A stretch of 64,000 nt of DNA from Lysobacterales bacterium (lineage in GTDB: Bacteria; Pseudomonadota; Gammaproteobacteria; Xanthomonadales; SZUA-5). Every line of letters starts with the position of its first letter. Positions within the stretch are counted from its first letter, which is position 1. The position numbers and the translations under genes are program-made. Positions 1-64,000 of the stretch are shown here, one piece after another. The notes under the pieces are model-generated. The model had not been told where the DNA came from. It made no database searches and saw only the letters and a program-made list of their open reading frames with translations. The DNA lies in NCBI GenBank assembly GCA_022844165.1, contig JALHMH010000002.1:192001-256000 (forward strand), written 5' to 3'.

Positions 1-66
1 CGCTCTGTGCACCCGTGTCGTCGGCACGGCGTATTCTTCGCCTATCAAAGCCGAGGAGGGCTCACG

Positions 67-957
67 ATGGACCAACCGCGCCGCGTCGAACATCAGATGA
101 CGGACAAGGGATATGTGCCGGTATACACCAGCGCGATCGTCGAGCAACCATGGTCCAGCTATAGCAGCGTCGAACACCAGACCTGGGCGACACTATTTAC
201 GCGACAAATGGCACTGCTGCCCGGCCGCGCCTGCGACGAGTTCTTCGATGGGATGCGCGATTTGGGCATGAGCGAACGTGCCATCCCGAAGTTCAGTGAC
301 ATCAACCAGATCCTGTTGGCGAAGACCGGCTGGACCATCATCGGCGTCGAAGGACTGTTGCCAGAAGTCGACTTCTTCACTCACCTGGCGAACCGGCGTT
401 TTCCAGTCACCTGGTGGATCCGCAAACCGGAGCAAATCGACTACATCAGTGAGCCCGATCTTTTCCACGATTTGTTCGGGCATGTGCCATTGCTGATGTT
501 GCCGATCTTCGCCGACTACATGCAGGCCTACGGCGAAGGTGGCTTGAAAGCGGCGCGGTACGGGAACGAACCGCTGACCGAATTGACGCGGCTTTATTGG
601 TACACGGTCGAGTTCGGTTTGTTGAACACCGCAAACGGGCTGCGCATCTATGGTTCGGGCATCGTGTCGAGCAAGAGCGAGAGTTTGTACAGTCTGGAAA
701 GCGCGGCACCCAATCGCATTGGATTCGATCTGAAACGGGTCATGTGCACGCGTTACCGCATCGATACCTTCCAAAAGACGTACTTCGTCATCGACAGCTT
801 CGAGCAACTATTCCGCGCGACGGTGGACCCTGACTTCGGGCCGATTTATTACGAGCTGAAGGGTTCACCGGCCTTTGCGGCTGGAGAGGTGCGCGACAAC
901 GATCGAGTGTTCCAGCGTGGCAGTGGCGAGGGTTGGTTGCAGGATGGAGACGTCTGA
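67..957 (+). CDS. phhA: Phenylalanine 4-monooxygenase
   Basis: Motifs EPDLFHDLFGHVP, LYWYTVEFGL and YRIDTFQKTYFVI. GGAGG SD precedes the ATG at 67. Confidence 0.96.
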   Translation: MDQPRRVEHQMTDKGYVPVYTSAIVEQPWSSYSSVEHQTWATLFTRQMALLPGRACDEFFDGMRDLGMSERAIPKFSDINQILLAKTGWTIIGVEGLLPEVDFFTHLANRRFPVTWWIRKPEQIDYISEPDLFHDLFGHVPLLMLPIFADYMQAYGEGGLKAARYGNEPLTELTRLYWYTVEFGLLNTANGLRIYGSGIVSSKSESLYSLESAAPNRIGFDLKRVMCTRYRIDTFQKTYFVIDSFEQLFRATVDPDFGPIYYELKGSPAFAAGEVRDNDRVFQRGSGEGWLQDGDV

Positions 958-1163
958 ACCGCAATTTGCGAGGCTGGCGCCAGATTCCGCCTCCGTCTGG
1001 GACGCTAGGCGCACAATCTGGCACAACAACAAAGCGCCAGAGTTTCGCTACACTTCGCGCAGCAACGATCATGGCTGACTGCTAATCGAACCCTCCCCGA
1101 ACATCGGCGAGGGGGCAACATCCAAATCGAGATACTTTCACAACAACGCTTGGAGAAACGCAT

Positions 1164-1301
1164 ATGAAGACGCTTGCGCGCATTTCCTGGTTGCTTCTGG
1201 TCCTCATCGCCGCCGTCAGTTTGTCCGCCTGTAACACGGTGCAGGGCATGGGCAAGGACATCAAGAAAGCCGGCGAAAAAATTGAAGAGACGGCGGACTA
1301 G
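1164..1301 (+). CDS. Entericidin A/B family lipoprotein (45 aa, not in the ORF track)
   Basis: Translated by hand: MKTLARISWLLLVLIAAVSLSACNTVQGMGKDIKKAGEKIEETAD. Has lipobox LSAC, the CNTxxGxGKDI signature and a GGAG SD. Confidence 0.92.
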   Translation: MKTLARISWLLLVLIAAVSLSACNTVQGMGKDIKKAGEKIEETAD

Positions 1302-1304
1302 ATT

Positions 1305-1363
1305 CAAGTACGGTGTCTGGCGAAGCCAACAATGCTCGGCGGTCTGAGGCGAAGCCTCGCTAA
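1305..1363 (+). repeat. Dispersed repeat, 3'-end fragment
   Basis: CAAGTACGGTGTCTGGCGAAGCCAACAATGCTCGGCGGTCTGAGGCGAAGCCTCGCTAA is nearly identical to 58210-58268. Confidence 0.9.
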
Positions 1364-2304
1364 TCTCTGGGCATCGCATCGGACGATGCGGCGCGGTGAA
1401 GGCGATCGCGGATCGCCAACCACTCGGGGTCGTCCGGTGGCGTTTCAATCAGGATGCGCGAGCGACCCATTCCATCGAGCGTGCGCAGGCTGGCGTAGAG
1501 TGCTTTCGCGTAAGCCGTAGCGTCGCGCGGCAACGCGATGCCAGTCGCACCTTCTGGCAAAGGTTCCAGCGCCAATACGGCAGCGTCGCCGCCCAGCTGC
1601 TCGCGGGGCACCAGAAACGTAGCTGTGTACGGTGCGTAGTGCGAGGCCAGCCGCCCGCTGGACCGCGGACCTTCATCGTCACGCCGAGGCACCAGCACCG
1701 GTCCGATCACGGCTTCCAGCTGCGCTTTGGTGATCGCGCCGGGTCGCAGCAGTCGCGGTTGAGTGCCGCTCAAATCGACGATCGTCGATTCCAAGCCCAC
1801 TTCACTGTCGCCGCCATCCAGAATCACTGCGATACCGGCAGGAAATTCCTCGCGCACATGCGCCGCGTTCGTCGGGCTGATGTGCCCGAACCGATTCGCC
1901 GATGGCGCCGCCAAACCGCCGCCGAAAGCGCCTAGCACGCTCTGGGCGACGGGGTGCCGTGGTACGCGCAAACCAATCGTGTCCTGGCCGCCCGTGACCA
2001 CGGGGTCGACGTTTGGCGCGCGTTTCAATACCAGCGTCATTGGTCCAGGCCAACACGCGGCGGCCAGGGCGTGAGCCGCCGGCGGAATATCGATTGCCCA
2101 ATCATGCAACATCAAGGCGGATGCCAGATGGACAATGACTGGATGATCGACCGGGCGACCTTTGAGCGCAAAAATTCGCCGCACAGCTTCCGGATTGCGG
2201 GCATCGGCGGCAAGGCCGTACACCGTTTCGGTGGGCATAGCGACCAGCTCGCCACGATGCAGCGCATTCACCGCAGCACGCTGTTCGGCGTTGAGTTGCT
2301 CCAT
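1360..2304 (-). CDS. tsaC: L-threonylcarbamoyladenylate synthase (Sua5 type)
   Basis: PTETVYGLAADA, KGRP and APSANRFG motifs plus a C-terminal SUA5 domain (SHYAP). Start set at MEQLN. Confidence 0.93.
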   Translation of the reverse strand: MEQLNAEQRAAVNALHRGELVAMPTETVYGLAADARNPEAVRRIFALKGRPVDHPVIVHLASALMLHDWAIDIPPAAHALAAACWPGPMTLVLKRAPNVDPVVTGGQDTIGLRVPRHPVAQSVLGAFGGGLAAPSANRFGHISPTNAAHVREEFPAGIAVILDGGDSEVGLESTIVDLSGTQPRLLRPGAITKAQLEAVIGPVLVPRRDDEGPRSSGRLASHYAPYTATFLVPREQLGGDAAVLALEPLPEGATGIALPRDATAYAKALYASLRTLDGMGRSRILIETPPDDPEWLAIRDRLHRAASSDAMPRD

Positions 2305-2537
2305 CGCAGCTGGCCTTGAGTGAAAGTGATCGGAACAACAAAGAGAATAAACCGCGCACGCCAAGCTGTCTCTTGGACGGCTGCGACGGCGGATGTGCCT
2401 TAGCGATTCGCCAGTACCGCGCGCCGTGCGATTCAAACAGAATCAAGGTCAACCCAGGGAGATCCGAAGGCATTCTGCGCCAAGTCCGGCGCGGAACTGA
2501 CCAAGGCGACCAGCGACGTGCCGGGTGGATTGCCCGG

Positions 2538-3394
2538 CTACTGCCCGCCCGGCACCGATGGCCGAAACAGCAGTTCGACTTCAATCGCATCGAAGCGATA
2601 AATCTTGCCGCAGAACTCGCAAGTGATCTCGGCGCCGCCCGATTCGCGCGCGGTGGCGATGGCTTCGTCGTGACCCAGCCGGCGCAGTACATCGCCGACT
2701 TTTTCGCGCGAACAGCGGCAGCGGATGTGCAGCGGCAACGGCGTGCGATCGAAGCGCTCTTCTTGATGGAACAAACGATGCAGCAGTTGCTCGCTTGAGA
2801 TCGAAAGCAGCTCTTTCGGGTCGACGGTCGACACGAGGTGCTCGCAGCGGTTCCAGCCGTCGCTGTCGACGGCGCCGATGCCACCCAGAATCGGCAGCTT
2901 CTGGATCAGGAGCCCCGCGGTGCTCAAATCGTCGGCGCAGAGCAGCAGGCGTGTCGGTAGCTGCTCGGAGCGCAGAAAGTAGTTCTCGAAGCACTCAGCG
3001 AGGGTTGCGCCCTGCAGTTCAACAATGCCTTGATACCGCTCGCCTTGAAAGGGCTCCAGCGTGACCACCATCACCGCGCCGCGGGTGGCGGCCTCGAACT
3101 CTTGCGGCGCCGCATCCTCGACGACCCGCGCAATGCCCCGGCAGTCGCCGTTGCTGCTGCACTCGGCGTACAACAGCGCCAGCTCTGCGCCGCCCTGCAA
3201 TTGCACCGAAAGTCGGCCCTGAAATTTGAGACCTGTGATCAACAGCGCGGCAGCGCATAGAGCCTCACCCAGCCAGCCGCGAACGCTCGGTGGATAGGGC
3301 TGGTGGCTGACGATTTCCCTGAAACCATCGGTCAAACGCACCGCCGCGCCGCGCACGTTCAAGCGCGGCAGCGCGAAGGCGTGCAGCAGATCGC

Positions 3395-3398
<4 letters not shown>
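2538..3398 (-). CDS. hslO: Hsp33 redox-regulated chaperone
   Basis: YFLRSEQLPTRL and the zinc motif CRCS...CEFC. Confidence 0.95.
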
Positions 3399-5212
<1,814 letters not shown>

Positions 5213-5609
5213 GGGTTTTTCTGGCGGCACAATTGCGCGCGCCGCTCCGGGCAAAAAAGGCCGCGGAGTATAGGCACAGCGATTTGGAGCAAATGCGTGC
5301 GCTGATGTGACGGGACAGGCGGGGTTTAGGCGTCGCGCACGTCGCAGCGGGTACGTGGACGTCCGCTTTGCCGAGTGAGGGCCACCATCGCGCATGTCCG
5401 TTCTCCCGCCGGCTGGACCGTCCTGAGGTCCAATGGGAACAGCTCGAAGCGTCGCGCTATGGCGCAACCCACGCGCGGCTCAGCATCGCCCGACGTCACC
5501 CGAGCGGTTGGTCATTGTGGGTCGCGCTACAGCGCGACGCTGTTTGCTGTTCCCAGTGGTTTGCCGAACGCTGGCGGGGGATTCGCGGGTGTTCCGCAGC
5601 CGGCGCCAG

Positions 5610-6254
5610 TCAACCCGGCCCATCCGAACGCGGCGCAGCACGCGACATCAGCGCCAGCGGATGACCGTCGAGGTCTTTGAAAAACGCCATCCACTCTTCG
5701 ATGCCATCGGCATGTTTATGGATCATGTGCGGCGCGCTTGCGAACTCGACACCGCGAGATTGCAGAACTCGGTGGGCGGAGTGAATGTCCGGAACCGCGA
5801 AGTACAGGATCGAATGCGCTTCGCCGCCATCGCCCTCTGACAGAAAAAGACGCACACCGTTGCAATCGAAAAATGCCAGTTTGCCGAACGAAAAAAGATG
5901 CGGCAATCCCAGCACATCCCCATACCAGCGCCGCGCTGCCGCGGCATCTTTCACCGTTCGGGCAATCTGCCCGATGGCGCCGAGTTTGAGATCCATTTCG
6001 ATACTCTCCTTGACCGGGCCGAGTGCGCTGGCTCTCGCAACGCCAGTCCATTGCCTGAGTTCCATCCGGCTTTTCAGGCCGAGTTTATGCAGCGCATTGC
6101 CCACGTGATACTTCACCGCATCGATACCCACACCCTGTCTGCTTGCGATCTGTGGGTTGCTCAATCCATGCCGCACTGCTTCGACGACCTTCCATTCGGA
6201 CGGCGTCAACTGATCCTGAAACGGTGGTCGCCCTCGCAAGTGTGTGCGTTTCAT
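5610..6254 (-). CDS. LuxR-type HTH fused to a VOC/glyoxalase domain
   Basis: N-terminal LTPSEWKV...GLSNPQIA...VKYHVGNALHKLG. C-terminal IGQIARTV...WYGDVLGL...MAFFKDLDGHPLALM. Confidence 0.88.
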   Translation of the reverse strand: MKRTHLRGRPPFQDQLTPSEWKVVEAVRHGLSNPQIASRQGVGIDAVKYHVGNALHKLGLKSRMELRQWTGVARASALGPVKESIEMDLKLGAIGQIARTVKDAAAARRWYGDVLGLPHLFSFGKLAFFDCNGVRLFLSEGDGGEAHSILYFAVPDIHSAHRVLQSRGVEFASAPHMIHKHADGIEEWMAFFKDLDGHPLALMSRAAPRSDGPG

Positions 6255-6263
6255 AGGCAGACA

Positions 6264-6502
6264 TTAACGATGCTTCGCCTCAGACCGACGAGTATTGCTG
6301 GCTTCGTTCGACAGCGTACTCGCCACAACCCCGCGCTTCGCATTTCCGGCCCGGCGGCAAAGCCGCCGGTCGTTCGGATCGGCATACGCCTATCGGCGTG
6401 TAAGCGCCGGTCCTCGCCCCCCTTGCTAAAGGGGGCTTCAACAACCCAAGCCGCTTCATAGAAAAATTGACTCATTTGTCAAGATCAGTCTCCGTCAAGA
6501 AC
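6264..6502 (-). repeat. Dispersed repeat, full-length copy
   Basis: The reverse complement runs from TTCTTGACGGAGACTGATCT to GGTCTGAGGCGAAGCATCGTTAA and is collinear with 58023-58270. Confidence 0.92.
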
Positions 6503-6780
6503 ATTAGCCCAACTCACGGCGATTTTCCCTACCCGGTCCGGCGCCGGGCAGGCAACGCATACCCATGCCATCACCCAAGGTGTTGAGCGCTTCCCAGGCG
6601 GTTGCGTCATACTCGCCGCTGCACCCGTCACAGGCACTGGCCGATCGCCGTTGGCGAAGCGCCCATGCCCAACTCGCTGAGCCGGGGCGCGCGGAGAACC
6701 ATGCGCTGGTGTCCGTCGCTTGCAAAGTGGGCGTTGGAAAGCCAGTGTCTCGGAAAATTTCTTATGGCCAACCCGCAAGA

Positions 6781-8010
6781 ATGATCACCATCGCAATTCC
6801 CGCGCGCATGAAGGCGACGCGACTGCCCAACAAACCGCTGCTCGACATTATCGGTCGACCGCTGATCGCCCATGTTATTGACTGCGCACGTCGATTCGAA
6901 GCCGCTGAAATCGTCGTCGCTACGGACGATCTGCGAATCGCCGAGGTCGCCGAGCGCGAAGGTGTGGTCGCCATCCTCACGCGCGAGGATCATCCAACCG
7001 GCAGCGACCGGCTCGCCGAAGTGGCAGATCGCCTGGAGTGGCCGGATACGCAGATCGTCGTGAATCTGCAGGGCGATGAGCCGCTGATGCCGCAGAGTTG
7101 TTTGCGCGCCGTCGTCGATGCACTACGGGGGGACGCTGGGGCGGCCGCCGCAACGCTGGCGATGCGGATCGACAACATCGCCGAAGCGCTCGATCCGAAT
7201 GCCGTCAAAGTGGTGAGCGATCACCAAGGCCGCGCGCTGTACTTCTCGCGCGCGCCGATCCCGTGGCCACGAGACGCCTGGCACACAGCGCAGCGCGAGT
7301 TGCCCGCGGGCGCGCCGATGCGTCGCCATCTGGGTTTGTATGCATACCGCGCCGGCACGCTGCGGCGCTTCGCCGCACTGCCACCTGCGCCGCTGGAGAC
7401 GATCGAGTCGCTGGAACAACTGCGCCTGCTGCATCACGGCTACAAGATCGCCGTACGCGATACGCCGGAGGCGATTCCACCCGGTGTCGATACCCCTGAA
7501 GATCTGGCACGCGTGCGCGCCCACTTTATCGGCGAACAACAGCAGCAAGTCCAACACCGCTGGTTGTTCATGTGTCTGGGCAACATCTGCCGCTCGCCGC
7601 TGGCCGCCGCCTATGCGCGCAAATGCGCAGCCGAGCACGGACTGCGCGTACACATCGAGTCGGCCGGAACCTTGAGCTCGCACGCTGGCGAGCGCGCCGA
7701 TGGCGGCGCGCGCGAGTTGGCGGCCATCGAAGGCGTCGATGTCTCCCAGCACCGCGCCCGGCAAGTTAAAGTCGAAGACTTCGAGCGCTTCGATCAGATT
7801 CTCGCGATGGATGAGCGCAACCTGGCCGACCTGAGCAAGCTCTGCCCACCGCAATACCTGCACAAAGTGCGACTGCTGCTCGACTATGCCCCACATATTG
7901 GTCGCCGCACTGTGCCTGATCCGTACGGTCAGACCCTGAGTGGTTTCCAGAGGTCCTACGAGTTGATTGTCGCTGGCGTTGATGGACTGGTAATGTCGGC
8001 AATGAAATAG
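6781..8010 (+). CDS. kdsB: CMP-KDO synthetase fused to a low-molecular-weight protein-tyrosine phosphatase
   Basis: KdsB part: IPARMKATRLPNKPL, NLQGDEP, ESLEQLR, GVDTPEDL. In-frame LMW-PTP part: CLGNICRSP and VPDPY. Confidence 0.92.
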   Translation: MITIAIPARMKATRLPNKPLLDIIGRPLIAHVIDCARRFEAAEIVVATDDLRIAEVAEREGVVAILTREDHPTGSDRLAEVADRLEWPDTQIVVNLQGDEPLMPQSCLRAVVDALRGDAGAAAATLAMRIDNIAEALDPNAVKVVSDHQGRALYFSRAPIPWPRDAWHTAQRELPAGAPMRRHLGLYAYRAGTLRRFAALPPAPLETIESLEQLRLLHHGYKIAVRDTPEAIPPGVDTPEDLARVRAHFIGEQQQQVQHRWLFMCLGNICRSPLAAAYARKCAAEHGLRVHIESAGTLSSHAGERADGGARELAAIEGVDVSQHRARQVKVEDFERFDQILAMDERNLADLSKLCPPQYLHKVRLLLDYAPHIGRRTVPDPYGQTLSGFQRSYELIVAGVDGLVMSAMK

Positions 8011-8170
8011 GCGAAGGCTTGACCGTCAACTTTTCGGCCCAGGTGTGCCCGAAAACGATGGATCGAGACCTGGCTTGTTCAACCCGCGGCGGCGGCCTGA
8101 CACGGCGTTGGGCGTCGGAAGCCGGGATCGGCGGGTGCCAGGATTTTTGCATGATTGGACAGGATGACAA

Positions 8171-8575
8171 ATGGGCAGCACTATCTGGCTTCTTTCAGAG
8201 AGCAAGTTGGAGGAAGGCGACTCGTGGGACCATTCTGCGATGTACGAAACACTGGATCAGCTTGATCAGCTATGCGCGTCGCTCGGCGTGCCTTCCATTT
8301 CATCGTTCGTGGGCATTCCCGACAAGGATGGAAATCTGACGTGGAAGGCAGTTCGAAAAAAGACGCGTTGGTTTGATGCGAGTGCGGCGGTCCAGACGTT
8401 CGAAACGCTACGCTCGCACATCTTCAAGAATCCCGAAGCGGTTTCAGTCCCGAGGAAGAATTTTGGGAACACCAATTTCAGAGAACTCCTACTTGAGGAA
8501 CTCGAAGATTGTCTGAATAAAGTGACTAAGTTTGCGGAAGAAGGCGATCCGTTTCATGTAAGTTTTGTCTCATAA
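8171..8575 (+). CDS. Hypothetical protein, lower GC than neighbours
   Basis: 134-aa ORF with globular, acidic composition and an AGGA SD. No recognised family. Confidence 0.7.
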   Translation: MGSTIWLLSESKLEEGDSWDHSAMYETLDQLDQLCASLGVPSISSFVGIPDKDGNLTWKAVRKKTRWFDASAAVQTFETLRSHIFKNPEAVSVPRKNFGNTNFRELLLEELEDCLNKVTKFAEEGDPFHVSFVS

Positions 8576-8731
8576 CTTTTCTATCCTCGCGTCCGCACGA
8601 CCGCTCTCCATGCGGCCCCCGCTTCGCAACCCACGCCATTGCACCACCCTCCGAAATAGTGCGCTGGCGGGCAATCCAGGGTGGGAATGCACACGGAAAC
8701 CCGGAAGAGCAGGGCAACGGAAAGTCTGGAA

Positions 8732-9730
8732 ATGCCTGAAGAATCAACCACAACCGCGCCAAATCAACCTTGGCGTCTTTGCGTGGCCCCCATGATGGAG
8801 TGGACGGATCGGCACTGCCGTTATTTCCATCGGCTGCTGGCGCCGCGGGCGCGGTTGTATAGCGAGATGGTGGTGGCGCAGGCGGCAATTTTTGGGGATC
8901 GACGGCGGCTGCTGGGATTCGATACGGCCGAACACCCGGTCGCGCTGCAGTTGGGCGGATCGGATCCGGCGCTGCTGGCTCAGGCGGCGCGCATTGGCGC
9001 GGAGTTTGGGTACGACGAGATCAATTTGAATTGCGGTTGCCCAAGCGATCGTGTGCAAGCGGGGCGCTTTGGCGCATGCCTGATGACCGAGCCGATGCTG
9101 GTGGCGGATTGCGTGGCGGCGATGCGCGCGGTGGTGGCGCTGCCGGTGACGGTCAAATGTCGGCTCGGCGTGGATGATTTCGATGACGAGCCGTTTTTTC
9201 GCGCATTCGTCGACACCGTTGCAAGCGCTGGCTGCAAAGTGTTTGTCGTGCACGCACGCAAGGCCTGGCTAAAGGGGCTGTCGCCCAAGGAGAACCGGGA
9301 AATTCCGCCGCTCGATTACGCCCGGGTCTTTGCGCTGAAGCGCGATCGACCCGAGCTGACGGTGGTCTTGAATGGTGGGCTGATGGATCAGGCGGCGATT
9401 GACGCGGTGTTGGCGCAGGTCGATGGGGTAATGCTCGGGCGGCTTGCCTATCACGATCCGTACGCACTGGCGCGAATCCATGGCGAGTTGTTCGACACTC
9501 CGGTGCCGTCCCGTGAGGCCGTGCTGGCCGCGTTGCGGCCGTACATTGATGCGCACCTTGGCGGTGGCGGCGAACTCAAACACATCGCGCGGCATATTCT
9601 GGGTTTGTACCAAGGTCAGCCTGGCGCCCGACAGTTTCGCCGCGAGTTGTCGAGCGCGCGGCCGGGTAGCGGTTTGCGTGGCTGGGATCGAGCGCTCGCC
9701 GCGGTCGAGCACTGGCGGGCGGCGGCATGA
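8732..9730 (+). CDS. dusA: tRNA dihydrouridine(20/20a) synthase
   Basis: [26 protein letters not shown] and [16 protein letters not shown]. Confidence 0.95.
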
Positions 9731-10164
9731 TTGGGCTGATCCAGCGTGTCAGTCGCGCCGATGTGGTGGTCGAAGGCGAGACGATTGGGGCCGTCAATCG
9801 CGGTGTTCTGGCGCTGATCGCAGTGGAGCGCGGCGACACGCCGGCGCTGGCGGAACGTCTGGTCGAACGGATCTTGAGCTACCGGATCTTCGAGGACGAG
9901 GCGGGCAAGATGAATCGCTCGCTGCTCGACATCGGCGGCGAACTGCTGATGGTCTCGCAATTCACCCTGGCGGCCGATACCAACAGCGGCACGCGCGCCA
10001 GTTTCACCCCCGCCGCGCCACCCGAATTGGGGCGCGCGTTGTTCGATCACGCCGTCATGGCGGCCGGGCGTCGTGTGCCCGTGGCCACCGGGCGTTTTGG
10101 CGCGCATATGCAGGTGTCGCTATGCAATGACGGGCCGGTCACGTTTTGGTTGACAGCGCGATAG
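9727..10164 (+). CDS. dtd: D-aminoacyl-tRNA deacylase
   Basis: IQRVSRA, VSQFTL and NDGPVT motifs. ATGA overlap with dusA. Confidence 0.96.
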
Positions 10165-10323
10165 TGTCATTTCGATTCTCTTGTCGGCGCCGCTGCTACG
10201 AATTAGGCCTTTCCTGGCGACTTCGTGAAATATCCCGGTGAACGCAGCAATCTATGGCGCACGCGCAGCAACGCGCGTTATCTTTCGCCCTCGCATCACA
10301 CACCGTCGGGGGAGATCCGCGCA

Positions 10324-12315
10324 ATGAGCTATTTCATCACTGGTGCAACGGGCTTCATCGGCCGTTTCCTGATCAGCAATCTGCTGAGGCGCAAGGGCAC
10401 GATTTATGTGCTGGTGCGGCGCGGATCCAAGGAGAAGTTCGAAGCGCTCAAAGATCGCTACCCGGAAGCCGGCGATCGACTGCAGGCAGTCACCGGCGAT
10501 TTGACCAAACCGTTGCTCGGTTTGAACGCCGAGGCGCAGGCTGCGCTCAAGGGCAAGATCAAGCATCTATTCCATCTGGCAGCGGTTTACGATCTGGCGG
10601 CGAGCGCTGAATCGCAGCAAGCGGCGAACATTGATGGCACCCGCAACGCAGTGCAGCTGGGCGAAGCCCTCCGTGTGGGGTGTTTCCACCATGTCAGCTC
10701 GATCGCAGCGGCCGGCCTTTACGGCGGCGTGTTCCGCGAAGATATGTTTGACGAAGCTGAAGGCCTGGATCACCCGTATTTCCGCACCAAGCACGATTCC
10801 GAAGGCATCGTGCGCAAAGAATGCAAGCGTCCCTGGCGCGTCTATCGCCCGGCGATTGTGGTGGGTCATTCCAAAACCGGCGAGATCGACAAGATCGACG
10901 GACCGTACTACTTCTTCACGCTGCTGAAAAAATTGCGCGAGACCCTGCCGCCGTGGATGCCGGTGCTGGGTTTCGAGGGCGGGCGCATCAACATCGTCCC
11001 GGTCGACTTTATCTGCGATGCGATGGATCACATTGCGCACGAGAAGGGATTGGATGGCCAGTGCTTCCACCTGACCGACCCGGCGCCGCGGCGTGTCGGT
11101 GAGGTGCTGAATCTGTTCGCAAATGCCGGGCACGCGCCAGAAATGACGATGCGTATCGACGCGCGCATGTTCCAGATCATTCCGAGTTCGATCCGCAACA
11201 TGGTCGGCGCACTGCCACCCGTACGGCGCATTACGCAGCATTTGTTCAAGTCATTGAACATTCCGCCCGACATGATGAAGTTCTTCAACTACCCGACGCG
11301 GTTCGATTGCCGCGAAACCGAGCGGGTGTTGCGCGGAACGGGCATCAAAGTGCCGGATCTCGCTGGCTACGCATGGCGACTTTGGGACTACTGGGAACGC
11401 CATCTTGATCCGGATCTATTTATCGATCGCACCCTGTCGAGCAAGGTCAAAGGCAGAGTGGTGCTGATCACCGGCGGTTCGAGTGGCATTGGTTTGGCCA
11501 GCGCACACAAACTCGCGGCCGCAGGCGCCAAAACGCTGATCTGTGCGCGTGGCGTGGAGGACCTGGAAAAAGCCAAAGCCGAGATCGAAGCCGCAACACC
11601 GGGCGCCGAGGTATTCGTCTATCAAGCCGATTTGGCAGACCTCGCCTCGGCGGATGCGCTGGTTGCCAAAGTGCTCGCTGAGCACGGACACGTCGACATT
11701 CTGGTGAACAATGCCGGCCGTTCGATTCGTCGTTCGATCGCGCTGTCCTACGATCGGTTCCACGACTTCGAGCGCACCATGCAGCTCAACTACTTCGGCT
11801 CGCTGCGCTTGATCATGGGTTTCTTGCCGAGCATGAGCGAGCGTAAGAAAGGCCACATCATCAATATCAGCTCGATCGGCGTACTCTCCAATGCGCCGCG
11901 CTTCTCGGCGTATGTCGCGAGCAAAGCCGCACTCGACGCGTTCAGCCGCTGCGCCGCGAGCGAGTTCTCGGATCGCAATATCCACTTTACGATCATCAAT
12001 ATGCCGCTGGTGCGCACGCCGATGATCGGGCCGACGAAGATGTACGACAACGTGCCGACATTGACGCCGGAAGACGCGGCCGACCTGATCGTGCGCGCGG
12101 TCATCGAGCGCCCGCAACGCATCGCCACACGCGTTGGCATCTTCGCGGAAATCTTGCACCTGCTGGCGCCGAAGGTTTATCAGGTGGTGCTCAACACCGC
12201 GTTCCAGCTATTCCCGGATTCCGCGGCTGCGAAGGGCGTCAAGCCTGGTCAGGAAGCGCCGCCGTCCAGCGAACAGGTGGCATTCGCTTCGATGATGCGC
12301 GGGATTCACTGGTAG
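10324..12315 (+). CDS. Double-SDR fatty acyl-CoA reductase-like protein
   Basis: N-terminal extended SDR (TGATGFIG, YFRTK) plus C-terminal classical SDR (TGGSSGIG, NNAGRSIRR, YVASK), ending in RGIHW. Confidence 0.88.
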   Translation: MSYFITGATGFIGRFLISNLLRRKGTIYVLVRRGSKEKFEALKDRYPEAGDRLQAVTGDLTKPLLGLNAEAQAALKGKIKHLFHLAAVYDLAASAESQQAANIDGTRNAVQLGEALRVGCFHHVSSIAAAGLYGGVFREDMFDEAEGLDHPYFRTKHDSEGIVRKECKRPWRVYRPAIVVGHSKTGEIDKIDGPYYFFTLLKKLRETLPPWMPVLGFEGGRINIVPVDFICDAMDHIAHEKGLDGQCFHLTDPAPRRVGEVLNLFANAGHAPEMTMRIDARMFQIIPSSIRNMVGALPPVRRITQHLFKSLNIPPDMMKFFNYPTRFDCRETERVLRGTGIKVPDLAGYAWRLWDYWERHLDPDLFIDRTLSSKVKGRVVLITGGSSGIGLASAHKLAAAGAKTLICARGVEDLEKAKAEIEAATPGAEVFVYQADLADLASADALVAKVLAEHGHVDILVNNAGRSIRRSIALSYDRFHDFERTMQLNYFGSLRLIMGFLPSMSERKKGHIINISSIGVLSNAPRFSAYVASKAALDAFSRCAASEFSDRNIHFTIINMPLVRTPMIGPTKMYDNVPTLTPEDAADLIVRAVIERPQRIATRVGIFAEILHLLAPKVYQVVLNTAFQLFPDSAAAKGVKPGQEAPPSSEQVAFASMMRGIHW

Positions 12316-12331
12316 CTGTATTGAGGCTGCC

Positions 12332-12354
12332 GGGCGGTCGTGAATCGACCGCCC
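12332..12354 (+). terminator. Hairpin after the SDR gene (possible terminator)
   Basis: GGGCGGTCG-tgaat-CGACCGCCC with no clear U tract. Confidence 0.4.
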
Positions 12355-12569
12355 ACGCGCTTCGGTCGGCTTGGTTTTCATCTAGCAAGAAGGGTTACCA
12401 ATGCGACCGGCGCTCTTGTTCTCGCGGATCGGATTGGTCTATTCCTTTTGCATGCTTGCGGTGAGTTTGTATTTCTCCTATTCGTGGAACGAGCAAGGCA
12501 TTGATCTGGCGCACGAGCGGCTTTGGTGCACGCACACTGGCCTTGCTTAGGTCGCAATGCTCAAGTCTT

Positions 12570-12645
12570 AGAAAGGAGGTGCCCGCCAGCCGACCGGTCG
12601 GGGAGGACGATCGGTTTTGGGAGGAGCTTGGCTGGCGGGCATTGA
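12570..12645 (-). ncRNA. Candidate small RNA with C-rich anti-SD loops (possibly Xanthomonadales sX9-like)
   Basis: Minus strand: an 11-bp outer stem GCCCGCCAGCC/GGCTGGCGGGC encloses CTCCTCCC and an inner hairpin with a TCCTCCC loop, followed by ACCTCCTTTCT. The family name is from recollection only. Confidence 0.6.
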
Positions 12646-12727
12646 AACGAAGCGCCGTCCTTGGCGCGATCGGCGGCTTTGCGCCGCCGATCAGGAGGCG
12701 CATGCGCCCCCGCAATTCTTCTAGAAC

Positions 12728-13369
12728 TTACTCAGCGGCCGGGGTCGCCACAACCGCGGGTGTCGCGGGTTTGGCTTTCTTGGCGACCGGCTTCTTTGCG
12801 GCAACTGGCCTGGCGGCCGGCTTCGGCTCAACTTTGGCGGCTGTCGGCTTCGCAGCTGCAGGTTTGGCAGCGACCTTGACGGCTGGCTTGGCAGCGGGCT
12901 TGGCAACGGCGGCTTTTGCGGGTGCCTTGCGCGTGCTGGCATCCAGCGAACGCACGGCCTTGCTCAACTCGTCGACGCGTTTGGCCAATTGTTCGATCTC
13001 ATCGCGCCCCGGGATGCCCAGTGTGCCAAGTGCCTTGGACACACGATTTTCGAAAACTTGCTCGAGGCGATCGATGGTGTCGGTGGCGCGTTCGCGCACC
13101 TGGCTCACCGTGTTCTCCACAATGCCGCGCATCTCATCGAGCTTGACGCCCGTCAACTTACGCGTCGCGCGTTCCAAAGCTGTGCCCTCTTTGACGAGCG
13201 TCTCGTACAACTTGCCGCTCTGTTCTTGTGCTTTCGCAAAAGCGCCTAAACCGGCGAGCCAAATCTGCTCTGCCTGTTCCATGATCGCTTTGGCCGTATG
13301 TTTGACCGATTTCTTTTCGGCTTCCGGCGCTGCTTTTGCCTTGGCCTTGGAACCCTTCGACGTCTTCAT
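12728..13369 (-). CDS. Phasin, PhaF-like, with an AAKP-rich tail
   Basis: QIWLAGLGAFAKAQ, LEQVFENRVSKAL..LGIP and a histone H1-like Ala/Lys/Pro C-terminus. Confidence 0.9.
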   Translation of the reverse strand: MKTSKGSKAKAKAAPEAEKKSVKHTAKAIMEQAEQIWLAGLGAFAKAQEQSGKLYETLVKEGTALERATRKLTGVKLDEMRGIVENTVSQVRERATDTIDRLEQVFENRVSKALGTLGIPGRDEIEQLAKRVDELSKAVRSLDASTRKAPAKAAVAKPAAKPAVKVAAKPAAAKPTAAKVEPKPAARPVAAKKPVAKKAKPATPAVVATPAAE

Positions 13370-13513
13370 AAAAACCCTCTGCTGAAAATGCAGCCTCGAC
13401 CCGAGCCGAACTGGAGTGCCGACCCGCAGGATGAGCGCGCATCTTCGTGATGCAGGGTAGAGTGAGCACACTAGCCGCTGGCTTGCGAACTCAGCGGCGA
13501 GGCGCGTTGCGAC

Positions 13514-14782
13514 CTAAGACGACACGCGAACGCGTTTTGTACTGCGCAACTGCTCACGCTCCATGACGCGATCCAGCTCGTTGAGCGAGCGGTTGAGGCG
13601 CGAGAGCACACTGGTCGCCGGCGGCTTGGTGCCGGAGAGCCCGTCCCAAATGGTGCGGCCGAGATCGTCGAGGACTTCGTCGCGCAACCTCAGGCCGTGG
13701 CGTTTGAGCACTCTGCTGAACGCCTCACGATGGGCGCGAATGTCCGCAAGCGTGTGGCTGTATGCGTGTTCGCACAACTGCCGGCGCGAACCGAACGAAA
13801 ACACGTTGGTAAAGAACATCTCGGCGTCGTGCGCATCGGGTTCGAAGCGCACCAGATCCGATTGATCGTAGCTCTTGTCGTACTTGCCGAAGCCGACGCG
13901 CATTCGCGAATACAGCATCGCGCGAATGGTCTGGCTAAGAACGCGGGGAAGTCCGCCGCGCACCAGACTCTCCGGCGCTTTTTCGCCTTTTTCCTCAAGC
14001 TTGGAAGCGTCGAACGGCACCAGTGGATTCAGCGCCAGCAAAAGGTCGATGTCTTCATCGAGCGCGACCGACGCGTGCAGCGTGCGCTGCAACGCACCGT
14101 CGACGAAGTACTTGCCATCGATCTCAACGGGCGGATAAAACCCAGGTAGCGCGGAGCTCGCTTGCACGGCGCGACTGATCGGAACATTGTTTTCGTCCGC
14201 CGCGCCGAATCGCACCGTTCGCCCGCTGTCCAGCTCGACGGCGATCACGTACAGCGGGCGGTCCAGTTTTCGGAAATCGTTGGTGCGCCCGTGGCCGGTG
14301 AAGATGCGGCGCAAATAGCGTTCAATGCCCTCGTTGTCGAAGATGCCCGTCGGCAGCGCCTCGCCGATGCGACCCAGACCTTCGCTCCAGCGTTGCGACG
14401 CAGGCCGAAACAGCGTGTCCAGAAGCCAATCGCCGAAGATGCCCGGTACAGCGCCCAGGCGTTTGGCGAATTCGAAAAATGCCGGGCGTAGAAAAAGCTC
14501 CGGGCGAAAGGAGTTCTCTGCCAGCTCGTCAGTGACGAACATGCGGCACATTTCGGCGGTATCGATGCGATTGGCCAGTCCCGCGGCGAGAAAAGCCCCT
14601 GAGCTAACGCCGACGTACACATCCAGGCGCGTCAGATCGAGCCCTTCGATCGCCTCATCGAGCGCACGGAGTGCGCCCATTTCATAGATGCCACCCACCG
14701 GGCCACCGCCCGCTACCGCGAGACCAATACGATGCGGCTGGCGCAGCGAACGGGGTCGACGGGCCTCTTGCAGATGCAGCAC
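13514..14782 (-). CDS. Patatin-like phospholipase/esterase
   Basis: GGGPVGG loop, GVSSG nucleophile, ASSALPG and VDGA. Confidence 0.88.
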   Translation of the reverse strand: MLHLQEARRPRSLRQPHRIGLAVAGGGPVGGIYEMGALRALDEAIEGLDLTRLDVYVGVSSGAFLAAGLANRIDTAEMCRMFVTDELAENSFRPELFLRPAFFEFAKRLGAVPGIFGDWLLDTLFRPASQRWSEGLGRIGEALPTGIFDNEGIERYLRRIFTGHGRTNDFRKLDRPLYVIAVELDSGRTVRFGAADENNVPISRAVQASSALPGFYPPVEIDGKYFVDGALQRTLHASVALDEDIDLLLALNPLVPFDASKLEEKGEKAPESLVRGGLPRVLSQTIRAMLYSRMRVGFGKYDKSYDQSDLVRFEPDAHDAEMFFTNVFSFGSRRQLCEHAYSHTLADIRAHREAFSRVLKRHGLRLRDEVLDDLGRTIWDGLSGTKPPATSVLSRLNRSLNELDRVMEREQLRSTKRVRVSS

Positions 14783-14937
14783 GGACGGAACCTCAGGCTT
14801 GGATGGAGGGGCCGGAGTCTAAAGCCGGGCGACCAAGTTTTGGCTCGATCCGCGCTTCTTTACGATGCCGTCTCAGATTTCGGCAACGTCTTAGGACGTT
14901 GGCTTGCGGCAGGCCAGCACCGCGGCCTAATATGGCG

Positions 14938-14953
14938 GTATAGACGTCTATAC
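14938..14953. promoter_or_regulatory. Perfect 16-bp palindrome, putative operator
   Basis: GTATAGACGTCTATAC ends 10 nt before the cysB-like start codon. Confidence 0.6.
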
Positions 14954-14963
14954 GGACTAATCC

Positions 14964-15953
14964 ATGACCCTGACACAACTTCGCTATCTGGTTGCGGTCG
15001 TTGATGCTGGCAACAACATCACTCAGGCGGCGACCAAGGTGCACGCCACGCAACCGGGTTTAAGCAAACAGCTCAAGCAGCTTGAGCAGTGGTTGGGATT
15101 TGAGCTCTTTGCGCGTCGCGGCAAGGCGCTCGACGGCTTGACCGAACCCGGCGCGCGCGTTGTCGAGCAGGCGCGTGCGCTGCTCGATCGTGCGGATGCG
15201 ATTCGCGATATTCGTGCCAGTTTTTCGGTCGATCAGGGCGGTGCGTTGCGGATCGCAACTACGCACACGCAGGCGCGATACGTGCTGCCAAAAGCCATCG
15301 TCGCGTTGAAGCGCTCCTGGCCGCTCCTGAATGTGCAACTGACACCGCAAGACGACGATGTCGCCATCGCCGCGCTACAGAGTGGCGCTGCGGATGTGGC
15401 GATCGTCTCGGCGCCGCATGCGCCGGCTGACTTGCTCGCTTTGCCGCTGTATCGGTGGAGCCGCCAGGCCCTGTTGACGGCGCAGCATCCGTTGGCCGAT
15501 GCGCAAATGACATTGGCGGATCTGGCACGATTTCCGCAAGTCAGTTACGCCTCCGCGCTGGGTCCTGCAGGATCGTTGCGTGTTGCGATGGAAAACGAGG
15601 GACTGCAACTGATCATTGGTATGGCGGCGAGCGACGGCGATTTGATCAAGACTTATGTTCGTGCGGGGCTTGGTGTTGGCATCATCGCGCCAATGGCGTT
15701 GACCGATGGCGACGGCGATCTGATCGCACGTTCTCTGACTGGCGTTTTGCCGGCGATGACGACATGGTTGGTGTTGCGTCCACAACAGACGCTCACGCGT
15801 GCGCTGGCCGCTCTGCTCGAACACCTGGCGCCCCATGTCGACGCCTGGGCAACGAAACAGCGATTGTTGGGCGATTCCAGCGTCGAATTGCTGAAGGGCG
15901 ACGTGCCGCACTGGCCATTGGCGCCAAAGGCACACGTTGCAGACCCCGCATAG
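14964..15953 (+). CDS. cysB: CysB/Cbl-like LysR regulator
   Basis: LysR HTH (TQPGLSKQLKQLE) with CysB hallmarks IATTHTQARY and IKTYVRAGLGVGI. Confidence 0.82.
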   Translation: MTLTQLRYLVAVVDAGNNITQAATKVHATQPGLSKQLKQLEQWLGFELFARRGKALDGLTEPGARVVEQARALLDRADAIRDIRASFSVDQGGALRIATTHTQARYVLPKAIVALKRSWPLLNVQLTPQDDDVAIAALQSGAADVAIVSAPHAPADLLALPLYRWSRQALLTAQHPLADAQMTLADLARFPQVSYASALGPAGSLRVAMENEGLQLIIGMAASDGDLIKTYVRAGLGVGIIAPMALTDGDGDLIARSLTGVLPAMTTWLVLRPQQTLTRALAALLEHLAPHVDAWATKQRLLGDSSVELLKGDVPHWPLAPKAHVADPA

Positions 15954-15988
15954 CGGTACACTGCGCCATTGCCCACGGAGAACTGGCC

Positions 15989-17032
15989 ATGACCGATACT
16001 GTTCCGCCGATGGATACTGGCGACAAAATACCCGTCCCGCCCCAGCGCTCCTGGCGCTGGCGTCTGGTGGGTGTAGCAATCGGTTCGATCACGCTGCTGG
16101 TCGCAGGTTTGATGTTCTGGTGGTCGACGGAACCCGATCCGTTCAAGGTCCAGGCGAATGCTGATGCGTATGCCAAACAGCGTGGCGAACGCGTTGTTCC
16201 CGGTTATGTCAGCGTCGCAACGGCAATCCGTATTGCCAACACTTTGCTGGACAAACGCGGCGGCTATTTGTCGAACGATTTGCTGCCGCCCGGCGTGCTG
16301 ATGGACAACATCCCCGAATGGGAATTCGGCGTGCTGCAGCAGCTGCGCGATTTTTCCCTGGCATTGCGCAACGACTTCTCGCGCTCGCAAAGCCAGTCGC
16401 AGGACGACATCGATCTACGCGAAGCGCAGCCGCGATTTGCGTTTTCCAACGACCGCTGGATCTTGCCGTCGACCGAAAGCCAGTATCGGCAGGCGATCGG
16501 TCATCTGGACGGTTATTTGGCGCGTCTGGCCGACAGCGACGAGTACAACGCGCAGTTCTACGTGCGCGCGGACAATCTGGTGTCGTGGCTGACACTCGTG
16601 GAAAAACAGCTCGGTTCGCTCTCGCAACGGTTATCCGCCAGCGTGGGTCAGGTGCGAATCAACACCGATCTGGCCAATGAAGAAGCGGCGGCGCAATCCA
16701 CCCGGGCACCTGCGATCGTGGTGACCCGAACGCCCTGGCTGGAGATCGACAACGTGTTTTACGAGGCGCGGGGAACAAGTTGGGCGCTGCTGCATTTGCT
16801 CAAAGCCATCGAGCGCGATTTTCGGCCGGTGTTGGAAGACAAGAACGCCGTGATCAGCGTCAAGCAGATTATTCGCGAACTGGAAGAAGCCCAGGCCCCG
16901 GTGATGAGCCCGATGATTTTGAACGGCGGTGGTTACGGTTTTTTCGCCAATCACAGTCTGGTGATGGCCAACTATCTGTCGCGCGCAAACGCGGCCATTA
17001 TCGACTTGCGAAAGCTTCTGGAACGCGGGTAA
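15989..17032 (+). CDS. DUF2333 family protein
   Basis: LLDKRGGYLSND, DNIPEWEFGVL, IDNVFYEARG and FANHSLVMANY, with an N-terminal TM segment and a GGAG SD. Confidence 0.85.
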   Translation: MTDTVPPMDTGDKIPVPPQRSWRWRLVGVAIGSITLLVAGLMFWWSTEPDPFKVQANADAYAKQRGERVVPGYVSVATAIRIANTLLDKRGGYLSNDLLPPGVLMDNIPEWEFGVLQQLRDFSLALRNDFSRSQSQSQDDIDLREAQPRFAFSNDRWILPSTESQYRQAIGHLDGYLARLADSDEYNAQFYVRADNLVSWLTLVEKQLGSLSQRLSASVGQVRINTDLANEEAAAQSTRAPAIVVTRTPWLEIDNVFYEARGTSWALLHLLKAIERDFRPVLEDKNAVISVKQIIRELEEAQAPVMSPMILNGGGYGFFANHSLVMANYLSRANAAIIDLRKLLERG

Positions 17033-17344
17033 GCAGCCGCAGGCTGCGGTGCGAGATGCAAGCGAGCCAGTCTACTCCCTCTCGCCTTGCCGAAATCGAT
17101 CAGACATTTCTTTCGTTTACATCGGGACGCCACACTATCTGGCTGTTTAGAGGCAGCCTGCTGGCGATCAGGGATGGTTCCCTCATGGATCGAGCACGCA
17201 AGCGGTTGATCCATTGGAGAGCGAGTCCGGACATGCGCCGGACTCGCGACTTGAGAAACGCACAGGAACGTCCCAGGTCAACACTCACAACTCTCCGACT
17301 TGGCCTCAACTGCGAACCTGGCGAGCTGTTTTCGCGAAAATCTG

Positions 17345-18070
17345 TCAGCGGATCAACCAGCCAGCTGGATCAAAACTGTCTCGAACCCATGGGCCGCCTC
17401 GAACAAAGTCCCAAGGGATAGACGGGAAGAATGGCCCAGAAGGAGATACCGGCCAAGGATTGCGTGGGCGGTTAGGCGGAACTGTGCATTCAATGCAATT
17501 ACACTGACAGGACGCAACCCCGCAGAGGATCGCAGTAACATGCGCGCCGCAAGGGCAGGTCATCCGGCATCCCAAGAAACAATCTTGTCTTTGAAGAAAG
17601 CAATTGGCAGTAATAAGGACGCCAATGATAATCGGAGCAGCATGCTTATCCGTCGGCTGAACGTAGTCGTTTCCTGCCGCTTTAACAAATTCGACGATAT
17701 CCAGTTGCCCGCTCTTGCCGTTGGAAGCGACCCAGGATATGACCCCAGATCGCCCCGTCGTTTCGACAGTCATACCATCGGTCATCTCAAAACTAGATCG
17801 ATAGGGTTCGCCATGATACTTGAGCTGACTGCAGTCACTGTCACATGCCGGCGTGCTGTTGCTCAACGATTCCGACGACATCCAGGCAGAATGGCGAGTT
17901 CCGGTATCGCTCAAAACTCGCTGGGCCAATTCAATCTCATGCGGAGAATAGCGCGACTTCAAAGCGGCCAGCGAATCATCCATATTTACTTTGCACAAAT
18001 CCATTTGAGGAGTCTGAGCAAAGACCGAGCAAGCAAAAAAGCCTGCGAACAGGAACAATAACTTTTTCAT
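17345..18070 (-). CDS. Secreted Cys-rich hypothetical protein
   Basis: Signal peptide MKKLLFLFAGFFACSVFA, TAAGGA SD, a 10-Cys cluster and a Pro/Trp-rich tail. Confidence 0.8.
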   Translation of the reverse strand: MKKLLFLFAGFFACSVFAQTPQMDLCKVNMDDSLAALKSRYSPHEIELAQRVLSDTGTRHSAWMSSESLSNSTPACDSDCSQLKYHGEPYRSSFEMTDGMTVETTGRSGVISWVASNGKSGQLDIVEFVKAAGNDYVQPTDKHAAPIIIGVLITANCFLQRQDCFLGCRMTCPCGAHVTAILCGVASCQCNCIECTVPPNRPRNPWPVSPSGPFFPSIPWDFVRGGPWVRDSFDPAGWLIR

Positions 18071-18111
18071 CGAGAATGTCCTTAGGAAGGCAAAAAAATA
18101 TCGGCAATGCG

Positions 18112-18207
18112 TTAGCTCTGCCGGGAATATGAGCAGAGTTCTGAAAGCTCCAATTTGGCCGTATCCAAGACGAACATTGCTGCGACCATCAGTTTCGATA
18201 GTTTCAT
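18112..18207 (-). pseudogene. 31-aa small ORF or truncated secreted-protein gene
   Basis: TAAGGA SD followed by MKLSKLMVAAMFVLDTAKLELSELCSYSRQS*. It begins like a signal peptide. Confidence 0.3.
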
Positions 18208-18327
18208 CGTTGATTCCTTAACTCTTACGTTTAGGGGTTGTCTCTTTCGAGACAGCAGCGCGGCGTTGCGCCGCGCTTACTCCTTAATCGTAATTTGAGA
18301 GCAACTTCGATCACTGCCGCTTCGTTA

Positions 18328-18753
18328 TTACTCCTCTTGCTGCGGTCGGCACGAAATGGTGACTGTGCGGCTGCGCGTGCCGGCAGCTGCCGACGTTACC
18401 CGGCCAGTGAGTGTTCCCGAGCTTCCGTAAGAACAAATGGCCGTCTGCCTGGGCGTTGATCCATAAGCCGAAAGAAGCACGTTTGGCGACGAGGACCATC
18501 CATAAACATAGTCTTTGGATTGAGGATAAACCTCACAACTCCTGGTCGTTGGTGTGCCGCTGCACAACACGAAGACTGGCGGTATGTTGTCGCGAGGATG
18601 GCATTTGCAGGGATTGTCTCGGCTCGTCTTTACGGCGTGGAATCCTGGATCACATGGCAGGACCGGGCAGATATCGACATCGTCACCAGCGCTCGCCGTC
18701 ATAGACAGCGGCAACATGGCGAGAAGGACGCACAGGTTTCGAAGTGTTCTCAT
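18328..18753 (-). CDS. Secreted Cys-rich hypothetical protein (141 aa)
   Basis: GGAG SD, signal peptide ending in ASA and 8 Cys in the mature part. Confidence 0.8.
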   Translation of the reverse strand: MRTLRNLCVLLAMLPLSMTASAGDDVDICPVLPCDPGFHAVKTSRDNPCKCHPRDNIPPVFVLCSGTPTTRSCEVYPQSKDYVYGWSSSPNVLLSAYGSTPRQTAICSYGSSGTLTGRVTSAAAGTRSRTVTISCRPQQEE

Positions 18754-18807
18754 CTGTTGTTCTCCGTTGTTGGTTCTGGGTACATCGTAATTTGGCGACA
18801 AAATCGA

Positions 18808-21297
18808 TCACGCTTCTGGTGCATTCGCCAACTCTCGGACCAGTTGTGTTGCCAGGTCACCAATTCGGCCACAGGCAATGCTGATGTCCGGATCGGACGG
18901 TGCGGCGCAGATGCCGGTGTGCAAAATGCGCTCGACGGTGCGGCGCTGGGCCGTCAAATTCGACCAGGCCTCTACCTTATGCCATTCCGAAGATTCGGGG
19001 ACACCCATCACCAGGAGCGCCGCGTGGTGCTCGCTTCGCGCCAGATGCAGGCTGGCCAGTAACGTTCGGGCGTAAACGGTCATTGGACGGTGTGGCCCCA
19101 AGGCTTGTACCGATCTATCCACGACGTCCTTGGCGGCGGCAATGGCTTCAACCGACTTCGCATCGATTCTCGAGAGCACGACGACCAGATTGAACTGAAG
19201 TCGGATCGTACTGATGTGGTTGGGCCCCAGCACCGCGCGGTATCTCTCAAGCGCCTCGGAGTAGTGGTGCCGAGCGTTCTCCAACCGCCCTGCGCGAATC
19301 AACGTGCCGGCGAAAGCGGAGCGAGCATCTGCGGCCACAACGCTCGAATTGCCATAGACACCTTCGAGGCGGGTCACCAGCTCATCGAACTCCGTCAGTG
19401 CACTTTCTGCGTTGCCCGACTGCGCTTCCGCCATCAGCAACCGGGTTCGCACACGAAGTTCTTTCGGATGATCTTCTGGCAGGCCGGTAAGCCACTGCGC
19501 CAGTTCGCGGAAGGCAACGGAAGACTCGTCAGGTCGCCCCGAAGTCCGGAGATTTTCTGCGTGGAAAAATCGAGCCTCGAATGCAAGGTCGTCGTTTTGG
19601 CTGCGATCGCCAAGGTCACGAATCAGGGCCTTGAGCAGTTCATCGGCGCGTTCAGAAAGACCAACGTCCATTTCGACACGCGCGGCCACCAGGCGCGATT
19701 CGATGCTCGGCGAAAACTCGAGTGCCTGCATTCGGGCGACCATCGATTGAGCGAGTTCGATATCGCCCGAACGCGCGTGCGCAATCGCACTTGTACGTAG
19801 CAGCCGAAGCTCGACTTCTGGCGAGAGCGCGGTTGCGGGCAGGGCAAGTGCGGGACCAGCCAGCGCCAGTGCCTGACTGTCCGCGGCCAGACCCGCCTCG
19901 ACCGACGCAATGATCTCCGCGAGTTCGGCAAACAGCAGCGGCTGCGTGTCTTTCAGCGCTATCACGCGGGGCGTGGCCGCATCGAGGATCGAGCGCGCGG
20001 TCACCCGGTCGCCGGTGCTTCGTGCCGGATCGGCGCCCAAAAAAGACTCGCGCAGGATCGACACCACTTCGCGGGCGCGGTCGCGCTCCAGCAGCGCGGT
20101 ATTGCGCTCGCGTTCGAGCGCGCCTGCCTGGAACCAAAGCGCGGTCACACCCACCACCAGCAGCACGCCGGCAACAGCCGTGAGCGCTACCGGCAGCCGA
20201 TGCCGGCGGACGAACAAGGCCGCACGATAGCCAACGCCGGTGCGCCGCGCCTGGATCGGGCGTTGCTGCAAGTACCGCTGCAAATCCGCCTCGAGCGCGG
20301 CGGCATTGGCAAACCGTTGCGTCGGCGTCTTGTGCAAACACATGCCAACGATCGCATCGAGATCGCCACGCAGTTGCGCGGCGAACGGCAGGCGCGAGAC
20401 ATCGCTGACCGGCGCCGGGGCGACATGCAAAATCAGCTTCTCGATCTCGGCTGCGCGCAATCCCTGGAAATCGAACGGCGCACGGCCAGCGAGCAGTTCG
20501 TAAGCCAGCACGCCCAAACCATAAACATCGCTGGCAACGCCCACGGCCTGCCCCAACCATTGTTCGGGGGCACTCACGCTCGGCGTCAGGAACCGCTCCG
20601 CGGTGCCGGTGGCGGCCGAATCGGTCAGCGATTTGGCGATGCCAAAATCCAGCAGCTTGGGTGTGCCGTCGGCTGTCACCAGCACATTCGAGGGCTTGAT
20701 ATCGCGATGGATCACCAGTCGATCGTGCGCATGCGCGACGGCATCGACGATGGCTGCCAGCAACTCGACGCGCGCGCGCAAACCCAGACGGTGGCGTTCG
20801 CAGTACTGCAACAGCGGTTCGCCATCGATCGCCTCCAAGACCACGTAGGGCGAGCCATCCGGCAGGCTCGAGGCGTCGATGAAGCGGCAGATGCCGGGAT
20901 GATCGAGTGCCGCCAGATGCCGACGTTCGGCGAGAAAACGCGACAGGAATACGCCCGACACGCGGTCGCGCCGGATGAGCTTGATCGCCACCTGCGTGCG
21001 CAACCCGTCGATATCGCGCTCGGCCAGGTACACCGTGCCCATGCCACCCTCGCCGAGGCGGCGCACGACGCGATAAGCTCCAATGTCGGTCGGATCGCCG
21101 ATCAATGCACCGAGCGCCGCCGGTGCCGCAGCATCGAGCGGGCTCGGCTGTGCATCGCGCCCGAGCAGACCGCGCACGCGTGCGGCGAGCGCCGGTTCGG
21201 TGGTTTCGATGGCCATCAGAGCGCTGGTTTGTTCTTCAGTCGGCAAGTCCACGACGTCGATGAAAATCGCCAGCGCACGTTGCTCGAAGGTGCTCAT
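18808..21297 (-). CDS. Hanks-type Ser/Thr kinase with TM segment and TPR-like periplasmic region
   Basis: GEGGMG, AIK, HRDIKPSN, DFG and APEQ motifs, then a TM segment and helical repeats. Confidence 0.95.
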   Translation of the reverse strand: MSTFEQRALAIFIDVVDLPTEEQTSALMAIETTEPALAARVRGLLGRDAQPSPLDAAAPAALGALIGDPTDIGAYRVVRRLGEGGMGTVYLAERDIDGLRTQVAIKLIRRDRVSGVFLSRFLAERRHLAALDHPGICRFIDASSLPDGSPYVVLEAIDGEPLLQYCERHRLGLRARVELLAAIVDAVAHAHDRLVIHRDIKPSNVLVTADGTPKLLDFGIAKSLTDSAATGTAERFLTPSVSAPEQWLGQAVGVASDVYGLGVLAYELLAGRAPFDFQGLRAAEIEKLILHVAPAPVSDVSRLPFAAQLRGDLDAIVGMCLHKTPTQRFANAAALEADLQRYLQQRPIQARRTGVGYRAALFVRRHRLPVALTAVAGVLLVVGVTALWFQAGALERERNTALLERDRAREVVSILRESFLGADPARSTGDRVTARSILDAATPRVIALKDTQPLLFAELAEIIASVEAGLAADSQALALAGPALALPATALSPEVELRLLRTSAIAHARSGDIELAQSMVARMQALEFSPSIESRLVAARVEMDVGLSERADELLKALIRDLGDRSQNDDLAFEARFFHAENLRTSGRPDESSVAFRELAQWLTGLPEDHPKELRVRTRLLMAEAQSGNAESALTEFDELVTRLEGVYGNSSVVAADARSAFAGTLIRAGRLENARHHYSEALERYRAVLGPNHISTIRLQFNLVVVLSRIDAKSVEAIAAAKDVVDRSVQALGPHRPMTVYARTLLASLHLARSEHHAALLVMGVPESSEWHKVEAWSNLTAQRRTVERILHTGICAAPSDPDISIACGRIGDLATQLVRELANAPEA

Positions 21298-21857
21298 GCG
21301 GCCAGATATTCACCCAGCCACGCACGCGCAAAACGCCACTGCCGCCCCACGGTGGCGACCGACGACATCATCGCCTGCGCAACCTCTTCGACCGCCATGC
21401 CGGCAAAAACCCGCATCTCGACCACTTGCACGCAGCGCCGATCCACCTCGGCCAACGCGGTCAGCGCCTGATCCAGTTCCAGCCAATCGATGCCGTTGGT
21501 CAGCGCCATCGCTTCTTCGGCTGCGCCCGTCAACTCCACTTTAATCACATCGCCGCCGCGCTTTTCGCTTTTGCGCTCGCGCAAATGATCGATCAGGATG
21601 TAACGGATCACGGTCGCCGCGATCGCAAAAAAATGCTGCCGATCCTGCCAATCCACCTTCTGCTGGCGATGCAGGCGCTCGTACGCCTCATTGACCAGTT
21701 CCGTCGCCTGTAAGGTCACCGGGCCGGTAAAGCGCTGCAACTGCACACGCGCCAACGATTGCAGGGTTGGATACACCGCACGAATCAACGCCGGCTCCAC
21801 CGAGCGATCGCCGGCTTTCCAAATCGCCAACAAGCTGGTGACATCGACTTCGGTCAT
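21294..21857 (-). CDS. ECF sigma factor of the kinase-associated type (TIGR02999-like)
   Basis: TLQATELVNEAY, WQDRQHFFAIAA, KRGG and WRFARAWL. Its stop overlaps the kinase start (ATGA). Confidence 0.93.
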   Translation of the reverse strand: MTEVDVTSLLAIWKAGDRSVEPALIRAVYPTLQSLARVQLQRFTGPVTLQATELVNEAYERLHRQQKVDWQDRQHFFAIAATVIRYILIDHLRERKSEKRGGDVIKVELTGAAEEAMALTNGIDWLELDQALTALAEVDRRCVQVVEMRVFAGMAVEEVAQAMMSSVATVGRQWRFARAWLGEYLAA

Positions 21858-22201
21858 GATTGCTCCAGGCAAACGCCACATGCTCACCGGCAGACGGCCA
21901 AAGATACTGCCTGACGCTACGAACGCCCCAGGTCAGACGCCAGCATGAGCGCGAAGTTCACAATTCCCAGTACGTTCGACCGCGGCAAATCGTTGCAAAT
22001 CGAGCTGTTGCGAGCACAAGGATGACATTGCCCCTCAGGATTTGGCATTGCTTTCCGAACGCCAGCTTATCTCCGGCGATGTATGACAATCTGTCGATGC
22101 ACTTACCAAAAGCTTAAGTTTGGGTTAATTTCTCACCCCGAATCGATCTGGTCGCCGACGTGGCCCGGTTCCTGAACAACAATCTTTTGGGAGTTATGAC
22201 T

Positions 22202-25156
22202 ATGTTCGTAAGAAATTGCCTGGCGGCCAGCATCACGCTGACGCTTGCCGGCGTTGTGGCGCAACCGACGCCGTTATTTGCGCAAAATGGCGAAGAGGCT
22301 GAGACCCTCGAAACCGTTGAGGTACTGGGTTCGCGCATTCGTCGCGCAGAACAGGAGACCTGGCAGCCCGTTACCAGTATCGATCGCGCGGATCTGGAGC
22401 GCACCGGTCTGACTTCCGTTGCCGACGTGTTGCGCGAGATCAGTGCCAACGGTCCGTCGCTCAGCTTGCAAACCAACAACGGCAACACCTCGGGCAATTC
22501 CAGTGTCAACCTGCGCAACTGCGCATCGAACCGTACGTTGGTTTTGGTCAACGGCAAACGTTGGGTCAGCAATAACGGCTTGGCCGGTACGGTGGACCTG
22601 GGTTCCATTCCGCTGGCGGCGGTTGACCGTATCGATATCCTGAAAGATGGCGCCTCGGCCCTGTATGGCTCCGACGCGCTGTGCGGCGTGATCAACCTGC
22701 AAACGCGCACCGGCTTCGAGGGCATGGTCGTCGATGCGTATTACGGCCAATATGACGAGAGCGACGGCGACCGCGAAGCGATCTCGGTGACGATGGGTGG
22801 TAGCAGCGCCGACGACAAGTTTTCTGGCATGTTGACCGCCAGCTTCGTCGACCAAAAACCGGTGTTTGCGGGCGATCGCGAGATTTCGGCCGTCCCGTTG
22901 TTCGGTTTTCCGGCCAACACCTCGTCGCCGGGTCGCGCCAGCCCCGTCGGCCCATTCGGTAACTTCACGCTGAGTGGTCGCAACTTCACGCTCGATCCGT
23001 CCCGCCCTGGCTGCCGACCGAATCAAGTCTGTGCACCGGGCACGCAGAGCGATTTCCGCAACTTCAACTTCATCACCGATGGCTACAACTTTGCGCCGGA
23101 GAATTACCTGCTCCAGCCGCAAAAGACCTACAGCGTCTTTGCCACTGGCGACTATGCGATCAGTGATTCGATCCGCGCCAAGGCCGAAGTGTTCTACACC
23201 AATCGCAATGGCGATGCGCAACTGGCAGCCCAACCGCTGAGCCCGCTGACGATCTCGGCGCAGAGCATTTACAACCCGTTTGGCGCCAATATCACGGGCG
23301 CCGCTTTCCGCCCAATCAACTTCCCGCGCATTTTCGGGCAAGACCAGGATACGTGGCGCTTCACCACGGGTCTGGAGGGCAGTTTCGAGTTCGGCGACCG
23401 TTATTTCTACTGGGATGTGGGCTACAACTACGCCGATAACAAACAGGTCCAGGTCAAGGACGGCTTTTACTTCACCACGCGGGTCAACAATGCTACCGGC
23501 CCGTCGTTTATCGATACCCAGGGAATTCCCCGCTGCGGAACCCCGACGGCTGTGATTGCCGGTTGCGTGCCGATGAACGTCATGGGCGGTGCCGCCGGTT
23601 TCACACAGGCGATGTTCGACAATGTGGCCGTGTCGCCGCGCAACTTGCAGCAGTCGTCGATGACCTCGATCACTGCGAACTTGTCGGGTGAAGTTATCGA
23701 CCTGCCAGCCGGCCCGTTGGCTTTCGCCTTCGGTTTGGAACGCCGCAAAGAAGAAGGATCGGACAATCCGGATCCGCTGACCAACGCCGGTTTGGTGCTG
23801 GGCGACAACCCAGTCACGCCAACACGCGGTGCATTCGACGTCAACGAAGCCTATTTGGAATTGAGCGCGCCGCTGCTGAGCGATGCGCCGCTGGCCAAAT
23901 CGCTGGAAGTCTCGTTGGCCGCACGGTACTCGGATTTCTCATCCTTCGGTTCGACAACGACGCCGAAGTTCAGCGTGCGCTGGCAGGTCATCGATGAGTT
24001 GCTGATTCGTGGATCGTGGGGCGAAGGCTTCCGCGCGCCGTCAGTTGCCGAGTTGTTCCAAGGCAATGCGACCGGTCGTCCGGCGTTCCAGGATTTGTGT
24101 TCGTCGTCGAATCCGTTGTTCGTCGCCAATGCCAGCACGCGTCAACGTTGTGCCGAAACCGGTGTCCCGGCGGGTTTCGTATCGCGGCTCAGCCAGACCT
24201 TCCTGACCACCGGCGGCAACTCGGACCTGCAACCGGAAGAGTCGGTTTCCAAGACGTTAGGCGTCGTTTATTCGCCGGAATGGATGGAAGGTTTGGATCT
24301 GTATGCTGACTGGTACAGCATCGAGATCGAAAATTCGATCGGCGGGTTCGGCGCTAACGCGATCCTCACTGGCTGCTACTCGCAGCTCAATGACGCGCGT
24401 TGTGCGCTGATCACGCGAGATCGCACGGGCGCCGTCAACGGTAACCCAGGCGAAATCTCGAATATCGACTCGCGCAATCTGAACTTCCTGGGCGGATTGG
24501 AAACGGATGGTTTGGACTTCGGTGGTTCCTATCGCTTCGAAATTGGCGATTGGGGCACACTGACGACGCGATTCGATAACACGTACGTCAACTACTTTGG
24601 CGATATCGATAAGCCGGAGCGTGGTGAGCTGAATCGCGACGGCGATATCTCGGGGGGCAATCTGGTGGGCACGCTGCCCGCCGGTTCGTCCGCCGGTGCG
24701 CCGCGGCACCGCCTGCGGTCGAACCTGAGCCTGGTCTGGTCGATCGAAGATTTCACCGTATCGACCACACTGGAATATCGTAGCCGCATCAATGAGTCCT
24801 GCAACAATGTGGTCAATACGGCCAACGCACTCGGTGCTGTGGACGCAAACTTCCGTGCGCTGCGGGATCTTTGCAGCGACCCGGACCGCGTGATTGATTT
24901 GTACTCGTTTGTGCCGGGCACGAGCACGGTGCGCGCGACACCTGGTCCTTCGCCACGGAACTCGCTCGGCGGCACCACGTATACGCACCTGCAAGGCTCT
25001 TGGAAATCGCCGTGGGACGCGACGGTCACGCTGGGCGTGCGCAACCTTTTTGAGAAGGATCCGCCGTTTTCGTCCGACGCTTTCGCAAACTCGTACGATG
25101 CCCAGTACCTGATTCCCGGTCGGTTCTTCTACATGAACTATATCCAGCGCTTCTAA
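22202..25156 (+). CDS. TonB-dependent receptor
   Basis: Signal peptide, TonB box ETVEVLGS, plug motif ILKDGASALYGSDA and a terminal Phe. Alternative start at 22196. Confidence 0.95.
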   Translation: MFVRNCLAASITLTLAGVVAQPTPLFAQNGEEAETLETVEVLGSRIRRAEQETWQPVTSIDRADLERTGLTSVADVLREISANGPSLSLQTNNGNTSGNSSVNLRNCASNRTLVLVNGKRWVSNNGLAGTVDLGSIPLAAVDRIDILKDGASALYGSDALCGVINLQTRTGFEGMVVDAYYGQYDESDGDREAISVTMGGSSADDKFSGMLTASFVDQKPVFAGDREISAVPLFGFPANTSSPGRASPVGPFGNFTLSGRNFTLDPSRPGCRPNQVCAPGTQSDFRNFNFITDGYNFAPENYLLQPQKTYSVFATGDYAISDSIRAKAEVFYTNRNGDAQLAAQPLSPLTISAQSIYNPFGANITGAAFRPINFPRIFGQDQDTWRFTTGLEGSFEFGDRYFYWDVGYNYADNKQVQVKDGFYFTTRVNNATGPSFIDTQGIPRCGTPTAVIAGCVPMNVMGGAAGFTQAMFDNVAVSPRNLQQSSMTSITANLSGEVIDLPAGPLAFAFGLERRKEEGSDNPDPLTNAGLVLGDNPVTPTRGAFDVNEAYLELSAPLLSDAPLAKSLEVSLAARYSDFSSFGSTTTPKFSVRWQVIDELLIRGSWGEGFRAPSVAELFQGNATGRPAFQDLCSSSNPLFVANASTRQRCAETGVPAGFVSRLSQTFLTTGGNSDLQPEESVSKTLGVVYSPEWMEGLDLYADWYSIEIENSIGGFGANAILTGCYSQLNDARCALITRDRTGAVNGNPGEISNIDSRNLNFLGGLETDGLDFGGSYRFEIGDWGTLTTRFDNTYVNYFGDIDKPERGELNRDGDISGGNLVGTLPAGSSAGAPRHRLRSNLSLVWSIEDFTVSTTLEYRSRINESCNNVVNTANALGAVDANFRALRDLCSDPDRVIDLYSFVPGTSTVRATPGPSPRNSLGGTTYTHLQGSWKSPWDATVTLGVRNLFEKDPPFSSDAFANSYDAQYLIPGRFFYMNYIQRF

Positions 25157-25179
25157 GCTGAATTGTCCGGCGGATTTTT

Positions 25180-25210
25180 AGGCGGCCTCGGCAACGAGGC
25201 CGCTTTTTTT
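25180..25210 (+). terminator. Rho-independent terminator
   Basis: GGCGGCCTCG-gcaa-CGAGGCCGCT followed by a T run. Confidence 0.9.
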
Positions 25211-25396
25211 GGTGCGCCCCGGGGCCCATGTCGTCGAAGCCTGGTTCTTGCACGGAGAGCTTTGACGTCGATCCGACGGGCATCGGCGTTATTCCCGGGG
25301 TGATCCTCACCCGTGCCATGGTGCTGCCGGCGACCCGATCCGTGAACTTGGCGGCGATGCCGGGTAGTCTCGGCACTCTCGCGCTGCGTTCGACCT

Positions 25397-28300
25397 TTGC
25401 CATTGACCGTGCCGTTCGTCCACCTGCGGTTGCACACCGAGTACTCGATGAGCGACTCGACGTTGCGCATCGAAAATCTCGTGCCGAGCGCAGCGGCGGC
25501 GCGCATGCCGGCGCTGGCCATCACCGATGACGTTAATCTGTTCGCGTTGCTCAAGTTTTCGCAGGCCTGCGAGAAGGCGGGTGTGCAACCATTGGCCGGC
25601 AGCGATGTCTGGGTTCAGGACGGTGCCGAAGCGTATCGGCTGACGTTGCTGGTCACCAATCGGGTTGGTTACAAACACCTTTGCCAGTTGCTGTCGCGCG
25701 GCTATTCCCAAGGTCGCCAGTTGGATCGCGTCGTGCTAAAGAGCGAATGGCTGACGGAGCGTAACGCCGGACTGATTGCGTTGTCGGGTGGTGTCGATGG
25801 CGAATTGGCGCACCTTGTTGCCGCCGGGCAGCACGATACCGCCGTGCTAAAGCTGAAACGCTGGATGCGCTTATTCCCGGATGCGTTTTATGTCGATCTG
25901 TCGCGTTGCCAGCGTGGCGACGAGCATCAGATTACCGCCAATCTGGCGCGATTGGCGAGCGAAGCGGGATGCCCGTCAGTTGCGACCAACGACGTGCGCT
26001 TTCTAAAGCGCGAAGACTTTCAGGCGCACGAAGCGCGCGTGGCAATTGCCCAGGGCTGGACGTTGTCCGATTCACGTCGACCCAAACGCTACAGCCCTGA
26101 GCAGTACTTGAAGAGCCCTGATGAAATGGCGTTGTTGTTTGCCGATATGCCAGAAGCGCTCAGCAACACCGTCGATCTGGCGCGACGCTGCACGTTCTCG
26201 CTGCAGACCGGCACGTACTACTTGCCAGATGTTCCCACCCGCGCGGGAGAAACCGCCTCCGAGCGATTGCTACGCGAATCCAGGGAGGGCCTGGCAAAGC
26301 GCCTCGAGAAACTGCGCGCGGCCAAAGTGCTGGCGGGGGAGGAGGCTGGATATCACGAACGCCTCGAACGCGAGGCAGGCGTGATCGCGGCCATGGGCTT
26401 CCCCGGATATTTTTTGATCGTGGCCGACTTCATCGGCTGGGCCAAACAACATGGTATCCCGGTCGGTCCGGGACGCGGCTCTGGAGCGGGTTCGCTGGTC
26501 GCATATGCGCTGGGTATCACCGATCTGGATCCACTGCGATATGAGCTGCTGTTCGAACGCTTCTTAAATCCCGAGCGTGTCTCGATGCCGGACTTCGACA
26601 TCGACTTCTGCATGGAGCGGCGCGATGAAGTGATCCGCTATGTGCGTGGCGCCTACGGAGCGGACAAGGTTGCGCAGATCATCACCTACGGCACGATGGC
26701 GGCAAAAGCCTGTGTGCGCGACGCCGGGCGCGTGCTTGGATTGCCGTTTCCCGCGGTCGACTCTATCGCCAAGCTGATTCCGATGCGGCCATTGGATATC
26801 ACGCTCGAAGATGCACTGGGTTTGTCGGAAAAGTCGCAGAAGGAACCGGAGCGGGTTTCGCCCGATCTGAAAGCGCGATTCGCCAATGAAGACGATGAAG
26901 CGCGCACCGTACTGGATCTGGCGCTGGAACTCGAAGGGCTGGTGCGCAATGCCGGCAAACACGCCGGTGGTCTGGTGATTGCGCCGACCGCTCTGACCGA
27001 CTTTACGGCGTTGTACGTCGAAGCCAAGGCCGATGCGGCTAACGATTTGCCGGTCACGCAATTCGACAAGGACGATGTCGAGTCGATCGGTCTTGTGAAG
27101 TTCGACTTTCTCGGCCTGCGAACGTTGACGATCCTCAACTGGGCGATGGCGGCGATCAACACGAGGCGCGCCGCCGAAGGTTTGGAGCCGCTCGACATCG
27201 ACTGGCTGCCACTCGGTGATCGGGCGACCTACGAGCTGTTTTCGCGCGGCGATACCGTGGCCGTGTTCCAGTTCGAATCGGGTGGCATGCAGCGCTTGCT
27301 GAAAGACGCCAAGCCCGATCGTTTCGAAGATTTGATCGCGCTGGTATCGCTGTATCGACCAGGGCCAATGGAGTTGATTCCGAGCTTCTGCGCACGCAAA
27401 CATGGCCGCGAGGAAATCGCCTATCCCGACCCGCGCGTCGAGCCGATCCTGAAAGAGACCTACGGCATTATGGTCTATCAGGAACAGGTGATGCAGATGG
27501 CGCAAATCGTCGGCGGATACTCGCTCGGCGGCGCCGATTTGTTGCGCCGTGCGATGGGCAAGAAAAAGCCCGAGGAAATGGTCAAACATCGCGGCATCTT
27601 CCGCAGCGGTGCTGAGAAAAACGGTGTTGCCGAGGCCAAGGCCGACGCCATCTTTGATCTGATGGAGAAGTTCGCCGGCTACGGCTTTAACAAGTCGCAC
27701 GCCGCCGCCTATGCGCTGGTGGCCTATCAGACTGCCTATCTGAAGACGCACTATCCAGCCGAGTTTTTGGCTGCGACGTTGTCATCCGATATGGATCGCA
27801 CCGAGGCGGTCGTTGAGTTCCTGAACGATGCGCGCGTACGTGGCATCAAAGTGCTGACCCCCTGCGTCAACCACTCGGTATTTCACTTCAAGGCACTGGG
27901 CAAGACCGTTCGTTATGGCCTGGGGGCGATCAAGGGCGTTGGCGTTCCCGCCAGTGAGGCGATCGTGCGCGAGCGCGAGCGCGGCGGACCCTTTCGCGAT
28001 TTGCAGGATTTTTGTTTGCGCGTCGACATGAGCAAGCTCAACCGGCGCGTCCTCGAAGCGCTGATTGCCGCTGGCGCTCTCGATGCACTCGGCCCGCATC
28101 GTGGCGCACTGCTGGCCGGGCTACCCGACGCGACCAAGGCCGCCGAACAGCGCACGCGCGATGGCGCGGCTGGTCAGGTCGACCTTTTTGGCATCGGCAG
28201 CGCCGTTCCATCTGCGCCGATCATCTTGCCGGACGTGCCGCCGCAACCGATGCTGGATTTGCTTGAGGGCGAAAAGCAGACGTTGGGCTGGTATGTGTCG

Positions 28301-28918
28301 GGGCATCCGCTGGATGTGATCGCGCCATGGTTACCGGAGATCACGAGCGGTAGCTTGATGGAGGTCGCCGCACGCGCGCCGAGAGACAAAAAGGGCCGAT
28401 TCGGCGAAGTTGCGGCCACGATTGCCGGCATGGTCGGCCCGATGCGGCGCAAGGGCGATAGCGCATTCGTACAGCTGCAAGATCGATCCGGCAAACTGGA
28501 AACGCGCTTCTCGGGCGAAGCCTATGCCGAGTACGGCGGATTGATCGATGCGGCCGACATCCTGGTGCTCGAAGGCCAGATTGCATGGGACGAATTTCTG
28601 AATGCGCCGATTTTGCGCGTCCGCCGCGCGCAGAATCTAACCGATGCCACGGCGAGCGCAGCACGTTCGCTCAAGGTGCGCCTGACTGATCCGGCTGCGA
28701 ACATTGTCGAGCGTTTGAAGACGGTGCTTCGCGCCAGTCGCGGCGGCACACGCGTGCGCATCGACTTCAAGCGTGGCAATAGCGAAATGAGTTTCGATTT
28801 GGGCGACGACTGGCGCGTGCGCGCGACACCGGCGCTGCTCGACGCCTTGCGCGGCTTGCCGAGTTGCGAGGCCAACATATTGTTTGCGCGGCAGATGGCC
28901 GAGAGCCTGGCGGCCTGA
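25397..28918 (+). CDS. dnaE: DNA polymerase III alpha subunit
   Basis: FVHLRLHTEYS, GPGRGSGAGS, SMPDFDIDF and FNKSHAAAY. Confidence 0.97.
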   Translation: MPLTVPFVHLRLHTEYSMSDSTLRIENLVPSAAAARMPALAITDDVNLFALLKFSQACEKAGVQPLAGSDVWVQDGAEAYRLTLLVTNRVGYKHLCQLLSRGYSQGRQLDRVVLKSEWLTERNAGLIALSGGVDGELAHLVAAGQHDTAVLKLKRWMRLFPDAFYVDLSRCQRGDEHQITANLARLASEAGCPSVATNDVRFLKREDFQAHEARVAIAQGWTLSDSRRPKRYSPEQYLKSPDEMALLFADMPEALSNTVDLARRCTFSLQTGTYYLPDVPTRAGETASERLLRESREGLAKRLEKLRAAKVLAGEEAGYHERLEREAGVIAAMGFPGYFLIVADFIGWAKQHGIPVGPGRGSGAGSLVAYALGITDLDPLRYELLFERFLNPERVSMPDFDIDFCMERRDEVIRYVRGAYGADKVAQIITYGTMAAKACVRDAGRVLGLPFPAVDSIAKLIPMRPLDITLEDALGLSEKSQKEPERVSPDLKARFANEDDEARTVLDLALELEGLVRNAGKHAGGLVIAPTALTDFTALYVEAKADAANDLPVTQFDKDDVESIGLVKFDFLGLRTLTILNWAMAAINTRRAAEGLEPLDIDWLPLGDRATYELFSRGDTVAVFQFESGGMQRLLKDAKPDRFEDLIALVSLYRPGPMELIPSFCARKHGREEIAYPDPRVEPILKETYGIMVYQEQVMQMAQIVGGYSLGGADLLRRAMGKKKPEEMVKHRGIFRSGAEKNGVAEAKADAIFDLMEKFAGYGFNKSHAAAYALVAYQTAYLKTHYPAEFLAATLSSDMDRTEAVVEFLNDARVRGIKVLTPCVNHSVFHFKALGKTVRYGLGAIKGVGVPASEAIVRERERGGPFRDLQDFCLRVDMSKLNRRVLEALIAAGALDALGPHRGALLAGLPDATKAAEQRTRDGAAGQVDLFGIGSAVPSAPIILPDVPPQPMLDLLEGEKQTLGWYVSGHPLDVIAPWLPEITSGSLMEVAARAPRDKKGRFGEVAATIAGMVGPMRRKGDSAFVQLQDRSGKLETRFSGEAYAEYGGLIDAADILVLEGQIAWDEFLNAPILRVRRAQNLTDATASAARSLKVRLTDPAANIVERLKTVLRASRGGTRVRIDFKRGNSEMSFDLGDDWRVRATPALLDALRGLPSCEANILFARQMAESLAA

Positions 28919-29061
28919 CATCGCGCTGGCGGACGTTTCTTTGACCGCAGCTAAGTATCCTCTGCAATCACTTGCGCGACAGCGCGATCGCCCTGGGTAT
29001 GCAAGCATCTGCGCTACGTTCCTGTCGCCTCCCACTGCACTCAAGCCCATTTAGGACCACT

Positions 29062-31812
29062 ATGACCCAGCGTATCGCCGCTCTTGCCGTTGCCCTGGCG
29101 TTGAGCACCGTCGTTCAAGGCACTGAGCTCGACATCCCCTTCGATACTTTCGAGCTGGACAATGGACTGAATGTTGTCGTGCACCAGGACAGCAAGGCGC
29201 CAGTGGTGGCGGTATCGATTTGGTACCACGTGGGATCAAAGGATGAAAAAGCAGACCGGACGGGTTTTGCCCACTTGTTCGAGCACCTGATGTTTCAAGG
29301 CTCGGAAAACTACAACGACGAGTACTTCAAACCGTTCGAACGGGTCGGCGCAACGGACATGAACGGGACGACGTCGTTGGATCGCACCAACTATTTTCAA
29401 ACGGTGCCAAAGACAGCGCTCGATATGGCGCTATGGATGGAATCGGACCGTATGGGTCATCTGCTCGGCGTGATCGATCAGGCGCGTCTGGACGAACAAC
29501 GAGGGGTCGTCAAGAACGAAAAGCGCCAGGGCGAGAATGCGCCGTATGGGCGGGTCTTTGAGGCAATCCTGCGCGCCAGTTTCCCAGAGGGACATCCCTA
29601 TCGTTGGAGCTCGATCGGCTCCATTGAACACTTGGAGGCCGCCTCACTCGACGATGTCAAGGCGTGGTTCAAGCGGTATTACGGCGCGGCGAATGCAACA
29701 TTGGTGCTGGCCGGCGATGTAACGCTTGACGAAGCCCGGGAAAAGGTACAACGATATTTTGGCCACATCGATGCCGGTCCGCCCTTGACGCGCCTTGAGG
29801 CCTGGGTGGCGCCGCGAGTGGAAGCCACGCGCGAGGTGATGTACGACCGCGTTGCTCAAGCGCGTGTGCACATGACCTATAACGTCGCGCAACTCGGCGA
29901 AGCGGACGCCGATTACCTCGAAATTGCGGCGCAAGTGCTCGGGCAAGGCAAGACGTCGCGTCTTTACCAACGGCTGGTCCAGACCGACCGCATTGCCGAT
30001 AGCGTTGTTGCTTATCCGATCAGCTTCGAGTTGGCCGGGTTGTTTGTCATTGAAGCGGACGTCAAGGCCGGCGTGTCGATGGCGACGGTGGAACAGGCCA
30101 TCGACGATGAGTTGCAGAAGCTGCTACGAGAAGGCCCGACCGAAGACGAACTCGCCGCAGCGCGCACAGAACTGCGCAGCAACTTTGTGCGCGGAATCCA
30201 ACGGGTCGGCGGATTCGCTGGCAAAGCCGGCGTGCTCGCCGAGTGCGCCGTTTATCAGGGCGACCCCGGTTGCTTTAGGACCTCGCTCACGCGCCAACTC
30301 GAAGCCACCGCCGAGGACGTGAGCGGTGCCGCGCGGCGCTGGTTGAGTCAGGGCCGACACACGCTCGAGGTGCGTCCGCAACCCAAATACCAGAGCGCCA
30401 CCAGCGCCGTAGACCGCAGCGCCGGTGTGCCCGACGTCAGCGACTTTCCCGAAGTCGATTTTCCGACACTCGAACGCGGCACCTTGAAAAACGGCTTGCC
30501 CGTGGTGCTCGCCGCCCGTGGCGGTGTGCCACTGGTCAATGTGGAACTGCTGTTCGAAGGCGGTTCGGCCGCGGACGTTGGTCGCCACCTGGGAACGGCG
30601 AGTTTTACCTTCAGCATGCTCGATGAAGGCGCAGGAAAGCGCGATGCTTTGCAAATCGCCAGCGCACTCAAAGCGATCGGCGCCGACCTGTCCGCGGGCG
30701 CCAGCCTTGATTTTGGCAACGCAGGGGTGTCCAGTCTGACCGAACAAATCGACCCGGCTCTGGCGATTTTAGCCGATGTGGTTCGCCGACCGACGTTCGC
30801 GGCGAGCGAGATCGAGCGTGTTCGCCAACAGTGGCTCGCCGGGATCAAGCAAGAAAAAACTGAACCCAATGCGCTTGGCTTTCGACTGATGCCGCGCCTG
30901 CTGTATGGCGATACGCATCCCTATTCAGCGCCATTTACCGGTTCGGGAACAGAGGCGAGTATCGCGGCGCTGAAGCGCGAAGATCTGGTTGCTTATCACA
31001 GCGCGGCAATTCGCCCCGATAACGCCAAGATACTGGTGTCCGGCGACATCCGCATGGCGCAATTGCTGCCGCTTCTGGAAAAGCACTTTGGCGCTTGGCG
31101 GGCGCCGAGCGCGCCCAAAGCGCAGGTGACGCGACCACAAGTGCCTCTGCCGACATCGCCGCGCGTGTACTTGCTCGACCGCCCGGAGGCGCCGCAAACG
31201 GTGATCATGGCCGGGCACCTTGCGCCCAGCACGCTTGTCGACAACCTCACCAATATTGGCACGATGAACTCGATTCTCGGTGGTGGTTTTACCTCGCGCA
31301 TCAACATGAACCTGCGCGAAGAAAAACATTGGAGTTACGGCGCCGGTATCAGCCTGCCGAACGCGCTGGGCCAACGACCGTGGATCGTTGTAGCGCCAGT
31401 GCAAACGGACAAGACCGCCGAGGCGATTGTGGAAATCCGCAACGAAATCGTCGCCTATCTCGATGGCGAACCGGCCACAGCCGATGAGCTCGACAAGATC
31501 AAAGCGCGCGATGTGCGCTCATTGCCTGGTGCATTCGAAACGGTCGGCGCCGTGCAGAGCGCCCTGCGCTCGATCGTGCAGTACGGCCGGCCGGACGACT
31601 ATGTGCGCCAGAGCAAGGCGCGCATTGAGGCGCAGACGCTGCAAAGTGTGCGAGCTGCCGCAAAACAAGTGATCCAGCCGCAGGCGTTGGCGTGGGTTGT
31701 TGTCGGTGATCTGAAAAAAATCGAGGCCAACGTCCGTGCCCTGAATCTGGGCCCGGTGACGGTGGTCGACGACGACGGCATGCCGCGAGGAAACGGCCCA
31801 GCGCAAGAATGA
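29062..31812 (+). CDS. M16 family zinc protease (pitrilysin/PqqL-like), exported
   Basis: HLFEH inverted zinc motif, two M16 halves and a signal peptide. Confidence 0.93.
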   Translation: MTQRIAALAVALALSTVVQGTELDIPFDTFELDNGLNVVVHQDSKAPVVAVSIWYHVGSKDEKADRTGFAHLFEHLMFQGSENYNDEYFKPFERVGATDMNGTTSLDRTNYFQTVPKTALDMALWMESDRMGHLLGVIDQARLDEQRGVVKNEKRQGENAPYGRVFEAILRASFPEGHPYRWSSIGSIEHLEAASLDDVKAWFKRYYGAANATLVLAGDVTLDEAREKVQRYFGHIDAGPPLTRLEAWVAPRVEATREVMYDRVAQARVHMTYNVAQLGEADADYLEIAAQVLGQGKTSRLYQRLVQTDRIADSVVAYPISFELAGLFVIEADVKAGVSMATVEQAIDDELQKLLREGPTEDELAAARTELRSNFVRGIQRVGGFAGKAGVLAECAVYQGDPGCFRTSLTRQLEATAEDVSGAARRWLSQGRHTLEVRPQPKYQSATSAVDRSAGVPDVSDFPEVDFPTLERGTLKNGLPVVLAARGGVPLVNVELLFEGGSAADVGRHLGTASFTFSMLDEGAGKRDALQIASALKAIGADLSAGASLDFGNAGVSSLTEQIDPALAILADVVRRPTFAASEIERVRQQWLAGIKQEKTEPNALGFRLMPRLLYGDTHPYSAPFTGSGTEASIAALKREDLVAYHSAAIRPDNAKILVSGDIRMAQLLPLLEKHFGAWRAPSAPKAQVTRPQVPLPTSPRVYLLDRPEAPQTVIMAGHLAPSTLVDNLTNIGTMNSILGGGFTSRINMNLREEKHWSYGAGISLPNALGQRPWIVVAPVQTDKTAEAIVEIRNEIVAYLDGEPATADELDKIKARDVRSLPGAFETVGAVQSALRSIVQYGRPDDYVRQSKARIEAQTLQSVRAAAKQVIQPQALAWVVVGDLKKIEANVRALNLGPVTVVDDDGMPRGNGPAQE

Positions 31813-31964
31813 CGCCGATACCTACGGCGGGTCATCTTGGGCCGAACAACCTTCGTCTTCACCTTACTTAGCGAAGGTCGATATCGAACCGAGCGACTTT
31901 TTCGCACGTTTGCGGTTAACATCCGCGCCCATTTTGGCCACCTGTACCGGCCAGCGGATCGTTC

Positions 31965-34451
31965 ATGAGCAAGAACTTACTGATCGTCGAGTCGCCCGCA
32001 AAGGTCAAGACCATCAACAAAGTGCTGGGCAAAGACTTTGCGGTGATGGCGTCTTATGGCCACGTGCGCGACTTGCAAAGCAAAGACGGATCGGTCGATA
32101 CCGAGCGCGATTTCGAAATGGCCTACGAGGTCATCGATCGCAATCAGAAACATGTCGACGCGATTGCGAAAGCCGCGAAACTCGCCGACTCGATTTACCT
32201 GGCAACCGACTTGGACCGCGAAGGAGAGGCGATCAGCTGGCACGTGTATGAAATCTTGCGGCAGAAGAAACTGCTGAAAGACAAGACCGTACACCGCGTC
32301 ACATTCGGCGAGATCACGCCGCGCGCGATCAAGGATGCGATTGCCCATCCGCGCACCTTGTCCCTCGATCTGATCAACGCACAACAGGCCCGGCGCGCGC
32401 TCGATTATCTGGTCGGCTTCAATCTGTCGCCCTTGTTGTGGAAGAAAGTGCAGCGCGGCCTGTCGGCTGGACGCGTGCAAAGCCCGGCGCTGCGCATGAT
32501 CGTTGAGCGCGAAGAAGAGATCGAACGCTTCGTGCCACGCGAGTACTGGAGCATCGACGCGCTTTGCGAGGCGGGCCAGCAATTTCCTGCCAAGCTCACG
32601 CACTTCAACGGCAAACGCCTCGATCAGTTCGATTTGCACAACGATGTCGGCGCCAACGCTGCGCGCGAACAAGTCATGCGCGGTGCCAAAGCGCATGCGC
32701 CCAAGGGCGCGCTAAAAGTCGTCGACGTGCAACGCAAAGATCGGCAACGCCGCGCGGCGCCGCCGTTCATTACTTCTACCTTGCAGCAAGAAGCGGCGCG
32801 CAAGCTCGGCTTCGGTACCCAGCGCACGATGCGTATCGCCCAAGGTTTGTATGAGGGCGTCGATGTCGGCGAAGGCGGACAGGTCGGCATCATCACCTAC
32901 ATGCGTACCGACTCGGTCAGCCTGGCGGCCGATGCCATTGCCGAAATCCGGCAGGCCATCGCTCGCGAATACGGCGCCGATAAAGTTCCGGAAAGCGCGA
33001 ACTTCTACAAAACCAAGAGCAAGAACGCACAAGAAGCGCATGAAGCGATTCGCCCCACGTCGGCACTTCGCACGCCGGCCGCCATTGCCAAGTATCTGAC
33101 GCCGGATCAGCTCAAACTGTACGAGTTGATCTGGAAGCGCACGATGGCCTGCCAGATGCGCCCTGCGCTGCTGAATACGGTCAGCGTCGACCTGGAAGCC
33201 GGCAAGGGCGATACTCTGCGCGCGAGCGGCACCACAGTCATCGAGCCGGGCTTTTTGGCGGTGTACGAAGAGGGTCGCGATCAGAAGTCGGAAGATGACG
33301 ATGCCGGCAGCAAGTTGCCGCCTTTGGCCATCGGGCAGCTGGTTACACTCGTCGAATTGACCGCCGAACAACACTTCACCGAACCGCCGCCGCGCTTCTC
33401 GGAAGCCAGTTTGGTCAAGGCGCTCGAAGAATTCGGCATTGGCCGCCCATCGACCTACGCCAGCATCATTCAAGTGTTGCTCGCGCGCGAATACGTCACG
33501 CTGGATCAGCGCCGCTTTCAGCCGACCGATGTGGGCCGCGTTGTCGCCAAGTTCCTGTCCGGCCATTTCACGCAGTATGTCGATTACGAATTCACGGCGC
33601 GGCTCGAAGACGAGCTCGACGCCGTGGCGCGCGGCGAAAAAGACTGGGTACCGGTGTTGCGCGAATTTTGGGAACCCTTCAAGCAACTTGTCGACGACAA
33701 GAGCGAAAACGTGACACGAACCGAAGCGCAGCAGGGACGCGTGCTCGGTGTCGACCCAACCAGCGGCAAGGAAGTGTCGGTCCGTTTGGGTCGTTACGGA
33801 CCCTGTGTTCAGATCGGTACCAAGGACGATGACGAGAAGCCACGCTTCGCTTCGCTGCGCGCCGGGCAGAAGATGGATACCATCAGCTTTGCCGAGGCCA
33901 TGAAACTGTTCGAAATGCCGCGCAAACTCGGGCAAAACGAAGCGGGCGAAGACATCAGCGTAGGCATCGGCCGCTTCGGCCCGTTCGTCAAAGCTGGCAG
34001 TACGTATGCGTCAATTCCGGCCGGCACCGATCCGTTCGAGATCGACCTGGCAGCGGCCGCCGAACTGTTGCGCGCCAAACGCGAAGCCGCCGCGAACAAG
34101 GTCATCGTCAGCTTCCTGGATGGTGCCATACAGGTGCTCCGCGGCAAGTTCGGGCCCTACATTACCGACGGCACGAAGAACGCTCGCGTTCCTAAAGACA
34201 TCGCGCCGGAAAAGCTCACCGAGGAAGACTGCGCTGCTGCACTTGCCGCAGCGCCGGCCAAGAGCGCCGGACGCGGTCGTTTTGCGAAAAAGGCCGCTCA
34301 GACCGCACCCGCTAAAGCGACAGCCAAAGCGTCAAGCGAGAAAAAGACGGCCGTGCGTGCGCCCAAAAAAGCCGTAGCGAAAAAACCAGCAGCGAAAAAA
34401 CCGGCCGCCAAGAAGTCCGTCAAAAAGGTGACCCGGAAGACCGCAGCCTGA
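31965..34451 (+). CDS. topA: DNA topoisomerase I
   Basis: IVESPAK, ATDLDREGEAI, SAGRVQS and ITYMRTDS. Has Topo C-terminal repeats (GRYGP/GRFGP/GKFGP) and a Lys-rich tail. Confidence 0.97.
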   Translation: MSKNLLIVESPAKVKTINKVLGKDFAVMASYGHVRDLQSKDGSVDTERDFEMAYEVIDRNQKHVDAIAKAAKLADSIYLATDLDREGEAISWHVYEILRQKKLLKDKTVHRVTFGEITPRAIKDAIAHPRTLSLDLINAQQARRALDYLVGFNLSPLLWKKVQRGLSAGRVQSPALRMIVEREEEIERFVPREYWSIDALCEAGQQFPAKLTHFNGKRLDQFDLHNDVGANAAREQVMRGAKAHAPKGALKVVDVQRKDRQRRAAPPFITSTLQQEAARKLGFGTQRTMRIAQGLYEGVDVGEGGQVGIITYMRTDSVSLAADAIAEIRQAIAREYGADKVPESANFYKTKSKNAQEAHEAIRPTSALRTPAAIAKYLTPDQLKLYELIWKRTMACQMRPALLNTVSVDLEAGKGDTLRASGTTVIEPGFLAVYEEGRDQKSEDDDAGSKLPPLAIGQLVTLVELTAEQHFTEPPPRFSEASLVKALEEFGIGRPSTYASIIQVLLAREYVTLDQRRFQPTDVGRVVAKFLSGHFTQYVDYEFTARLEDELDAVARGEKDWVPVLREFWEPFKQLVDDKSENVTRTEAQQGRVLGVDPTSGKEVSVRLGRYGPCVQIGTKDDDEKPRFASLRAGQKMDTISFAEAMKLFEMPRKLGQNEAGEDISVGIGRFGPFVKAGSTYASIPAGTDPFEIDLAAAAELLRAKREAAANKVIVSFLDGAIQVLRGKFGPYITDGTKNARVPKDIAPEKLTEEDCAAALAAAPAKSAGRGRFAKKAAQTAPAKATAKASSEKKTAVRAPKKAVAKKPAAKKPAAKKSVKKVTRKTAA

Positions 34452-34481
34452 GGCGACGCGGTCGCTTTCAGGCGGATCCTG

Positions 34482-35195
34482 TCAGGGTATCCAGATCAGG
34501 CTGGCCATGCGCCCGCTACGGTCGCCGTCGCGACGGAAGGAGTGGAAACGTCGTGCGTCGCTGGCTGTGCACCATTGACCGCCACTGGTTTCGACACCGT
34601 GCGTGGCGAGTCGGCGGCGCGCCAGTAATGGCAAGTCCGCAAACCATCGATCGCCACGCCCCGGTCTGAATGCCGCCTCGGCGCCGCGATCTGCCATCAG
34701 CAACGCCTCACGCACTTCCGGACCGATTTCAAAGGCGTCCAATCCGATCGCCGGACCAATCCACGCTCGATAGTGGGCACTGCCCGCACTGAGTTTGCCC
34801 AGGGTCGCCTCGATGACGCCGGCCGCCAATCCGCGCCAGCCAGCGTGGATCGCAGCGATTTGTGCGCCATCCGACCGGGCGAGCAGAATCGGCAGACAAT
34901 CCGCGGTGAGGATCGCCAGCGGTTCGCCGCTACTGATCGCAGCGTCGGCGTCGATCTCTCGGTGGTCGAGCGAAACGGTGGCACCATGGGTTTGCCGTAA
35001 CCAGCGAGGCTGACTCGGCAAGTCGAGTTGTTCGACCAGACGCCGCCGATTTTCCTCCAACCCCGGGTCCATTTGGGCCCCAAAGTTGGCCGGTCCATAG
35101 GGTGGCATCGAGACGCCGGCAAAATCGCGACAGGCACATCCCGCGTGCACGCCAGGCAAAGACGCATCCAACCAACCTTTCATCCCAGCCCGCAT
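34482..35195 (-). CDS. pgeF: Peptidoglycan editing factor PgeF (YfiH)
   Basis: LRQTHG, TADCLPI, HAGWRG and SFRRDG. Follows rluD. Start uncertain (35183-35228). Confidence 0.9.
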   Translation of the reverse strand: MRAGMKGWLDASLPGVHAGCACRDFAGVSMPPYGPANFGAQMDPGLEENRRRLVEQLDLPSQPRWLRQTHGATVSLDHREIDADAAISSGEPLAILTADCLPILLARSDGAQIAAIHAGWRGLAAGVIEATLGKLSAGSAHYRAWIGPAIGLDAFEIGPEVREALLMADRGAEAAFRPGRGDRWFADLPLLARRRLATHGVETSGGQWCTASDARRFHSFRRDGDRSGRMASLIWIP

Positions 35196-35235
35196 ATCGA
35201 CATCCGATGCGCTCGGCAGAGCGCTCAATGACAGA

Positions 35236-36195
35236 TCAATCGCGCAGCGCTTGCAGCAGCGCCGCAAAGTCTGCTGGGGGCGGCGCATTCGCGCTGACCG
35301 GCGCAGCATTCACCGGGTGGCTGAACGCCAAAGTCTCAGCGTGCAGCGCTTGACGTCTGAATCCGCGCAGCGCGGCGGTGGCCGATGCGCTGGCGCCCGG
35401 CGGTAACTTCAGCGCACCGCCGTACAGCGGATCGCCCACAATACCTTTGCGCAAATGCGCCATATGCACGCGAATCTGGTGAGTGCGGCCAGTTTCCAGC
35501 TGCACACGCAACAAGGTGTGAGCCGCAAAGCGTTCGACCACACGATAATGGCTGACCGCCGAGCGCCCACCCTCGAGAACGGCCATCTTCAAGCGATCGG
35601 TTGGATGGCGGCCAATGGGTGCATCAACTGTGCCGCCGGAAATCACATGGCCGCTGACCAATGCGAGGTACTCACGCCTCACCTTGCGCAGGCTCAGCGC
35701 TTTGACCAGCTTCTGGTGCGCCCCCAAAGTGCGCGCGACAACCATCACACCACTGGTGTCTTTGTCGAGCCGATGGACCACACCGGCGCGAGGCAGTGCG
35801 GCGAGCGTTGCATCGTAATGCAATAGCGCATTGACCAAGGTGCCAGTGCGGTTGCCCGCGCCCGGATGCACCACCAACCCAGGCGGTTTGTCGATCACCA
35901 GAAACGCCGGATCGTCGATCAGGATGCTAAGCGGAATGGCTTCAGGTGCATCGTTGCTCACGGTCTCGATCGTGACCATCAGGCGGACAGATTCCCCGCC
36001 GCGAACGATGTCGCGCGGGCGAGCAATTTTGCCACCGAGCAGGGCGGCGCCATCTTTGATCCAGGCGGCCAGGCGCGAGCGGGAAAATTGCGGAAACGTC
36101 GACGCGAGCGCGGCGTCGAAACGCTGTCCCGCCGCTGTCGGCGGAATCGTCCCGATGAGCGTTTCGGTGCTTAGAACGGCCAAACGCGACGCCAC
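35236..36195 (-). CDS. rluD: 23S rRNA pseudouridine synthase RluD
   Basis: S4 domain, [19 protein letters not shown] and [10 protein letters not shown]. Start uncertain. Confidence 0.94.
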
Positions 36196-36977
36196 CAGGA
36201 TTTCTTCTGCGCGGTGCCGCCAGCGTAGCCGGGCGCATTCAACTCCAACACTCGACGTGCGTCGTCGGCGAATTCGTTCTGGCCGAGCGCAGTGTAAGCC
36301 TCTACCTGGATCGCCAGGGCTTCCGGAATTTGCGCCGACTGTTGATAGTTTTCAATGATGTACTTCGCACGATTGGCAGCGGCAACGTAGGCTGCGCGCC
36401 GCATGTAGTAGCGCGCGATGTTCAATTCGTAACTGGCCAGGTCGTTGCGCAGGAACACCATGCGTTGACGCGCATCGCTGGCGTAACGGCTGTTTGGATA
36501 GCGGCGCAGTAACTCGGAGAAATCGTTGAACGACTGGCGTGCCGCTTCAGTGTCGCGGTTGCCTGCCTGGCTCGGTAGCCAACGGTCGATGTAGCTGCGG
36601 TTGCGGTCGAAGTTCACAAGTCCGCGCAAGTAAAACGCATAGTCGATCTTCGGATGCGCCGGATTGGTCTTGATAAAACGGTTGACGGTGCTCACCGCTT
36701 CGTCGTACTGCGAGCGCTTGTATTGCGCGAAAGCCAGATCGAGCTGCGCCTGCTCGGCGTAATCGCCGAACGGAAACCGCGACGTCAGCCGCTTGTAATA
36801 ACGGATTGCGCGTTCGTAGTTGCCACCTTCCATCGACGCCTTGGCTTCCTCATACAACGCATCGACCGGCAACGTCTCGGTCTCATCCAGCCGCTCGTCG
36901 CCGCGCTTGCAGCCCGCAAGTAAAACCACGGCCAACACCATCGCCGCCAGGCGAACCCAAGAGAAAGAGCGCTTCAT
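36171..36977 (-). CDS. bamD: Outer membrane assembly lipoprotein BamD
   Basis: Lipobox LAGC, TPR helices [12 protein letters not shown] and AYVAAANRA. Confidence 0.95.
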
Positions 36978-37112
36978 GCACGGCATCCGAGATCGACGTC
37001 AGACGGCGGATGATAACCGCGGCGCAGAGCGTTGCTCTGTTCGTCGCAACAGGCGTTCAGCGAACACGGTTTGCCCACTGCCAGAACGCGTTTGATGTCG
37101 CGACGGAAAAAC

Positions 37113-37754
37113 TCAATCCTCAATTGGCTGCAGTTTGGGCGCTGGGCGAAACTCGCCGACGACATCAACGCCGGCCGGCGGCTCAAAGGTGAAAACCCCG
37201 GCGTTCAGTGTCGGATTGCGCGCCCAGTCGGTAAAGACGATTTCCGTACGTTGCCCGACAACGTCCGTGATCACCATGCGCACCAGTTGCGCTTCGCGCA
37301 ACCCAAGGTCGACCGAGGTGAATTCCGCATCGGAGGTTTTTGGTGCCAGTGTCAGCCACTTTGCACCATCGCGCTCGCCACCCTCGGTGACGTTGAACTG
37401 CTCGTCCATCACGCTCAAGTCGAGCAACACGGCCAGCGGGCTGCGCGTTTCGTCGAAGGACTGCGGACGCACGCTCACCTGCTCCAACTCAACGTCGTAA
37501 ATCCAGACATGATCGCCATCGGCGATGATTTGCTGCTCGTCCGGCTCGCGGTATTCCCAACGGAAGCGATCAGGCCTCGCGAGCATCACTGTGCCGCTGG
37601 AGCGGTCCAGTGATTCGCCGTCGGCATCGTAGACTTGTTGTACAAACGTCGCCGACAGTGACGCCGCGCCATCCGCCATCTGCTCCAGTTCGGTTCGGGC
37701 GTCCGCCCACGCCAAAACGGGTAGCGTTGCCAACAGCAGCCATAGATGTCTCAT
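37113..37754 (-). CDS. lolA: Lipoprotein chaperone LolA
   Basis: RPDRFRWEY, IIADGDHVWIYDVELEQV and FTFEPPAGVDV. Signal peptide starts at MRHLW. Confidence 0.93.
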   Translation of the reverse strand: MRHLWLLLATLPVLAWADARTELEQMADGAASLSATFVQQVYDADGESLDRSSGTVMLARPDRFRWEYREPDEQQIIADGDHVWIYDVELEQVSVRPQSFDETRSPLAVLLDLSVMDEQFNVTEGGERDGAKWLTLAPKTSDAEFTSVDLGLREAQLVRMVITDVVGQRTEIVFTDWARNPTLNAGVFTFEPPAGVDVVGEFRPAPKLQPIED

Positions 37755-37819
37755 CACGGTAACCCTCTCGATGTACCCGATACACGATAAGTGATGCGCT
37801 TGAACATCGGCAAAATCAA

Positions 37820-37950
37820 TGGCGAGGCTGCGCCTGAGCCGCCGAGCATTGTTGGCTTCGCTCGGCAGCGTGCTTTTCACAACCCGCGCTTTTGCATTTC
37901 CGGCCCAGTGGCGCAGTCGCTGGGCGTTCGACTCGGCACGCGCCTGCGGT
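37820..37950 (-). repeat. Dispersed repeat, diverged partial copy
   Basis: GCGAGGCTGCGCCTGAGCCGCCGAGCATTGTTGGCTTCG...CATTTCCGGCCCAG...GCTGGGCGTTCGACTCGGCAC matches 61896-62030. Confidence 0.88.
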
Positions 37951-38036
37951 AAAGCGATGTGCCCATAGCCAGTGTTCATTTCGACAGACCGTTGCTGATG
38001 CGCTAAGGTCGCTGGGGTCGACACGAGGTTGTGTGT

Positions 38037-39029
38037 ATGCGTTCCTTTGCCCTTGTCATTGTGTTGCTGCTGCTATCTGGCCCTGGCGCCGGCTCGGCGA
38101 TGCAGTTGCTGAACGCTTCGTACGATCCGACACGAGAGCTCTACAAGGCGATCAACGCCAGATTCGAAGCGGCGAACCAGGGAGTGTCCGACGAACGCCT
38201 GTCGATCCGTATGTCGCACGGCGGGTCCGGCAAGCAGGCGCGCAGTGTCATCGACGGGTTGCGCGCCGACGTGGTCACGCTGGCTCTGGCGGCCGACATC
38301 GACAAAATCGCGCGCAGTGCCGGGCTGTTGCCGGAAGATTGGCAACATCGCCTGCCCCACAACAGCACGCCTTTCACATCGACGATCGTCTTTCTGGTCC
38401 GCACCGGCAATCCCAAACAGATCAACGATTGGCCGGATCTGATCAAACCTGGCGTCGCGGTGATCACACCCAATCCCAAAACCTCCGGTGGTGCCCGATG
38501 GAACTATCTGGCGGCGTGGGCTTTCGGCGCGTCTGGGGCCGGAGGTGAGGCGAACGCCAGAGATTTCGTGACACGGCTCTATCGACAGGTCCCGGTGCTG
38601 GATGCTGGCGCACGCGGCTCAACGACTACATTTGTGCAGCGTGGGTTGGGCGATGTGCTGTTGACCTGGGAAAATGAAGCATTTCTGGCAACGCGAGAAT
38701 TTGGCGCAGGCAAATTCGAGCTGGTCTATCCATCGGTTTCGATCCTGGCCGAACCGCCTGTTGCGCTTATCGACCGAAACGTCGACCGAAAGGGCAGCCG
38801 CGCCCTTGCCGAAGCCTACCTTCAGTTTCTCTTTACGGCGCCCGCGCAGCGCCTCGGCGCCGAGCACTATTTCAGACCTCAAGACCCACAAATCGCGATG
38901 GAGTACGTCGACCGATTTCCCGCGCTGGAGATGCGTTCTATCGACGATTTTGGTGGTTGGACAGCTGCGCAAAAAATGCATTTCGACGAGGGCGGCGTGT
39001 TCGACCAAATCTACGCCAGGGCGCGATGA
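38037..39029 (+). CDS. sbp: Sulfate ABC transporter substrate-binding protein
   Basis: [23 protein letters not shown] and [15 protein letters not shown]. Confidence 0.95.
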
Positions 39030-39958
39030 GCGCATTTGCAGACCCCCGCCCGTCGCTCCAGTTGCAACCCGTCGGGCTTCCCACAACCGCCGTTGCACTG
39101 CATGCTCGGACCATGAGCGTCCGTGCCCGCCCGCATACGGTGTTGCCCGGCTTTGGCCTAAGCCTCGGCTACGCGGTGTTTTATTTCAGTTTGATCGTTT
39201 TGTTGCCGATCGTGGCGGTCTACGCGCGCAGTTTTTCTGAGGGCATCGAGAGCTTCGCGGCGGCGGCGTTCTCCGAGCGTGCGATCAACGCGTATCGATT
39301 GTCGTTCGGCGCCGCGCTCCTGGCTGCGGCGATTAACGCCCTGTTCGGATTTTTGGTCGCGTGGGTGTTGGTGCGCTATCGCTTTCCGGGCAGGCGGCTG
39401 CTCGATGCCTTCGTCGACCTGCCATTCGCATTGCCTACCGCTGTTGCGGGCATCGCCCTGACCACGATTTACGCCCCCAATGGCTGGCTCGGCCAACATG
39501 CCGCGCTGCTCGATTGGCAACTGGCTTACAACCCCATCGGTATTGTCATTGCCCTGGTGTTTATTGGGTTGCCGTTCGTCGTTCGAACGCTGCAACCGGT
39601 GATTGCCGAACTAGGGCACGCGCCTGAAGAAGCTGCCGCCACCTTGGGTGCAGGCCGTTGGCGGACCTTTACTCGAGTTATCTTCCCGGCTTTGTTGCCA
39701 GCATGGCTGACTGGCTTCGCGCTGGCATTCGCGCGCGCTGTCGGCGAATACGGCTCGGTGATCTTTATCGCCGGCAACCTGCCGTTCGTGTCGGAAATCG
39801 CGCCGCTGCTGATTGTCATTCAGCTCGAACAGTACAACTACGTCGGCGCCTCTGCGATCGCGGTGGTGATGTTGACCGCGAGTTTCTTGTTGCTGTTGGT
39901 CGTTAATCTCTTGCAAGCCTGGGCTACGCGCCGATCGGGAGTCGATCGTGCACGCTAG
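39026..39958 (+). CDS. cysT: Sulfate ABC permease CysT
   Basis: [10 protein letters not shown] and [13 protein letters not shown]. Alternative start at 39113. Confidence 0.94.
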
Positions 39959-40793
39959 CGTTGGCAACCGCGAGCCGTTGTGGGTGCGGCTCACGCTGAT
40001 TTCGCTGGCGGTGGTGTTCTTGATCGTCGTGCTGCTTCTGCCGCTTGCCGCAGTGTTCGCCGAGGCATTCCGCCAGGGTTGGCATGCTTACGCCGAAGCG
40101 CTGCGAGAACCAGACGCGTGGTCGGCGTTGCAGTTGACGCTATTGGTTGCCGTCATCGCAGTGCCGCTCAATCTCGTATTCGGCGTGGCAGCGGCCTGGG
40201 CAGTGGCGCGCTTTCAGTTTCGCGGCAAGAGTCTGCTCGTGACTTTGATCGATCTGCCGTTTTCGGTCTCGCCGGTCATCTCCGGGCTGATCTACGTTCT
40301 GGTCTATGGGTTGCACGGGTGGTTCGGGCCCTGGCTCGATGCGCATGATCTGCAGATCATCTTCGCCGTGCCGGGCATTGTGCTTGCCACGGTGTTCGTC
40401 ACGTTTCCGTTTGTCGCGCGCGAGCTGATTCCGCTATTGCAGGAACAGGGCAGCCTGGAAGAAGAGGCGGCACTCAGCCTGGGTGCGAGCGGATGGACGA
40501 TGTTCTGGCGAGTCACGATACCGAATATTCGTTGGGGCCTTCTGTATGGCGTTCTTTTGTGCAACGCCAGGGCCATGGGCGAGTTCGGAGCGGTCAGTGT
40601 GGTATCCGGTCATATCCGCGGCGAGACCAACACCCTGCCGCTCCACGTGGAAATTCTCTACAACGAATACAATTTCGTCGCCGCTTTCGCCGTCGCTTCG
40701 TTGCTTGCCTTGCTGGCCCTGATCACGTTGGCCATCAAGTCGTTCCTGGAGTGGCGCCATGCCGGCGAGCTCGCGGCCGCTCGGCGGCATTAG
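39948..40793 (+). CDS. cysW: Sulfate ABC permease CysW
   Basis: DLPFSVSPV and [19 protein letters not shown]. Confidence 0.95.
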
Positions 40794-40868
40794 CCGGTCT
40801 GGCGACGTCAGCATCATCGCCCACGGCAGACCACCCACCATCCATTACCGTCAGTCAGCCTGTCTCGA

Positions 40869-41894
40869 ATGAACCTAACCCTCAACCACCTCAGCAAGAA
40901 CTTCGGCAACATCAAGGCCGTCGATGATGTGTCGCTGTCGGTACCGAGTGGCGAGCTGGTCGCGCTGCTGGGTCCCAGCGGTTCGGGCAAGACGACGCTG
41001 CTGCGCATCGTCGGTGGACTGGAGGCGGCTGACACTGGCCAGGTGCTGTATGCGGGCGAGGATACGACGCATTGGCCGATCCAGAAGCGGCGCGCCGGTT
41101 TCGTGTTTCAGAACTACGCATTGTTTCGCAATATGACGGTGTTCGAGAACATCGCCTTCGGAATGCGTGCACTGCCGCGCAAACAGCGACTGAAAGCTGT
41201 CGAATTGAAGCGCCGCGTCGCGGAACTGCTGTATCTGATTCGCCTGCCGGATCTGGCGGAGCGTTTTCCAGCACAACTATCGGGTGGGCAACAACAGCGC
41301 GTTGCTTTGGCGCGCGCGCTTGCGATCGAACCACGTTTGCTGCTGCTCGACGAACCTTTCGGCGCGCTGGACGCGCAGGTGCGCAAAGAACTGCGCCGTT
41401 GGGTGCGCCAGGTGCACGATCAAACCGGGTTAACTTCCTTATTTGTCACGCACGATCAAGATGAGGCGCTGGAACTCGCGGATCGTGTGGTGGTGATGCG
41501 CGACGGGCACATTGAGCAGATCGGCACACCCGACGAGATCTTCGAATCGCCGGCAACGCGTTTCGTGCACGAGTTCGTCGGCGAGAGTTGTGCGTTACCG
41601 GTCGACGTGCGTGCTGGCCGCGTCAGCTATGCAGGGCAACAGCTCGACATCGAAGCGCCACTGGCCGATGGTCCGGCACATTTGCTGTTGCGCCCACAGT
41701 ACCTCGCACCAGCGGAAACGGGCATCGTCGTGCGCATTGATGCCGCACGCCGAGTCGGCCCGCGGCGACGCCTGGAGGCGGTGACCGGCGCCGGCGATCG
41801 GCTGGAATTCGAGGTCGATAGCGATATTGACGCGGGTCGTGGCCAGACACTGCATGTGCGGCCTACGAAGTGGCGGCTGTATTCGATCCATTGA
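40869..41894 (+). CDS. cysA: Sulfate ABC ATPase CysA
   Basis: GPSGSGKT, LSGGQQQR and LLDEPFGALDAQVRKELR. Confidence 0.95.
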   Translation: MNLTLNHLSKNFGNIKAVDDVSLSVPSGELVALLGPSGSGKTTLLRIVGGLEAADTGQVLYAGEDTTHWPIQKRRAGFVFQNYALFRNMTVFENIAFGMRALPRKQRLKAVELKRRVAELLYLIRLPDLAERFPAQLSGGQQQRVALARALAIEPRLLLLDEPFGALDAQVRKELRRWVRQVHDQTGLTSLFVTHDQDEALELADRVVVMRDGHIEQIGTPDEIFESPATRFVHEFVGESCALPVDVRAGRVSYAGQQLDIEAPLADGPAHLLLRPQYLAPAETGIVVRIDAARRVGPRRRLEAVTGAGDRLEFEVDSDIDAGRGQTLHVRPTKWRLYSIH

Positions 41895-41999
41895 GCTGTG
41901 CGGTCTGCGGTAGTCTGGTGTGTCGCAAGTACCCTGAACTCAGTCCCGATGCCTTTGGCCCTGGACCAGTCGAGGAGTCATAGTAGCGCTATGGCGCCG

Positions 42000-42962
42000 T
42001 CAAGGACTCTGGTCGGGGACCCGTCGTGCCGCCCTGACAGGTGTCGTCTCTGTCGCCTGAAATTGCTTGCCCAGATCCGCAGCAGCGGTCGCCGGGTCGC
42101 CGTGTGTCGGGTCGAGCCAGGTCACTGTGGTGTCGCCGCGCAGCCACGTCAGTTGTCGCTTCGCCAACTGGCGCGTCGCATACAGCGCACGTTGGAAGCA
42201 CTGGTCTGCATCGAACTCTCCCTCCAGATGTAACCACACCTGGCGATAGCCAACGCTGCGCATCGACGGCAGATCGGCATGCATACCGGGTTGTTGCATC
42301 AGCACCCGAACTTCGTCGACGAAGCCGCTGGCGAACATCGTGCGCAGCCGCGTCTCGATACGCTGGTGCAGGAGGCCCCGATCGGCGGGCGCCACGGCGA
42401 TGATTCGCAGCGACAAACCGGCATCGGCCGAGCCCAACTGCGCACTCAACGGTCTGCCGGTGCTGCGAAAGACTTCGAGTGCGCGCAGTGTGCGTTGCTT
42501 GTCGTTGGGATGTATGCGGGCAGCGCTAACCGGGTCGACGCTCGCCAATTCTGCATGCAGCGCTGCCAGGCCAGCGTCCTGCAGCTGAATTTGCAAGGCC
42601 GCGCGCACCTGCGCATCGGCGCCGGGCAAAGTGGACAAGCCATCGCGCAGTGCGCGCAGGTACAACATGGTGCCGCCGACCAGAATCGGTATCTTGCCGC
42701 GCGCCTGAATGTCGGCGATCGCTGACCGGGCGTTGGTGGCGAAGTCGGCGGCCGAATAGGGCTGTGTCGGTTCACGGATATCGATCAGCCAGTGCCGTAC
42801 GCGGCTTCGTTCTTCGGGTGATGGTTTCGCACTGCCAATGTCGAGACCGCGATACACCTGGGCCGAATCAACGCTGACGATTTCTCCGTTCAAACGCTCT
42901 GCGAGGGACAGACCTAGCGCGCTTTTGCCCGCAGCGGTGGGGCCAGCGATGGCGAGGATCAT
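42000..42962 (-). CDS. miaA: tRNA dimethylallyltransferase
   Basis: GPTAAGKS, DSAQVYRG, VGGTMLY and TRQLAKRQLTW. Confidence 0.96.
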   Translation of the reverse strand: MILAIAGPTAAGKSALGLSLAERLNGEIVSVDSAQVYRGLDIGSAKPSPEERSRVRHWLIDIREPTQPYSAADFATNARSAIADIQARGKIPILVGGTMLYLRALRDGLSTLPGADAQVRAALQIQLQDAGLAALHAELASVDPVSAARIHPNDKQRTLRALEVFRSTGRPLSAQLGSADAGLSLRIIAVAPADRGLLHQRIETRLRTMFASGFVDEVRVLMQQPGMHADLPSMRSVGYRQVWLHLEGEFDADQCFQRALYATRQLAKRQLTWLRGDTTVTWLDPTHGDPATAAADLGKQFQATETTPVRAARRVPDQSP

Positions 42963-44221
42963 GCCCCTCTCCGGGCGCGCTGCATGGCAAGAAAACTGAA
43001 TGCGCCGATCACATTCAAGATGAGCGGCAGCAACAATGCAAAGTACCCGCTACCACTGTGCGCGACTTCGAGCCCGCGATACAACAGCACACCCACAACG
43101 GGTGCGAGCAGGCCGCGGATGCCGGTCAGTGTGGTGTGCACGCCCATATACAGCGCGGCTTGTTCGGGACGCGAAAAGTCGTTGTGTCCGAGGTTCCAAC
43201 CGAGTTGGCCGCCGGCGTAGCCAGCACCCAGCAGCAATGCACCCATCGCCATCAGCCAGACGCTGGACAGCATCGCGCCGAGAAAAAATACGGCACTGGT
43301 GGCGACGAAACTCCAGGCATGTACGACGCGAAACTCCACAATGTGCACACGGTCGAAAAATCGGGCCCAGGCACCAACAGCGAAGGGCAACATCAGCAGT
43401 GGCACAGTTGACACCAGCGCAACCTGCCACAAGGCCGGCAAAACCAATCGTTCGGCGGCTACTAGCAGCACCAGCGCCGGCAGCATTAAATTGCCACTGC
43501 CGAACACGAACATACTGCGCATGTACGCCCGGTAAGTTGGATCGGAGGCAAGGACGCGACGAAACGCGGCGATGCCTGGCTTAAGTTCGCCTTCCGAGCG
43601 CAGCGCCGCCTCTCGCTGACGCAATAATCCGTGGCCGCGCAGTCGGATGATGCGGTACCGCCATGCGCCGAAAATGCCGATCACGCCAGCGACAGAGAAT
43701 AACCACGGCAGAGCATCCGGCGCGCGCTCGAGCATCCAGCCGACCGCGAAGGCCATGGTGGCCATGACAATGGCGTTGAGCGCGGCAAGTTTCGACGCCA
43801 GACGCGCCCGTGCCGTACTCGGAAAATTATTGCGCCAAACCACCGCGCGTAAGGTGACGACGCCCACCCAGGCAACCCGCGCCAGAATGGTCAGCAGCAC
43901 AACGAACGCCAATCCGAGCGGCGTGCCGGGCGTGAAGGCCAGGAGCAACACTGAGAGCATTGCGACCATCTGCCAGATGACCGTCAACTGGATCTTGTCG
44001 CGGCCCAGCTGGTGTGCCGCAAACAAGAAGCTGGCAAGGTTTGCATAAGCACTTGCGCCCATCACCAGGGCGATTGCGATATCCAGTGCAATTGCGGGTG
44101 CCGCAACGGCGTACCTTGCTTTGATTAACGCAGCGATTGCCGCCCCTTCGACGACCCCCATGCCAACGCTCAGAAGCGCCCAGTTCAGGATCTCTTGGGG
44201 GTACTGGCGGCGCGGCGGCAC
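42959..44221 (-). CDS. MFS-like membrane transporter
   Basis: About 12 hydrophobic segments. Its stop overlaps the miaA start. Confidence 0.75.
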   Translation of the reverse strand: MPPRRQYPQEILNWALLSVGMGVVEGAAIAALIKARYAVAAPAIALDIAIALVMGASAYANLASFLFAAHQLGRDKIQLTVIWQMVAMLSVLLLAFTPGTPLGLAFVVLLTILARVAWVGVVTLRAVVWRNNFPSTARARLASKLAALNAIVMATMAFAVGWMLERAPDALPWLFSVAGVIGIFGAWRYRIIRLRGHGLLRQREAALRSEGELKPGIAAFRRVLASDPTYRAYMRSMFVFGSGNLMLPALVLLVAAERLVLPALWQVALVSTVPLLMLPFAVGAWARFFDRVHIVEFRVVHAWSFVATSAVFFLGAMLSSVWLMAMGALLLGAGYAGGQLGWNLGHNDFSRPEQAALYMGVHTTLTGIRGLLAPVVGVLLYRGLEVAHSGSGYFALLLPLILNVIGAFSFLAMQRARRGA

Positions 44222-44242
44222 GTTGGCTTTCAGAAATAGATC

Positions 44243-44290
44243 CTGGCGAGGCTTCGTCTCAGTGTACAGATCCGGCTCCGGTCAAGGACT
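44243..44290 (-). repeat. Dispersed repeat, minimal ends-only copy (48 bp)
   Basis: The reverse complement is AGTCCTTGACCGGAGCCGGATCT-gtaca-CTGAGACGAAGCCTCGCCAG, i.e. the two termini joined. Confidence 0.8.
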
Positions 44291-44295
44291 CCAGC

Positions 44296-46581
44296 TCATC
44301 CCGCGCCGCCAACGCTGCGTAACGTCGCATGCCGCACGCCTTTGCCTTCGAGCAGAGGCAGGCAGTTTTCAGCCGTGATCGCGCGCGAAAACCAAAAACC
44401 TTGGATCTCATCGATCCCCAGATTATTCAAAAACCGCGCTTGCGGCTCGGTCTCAACGCCCTCCGCCACCACGCACAGACCGAGCGTCCGCGCCATTCCG
44501 AAAATCGTCTCGATGATCACGCCCGAATCGCTATCGCCGGGCAGATCGGCTACGAAGGCCTTGTCAACCTTGAGAATGTCGATGGGCAGGCGTCGCAAGT
44601 GCGAGAGCGAAGAATAACCGGTACCAAAATCATCGATCGCAATGCGCAGTCCAAGACGATGCAATTCGTCGAGCTGCGCGATGGCCGAGTCGGGGTCGTC
44701 CATCAACTCACTCTCGGTAATTTCGATCTCGAGTGCATCGCCGCGTACGCCCATTTCGTTGAGCAAGATGGCGATGAATTGCTGCAAAGTTCCATCCCGG
44801 ATCTGGCGTTGGGAGACGTTAACGGATACCGAGACGTCCCGGTGTCCTCGCGCACGCCATTCGCGAACTTGCGCCAAAGCCTCGCTCAATACCCAGCGAC
44901 CCACCGGAACCACGAGGCCGGTCTCTTCGAGAATGCCGATAAACTCATCGGGACTGACCAGGCCACGCTCCGGGTGGCGCCAGCGCAGCAGTGCTTCGAA
45001 TCCGGTGATGCGTTGTTTGGCGAGCGAAAAGCGAGGTTGATAAAGTAACAAAAACTCGTTCCGTTCAACCGCCAGGCGAACGCGACGTTCCAACTCCAGG
45101 CGATCGCGAATGGCCTGATTGCGGGCGGGGGAGTAGATGCGGAACGTGTTTCGCCCTTCGCCCTTTGCCTCGTACATCGCCGAATCGGCGGCATTCACCA
45201 GATGCCGCGCGTCCCAGCCGTGCTCCGGCCAAAGGCTGATGCCAATGCTTGGTGTGATCGCGATTTGCCGCCCACGCAGTGGAAACGGCTCGCCGAACGC
45301 AGAGATCAGGAATTGCGCGTACCAGATCAAAGTCTCCAGATCTCGCGCTGCGATCGGAGCGATGGCGAATTCATCGCTACCCAGGCGTGCCAGCAGGTCG
45401 CCAGAGGACAAACACGCTTCGAGACGCAAGGCGACTGCCTGCAAAAGCTCGTCGCCGGCGTCGTGACCAAGGGTCTCGTTCACGTGCTTGAGCCGATCGA
45501 GGTCGATTTCGAGCACGCCCAGGACACCATCGCTGGGAGTGCTTTTCTCCAGCAGCTGGTCCAACTGCTGCATAAAGTGATTGCGCGAAGACACGCCGGT
45601 GAGGCCGTCGTGGCTGGCCAAACGTTGGAGCCGACGTTCATCGTGTCGGCGTTCGGTGATGTCGGCGAGCACCGAAACGTACAAGCGCTCACCGTTCTGA
45701 TCGAGTTCCACACGATTGGTGCGCAGGGCCAATAAGCGCTCCTCGCCGTTCTTGCGCCGCTGCCAGATCTCGCCCTGCCATTGTCCGGTCTGTTCCAGCG
45801 TATTGCGCAGGCGGCGATAGAAATCCGGGTCGTGCCGATCCGAATTCATCAGCGCGCTGGATTGACCGAGAATTTCGTCGACCTTAAATCCGCTGATCGC
45901 TTCGAACGACGGATTGATCATGACAAACTCATGGCTGGCGTTGGTCACCGCCACAGCTTCTTGCATCGACTCGATCACTTCCTCGGCGATACGGCTCAAT
46001 CGCTGCGCGTTGCGCATGCTGCTGATATCGCGAAACGTGCCGGCAACACGCAGCGCGCGACCGTCAGTGCTGCGTTCCACTGTTGCGCCGCGCACGGCGA
46101 CGAAGCGCATACGCTCGCCCGCATCGAGCATGCGGAATTCGACTTCGAAATAACGGTCTTTGCCCGATAAATGGCGCGCCAGCGCGGTTTCGAACTTTTG
46201 TACGTCGTCGCGGTGGATGCGGTGCTTGAACTCAATACTGGTGAAGGTGCGCTCGACGACCAGTCCCTGGTCCATATCCACCGCAGAGCGATAGATGACA
46301 TCGCGCGACAGGTCGAAATCCCAATAGCCATCGTGACTTGCGCCCAAGGCGAGCTTAAGTCGCTCATCGCGCTCCTTCACCGCTGCCTGGGCTTTCGCCA
46401 ACTCGCGAACGCGGTTGCGGTATCGCAAAATCATCAGCGCCGCGAAAGCAATGATCAGCAGATCGATCGGCCAATGCGGCAAGGATGATTCCGCGGCGTG
46501 CGCGACTGTCGGAATAAGAAGTCCGAAACCTGCGATACGGTGTTTTGAGTGTAATACGAGCATCGCCGTCGACGATATCAC
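44296..46581 (-). CDS. PAS-PAS-GGDEF-EAL c-di-GMP enzyme
   Basis: N-terminal TM segment, two PAS domains, RLGSDEF, EALLRW and DDFGTGYSSL. Confidence 0.93.
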   Translation of the reverse strand: MISSTAMLVLHSKHRIAGFGLLIPTVAHAAESSLPHWPIDLLIIAFAALMILRYRNRVRELAKAQAAVKERDERLKLALGASHDGYWDFDLSRDVIYRSAVDMDQGLVVERTFTSIEFKHRIHRDDVQKFETALARHLSGKDRYFEVEFRMLDAGERMRFVAVRGATVERSTDGRALRVAGTFRDISSMRNAQRLSRIAEEVIESMQEAVAVTNASHEFVMINPSFEAISGFKVDEILGQSSALMNSDRHDPDFYRRLRNTLEQTGQWQGEIWQRRKNGEERLLALRTNRVELDQNGERLYVSVLADITERRHDERRLQRLASHDGLTGVSSRNHFMQQLDQLLEKSTPSDGVLGVLEIDLDRLKHVNETLGHDAGDELLQAVALRLEACLSSGDLLARLGSDEFAIAPIAARDLETLIWYAQFLISAFGEPFPLRGRQIAITPSIGISLWPEHGWDARHLVNAADSAMYEAKGEGRNTFRIYSPARNQAIRDRLELERRVRLAVERNEFLLLYQPRFSLAKQRITGFEALLRWRHPERGLVSPDEFIGILEETGLVVPVGRWVLSEALAQVREWRARGHRDVSVSVNVSQRQIRDGTLQQFIAILLNEMGVRGDALEIEITESELMDDPDSAIAQLDELHRLGLRIAIDDFGTGYSSLSHLRRLPIDILKVDKAFVADLPGDSDSGVIIETIFGMARTLGLCVVAEGVETEPQARFLNNLGIDEIQGFWFSRAITAENCLPLLEGKGVRHATLRSVGGAG

Positions 46582-46667
46582 GACAACCGCACGCGTTCGC
46601 TGATGGCGGTCCGCCCGATGGAGCGCCCAGGTCCCGATGCAACGCGAAGAAGCAAGATGTTGGGTCG

Positions 46668-47609
46668 TCAGACCGCCCGTGCCATACCCAGCAGACGTTG
46701 TGGAAGCAGGCGGATACGTTGCAGAAGGTTGCCGGCCAACCAGGACGGAATCTGCGCGTCTGTTCGCGGCGCCACGAAGTAACGTCTTGCGGCTGCCGGG
46801 TTCTGTTTAAGCTGCCAATAGCGACCCACTGCGGCATCGACGCTCAGACGACAAGAGCCCATGCGCAGTGGTTTGAGCAACAACCGAAAGACCTGGCCTT
46901 CGTTGATCAGGTCGATTGCGACCTGCGCGTTGGCGCGATCGGTGACGACCACGGTGGCGATATGCGGATGGTATTGCTTGAGCGATTTAATCAGCGCCGT
47001 AAAATCGCCGTGTTGTCCGGCAGTTTCGGAAATGACGACACCGGTCTCGTGCTGCTCCAGAACCGTCAGCGCACGATCGGGTGAAGTCACGAAGCGTACC
47101 TGATAATGCGGTTGCAGGATCTCACGCATGCGTTGCTGCGTATCAGGATCGTCCTCGATGACCAACACACCGACTTGCTTGCGGGCCGTCTCGCGATCGA
47201 ATTCGTCGACGACCTTGTCCTGCAGCACCGGCGCGTCGCGTGCGATTCGTGCTGCCAACTGCACGGTCTCGCGAAGCTCCGTGTTGTCCCACGGTTTGCT
47301 GATATAGCGGAAGACCTCGCCATCGTTGACCGAGCCGAGCACCGCATTCAGATCGGCGTAGCCGGTCAGGAGGATGCGCATTGCTCGCGGATGTGCGATT
47401 TTGATTTCGCGCAGCACCTCGATACCCTGCATCTTGGGCATGCGTTGATCACAGACGACGACATCAACATCCGATTGCGATGCCCACGCGATCGCTTCCG
47501 CCGGATCGGTCGTGGTATGCACGTTCATATCGCGAAACAAGGCCTTCAAAGCCCGCAGGATGCGCGCCTCGTCGTCGATACAAAGTACTCGAATCTGCGA
47601 TGTCGACAT
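46668..47609 (-). CDS. Response regulator with two receiver domains
   Basis: REC1 has IDDE...VVCDQRMP...KPW. REC2 has IEDD...VVISET...LKPL. Confidence 0.9.
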   Translation of the reverse strand: MSTSQIRVLCIDDEARILRALKALFRDMNVHTTTDPAEAIAWASQSDVDVVVCDQRMPKMQGIEVLREIKIAHPRAMRILLTGYADLNAVLGSVNDGEVFRYISKPWDNTELRETVQLAARIARDAPVLQDKVVDEFDRETARKQVGVLVIEDDPDTQQRMREILQPHYQVRFVTSPDRALTVLEQHETGVVISETAGQHGDFTALIKSLKQYHPHIATVVVTDRANAQVAIDLINEGQVFRLLLKPLRMGSCRLSVDAAVGRYWQLKQNPAAARRYFVAPRTDAQIPSWLAGNLLQRIRLLPQRLLGMARAV

Positions 47610-47615
47610 GATTTC

Positions 47616-48581
47616 CTACGCCGGCTGCCGAAGCAACGCGTGGTCTAATGGGAAACTAACCGTAAACGTGCTGCCTTTCTTAGGTGCAGTTCGCACCTTG
47701 ATGCTGCCGCCGTGGGTCTGCACGATCTTGTGGACAATCGACAGACCCAACCCGGTGCCTTCGCCAACTGGCTTGGTCGTAAAGAACGGATCGAAAATCC
47801 TCGGAAGGACATCGTCGGGGATTCCCGCCCCGGTATCTGTGATCTCCACCTCAACCATGTCCCCGGAACGCCGTGATGCCACCAATAAAGTCCCTTCATC
47901 ACCCATCGCTTGCGACGCATTGGTAATCAAGTTGAGTAGAACCTGATTGACTTGAGATGCCACGCCGCGAATCTTCGGAATCACGCCGAGATCGCGTTTA
48001 ACTTCGATCCGATCGCGCAATTGATGGGCTGCAATCATCAATGCACTTTCGACGCTTTCGTTCAGGTCGAACAAATCCATGCCGTCCCGATCGACACGCG
48101 CAAAGCCCTTTAAATTGCGCACCAGATTGGCGATCTGCGTCAGGCCATCGGCCGAGTCGGTGAGCAGTTCGCTCGCGTCGGACAGGCGCGAATCGCCGGC
48201 AAGTGTGTCCCGGACTTTAGTCAAAGCGCGCCGCAGGGGTTCCACGGTTTGCGGCCTGGTCAAATCCGCCGACAGCATCATGTCGAAGCCCTGCAAGCAC
48301 TTTTCCACCAACGTGCGGTACTCGCCAACGAGGTCTCGCACGACTTCGACATTGCTTTTGACAAAGCCGATGGGCGTATTCATTTCATGTGCGACGCCAG
48401 CAATCATCTGGCCCAGTGACGCGAGTTTGGTCGTATGGATGACTTGCGATTGTGTGGCTTGAACCTTCTCTAACTCGGCGCTGATCTCTGCAGCCCGCGC
48501 GCGCATCCTGCCCAACTGCCAATGCGCGTAACCGGCATACGCCGCGAGGACCAGAGCAATCACGATGAGCAGTTCGAACAT
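47616..48581 (-). CDS. Histidine kinase (NtrB-like) without a sensor domain
   Basis: Single TM segment, AHEMNTP, NLITNA, DTGAGI, FFTTKPVGEGTGLGL. Alternative start at 48608. Confidence 0.92.
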   Translation of the reverse strand: MFELLIVIALVLAAYAGYAHWQLGRMRARAAEISAELEKVQATQSQVIHTTKLASLGQMIAGVAHEMNTPIGFVKSNVEVVRDLVGEYRTLVEKCLQGFDMMLSADLTRPQTVEPLRRALTKVRDTLAGDSRLSDASELLTDSADGLTQIANLVRNLKGFARVDRDGMDLFDLNESVESALMIAAHQLRDRIEVKRDLGVIPKIRGVASQVNQVLLNLITNASQAMGDEGTLLVASRRSGDMVEVEITDTGAGIPDDVLPRIFDPFFTTKPVGEGTGLGLSIVHKIVQTHGGSIKVRTAPKKGSTFTVSFPLDHALLRQPA

Positions 48582-48897
48582 TCGATCCCCAATGATCCAT
48601 GCTGACATTCGTCAGCAAGGGCCGCACAGCGTCGCAGAATGACCCAAAAAGCACAACCCGCTATCGACCCACTGGTCTGGCCAAACAGGCGAACGGTCGA
48701 TTTCATGACCCGCACCGCTCATACCACAGGCAAATCGTTAATTCAGCATCGCCATCCTGCGGCACATCGGCGATGCTAAGGTGCGATGGGGCACACACTT
48801 GAAGGGAGCTAACGAATGCAAAAGGTGAATTCGTGCAACAAAGCGCCCATTTCTCGCATCGGCGTGGCGCCGTCGCCGCCATCGGGTGAGTGCACCG

Positions 48898-50283
48898 ATG
48901 AGTAGCGCTGGTCCTCGTTGGGCTCTGATTGCTGGCCCGCTCGCGGCCATTTGTGTGGGTCTGGTGGCGCATGCCAACGGCATGACGGCAGCATTTTCGT
49001 TGACCGCGGCGCTGACCGCCTGGATCGCATTCTGGTGGGTACTAGAGCCGATACCTGCTCCATATACCGCGCTGCTACCGCTGGCGCTATTGCCTATGTT
49101 CGGCATCCTTGATGCGAAGGGGGTGGCGGAGGCATATGGCAATGAGGTGATCTTGCTGCTCGCAGGCGGCTTCATGCTTTCGGCGGCTGTCGAAAACACA
49201 GGTGCCCATCGGCGCCTTGCGTTCTGGATGTTGCGCATCACCGGCGGCAGCAGTGGTCGGCGTGTGCTTTGGGGCTTCGTATTGGCCTCTGGATTGCTCA
49301 GCATGTGGATCTCGAACGCCGCTACCACGTTGCTGCTGATTCCGGTTGCGCTGGCTGTGGTCGAACGTTATCCAGATCCGCGCCTGTCCGCGCCGCTTTT
49401 GCTCGGCATCGCTTATGCCGCCAGCTTCGGTGGACTCGGCACGCCGATCGGTACGCCGCCAAATCTCATCTTTCGCCAGCAATACGAACAAACCACCGGC
49501 GTTGAGATTGGCTTTGTGGACTGGTTCGTCTGGGGGCTGCCGATCGTCGCGATCACTCTGCCGCTGATGGCGCTTTGGCTGGGGCGTTCGCTAAAGAACA
49601 CGCCGCCTGCGGAACTGCCGACCTTGGGCCCCATCAGTGTGGCCGAACGTCGCGTGTTGTTGATCTTCGGGATCGTCGCATGCCTTTGGGTATTTCGAAC
49701 CGATCCGTGGGGCGGCTGGCGGGCATGGTTCGACCTTCCCAAGGCATCGGATGCCAGCGTCGCGCTGCTCGGAGCGCTGGCGATGGGGCTGGTGCCCGAC
49801 GGCAAAGGCGGCAAACTTCTGGACTGGGGCAGCGCCGAACGCATCCCCTGGGGCACACTGATCCTGTTTGGCGGCGGTATTGCGCTGGCGAGTGCGTTTG
49901 GCACGAGCGGTTTGTCGGATTACATCGCCACACATCTGACCTTGCTCAAAGATCTTCCGCTGCCGCTTATGCTATTCGGACTGTGTCTCGGTGTAACGTT
50001 GCTCAGCGAAATCGCCAGTAACACGGCGACAGCAGCATTGTTGATGCCGCTACTTGCTGCGGCGGCCGCGGCCGCAAATGTGGATCCTCTGGTGTTCATG
50101 CTTCCGGCTGCGCTCGCCGCCAGCCTGGGTTTTATGCTTCCGGTGGCTACGGCACCCAACGCCATCGCCTACGCGACCGGCCACGTCGACAATCGGCGCA
50201 TGCTGCGCGAGGGTTGGCTGTTGGACATCCTTGGTGTCGCCGCCGTTTCCGCCGTGGTGTACACCGTTTTCGCGTGGAGGTAA
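48898..50283 (+). CDS. SLC13/DASS family sodium:anion symporter
   Basis: SMWISNAAT, GTPIGTPPN, SNTATAA and MLPVATAPNAI. Confidence 0.93.
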   Translation: MSSAGPRWALIAGPLAAICVGLVAHANGMTAAFSLTAALTAWIAFWWVLEPIPAPYTALLPLALLPMFGILDAKGVAEAYGNEVILLLAGGFMLSAAVENTGAHRRLAFWMLRITGGSSGRRVLWGFVLASGLLSMWISNAATTLLLIPVALAVVERYPDPRLSAPLLLGIAYAASFGGLGTPIGTPPNLIFRQQYEQTTGVEIGFVDWFVWGLPIVAITLPLMALWLGRSLKNTPPAELPTLGPISVAERRVLLIFGIVACLWVFRTDPWGGWRAWFDLPKASDASVALLGALAMGLVPDGKGGKLLDWGSAERIPWGTLILFGGGIALASAFGTSGLSDYIATHLTLLKDLPLPLMLFGLCLGVTLLSEIASNTATAALLMPLLAAAAAAANVDPLVFMLPAALAASLGFMLPVATAPNAIAYATGHVDNRRMLREGWLLDILGVAAVSAVVYTVFAWR

Positions 50284-50344
50284 CCGGCGAGGCTTTACCG
50301 GCATTGAGACCAATACTCGCTGCGCGATCAGGCAGAATTGGGCT

Positions 50345-52120
50345 ATGAACGACCGCTCCCGATTTGCTGGCGCCAGAACGCCGCCTTACAGCCTTGATGC
50401 CGAGCAGGCTGTGCTCGGTGCCTTGATGTTGTCCGACGAGGCCTATTTCAAAATCTCCGACAAGGTATCCAGCGAGGATTTCTATCGGCAGGACCACCGC
50501 ACGATTTTTCAGGCGATTTCGGCGCTGAAGGAGAAAGGCCAACCCTGCGATGCGGTGACGCTCGGCGAGTGGCTGGAACGCAACGAACTGGCCGAGAGCG
50601 CCGGTGGCATCGCCTACGTCATCGAACTGGCGAACAACACGCCGGGTAGCGCAAACATCGTTGCGTACGCGGAGATCGTGCGCGAGAAGGCGATCATGCG
50701 CCAGCTGATGGAGGCCGGCACCGAGATCGTTGACGGTGTGCTGGCGCCAGAAGGCCGCGGCAGCGAGGAGTTGCTGCAATCGGCCGAAAAGCTGGTGTTC
50801 GATATCGGTGAGCGCGGCAAGCGTGGACGGGGTACGTTTGTGCCAGTTTCCGAGGCGCTCAAAGAGGCGTATCGCACCATCGAGCATCGATATTCGAACA
50901 AAGGCACGTTGAGCGGTCTGGATACCGGTTTTGTCGACCTCAATCAGATGACCAACGGCCTGCAGCCAGGTGATCTGGTGATCGTTGCGGCACGTCCTTC
51001 GATGGGCAAAACATCGTTCGCGATGAACATTGCCGAACACGCAGCCATTCAAAGCGGCCAGCCGGTGGCCATCTTCAGTATGGAAATGCCAACCGCGCAG
51101 CTCGCGCTGCGCATGATTTCGTCATTGGGCCGCATCGATCAGCGGCGGTTGCGCAATGGCGATCTGGCCGACGAAGACTGGCCTCGCGTGACCAGTGCCA
51201 TTACGCTTTTGACCGGCGCACGGATTTTCATCGACGATACTGCCGGGCTCTCGCCATCGGAGCTGCGTGCGCGCACGCGGCGGCTGAAACGCGAGCACGG
51301 GCTGGGACTCATCGTCATCGACTACATGCAGCTGATGCAGGTGCCCGGAACACGCGAGAATCGCGCCACAGAGATCAGCGAAATCTCGCGTAATCTGAAA
51401 GCGATTGCCAAAGAGATGAACGTGCCGGTGATTGCTTTGAGTCAGCTGAACCGCTCGCTGGAACAACGAAACGACAAACGCCCGATCATGGCCGATCTGC
51501 GCGAGTGCGTGACCGGCGATACGCTTGTGGTGCTGAGCGACGGCCGGCGCATTCCGGTCGCCTCGTTGGTTGGCAAGAAACCGCGGGTCATGTGCATCGA
51601 CGCCGAGCGCACCATCGGCAGCGCGCGCGCCGAGGAGGTATACGCCGTCGGCAAACAGCCCACGCTCGTGATTGCAACCGACGCTGGCGTCACCTTGCGC
51701 GCCAGCGCAGGTCATCGCGTACTGACCGCAGAGGGCTGGAGCACCGCAGGCGAGTTGCAGATTGGCAATCGCCTGGCGTTCTGCCGGCAGTCGTTGCACG
51801 CTTGGAATTGCGAATTCGCGCACATCACCGGCATCGCCAAAGGCGGTGTCGAAACGGTGTACGACTTGAGTGTACCTGGGCCGGAGAACTGGCTGGCCGA
51901 TGGCATCGTGTGCCACAACTCCGGTGCGATCGAGCAAGACGCCGATCTGATCTGTTTCATTTATCGCGACGAGTACTACCATCAGGACTCGGCAAAAAAA
52001 GGTATCGCCGAAATCATCATCGCCAAGCACCGAAATGGGCCGACGGGCAGTCTGGATCTTTGGTTCCGCGGCCAGTTCACGCGTTTCGATTCGATTGCGC
52101 GCGAAAGCGCGTTCGACTGA
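50345..52120 (+). CDS. dnaB: Replicative helicase DnaB, intein-containing
   Basis: AEQAVLGAL, ARPSMGKT, IDYMQL, LSQLNR and IAKHRNGP. The motif DLRE|SGAIEQDAD is interrupted. Confidence 0.97.
   Translation: MNDRSRFAGARTPPYSLDAEQAVLGALMLSDEAYFKISDKVSSEDFYRQDHRTIFQAISALKEKGQPCDAVTLGEWLERNELAESAGGIAYVIELANNTPGSANIVAYAEIVREKAIMRQLMEAGTEIVDGVLAPEGRGSEELLQSAEKLVFDIGERGKRGRGTFVPVSEALKEAYRTIEHRYSNKGTLSGLDTGFVDLNQMTNGLQPGDLVIVAARPSMGKTSFAMNIAEHAAIQSGQPVAIFSMEMPTAQLALRMISSLGRIDQRRLRNGDLADEDWPRVTSAITLLTGARIFIDDTAGLSPSELRARTRRLKREHGLGLIVIDYMQLMQVPGTRENRATEISEISRNLKAIAKEMNVPVIALSQLNRSLEQRNDKRPIMADLRECVTGDTLVVLSDGRRIPVASLVGKKPRVMCIDAERTIGSARAEEVYAVGKQPTLVIATDAGVTLRASAGHRVLTAEGWSTAGELQIGNRLAFCRQSLHAWNCEFAHITGIAKGGVETVYDLSVPGPENWLADGIVCHNSGAIEQDADLICFIYRDEYYHQDSAKKGIAEIIIAKHRNGPTGSLDLWFRGQFTRFDSIARESAFD
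51506..51919 (+). mobile_element. Mini-intein (138 aa, no homing endonuclease)
   Basis: Starts CVTGDT. Block B SAGH, block F VYDLSV. Ends HN with Ser at +1. Confidence 0.95.
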
Positions 52121-52129
52121 CCGGCCTCC

Positions 52130-54175
52130 ATGCCGCTGCGCATGAAACTGCTGTTGATCGCCTTGGTAGCGGCAGTGTTTCCGCTCGCCGGGTGGCGCTT
52201 CGTCGTACAGATGGAAGCCACTCTTCGCCAGAGCCTGGAACAATCGCTGCTGGCGAGTGCCCGCACGCTGGCGAGTGCGATGCCAGCGATCGATCCACAG
52301 CTGCACTCGGCGTTGGCGACACCGGCACTGCATGCACGGCCGATGAGCGTTGATGTAGCGGTTGACGGATTTGGTGATGACTGGGGCGCCTGGCATCGAT
52401 CGCCGGAATGGCTCGCTACGCGGCGGGATGGCTTGCCGGCACGAATCATGGTCGGTATCGGCCCAAGCGCCGTAAACTTGTGGCTCGACATCGACGACGC
52501 CACGCCCGTGCATGCCGGCGCAGACGGCTCTTTCAGTGACGGCGCCGATCGTATCCACATCAAGGTGCGTGACCGTTTCGGGTTGCGCCAATGGCTGCTG
52601 CCGCGCAGTGCAGGAGGCGATCTGAGCGCCGAGCCGATGCCCGGCGATGATGGACGTCAGCCCAGCTTTGCGTTACCCGCTGCAATGCGCGAAAGCGCCA
52701 GGGGTTATACGGTCGAGTTGCGCCTGCCAATTGCCGATCCTGGCCTGACGATTGCAATTGATGCGATCGACATGCCCCATCGAGGCGCCGATCTGCCGCG
52801 CGCGTGGGCCAGTACGACCAGCGATGGCAGCTTCCGTGCGCTCGCGACTTTATGGCAAGAGACGCCGTTGATTCGCAGCCTGATTCCCACCGGAACGCGC
52901 CTGCGTGTGATCGACCGGGCTGGCTATGCGCTGGCGCGCTCGGGCAGCCTGCGTCCCGGTAGCGATACGTCCGACGATAGCGATCAGAGCGTCCTGCGCT
53001 GGCTGCGTGCGGTGATTTACCGACGCCTGATGGCGCCCACTTTGGCCGAACCCGGTGGTTACGGCTTCAACGAGCTGCAACTGAGGGCGCCGCAAATTGA
53101 TGCCGCGCTGACCGGCACGCCGAGCATCGTCTGGCGACCTGCCGCCAGCGAAGCCAGCGTCATTCTCGCCGCTGCCGCGCCGATTTTGCTCGACGGCGAT
53201 GTCGTGGGTACTGTGTTGTTGGAGCAGACCTCCGACGCGCTGCTGCTTTGGACCAATCGTGCCCTTGGCAGTTTGCTGTTGGGTGGCTTGTTGACGATGA
53301 TTTTTGCCGCCGCGATCTTGTTCGGCTACGCCGGATATCTGTCGTTCCGAATTCGCAAGTTGCGCAATGCGACCGAAGCCGCGCTCAGTGCCGAAGGTCG
53401 CCTCGTCGGTAACTTCCCGCGTTCCAGTTCGGTCGACGAAATCGGTGATCTATCGCGCAGCTTCGCCAAACTGCTGGATCAGGTAGGCACTTACACCGAT
53501 TACTTGCGCACGCTCGGCAGCAAACTCTCGCACGAGCTGGCGACTCCGCTGGCGGTGGTCAAGTCTTCACTGGAGAACCTCGAACAGGAGCAACTGCCCG
53601 AGTCTGCGCGCGTGTACGCCGAGCGCGCGCGCTCCGGCGCCGAGCGGCTCGGTGTGTTATTGCGCAATCTGAGCCAGGCTTCGCGCATCGAAAGCGCCAT
53701 CGCCACGGCCGAGGCCGAGGACTTTGATTTGCGTCAGGCGGTGATCGGCGCCGCCGCTGGTTATCGCGATCTGGCCAGCGATCGGCGCTTGGATCTGGAT
53801 ATCCCCGAATCCCCGGTTCGCCTGTTCGGCGCACCTGAGCTGATCCATCAGGCCCTCGACAAGCTGGTCGACAATGCGCTTGGATTCACGCCGCCCGGTG
53901 GTTGGATCAAACTCTCGCTTGCCGTCACGCCCAATGCGATCGAATTGGCAGTGTCGAATAACGGACCGCCGTTGCCATCACGTCTGCAAGACAAGCTATT
54001 CGACTCGTTGATTTCGGTGCGCGATGGGCGTGTCTCTACCTCGCCACACCTGGGTCTGGGCCTGTACATCGTGCGCCTCGTGGCCGAGCTTCACCAGGGC
54101 GAAGCCGTCGCCAACAACATTGCCGATGGTGTCGAGTTTCGCATGCTGATGAAAGGCATGCAGCGCGGCCGGTAA
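52130..54175 (+). CDS. Sensor histidine kinase, PdsS/ChvG-like architecture
   Basis: TM - large periplasmic region - TM - HAMP (DEIGDLSRSF) - KLSHELATP - NNGPPLP - HLGLGLYIV. Confidence 0.9.
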   Translation: MPLRMKLLLIALVAAVFPLAGWRFVVQMEATLRQSLEQSLLASARTLASAMPAIDPQLHSALATPALHARPMSVDVAVDGFGDDWGAWHRSPEWLATRRDGLPARIMVGIGPSAVNLWLDIDDATPVHAGADGSFSDGADRIHIKVRDRFGLRQWLLPRSAGGDLSAEPMPGDDGRQPSFALPAAMRESARGYTVELRLPIADPGLTIAIDAIDMPHRGADLPRAWASTTSDGSFRALATLWQETPLIRSLIPTGTRLRVIDRAGYALARSGSLRPGSDTSDDSDQSVLRWLRAVIYRRLMAPTLAEPGGYGFNELQLRAPQIDAALTGTPSIVWRPAASEASVILAAAAPILLDGDVVGTVLLEQTSDALLLWTNRALGSLLLGGLLTMIFAAAILFGYAGYLSFRIRKLRNATEAALSAEGRLVGNFPRSSSVDEIGDLSRSFAKLLDQVGTYTDYLRTLGSKLSHELATPLAVVKSSLENLEQEQLPESARVYAERARSGAERLGVLLRNLSQASRIESAIATAEAEDFDLRQAVIGAAAGYRDLASDRRLDLDIPESPVRLFGAPELIHQALDKLVDNALGFTPPGGWIKLSLAVTPNAIELAVSNNGPPLPSRLQDKLFDSLISVRDGRVSTSPHLGLGLYIVRLVAELHQGEAVANNIADGVEFRMLMKGMQRGR

Positions 54176-54421
54176 TTCCGGAACCGACCATTCGACATCA
54201 TACGAGAGCTTTGACAGATAGCCTCAGATGGCGTTGGCTCGAGAATTGCCATTCGTCGCGCTCGGGGGAGAGCACAACCACTCGAAGGGTCAGGCGGCGC
54301 TCGGCCAAACATCAGCAACCTTGCGTGCGAGCTCATCCCGAGCATGATCGCACTCCGATCAGGGCACTCGCGAAATGCAGGACGCGCTATCGTAGGCCGT
54401 CGCATCGCTTCGGCCAGGACC

Positions 54422-55240
54422 ATGACCGACAACACCGCTAGCCGTCCGCACGTCGTTGAGTTCCGCAACGTCAGCAAAACTTACGGCGAAGGCACACGCG
54501 CCTACACGGCCATCAAGAACGTGAATTTTGTGGTCGAGGACCGACCGGATCACGGCGAATTCGTCGCCATTCTGGGTCCGTCTGGTTGCGGCAAATCGAC
54601 GGTTTTTCGCCTGATTGCCGGCCTGTCGCCCCAGCATCCGCCTAGTACCGGTCAGGTATTGGTATTCGGCAAACCGGTGAACGGTGCTGGTGCGGATCGC
54701 GGCATGGTGTTCCAGGATTACACCAGCTTCGACCACCTGCGCGTGATCGACAACATCGCCTTCGGATTGGAATGCCGGGGGGTGCCATTGACGGAGCGTC
54801 GCGATCAAGCGCGCTTGTGGATCGAGAAGATGGGGCTGAACCCCGCGACCGATGCGATGAAATTCCCGCACGAGTTGTCCGGCGGTATGCGTCAGCGTGT
54901 GGCCATCGCACGCACGCTGATCCTGCATCCGCGCATCATATTGATGGATGAACCCTTCGGTGCGCTCGATCCCGGCACGCGTTATGCGATGCAGGATTTG
55001 CTGGTGAAACTCTGGCGCGAACAACAAGCCACCGTGTTTTTCATCACCCACTCGATCGAAGAGGCGGTGTATCTGGGCGATCGCGTATTGATCATGTCGC
55101 GCGCGCCGGGCACCATTCTCCATGAGCTGCGGATGGAACACTCGACGCGTCCCGCCCGCGATGTGCAGCGCGAGCCGGCGTTTCTGGAGGCCGTGTTCAA
55201 GGTGCGCGACATCATCGAGCAGCTGGAGAAACCCGCATAA
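54422..55240 (+). CDS. ABC ATPase, NitT/TauT family
   Basis: GPSGCGKST, LSGGMRQR, MDEPFGALD and ITHSIEEAVYLGDR. Confidence 0.92.
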   Translation: MTDNTASRPHVVEFRNVSKTYGEGTRAYTAIKNVNFVVEDRPDHGEFVAILGPSGCGKSTVFRLIAGLSPQHPPSTGQVLVFGKPVNGAGADRGMVFQDYTSFDHLRVIDNIAFGLECRGVPLTERRDQARLWIEKMGLNPATDAMKFPHELSGGMRQRVAIARTLILHPRIILMDEPFGALDPGTRYAMQDLLVKLWREQQATVFFITHSIEEAVYLGDRVLIMSRAPGTILHELRMEHSTRPARDVQREPAFLEAVFKVRDIIEQLEKPA

Positions 55241-55296
55241 GGACAAAGCCGACAAGACACCTCAGAGCCATTTGAATATCCTATTCAAGCCGCTCC

Positions 55297-56148
55297 TCAG
55301 GTGCGTGCCAGCAGTGCATCGACAAAGCTTGCGACGGCCCGTTCGGCAGTGTGGAAAAACAGCGAGGGTTCCGTCAGTTCCAGCTCCAGCAATTGCGGCT
55401 CGCCCTGAGGGTTCTGCAACAAATCGACGCGCGCATACAAGGGCATAGCAAAGGGCAACGCTGCCAGCACCTTGGCACCCGTGGCTAACTCCTCGGCGCT
55501 CGGGGTCCGCGGTGTGATGTGCTCGGCAGCGAACAGCGCGCGCGTCGGCTCGCCGTTGGGTGTCAGCAACGGGCCTTTGCGGATCGCGTGCGAAAACACG
55601 CCGTTGAAGTACAACAGCGACGTTTCGCCCAGCGAGTCGACTCGATCCAGATAGGGCTGCACCAATACATCGCGTCCTTGCGCCAACAAGGCTTCGCCGT
55701 GGCGCATCGCACCAACGGGATCGCCAACAAAACGTCTGGCGCCCCGCGAACCGGCGCTGACGGCCGGCTTGACGACCAGTTCTCCTGCACCAGGCAGCGG
55801 CATCGGCTGACCCACACGTACCATTGTGGTGGGCACAATCGGAACCCCGTTGCTGGCCAGCTCGAGCAAATAGCCCTTGTGCGTATTCCAGGCGACCACC
55901 GGCAACGGGTTCTGCAGCGCCGTGCAGGCAGCGACACGGTCCGCCCAACGCAAGAATTCGGGCAGGCGGTCAGTGTAGTCCCAGGTCGATCGGATCAGGA
56001 CGCAGTGGAATTGCGCGAAGTCAATGTCCGGATCGTCCCAATCGACGATGCGGTGATCCATGCCACGGCTTGCCAACGCTGCCGAAAGTATCGGCATATC
56101 CTCGTCTTTGTCGCGCGCCTCACGCGCCGTAACCAACGCAAGCGTCAT
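55297..56148 (-). CDS. ATP-grasp protein (RimK/glutathione synthase-like)
   Basis: IRSTWDY, WNTHKGYL, VVKPAVSAGS, YARVD and ELELTEPSLF. Confidence 0.85.
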   Translation of the reverse strand: MTLALVTAREARDKDEDMPILSAALASRGMDHRIVDWDDPDIDFAQFHCVLIRSTWDYTDRLPEFLRWADRVAACTALQNPLPVVAWNTHKGYLLELASNGVPIVPTTMVRVGQPMPLPGAGELVVKPAVSAGSRGARRFVGDPVGAMRHGEALLAQGRDVLVQPYLDRVDSLGETSLLYFNGVFSHAIRKGPLLTPNGEPTRALFAAEHITPRTPSAEELATGAKVLAALPFAMPLYARVDLLQNPQGEPQLLELELTEPSLFFHTAERAVASFVDALLART

Positions 56149-56337
56149 GCCGCAATCCTCACCACTCGACCAAACCCGCGATGCACAATAGCGACTGCGC
56201 AGTGCGTTAAGAAGTCGCGCAGGCGATGCGCGCAGCTGACAACCAGTGCGTCGGGGCATTCATGCACGAGAACCAGGAGAGGCTCGGCGATACGTGGACG
56301 AATAAGGTTCATCGTTGCGCACCCTATACTCGCGCCC

Positions 56338-56994
56338 ATGAGCATGTTCGAGCGCCGCCTCCCGTATTTCATCATCGCGCTAGCCATTGTGGCTGGGATG
56401 GCGGGCTTCTGGGTGAGCAAAAATCTGTATGGGCCGGTGCCTCGTGGCGATGAGTTCCGCCAGCTTCGGGGCACTTTGCTCTATCCGGCGGCGCGTCGGC
56501 TGCCTGCGTTTTCGCTGACCAGCAGCCTGGGGACGACGGTGGATCCCGCGCAGTGGACAGGCGGCTGGCGGTTGGTGTTCTTTGGTTTCACGGCTTGTCC
56601 CGATGTGTGCCCAACGACCTTAGGGACACTCAAGGTGGCGATCGCGCGGGCTCGCGAGCAGGCGCCGCAGGCTCGATTCGACGTCAGCTTTGTGTCTGTC
56701 GATCCGGAACGCGATACGCTGGATAAGTTAGCGGCATACGTGGGTTTTTTCAGCCCCGACTTCGAATCGCTCACGGGCGACAAGGCGGCAATCGACGTGT
56801 TGGTGCGTGGCCTGTCCGCGATCTACGAAAAAGTTCCGACGGGCGATGGGCCATTCGACTACACGATCGACCACACTGCCTCGATTTTCGTGATCGGTCC
56901 GACCGGCGAACTGGTCGGTTTGATGCGGCCGCCGCACGATGCACAGAAGATCACCGCCGACCTTGTCGACCTTGCCCGAGGGACCGCCCCGTGA
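56338..56994 (+). CDS. SCO family copper chaperone
   Basis: FFGFTACPDVCPT, VDPERD and IDHTAS, with an N-terminal TM segment. Confidence 0.93.
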   Translation: MSMFERRLPYFIIALAIVAGMAGFWVSKNLYGPVPRGDEFRQLRGTLLYPAARRLPAFSLTSSLGTTVDPAQWTGGWRLVFFGFTACPDVCPTTLGTLKVAIARAREQAPQARFDVSFVSVDPERDTLDKLAAYVGFFSPDFESLTGDKAAIDVLVRGLSAIYEKVPTGDGPFDYTIDHTASIFVIGPTGELVGLMRPPHDAQKITADLVDLARGTAP

Positions 56995-57887
56995 TGCGCG
57001 ATCTTGCCACCGCCCTGCAGCTTTTGTTGCCGCATCGATTGTTGTCGCGTTTGGTGTACTACGCAACGCGTTGGCGATTTGGGCCATGGAAGGCTTTGCT
57101 GATCGGCACGTTAAAGAGCGCTTACGGAATACGGCTCGATGACGCGGTGATCAAAAACACCGCTGAGTTTGAACATTTCAATGCGTTTTTTACCCGTGAG
57201 CTCAGGCCGGATGCGCGCCCCATCGCCAACGGCGCCATCGTTAGTCCTGCAGATGGTAAAGTTTCGCAAGCCGGCCTGGTCCGCGAAGGCCGGATCGTCC
57301 AGGCCAAAGGCATCGATTTTTCAGTCGAAGAGTTGTTGGGTGACGCTGCAGAGGCCGCGTTGTACGACGGCGGCCGCTTTGCGACGATCTATTTGAGCCC
57401 ACGCGATTACCATCGCGTGCATATGCCTCTGGCCGGCACGTTGCGCCGTTCGACGCACATTCCTGGCCGCTTGTTCAGTGTCGCGCCGAAGATCGTCGAA
57501 TCGATCCCTCGCCTGTACGCCCGCAATGAACGCTTGTGCCTGCTGTTCGACACCGAATATGGTCCGATGGCACTGGTCTTTGTCGGTGCGATTTTCGTTT
57601 CCAGCATACAAACTGTGTTCGAAGGCGAAGTCACTCCGCCGTATGCTTCGCGCATCCGCCACCGCGACTTCGAACCCGAACGTGCGCCGCGCTTCGCGAC
57701 CGGGGAAGAAGTGGGTCGCTTCAACATGGGTTCGACGGTGGTCGTGTTACTGCCCAAAGATGCTCCTCCGTGGCTTGAGCTGAAATCAGAAGCGCCGATC
57801 AAAATGGGCGAAGCACTGAGCGTATCACTCGCGATGCTGTCCGTCGCCACTCGAGAACCCGAGCCATTCCCAGGGGAAATCGCATGA
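56991..57887 (+). CDS. psd: Phosphatidylserine decarboxylase proenzyme
   Basis: FNAFFTR, SPADG, YLSPRDYHRVH and the FNMGSTV cleavage motif. Confidence 0.95.
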   Translation: MMRDLATALQLLLPHRLLSRLVYYATRWRFGPWKALLIGTLKSAYGIRLDDAVIKNTAEFEHFNAFFTRELRPDARPIANGAIVSPADGKVSQAGLVREGRIVQAKGIDFSVEELLGDAAEAALYDGGRFATIYLSPRDYHRVHMPLAGTLRRSTHIPGRLFSVAPKIVESIPRLYARNERLCLLFDTEYGPMALVFVGAIFVSSIQTVFEGEVTPPYASRIRHRDFEPERAPRFATGEEVGRFNMGSTVVVLLPKDAPPWLELKSEAPIKMGEALSVSLAMLSVATREPEPFPGEIA

Positions 57888-58022
57888 CCTTATGTCCCGT
57901 TGCACTTGCCGTCGGTTGTCAACGTTGCCCGATCTTCGCCGTGTGCCCGGCGAAGTCGATCATCGGCGATCAACCTAAGGCGCCTAAGAAAAAGACCGAT
58001 GCACCGAGTCGCCGCCGCTAGC

Positions 58023-58445
58023 GTCCTTGATGGAGCCGGATCTTGTCAATTGAGTCTGTTTCTTCGGAGCGGCTTTGGCTTTGGCAGCCCCCTTAAATTA
58101 AGGGGGGTGAAGATCGGCGCTTACACGCCGCAAGGCGTGTGCCGAGCCGAACGACCGGCGGCTGTGCCGCCGGGCCGGAAATGCGCGCAGTGCTCGATGG
58201 GGGTTGTGGCAAGTACGCTGTCTGGCGAAGCCAACAATGCTCGGCGGTCTGAGGCGAAGCCTCGCTATAGTCCTTGACGGAGACTGATCTCGACAAATGA
58301 GTCAAATTTTCGACGAAGCGGCTTTGGCTTTTGAAGCCCCCTTGAGTCAATTGAGTCAAGGGGACGCGCGGAGCGCGGGGTTGTTGCGAGTACGGTGTCG
58401 GACGAAGCCAGCAATGCTCGCCGGTCTGAGGCGAAGCCTCGTTAG
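58023..58445 (+). repeat. Dispersed repeat, head-to-tail tandem of a long (58023-58270) and a short (58270-58445) copy
   Basis: Both begin GTCCTTGA(T/C)GGAG and end GGTCTGAGGCGAAGCCTCG(C/T)TA. Confidence 0.93.
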
Positions 58446-59250
58446 CCTGTGGTTTCTGTCGCTGACAGCGCACGCGCAGAGCTACTTTCAGTGCGGCGAT
58501 CTGGCCGCCCTGGAAAGGGGGCCTGAGGCACTTGGCGAACGGGTCGATCGCGACCTCTGTCGGCGCAGCAACGTTCGTGGCGTCGATACGCTGCACTGCG
58601 AGGGTGTCGCGAAGTCAGCCTTCGGTCTCACAACAAGTGAGGTTTCCGCGAGTGCCGGGATTGGCGGAACACGGCGTCTGACGCTGGTGTTTCGCGCGGG
58701 CAGCGAGCGAGTTCTCGCCGCCGTGGAGCGATCGCTACCGGTCGAGTTTGAGCCCGATGGTGTCGATTGGTTCGCCATCGCGATCGATGATGTGCGTCGG
58801 CGCTTTCGGATCAGCGAGCGCGATGATGGGGCGACGCTGCTCGCATGTGAGCTGACCGGCTCTGCCAATCGCGCGCTCGGAGGCGCTATCGAAGGCCGCT
58901 TGCGCTATGAAAAGGCGGCGCGCGTGAGCACGCGGGTATGCGCGATTCCTGTCGATACCGATTTGCCACTCGCATGCCTTGAGCTGCCGCCTCGACTCAA
59001 ACAGTTCCGGATCGAGGGATTGCCGGCAGCCGCGTACTTTGTCGCCGCGTACCCGCTTCAAGACAATGCCCTCGGCATGGTGGCAGCCTATGCGCGCCGT
59101 CTGCGCGATTGCCATGACCAGCCAGGCTGCGTCGCGGCTCTGATCGTACCGGTCGAGGTGCGCGCGGGTCAGCGCTCCGTGGGAATCGACATCGAACAGC
59201 GTTTCGCCGAAGTGCCCGAACGCGTGCGCCGAGTGCGTCTGGGCCGCTGA
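58414..59250 (+). CDS. Exported hypothetical protein with several Cys; N-terminus lies inside the repeat
   Basis: Signal-peptide-like MLAGLRRSLVSLWFLSLTAHA followed by a 257-aa mature region. The frame is open upstream to 58297. Confidence 0.7.
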   Translation: MLAGLRRSLVSLWFLSLTAHAQSYFQCGDLAALERGPEALGERVDRDLCRRSNVRGVDTLHCEGVAKSAFGLTTSEVSASAGIGGTRRLTLVFRAGSERVLAAVERSLPVEFEPDGVDWFAIAIDDVRRRFRISERDDGATLLACELTGSANRALGGAIEGRLRYEKAARVSTRVCAIPVDTDLPLACLELPPRLKQFRIEGLPAAAYFVAAYPLQDNALGMVAAYARRLRDCHDQPGCVAALIVPVEVRAGQRSVGIDIEQRFAEVPERVRRVRLGR

Positions 59251-59269
59251 TCTTCAGGCAACACGCCCC

Positions 59270-59330
59270 CGAAATTGCGCAGCGCGGATTGTGGCAAGTA
59301 CGGTGTCGGGCGAAGCCAACATCGCCAGGC
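59270..59330 (+). repeat. Dispersed repeat, internal fragment
   Basis: TTGTGGCAAGTACGGTGTCGGGCGAAGCCAACA matches the other copies. Confidence 0.8.
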
Positions 59331-59334
59331 GGTT

Positions 59335-59658
59335 TTATTCGGCGCGCAACATTTCGACGAGCGGTGCCAGGACGCGGCGTTCGATCTGGAATTGTCCCTT
59401 GAACTTCTCCAACGCCTTGGCGCGCATGGCCGGCGCAAACTCACGCAGGTATCGCGTTAAACTGTTGTGGCTGTCTAAGCGATAGGCGACGACCAGCCGC
59501 TGATGCTCGCTATCTTCCTGCTCGGGCTCGACGACAAAAACCTCAGCGCTGACGAATCCGGGCAGGGTCAGCAACTCACGCACGTGCTCGCCCAGCCATC
59601 CGCGATACTCATCAGCAATGGCGTTGCGTACGGTGATGTTGACCTCATAAACAAGCAT
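59335..59658 (-). CDS. DUF4286 family protein
   Basis: MLVYEVNI...WLGEHVRELLTLPGF...YLREFAPAMR. Confidence 0.8.
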   Translation of the reverse strand: MLVYEVNITVRNAIADEYRGWLGEHVRELLTLPGFVSAEVFVVEPEQEDSEHQRLVVAYRLDSHNSLTRYLREFAPAMRAKALEKFKGQFQIERRVLAPLVEMLRAE

Positions 59659-59670
59659 CGGCAGTGTCCC

Positions 59671-64000: not shown

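Follow-up and report, generated by a model that had tools for sequence, protein, structure and literature searches.

The 64,000-nt stretch analysed here, referred to as the window throughout, carries a modular, hairpin-rich repeat in both orientations, including a tandem of two units at 58022-58445. The copies in the window and the parts of the tandem are as follows.

1305..1362, + strand: solo R-end fragment (nhmmer profile 186-243, E 8e-15)
6265..6504, - strand: full long unit between divergent ORFs (5610-6254 on the - strand and 6565-8010 on the + strand; nhmmer E 6e-73)
37820..37949, - strand: truncated unit, part of M plus R (nhmmer profile 112-243, E 1e-27)
44243..44294, - strand: 44-bp micro-copy, R-terminal hairpin and L terminus only, CTGG/CCAG flanks (by eye; below the nhmmer threshold)
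58018..58021, + strand: target CTAG at the left flank of the tandem (from the sequence); its TAG is the stop codon of a small ORF, 57884-58021
58022..58268, + strand: long unit L-M-R, ~245 bp including the terminal tetranucleotide CTAT (nhmmer 58020-58267, profile 2-243, E 6e-76)
58108..58182, + strand: M module of the long unit, a ~75-nt double hairpin (alignment and M-less joints)
58251-58263, + strand: terminal hairpin GAGGC-GAA-GCCTC of the long unit
58269..58445, + strand: short unit L-R, ~175 bp, abutting the long unit head-to-tail and ending in ..GCCTCG-TTAG (nhmmer 58268-58356, profile 3-91, and 58368-58445, profile 167-244)
59217..59337, + strand: degenerate partial unit (nhmmer profile 114-228, E 6e-12)
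61897..62231, - strand: tandem of an M-R unit (61897-62063) and an L-R unit (62063-62231) (nhmmer; inverted-repeat pairs)

An nhmmer profile built from 57 aligned full-length genomic copies recovers nine of the ten positions at which the earlier note had placed a dispersed repeat, and the tenth, at 44243, is the micro-copy, which reads CTGG/CGAGGCTTCGTCTCAG..GATCCGGCTCCGGTCAAGGACT/CCAG by eye (slashes mark element boundaries here and below). Across the 4.68-Mb genome the repeat lies at ~200 loci and accounts for 0.84% of the bases. Well above what chance would give, the profile finds 331 matches at 227 loci (39,484 bp), ~20 of which are M-like matches of a second repeat family, and blastn gives 298 HSPs, 57 of them near full-length. 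Each unit is situated at a CTAG and has the layout CTAG/AGTCCTTGA...GAGGCGAAGCCTCG-YTAG/. The units take the form of L-M-R (~245 bp), L-R (~170-175 bp), fragments and head-to-tail arrays, the commonest architectures by nhmmer being L-M-R (n = 47) and L-R (n = 35). As the earlier note described, the long form has a central block, M (~75 nt, ~58108-58182 in the window), that is missing from the short one. Public-run contigs join 58106/58107 to 58183, i.e., the M-less joint with 75-76 nt skipped, and those from four DNA metagenome runs over 57400-59100 are broken at the repeat and bridge neither flank. A module resembling M in layout, with a different sequence, lies inside the second repeat family, and the M palindrome is also found in other genera of the family.

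The conserved portions of the repeat are its termini, not its interior. In the 57-copy alignment, the left terminus AGTCCTTGA... and the right terminus ...GCCTCG have no inverted-repeat relation beyond the flanking CTAG, the best agreement by eye being 6/9 positions; the ends are thus fixed and non-inverted, as had been claimed. CTAG precedes the L end in 75 of 155 ends, while the final four bases of 184 R ends are CTAG (71), TTAG (26) or CCAG (26). Left and right tetramers share the same non-CTAG word in 11 of 118 complete units, against 3.6 expected by shuffling (p = 0.0002). The tandems reported earlier are strictly head-to-tail: all 20 abutting junctions have this arrangement, with no head-to-head or tail-to-tail junction (p = 2e-6). 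The two units of the window tandem have diverged from each other: identity of the second to the first is 80% in L and 88% in R. The + orientation falls on the G-rich strand in 93 of 194 loci (p = 0.6), a test whose power is limited by the weak GC skew of the genome (median absolute 0.016). The statement that all copies lie at gene boundaries was examined for the window copies at 6265 and 58020 only. As a separate observation, CTAG occurs in this genome at 0.42 of expectation, and of the 1390 CTAGs present ~200 lie directly against ends of two repeat families; the repeat family bears on this scarcity.

The hairpins listed in the earlier note are real, with a modest excess of folding as single-stranded DNA (z of -2.6 on the + strand and -1.9 on the - strand). 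Its compensatory change fared less well. Of 56 copies, 55 were scored at the CCGGCGGC hairpin pair: 31 have G-C, 20 have G-T, three have a non-standard pair and one has a both-sided change. Within this genome, change is mostly one-sided. Over the consensus structure that RNAalifold predicts from 56 long copies, from which some of the hairpins first proposed are absent, 12 both-sided changes stand against 74 broken cells. Searches of Rfam, named in the earlier note as a check on novelty, give no match at the gathering score in the window, and a single chance-level row at E <= 10 on 57950-58500.

Recent spread and sites filled or empty between species

Short copies of the repeat have spread recently. 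Among 55 short units the median nearest-neighbour identity is 0.96, with 14 at 0.98 or above; copies 97.5-99.5% identical are situated in unrelated flanks, and some lie 1 base apart in 184. When the 40-nt flanks of the closest pairs were compared, 11 of 13 pairs were unrelated on both sides (0.17-0.47 identity), and the other two had a common left flank (0.93 and 0.65), the 0.93 pair being at contig ends.

The two species of the genus differ in which sites are occupied. The window tandem (58022-58445) is missing in the same-genus genome G001, where its flanks meet at one CTAG; at this precisely resolved site, CTAG (58018-58021) is the target. In the other direction, four of ten element loci fetched from G001 are filled there and empty at the syntenic site here. 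The flanks of the window copies at 6265, 37820 and 61897 fall on different G001 contigs, and hence give no synteny comparison. The earlier note had proposed a non-autonomous mobile element and a genome-wide search for copy number and empty sites; the proposal is supported by near-identical copies in unrelated flanks and by sites that are filled in one species and empty in the other.

A gene-bearing element of about 1.8 kb with the same ends

The two ends of the repeat also bound an IS-like element of ~1.81 kb that occurs in many phyla and carries a single gene of ~533 aa, i.e., the ends of the repeat are identical with those of a gene-bearing element, to which we refer as the parent. The R-end 19-mer is found in at least 107 stretches of one-genome-per-species contigs, compared with ~4 by chance under a uniform-composition estimate, and the carriers listed include Acidobacteriota, Planctomycetota, Verrucomicrobiota, Chromatiaceae, Chloroflexota and others. 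Among 112 listed matches, the 19-mer is followed by CTAG (60), TTAG (27), CTGG (8) or CTAA (7), and sequence conservation ends at this tetranucleotide. Four loci have a single long ORF enclosed by L and R ends at a spacing of 1844-1867 bp. Of 80 metagenome loci found by the protein alone, 66 have the hairpin end, 61 the other end and 50 both, the median length of these 50 being 1811 bp. With the profile built from copies of this genome, 69 of 85 gene-bearing loci give a match at the hairpin end, and a copy on a Caballeronia plasmid has the same ends. Within this genome, separated L/R end pairs number seven, spaced 171-7242 bp apart.

The two termini of the parent are unlike each other. Terminus A is a GC-rich hairpin capped by a GNA triloop and lying one base inside the end; its stem is GAGGC/GCCTC in 64 of 66 cases and GAGGT/ACCTC in the other two, a compensatory change, and its loop is of eight types. 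Terminus B has a conserved AAACTTGACTCA box beside the stop codon and CAAG near the tip. The leader of the element has no match in Rfam. The parent is situated at CTAG sites, with YTAG on each side, and its flank tetramers are CTAA/CTAG in 34 and CTAG/CTAG in 8 of 50 loci. Because the two flanking tetramers differ, a simple 4-bp duplication is excluded; a duplication of TA or TAG, typical of DDE enzymes, or no duplication is possible. From the parent, the repeat unit keeps ~45 nt of the L end and ~33 nt of the R end, between which lies a lineage-specific hairpin filler.

The 533-aa gene is absent from this assembly. The best E in a six-frame HMM search is 0.5, whereas the same pipeline gives E 1e-179 to 1e-252 on four gene-bearing control loci, and the gene was found in none of the 39 genomes searched, i.e., this one and 38 relatives. 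The earlier note had remarked that the window holds no mobilising enzyme, and the analysis agrees. The smallest contig of the assembly is 13,362 bp, so that a 1.8-kb repeat contig would have been dropped, and 18 profile matches lie within 150 nt of a contig end. Since the gene is missing from this genome, mobilisation in trans is inferred. Even so, it is probable that the repeats are non-autonomous transposable elements that carry the two ends of the ~1.8-kb parent and were moved in trans.

The 533-aa protein and candidate movers

The protein belongs to a large family that has gone largely unnamed. At least 8000 clusters match it (8000/8000 scored), with 14,501 representatives at E <= 1e-3 in clusters at 50% identity. 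Only three of 120 clusters listed are named by any source, all as 'hypothetical protein', and so are the 30 nearest clusters in the ESM Atlas (30/30). Matching plasmid records number 27, of which 17 are from Rhodococcus; the annotation in 25 listed records is hypothetical or uncharacterized in 14, ArsR family regulator in one and none in 10. Many members lie on contigs of ~1.8 kb, and protein identity within the family falls to 28%. Searches of Pfam, NCBIfam and PHROG give nothing at E 0.001, the best match being a PHROG of unknown function at E 0.005, and a profile search of PDB sequences gives chance-level rows and nothing at E 0.1. The protein has no HUH, DDE, IS110, helicase, Y1_Tnp or TnpB family match, and PF02486 (Rep_trans) and PF25227 (DUF7845) match none of 40 diverse members at E <= 0.01. 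The earlier note had looked to RAYT/Y1, IS200/IS605, IS91 or IS110 enzymes; the ends belong instead to an element whose protein has no HUH, DDE or IS110 signature. Its supposition that hairpins, not terminal inverted repeats, are the recognised feature fits the ends described above.

In the predicted structure, the fold looks like a TBP-like crescent sheet, as in Rep_trans and Rep-Arvir proteins, followed by a winged helix. The AlphaFold model from a diverse alignment has a pLDDT of 86.5 and a pTM of 0.75, while a shallow alignment (38 sequences at >=65% identity) gives a pLDDT of 59.9 with the winged helix alone usable. Model residues 17-377 align with the whole TBP 1mp9_B at Z 9.2 (rmsd 4.2, 179/189 residues), against a background of Z 7-8 for the tool, and ~15 more TBP entries score Z 7.7-8.2, near that stated background. 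The top Foldseek match in the PDB is the Rep_trans initiator RepSTK1 (4cij_D), with a middling E of 2.9e-3 and a probability of 0.84; RepSTK1 is not in the best 50 rows of VIA-align. A library of viral structures gives six matches at E <= 1e-3, the lowest E being 6.6e-6, and the wider viral list holds TBPs and Inoviridae replication proteins including A0A345MNV4 (E 2e-2), which the passage concerned in PMC13107129 gives as a Rep_trans initiator. Model residues 382-510 resemble a PadR/MarR-like winged helix (Z 9.3-9.5).

The nearly invariant residues D23, D152, Y327-x-K329 and R335-x-E337 lie on modelled beta strands. The Rep_trans motifs are given in the relevant part of PMC5714925 as N'(D), I(RxD), III(YxKxxE) and IV(W/LxRxE), and the order of the conserved residues is that of these motifs, with a partial correspondence: YxKE is found in place of YxKxxE, and motif II is unclear. 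In archaeal Rep-Arvir, according to the portion of PMC13107129 that describes it, a TBP-fold nuclease is fused to a winged helix and acts on a hairpin. The enzyme may represent a new class of transposase, a tyrosine nickase that is not of the HUH type.

If so, the 533-aa protein would be the transposase. Its C-terminal winged helix would bind the element end or its hairpin, and its N-terminal TBP-like crescent domain would nick the YTAG adjacent to the hairpin and rejoin the strand at CTAG. It would act chemically as Rep_trans initiators do, through Y327 of the YxK motif as nucleophile and a metal site of D/D/E acidic residues. An enzyme of this kind reads a single strand in a fixed direction, so that polarity as in rolling-circle or strand-transfer transposons would follow and would account for the head-to-tail arrays. 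The short elements would have been moved in trans by a parent copy that was lost recently or was filtered from the assembly. The boldest reading is that the protein is the founding member of a new transposase class, a TBP-fold, non-HUH nickase akin to Rep_trans and Rep-Arvir whose winged helix reads a GNA-triloop hairpin and which carries out polar strand transfer at CTAG, that its parent element is abundant, cross-phylum and unannotated, and that the repeats in the window are gene-less derivatives of it. We give this reading a probability of roughly 0.45, i.e., somewhat short of even.

An enzyme of the host, or another one unrelated to the 533-aa protein, might instead recognise the ends; the protein would then be an accessory or regulatory DNA-binding passenger, and the short elements would spread without it. 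Such an arrangement would suit an assembly that lacks the gene yet holds copies up to 99.5% identical in unrelated flanks. It would also suit a parent stem that is identical in 64 of 66 cases while the proteins diverge to 28-60% identity, since a hairpin end far better conserved than the protein could point to a host factor, and one remote homologue on a plasmid carries the annotation ArsR-family regulator. We nonetheless regard it as unlikely: the 1.8-kb unit contains the 533-aa gene only, many family members are on ~1.8-kb contigs as multi-copy repeats would be, the near-invariant D, E, Y, K and R appear to lie on the strands of the predicted crescent as in a catalytic site, and the absence of the gene is what an assembly with no contig below 13,362 bp would show.

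The target site itself raises a CTAG-targeting DDE transposase of the IS630/Tc1-mariner or IS5 type, which would also move a neighbouring repeat with true terminal inverted repeats. Indeed, a TA or TAG duplication is possible; the second repeat family, CTAG/TGTGGTGTTCC...GGAACACCACA/CTAG, and a third repeat are also at CTAG, often abutting, and one DDE_Tnp_1 gene adjoins such an inverted-repeat end on contig C11. However, our repeat has no terminal inverted repeats (6/9 positions at best), the protein between its ends has no DDE family match, and the search for a mobilising enzyme in the genome found one Y1_Tnp, two rve and one DDE_Tnp_1, with no DDE_3 gene. Symmetric insertion into a palindromic target would be expected to give both orientations, and junctions that are head-to-tail in 20 of 20 cases speak against a DDE enzyme, which leaves this mover with a very small probability.

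Smaller still is the chance that a Y1 HUH enzyme (RAYT/TnpA) moves the repeat as a palindrome element of REP/REPIN or IS200/IS605 origin, as the hairpin-rich non-inverted ends, the fixed flank tetranucleotide of IS608 type and the single Y1_Tnp gene of the genome might suggest. That gene (C48:21393-21728, 149 aa) is flanked by another palindrome, CCCAGGGC..GCCCTGGG, on a contig that carries no copy of the repeat, and TnpB (PF07282) was not found in the genome. The two ends do not have the same hairpin, orientation is unbiased with respect to GC skew, and the gene found between these ends elsewhere (four genome loci and 50 of 80 metagenome loci) is non-HUH. Inverted doublets of short palindromes, the form of REP/REPIN, were not seen, the units being 170-245 bp long with distinct L and R ends and head-to-tail at 20/20 junctions.

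The structured RNA that the earlier note had offered as its alternative, i.e., a multi-copy RNA or a regulatory or terminator module that is non-mobile and retained for an RNA function, is just as improbable: the hairpins are stable, the M layout recurs with other sequence in another repeat and one stem admits G-T pairs, on the + strand alone (20/55 scored copies), but the Rfam searches found no family, copies point both ways, site occupancy differs between species, conservation is at the termini and not in the interior, and both-sided changes are rare (12 against 74 broken cells).

Relation to known systems

Insertion sequences are annotated by recognising their transposase, and a family whose protein matches no model is invisible to annotation. 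Members of this family on RefSeq plasmids of Rhodococcus, Burkholderia-group bacteria and Mycobacterium go under 'hypothetical protein', and the short derivatives, 0.84% of the genome studied here, resemble unexplained intergenic repeats. Both repeats and parent can be annotated by the rule CTAR/CGAGGC-NNN-GCCTCAGACC ... AAACTTGACTCA-N(21-41, mostly 29-30)-YTAG. The terminal hairpin 13-mer GAGGCGAAGCCTC is in no paper of the library searched, and none of the papers found there describes the element. If the kinship to Rep_trans is true, TBP-fold nickases would, as HUH enzymes do, serve in transposition as well as in replication and conjugation, and the element would offer for study a compact system of one protein with specificity for a hairpin plus CTAG.

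BIME, ERIC and RIME are modular, hairpin-rich intergenic repeats of proteobacteria that have long and short forms; the repeat described here differs from them in that its termini can be traced to a gene-bearing parent found across phyla. With IS630/Tc1-mariner elements and their MITEs it shares the CTAG insertion site and a possible TA duplication, yet it lacks terminal inverted repeats, which also sets it apart from classical MITEs, has no DDE_3 protein and forms strictly polar tandems. IS200/IS605-type single-stranded DNA transposons show an orientation bias with respect to replication direction. Like them and like REPIN/RAYT systems, our element presents hairpins and not inverted repeats for recognition, has a tetranucleotide target at its flank and is abundant as small copies; unlike them, it has no linked Y1 enzyme, has unlike structures at its two ends and shows no strand bias.

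IS91/ISCR elements and Helitrons, whose enzymes are HUH Y2 proteins, have asymmetric ends without terminal inverted repeats, a hairpin inside one end, a fixed tetranucleotide target, polar tandems and derivatives that consist of ends only. The repeat and its parent resemble them in their asymmetric ends, the short GC-rich hairpin near one terminus (the 3' hairpin of Helitrons is noted in PMC4778049), the tetranucleotide target, the polar tandems and the derivatives that retain the ends alone. In contrast, the 533-aa protein has no HUH or helicase match and is predicted to form a TBP-like crescent rather than an HUH fold, YTAG is present at each flank, unlike the target of IS91, which is one-sided, and the parent is only 1.8 kb long.

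From the Rep_trans initiators, the MOB_T relaxases (PF02486) and Rep-Arvir, the element is separated by the lack of detectable sequence similarity to Rep_trans and Rep-Arvir and by its behaviour as an insertion sequence, being chromosomal and multi-copy, with two defined ends and gene-less derivatives; the carriers named in the cited passages on Rep_trans and Rep-Arvir are plasmids, phages and conjugative elements, with no transposase among them. As modelled, the protein would nevertheless resemble all three in its 10-strand TBP-like crescent, the tyrosine on a strand and the order of its acidic residues. With Rep-Arvir (DUF7845 plus wHTH, as set out in the pertinent part of PMC13107129) it would further share a MarR/PadR-like winged helix after the crescent and a conserved DNA hairpin beside the gene.

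Copy number, modules and site occupancy

The earlier note had described a real dispersed repeat, and a repeat search of the window recovered direct and inverted families at the same positions. In the source genome (4.68 Mb, 59 contigs, 60.5% G+C), where the window occupies C2:192001-256000, blastn with window positions 58023-58270 gave 298 HSPs. Of these, 57 are nearly full-length, and an nhmmer profile built from them gave 331 hits at 227 loci, which cover 39,484 bp (0.84% of the genome). The repeat is composed of three modules, L (about profile positions 1-88), M (about 89-165) and R (about 166-244), arranged mainly as 47 long L-M-R units and 35 short L-R units, alongside single modules, truncated ones and tandem arrays. 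About 20 loci with M alone are part of another repeat, so the studied family comprises about 200 loci. At contig C45:18301-19064, about ten M-like units of ~82 nt stand in tandem with an N gap inside, adjoining one L-M copy. In the window, the profile gives 10 hits at 6 loci (8 units or fragments); the tenth site of the earlier note, at 44243, is a 44-bp micro-copy visible by eye only. A structured RNA, also suggested there, is unsupported, since Rfam returned zero matches at the gathering score and nothing meaningful up to E 10.

The repeat is a mobile, non-autonomous element, as had been proposed, given its near-identical copies in unrelated flanks and its filled and empty sites in two species. 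Nearest-neighbour identity has a median of 0.96 among 55 short units (14 at 0.98 or above) and 0.93 among 56 long units. When 40 nt on each side were compared for the 13 closest pairs (identity up to 0.995), the flanks were unrelated on both sides in 11 (0.17-0.47 identity), and two pairs had a common left flank (0.93 and 0.65), the 0.93 pair being located at contig ends. Among 39 genomes, the full element is found outside the source genome only in the one other species of the genus (81% identity, fewer copies); other genomes of the family match in the M palindrome alone, and any match occurs in 13 of the 39. The tandem at window positions 58022-58445, a long unit plus a short unit, occupies a site that reads ...TCGCCGCCG-CTAG-CGCGCTG... 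in the congener and CTAG/unit/unit-TTAG/ in the source genome. The last three bases of this CTAG serve as stop codon for a conserved ORF:

Window 57884-58021: small Cys-rich ORF, 45 codons, 84% DNA identity in the congener, stop TAG within the insertion-site CTAG

Of ten element loci fetched from the congener, four are empty at the syntenic site of the source genome and one is ambiguous; for the remainder, synteny was not clean.

Ends, flanking tetramers and neighbouring repeats

Alignment of the copies delimits the unit as CTAG/AGTCCTTGACGG ... GGTCTGAGGCGAAGCCTCG-CTAG/. Of 155 L ends, 75 are preceded by CTAG, 17 by CCAG, 11 by CTGG and 9 by TTAG; of 184 R ends, 71 close with CTAG, 26 with TTAG, 26 with CCAG, 12 with CTGG and 11 with CTAA. 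Adjacent units in arrays have one tetramer in common, and all 20 abutting junctions join an R end to an L end, with 0 head-to-head and 0 tail-to-tail (p = 2e-6). In the window tandem, the one array compared in this way, the second unit is 80% identical to the first in L and 88% in R; because the units have diverged, we read it as two separate same-polarity insertions, not a local duplication. Among 118 complete units, the same non-CTAG word flanks left and right in 11, versus 3.6 expected (p = 0.0002). CTAG is scarce in the genome (1390 observed versus 3334 expected by a second-order Markov estimate, ratio 0.42), and about 200 genomic CTAGs adjoin repeat ends: 65 at L ends, 71 at R ends and 64 at the inverted-repeat ends of a second family. 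Two other CTAG-bounded repeats are present:

C1:242062-242298, also C6:154235-154477, C34:49087-49324 and C27:31053-31289 (source genome, outside the window): second repeat family, ~237 bp
C1:242295-242456 and about 20 more sites (source genome): third repeat, ~160 bp, CTAG/CAGGCTGTTGAG...CAACAACGTG/CTAG

The second family has 18 matches, and 16 of them share 97-99.5% identity with the C1 copy. Its termini are true inverted repeats (TGTGGTGTTCCGTCATTAAGTTGAAC ... GTTCAAGGTCATTACGGAACACCACA) with CTAG on each side; it frequently adjoins the studied element and carries a middle block with an M-like layout and a sequence unlike M. Contig C11 breaks off just within an apparent other IS: at C11:121911-122027, a CTAG/TGTGGTGTCCCAAAAATAAC... 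end reaches the contig end beside a DDE_Tnp_1 gene, and this may be where an unassembled autonomous partner of the second family starts.

A gene-bearing parent element

Scanning the R-end 19-mer across one genome per species gave at least 107 stretches, versus ~4 by chance (uniform-composition estimate), in many phyla and with several organisms multi-copy. Among the 112 matches listed, CTCGTC lies upstream in 58, and the downstream tetramer, after which similarity stops, is CTAG in 60, TTAG in 27, CTGG in 8, CTAA in 7 and another word in 10. Also among the matches listed, 14 have an L-like end, YTAG/AGTCCTTGA..N..TGAGTCAAGTTT, at a distance of 90-305 bp on the upstream side and are short elements whose interiors are unlike those of the studied repeat; in 4, that end is 1844-1867 bp upstream, and the interval contains a single long ORF, which runs against the orientation used in the earlier note. 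The 80 metagenome loci fetched via the encoded ~533-aa protein alone carry the hairpin end in 66 cases, the other end in 61 and both in 50, with a median element length of 1811 bp; with the repeat profile of the source genome, 69 of 85 loci that carry the gene gave a match at the hairpin end and only 3 at the L end, which varies more.

Read along the gene, the parent is CTAR/CGAGGC-NNN-GCCTCAGACCGACGAG, followed by a leader of ~110 nt and the ORF with its stop codon; after this come AAACTTGACTCA, 21-41 nt more (29-30 in 52 of 61) with CAAG near the tip, and YTAG. Of 66 hairpin stems, 64 are GAGGC/GCCTC and 2 are GAGGT/ACCTC, and the loop has 8 variants, the opposite strand mostly reading GNA. 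The flanking words are unequal between the two sides (CTAA with CTAG in 34 of 50, CTAG with CTAG in 8), indicating that the base adjoining the hairpin end is part of the element and that any duplication is at most TA or TAG, or none; judged from these sequences, a DDE-type TA duplication at insertion is possible. We show that short elements that have the same ends as this parent insert at CTAG, in fixed polarity beside resident ends.

Several parent loci have further features. The leader (31 aligned, e.g. L117:246-423), missing from short elements and with zero Rfam matches, is closed by GGCTCCGGTCGA...TCGACCGGAGCC, a structure that ends 4-8 nt upstream of the start codon and has both-sided changes at 7 of 10 stem pairs; the inner hairpins (GGACCG-CGAAG-CGGT, GGTCCCGAAGGACC) are variable, and the leader may serve translation control or may itself be an RNA with a function for the element. 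In metagenome loci L169 and L174, two facing hairpin ends stand directly upstream of the leader (a gene-orientation end, ~40 nt, then its reverse complement finishing ...CCTCG-TTAG), which resembles either a palindromic mini-element or an end of another architecture. Directly past the parent 3' end in L151, a group II intron begins (positions 1801-1940; Rfam RF02003, 93.6 bits). A cultured-strain copy with the same complete ends lies on Caballeronia sp. SBC2 plasmid pSBC2-3 (554081-555888); its ORF has an early in-frame TAA, and the remainder is a hypothetical protein in RefSeq.

The 533-aa gene was not found in the source assembly by six-frame HMM search (best E 0.5; four gene-bearing control loci score E 1e-179 to 1e-252), nor in any of the 39 genomes searched, the source and 38 relatives. 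The smallest contig is 13,362 bp, so a 1.8-kb repeat contig would have been filtered out and the absence is established for the assembly only; 18 hits of the repeat profile are no farther than 150 nt from the end of a contig. The RAYT/HUH mobiliser envisaged earlier finds no support. The only Y1 (IS200/RAYT-like) gene of the genome (149 aa; positions 1483-1932 of C48:19893-23228), flanked by direct repeats of its own 3' end and by CCCAGGGC..GCCCTGGG palindromes, was rejected as mobiliser, as it belongs to a separate, unrelated REP-type system.

The parent protein and a candidate mechanism

The 533-aa protein matched no family in Pfam, NCBIfam or PHROG at E 0.001 and no PDB sequence at E 0.1, and 40 diverse members gave only faint winged-helix matches to domain families. 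The family is large: 8000 of 8000 scored clusters match, with 14,501 representatives at E <= 1e-3 and 1,879 at E <= 1e-30, and contigs of ~1.8 kb carry many members. Only 3 of 120 listed clusters are named by any source, all 'hypothetical protein'. A plasmid search matched 27 records, 17 of them Rhodococcus; among 25 listed, the feature under the match is hypothetical or uncharacterized in 14, an ArsR family regulator in 1, and no feature or annotation in 10. We found no description of the parent in the literature, with supplements and ISfinder outside the search. The parent is apparently an IS family that spans phyla and lacks annotation, and its protein is possibly a new transposase class.

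An AlphaFold model from a diverse alignment (28-81% identity; pLDDT 86.5, pTM 0.75) comprises a PadR/MarR-like winged helix at residues 382-510 (Z up to 9.5) and a domain at residues 17-377 that aligns over the whole of TATA-binding proteins (1mp9_B, Z 9.2, rmsd 4.2, 179 of 189 residues; ~15 more TBP entries at Z 7.7-8.2). The best PDB row in Foldseek is the Rep_trans initiator RepSTK1 (E 2.9e-3), and a viral structure library gave 6 rows at E <= 1e-3, its wider list comprising TBPs and Inoviridae replication proteins. Near-invariant D23, D152, Y327-x-K329 and R335-x-E337 fall on modelled strands in the order of the Rep_trans motifs, given as N'(D), I(RxD), II, III(YxKxxE) and IV(W/LxRxE) in a source that assigns the tyrosine to a strand and names no roles besides replication and conjugation (PMC5714925). 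The Rep_trans catalytic domain is described as a 10-strand crescent with TBP connectivity and internal symmetry (PMC4797284). Fold and motif order are suggestive, but not proof, that the modelled protein is kin to Rep_trans; the scores lie near the tools' stated background, without a sequence-level link.

Element orientation is unbiased with respect to GC skew (93 of 194), which counts against an IS608-like lagging-strand route. In the mechanism we propose, the winged helix would place the crescent domain on the hairpin end, the tyrosine would nick at G/YTAG, and the nicked strand would then be transferred to a CTAG. Archaeal Rep-Arvir is reported to combine a TBP-fold nuclease with a MarR-like winged helix and to act on a conserved hairpin, with a viral-library match spectrum like that of the 533-aa protein (PMC13107129). 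The overall logic would be that of a rolling-circle transposon, performed by a non-HUH enzyme.
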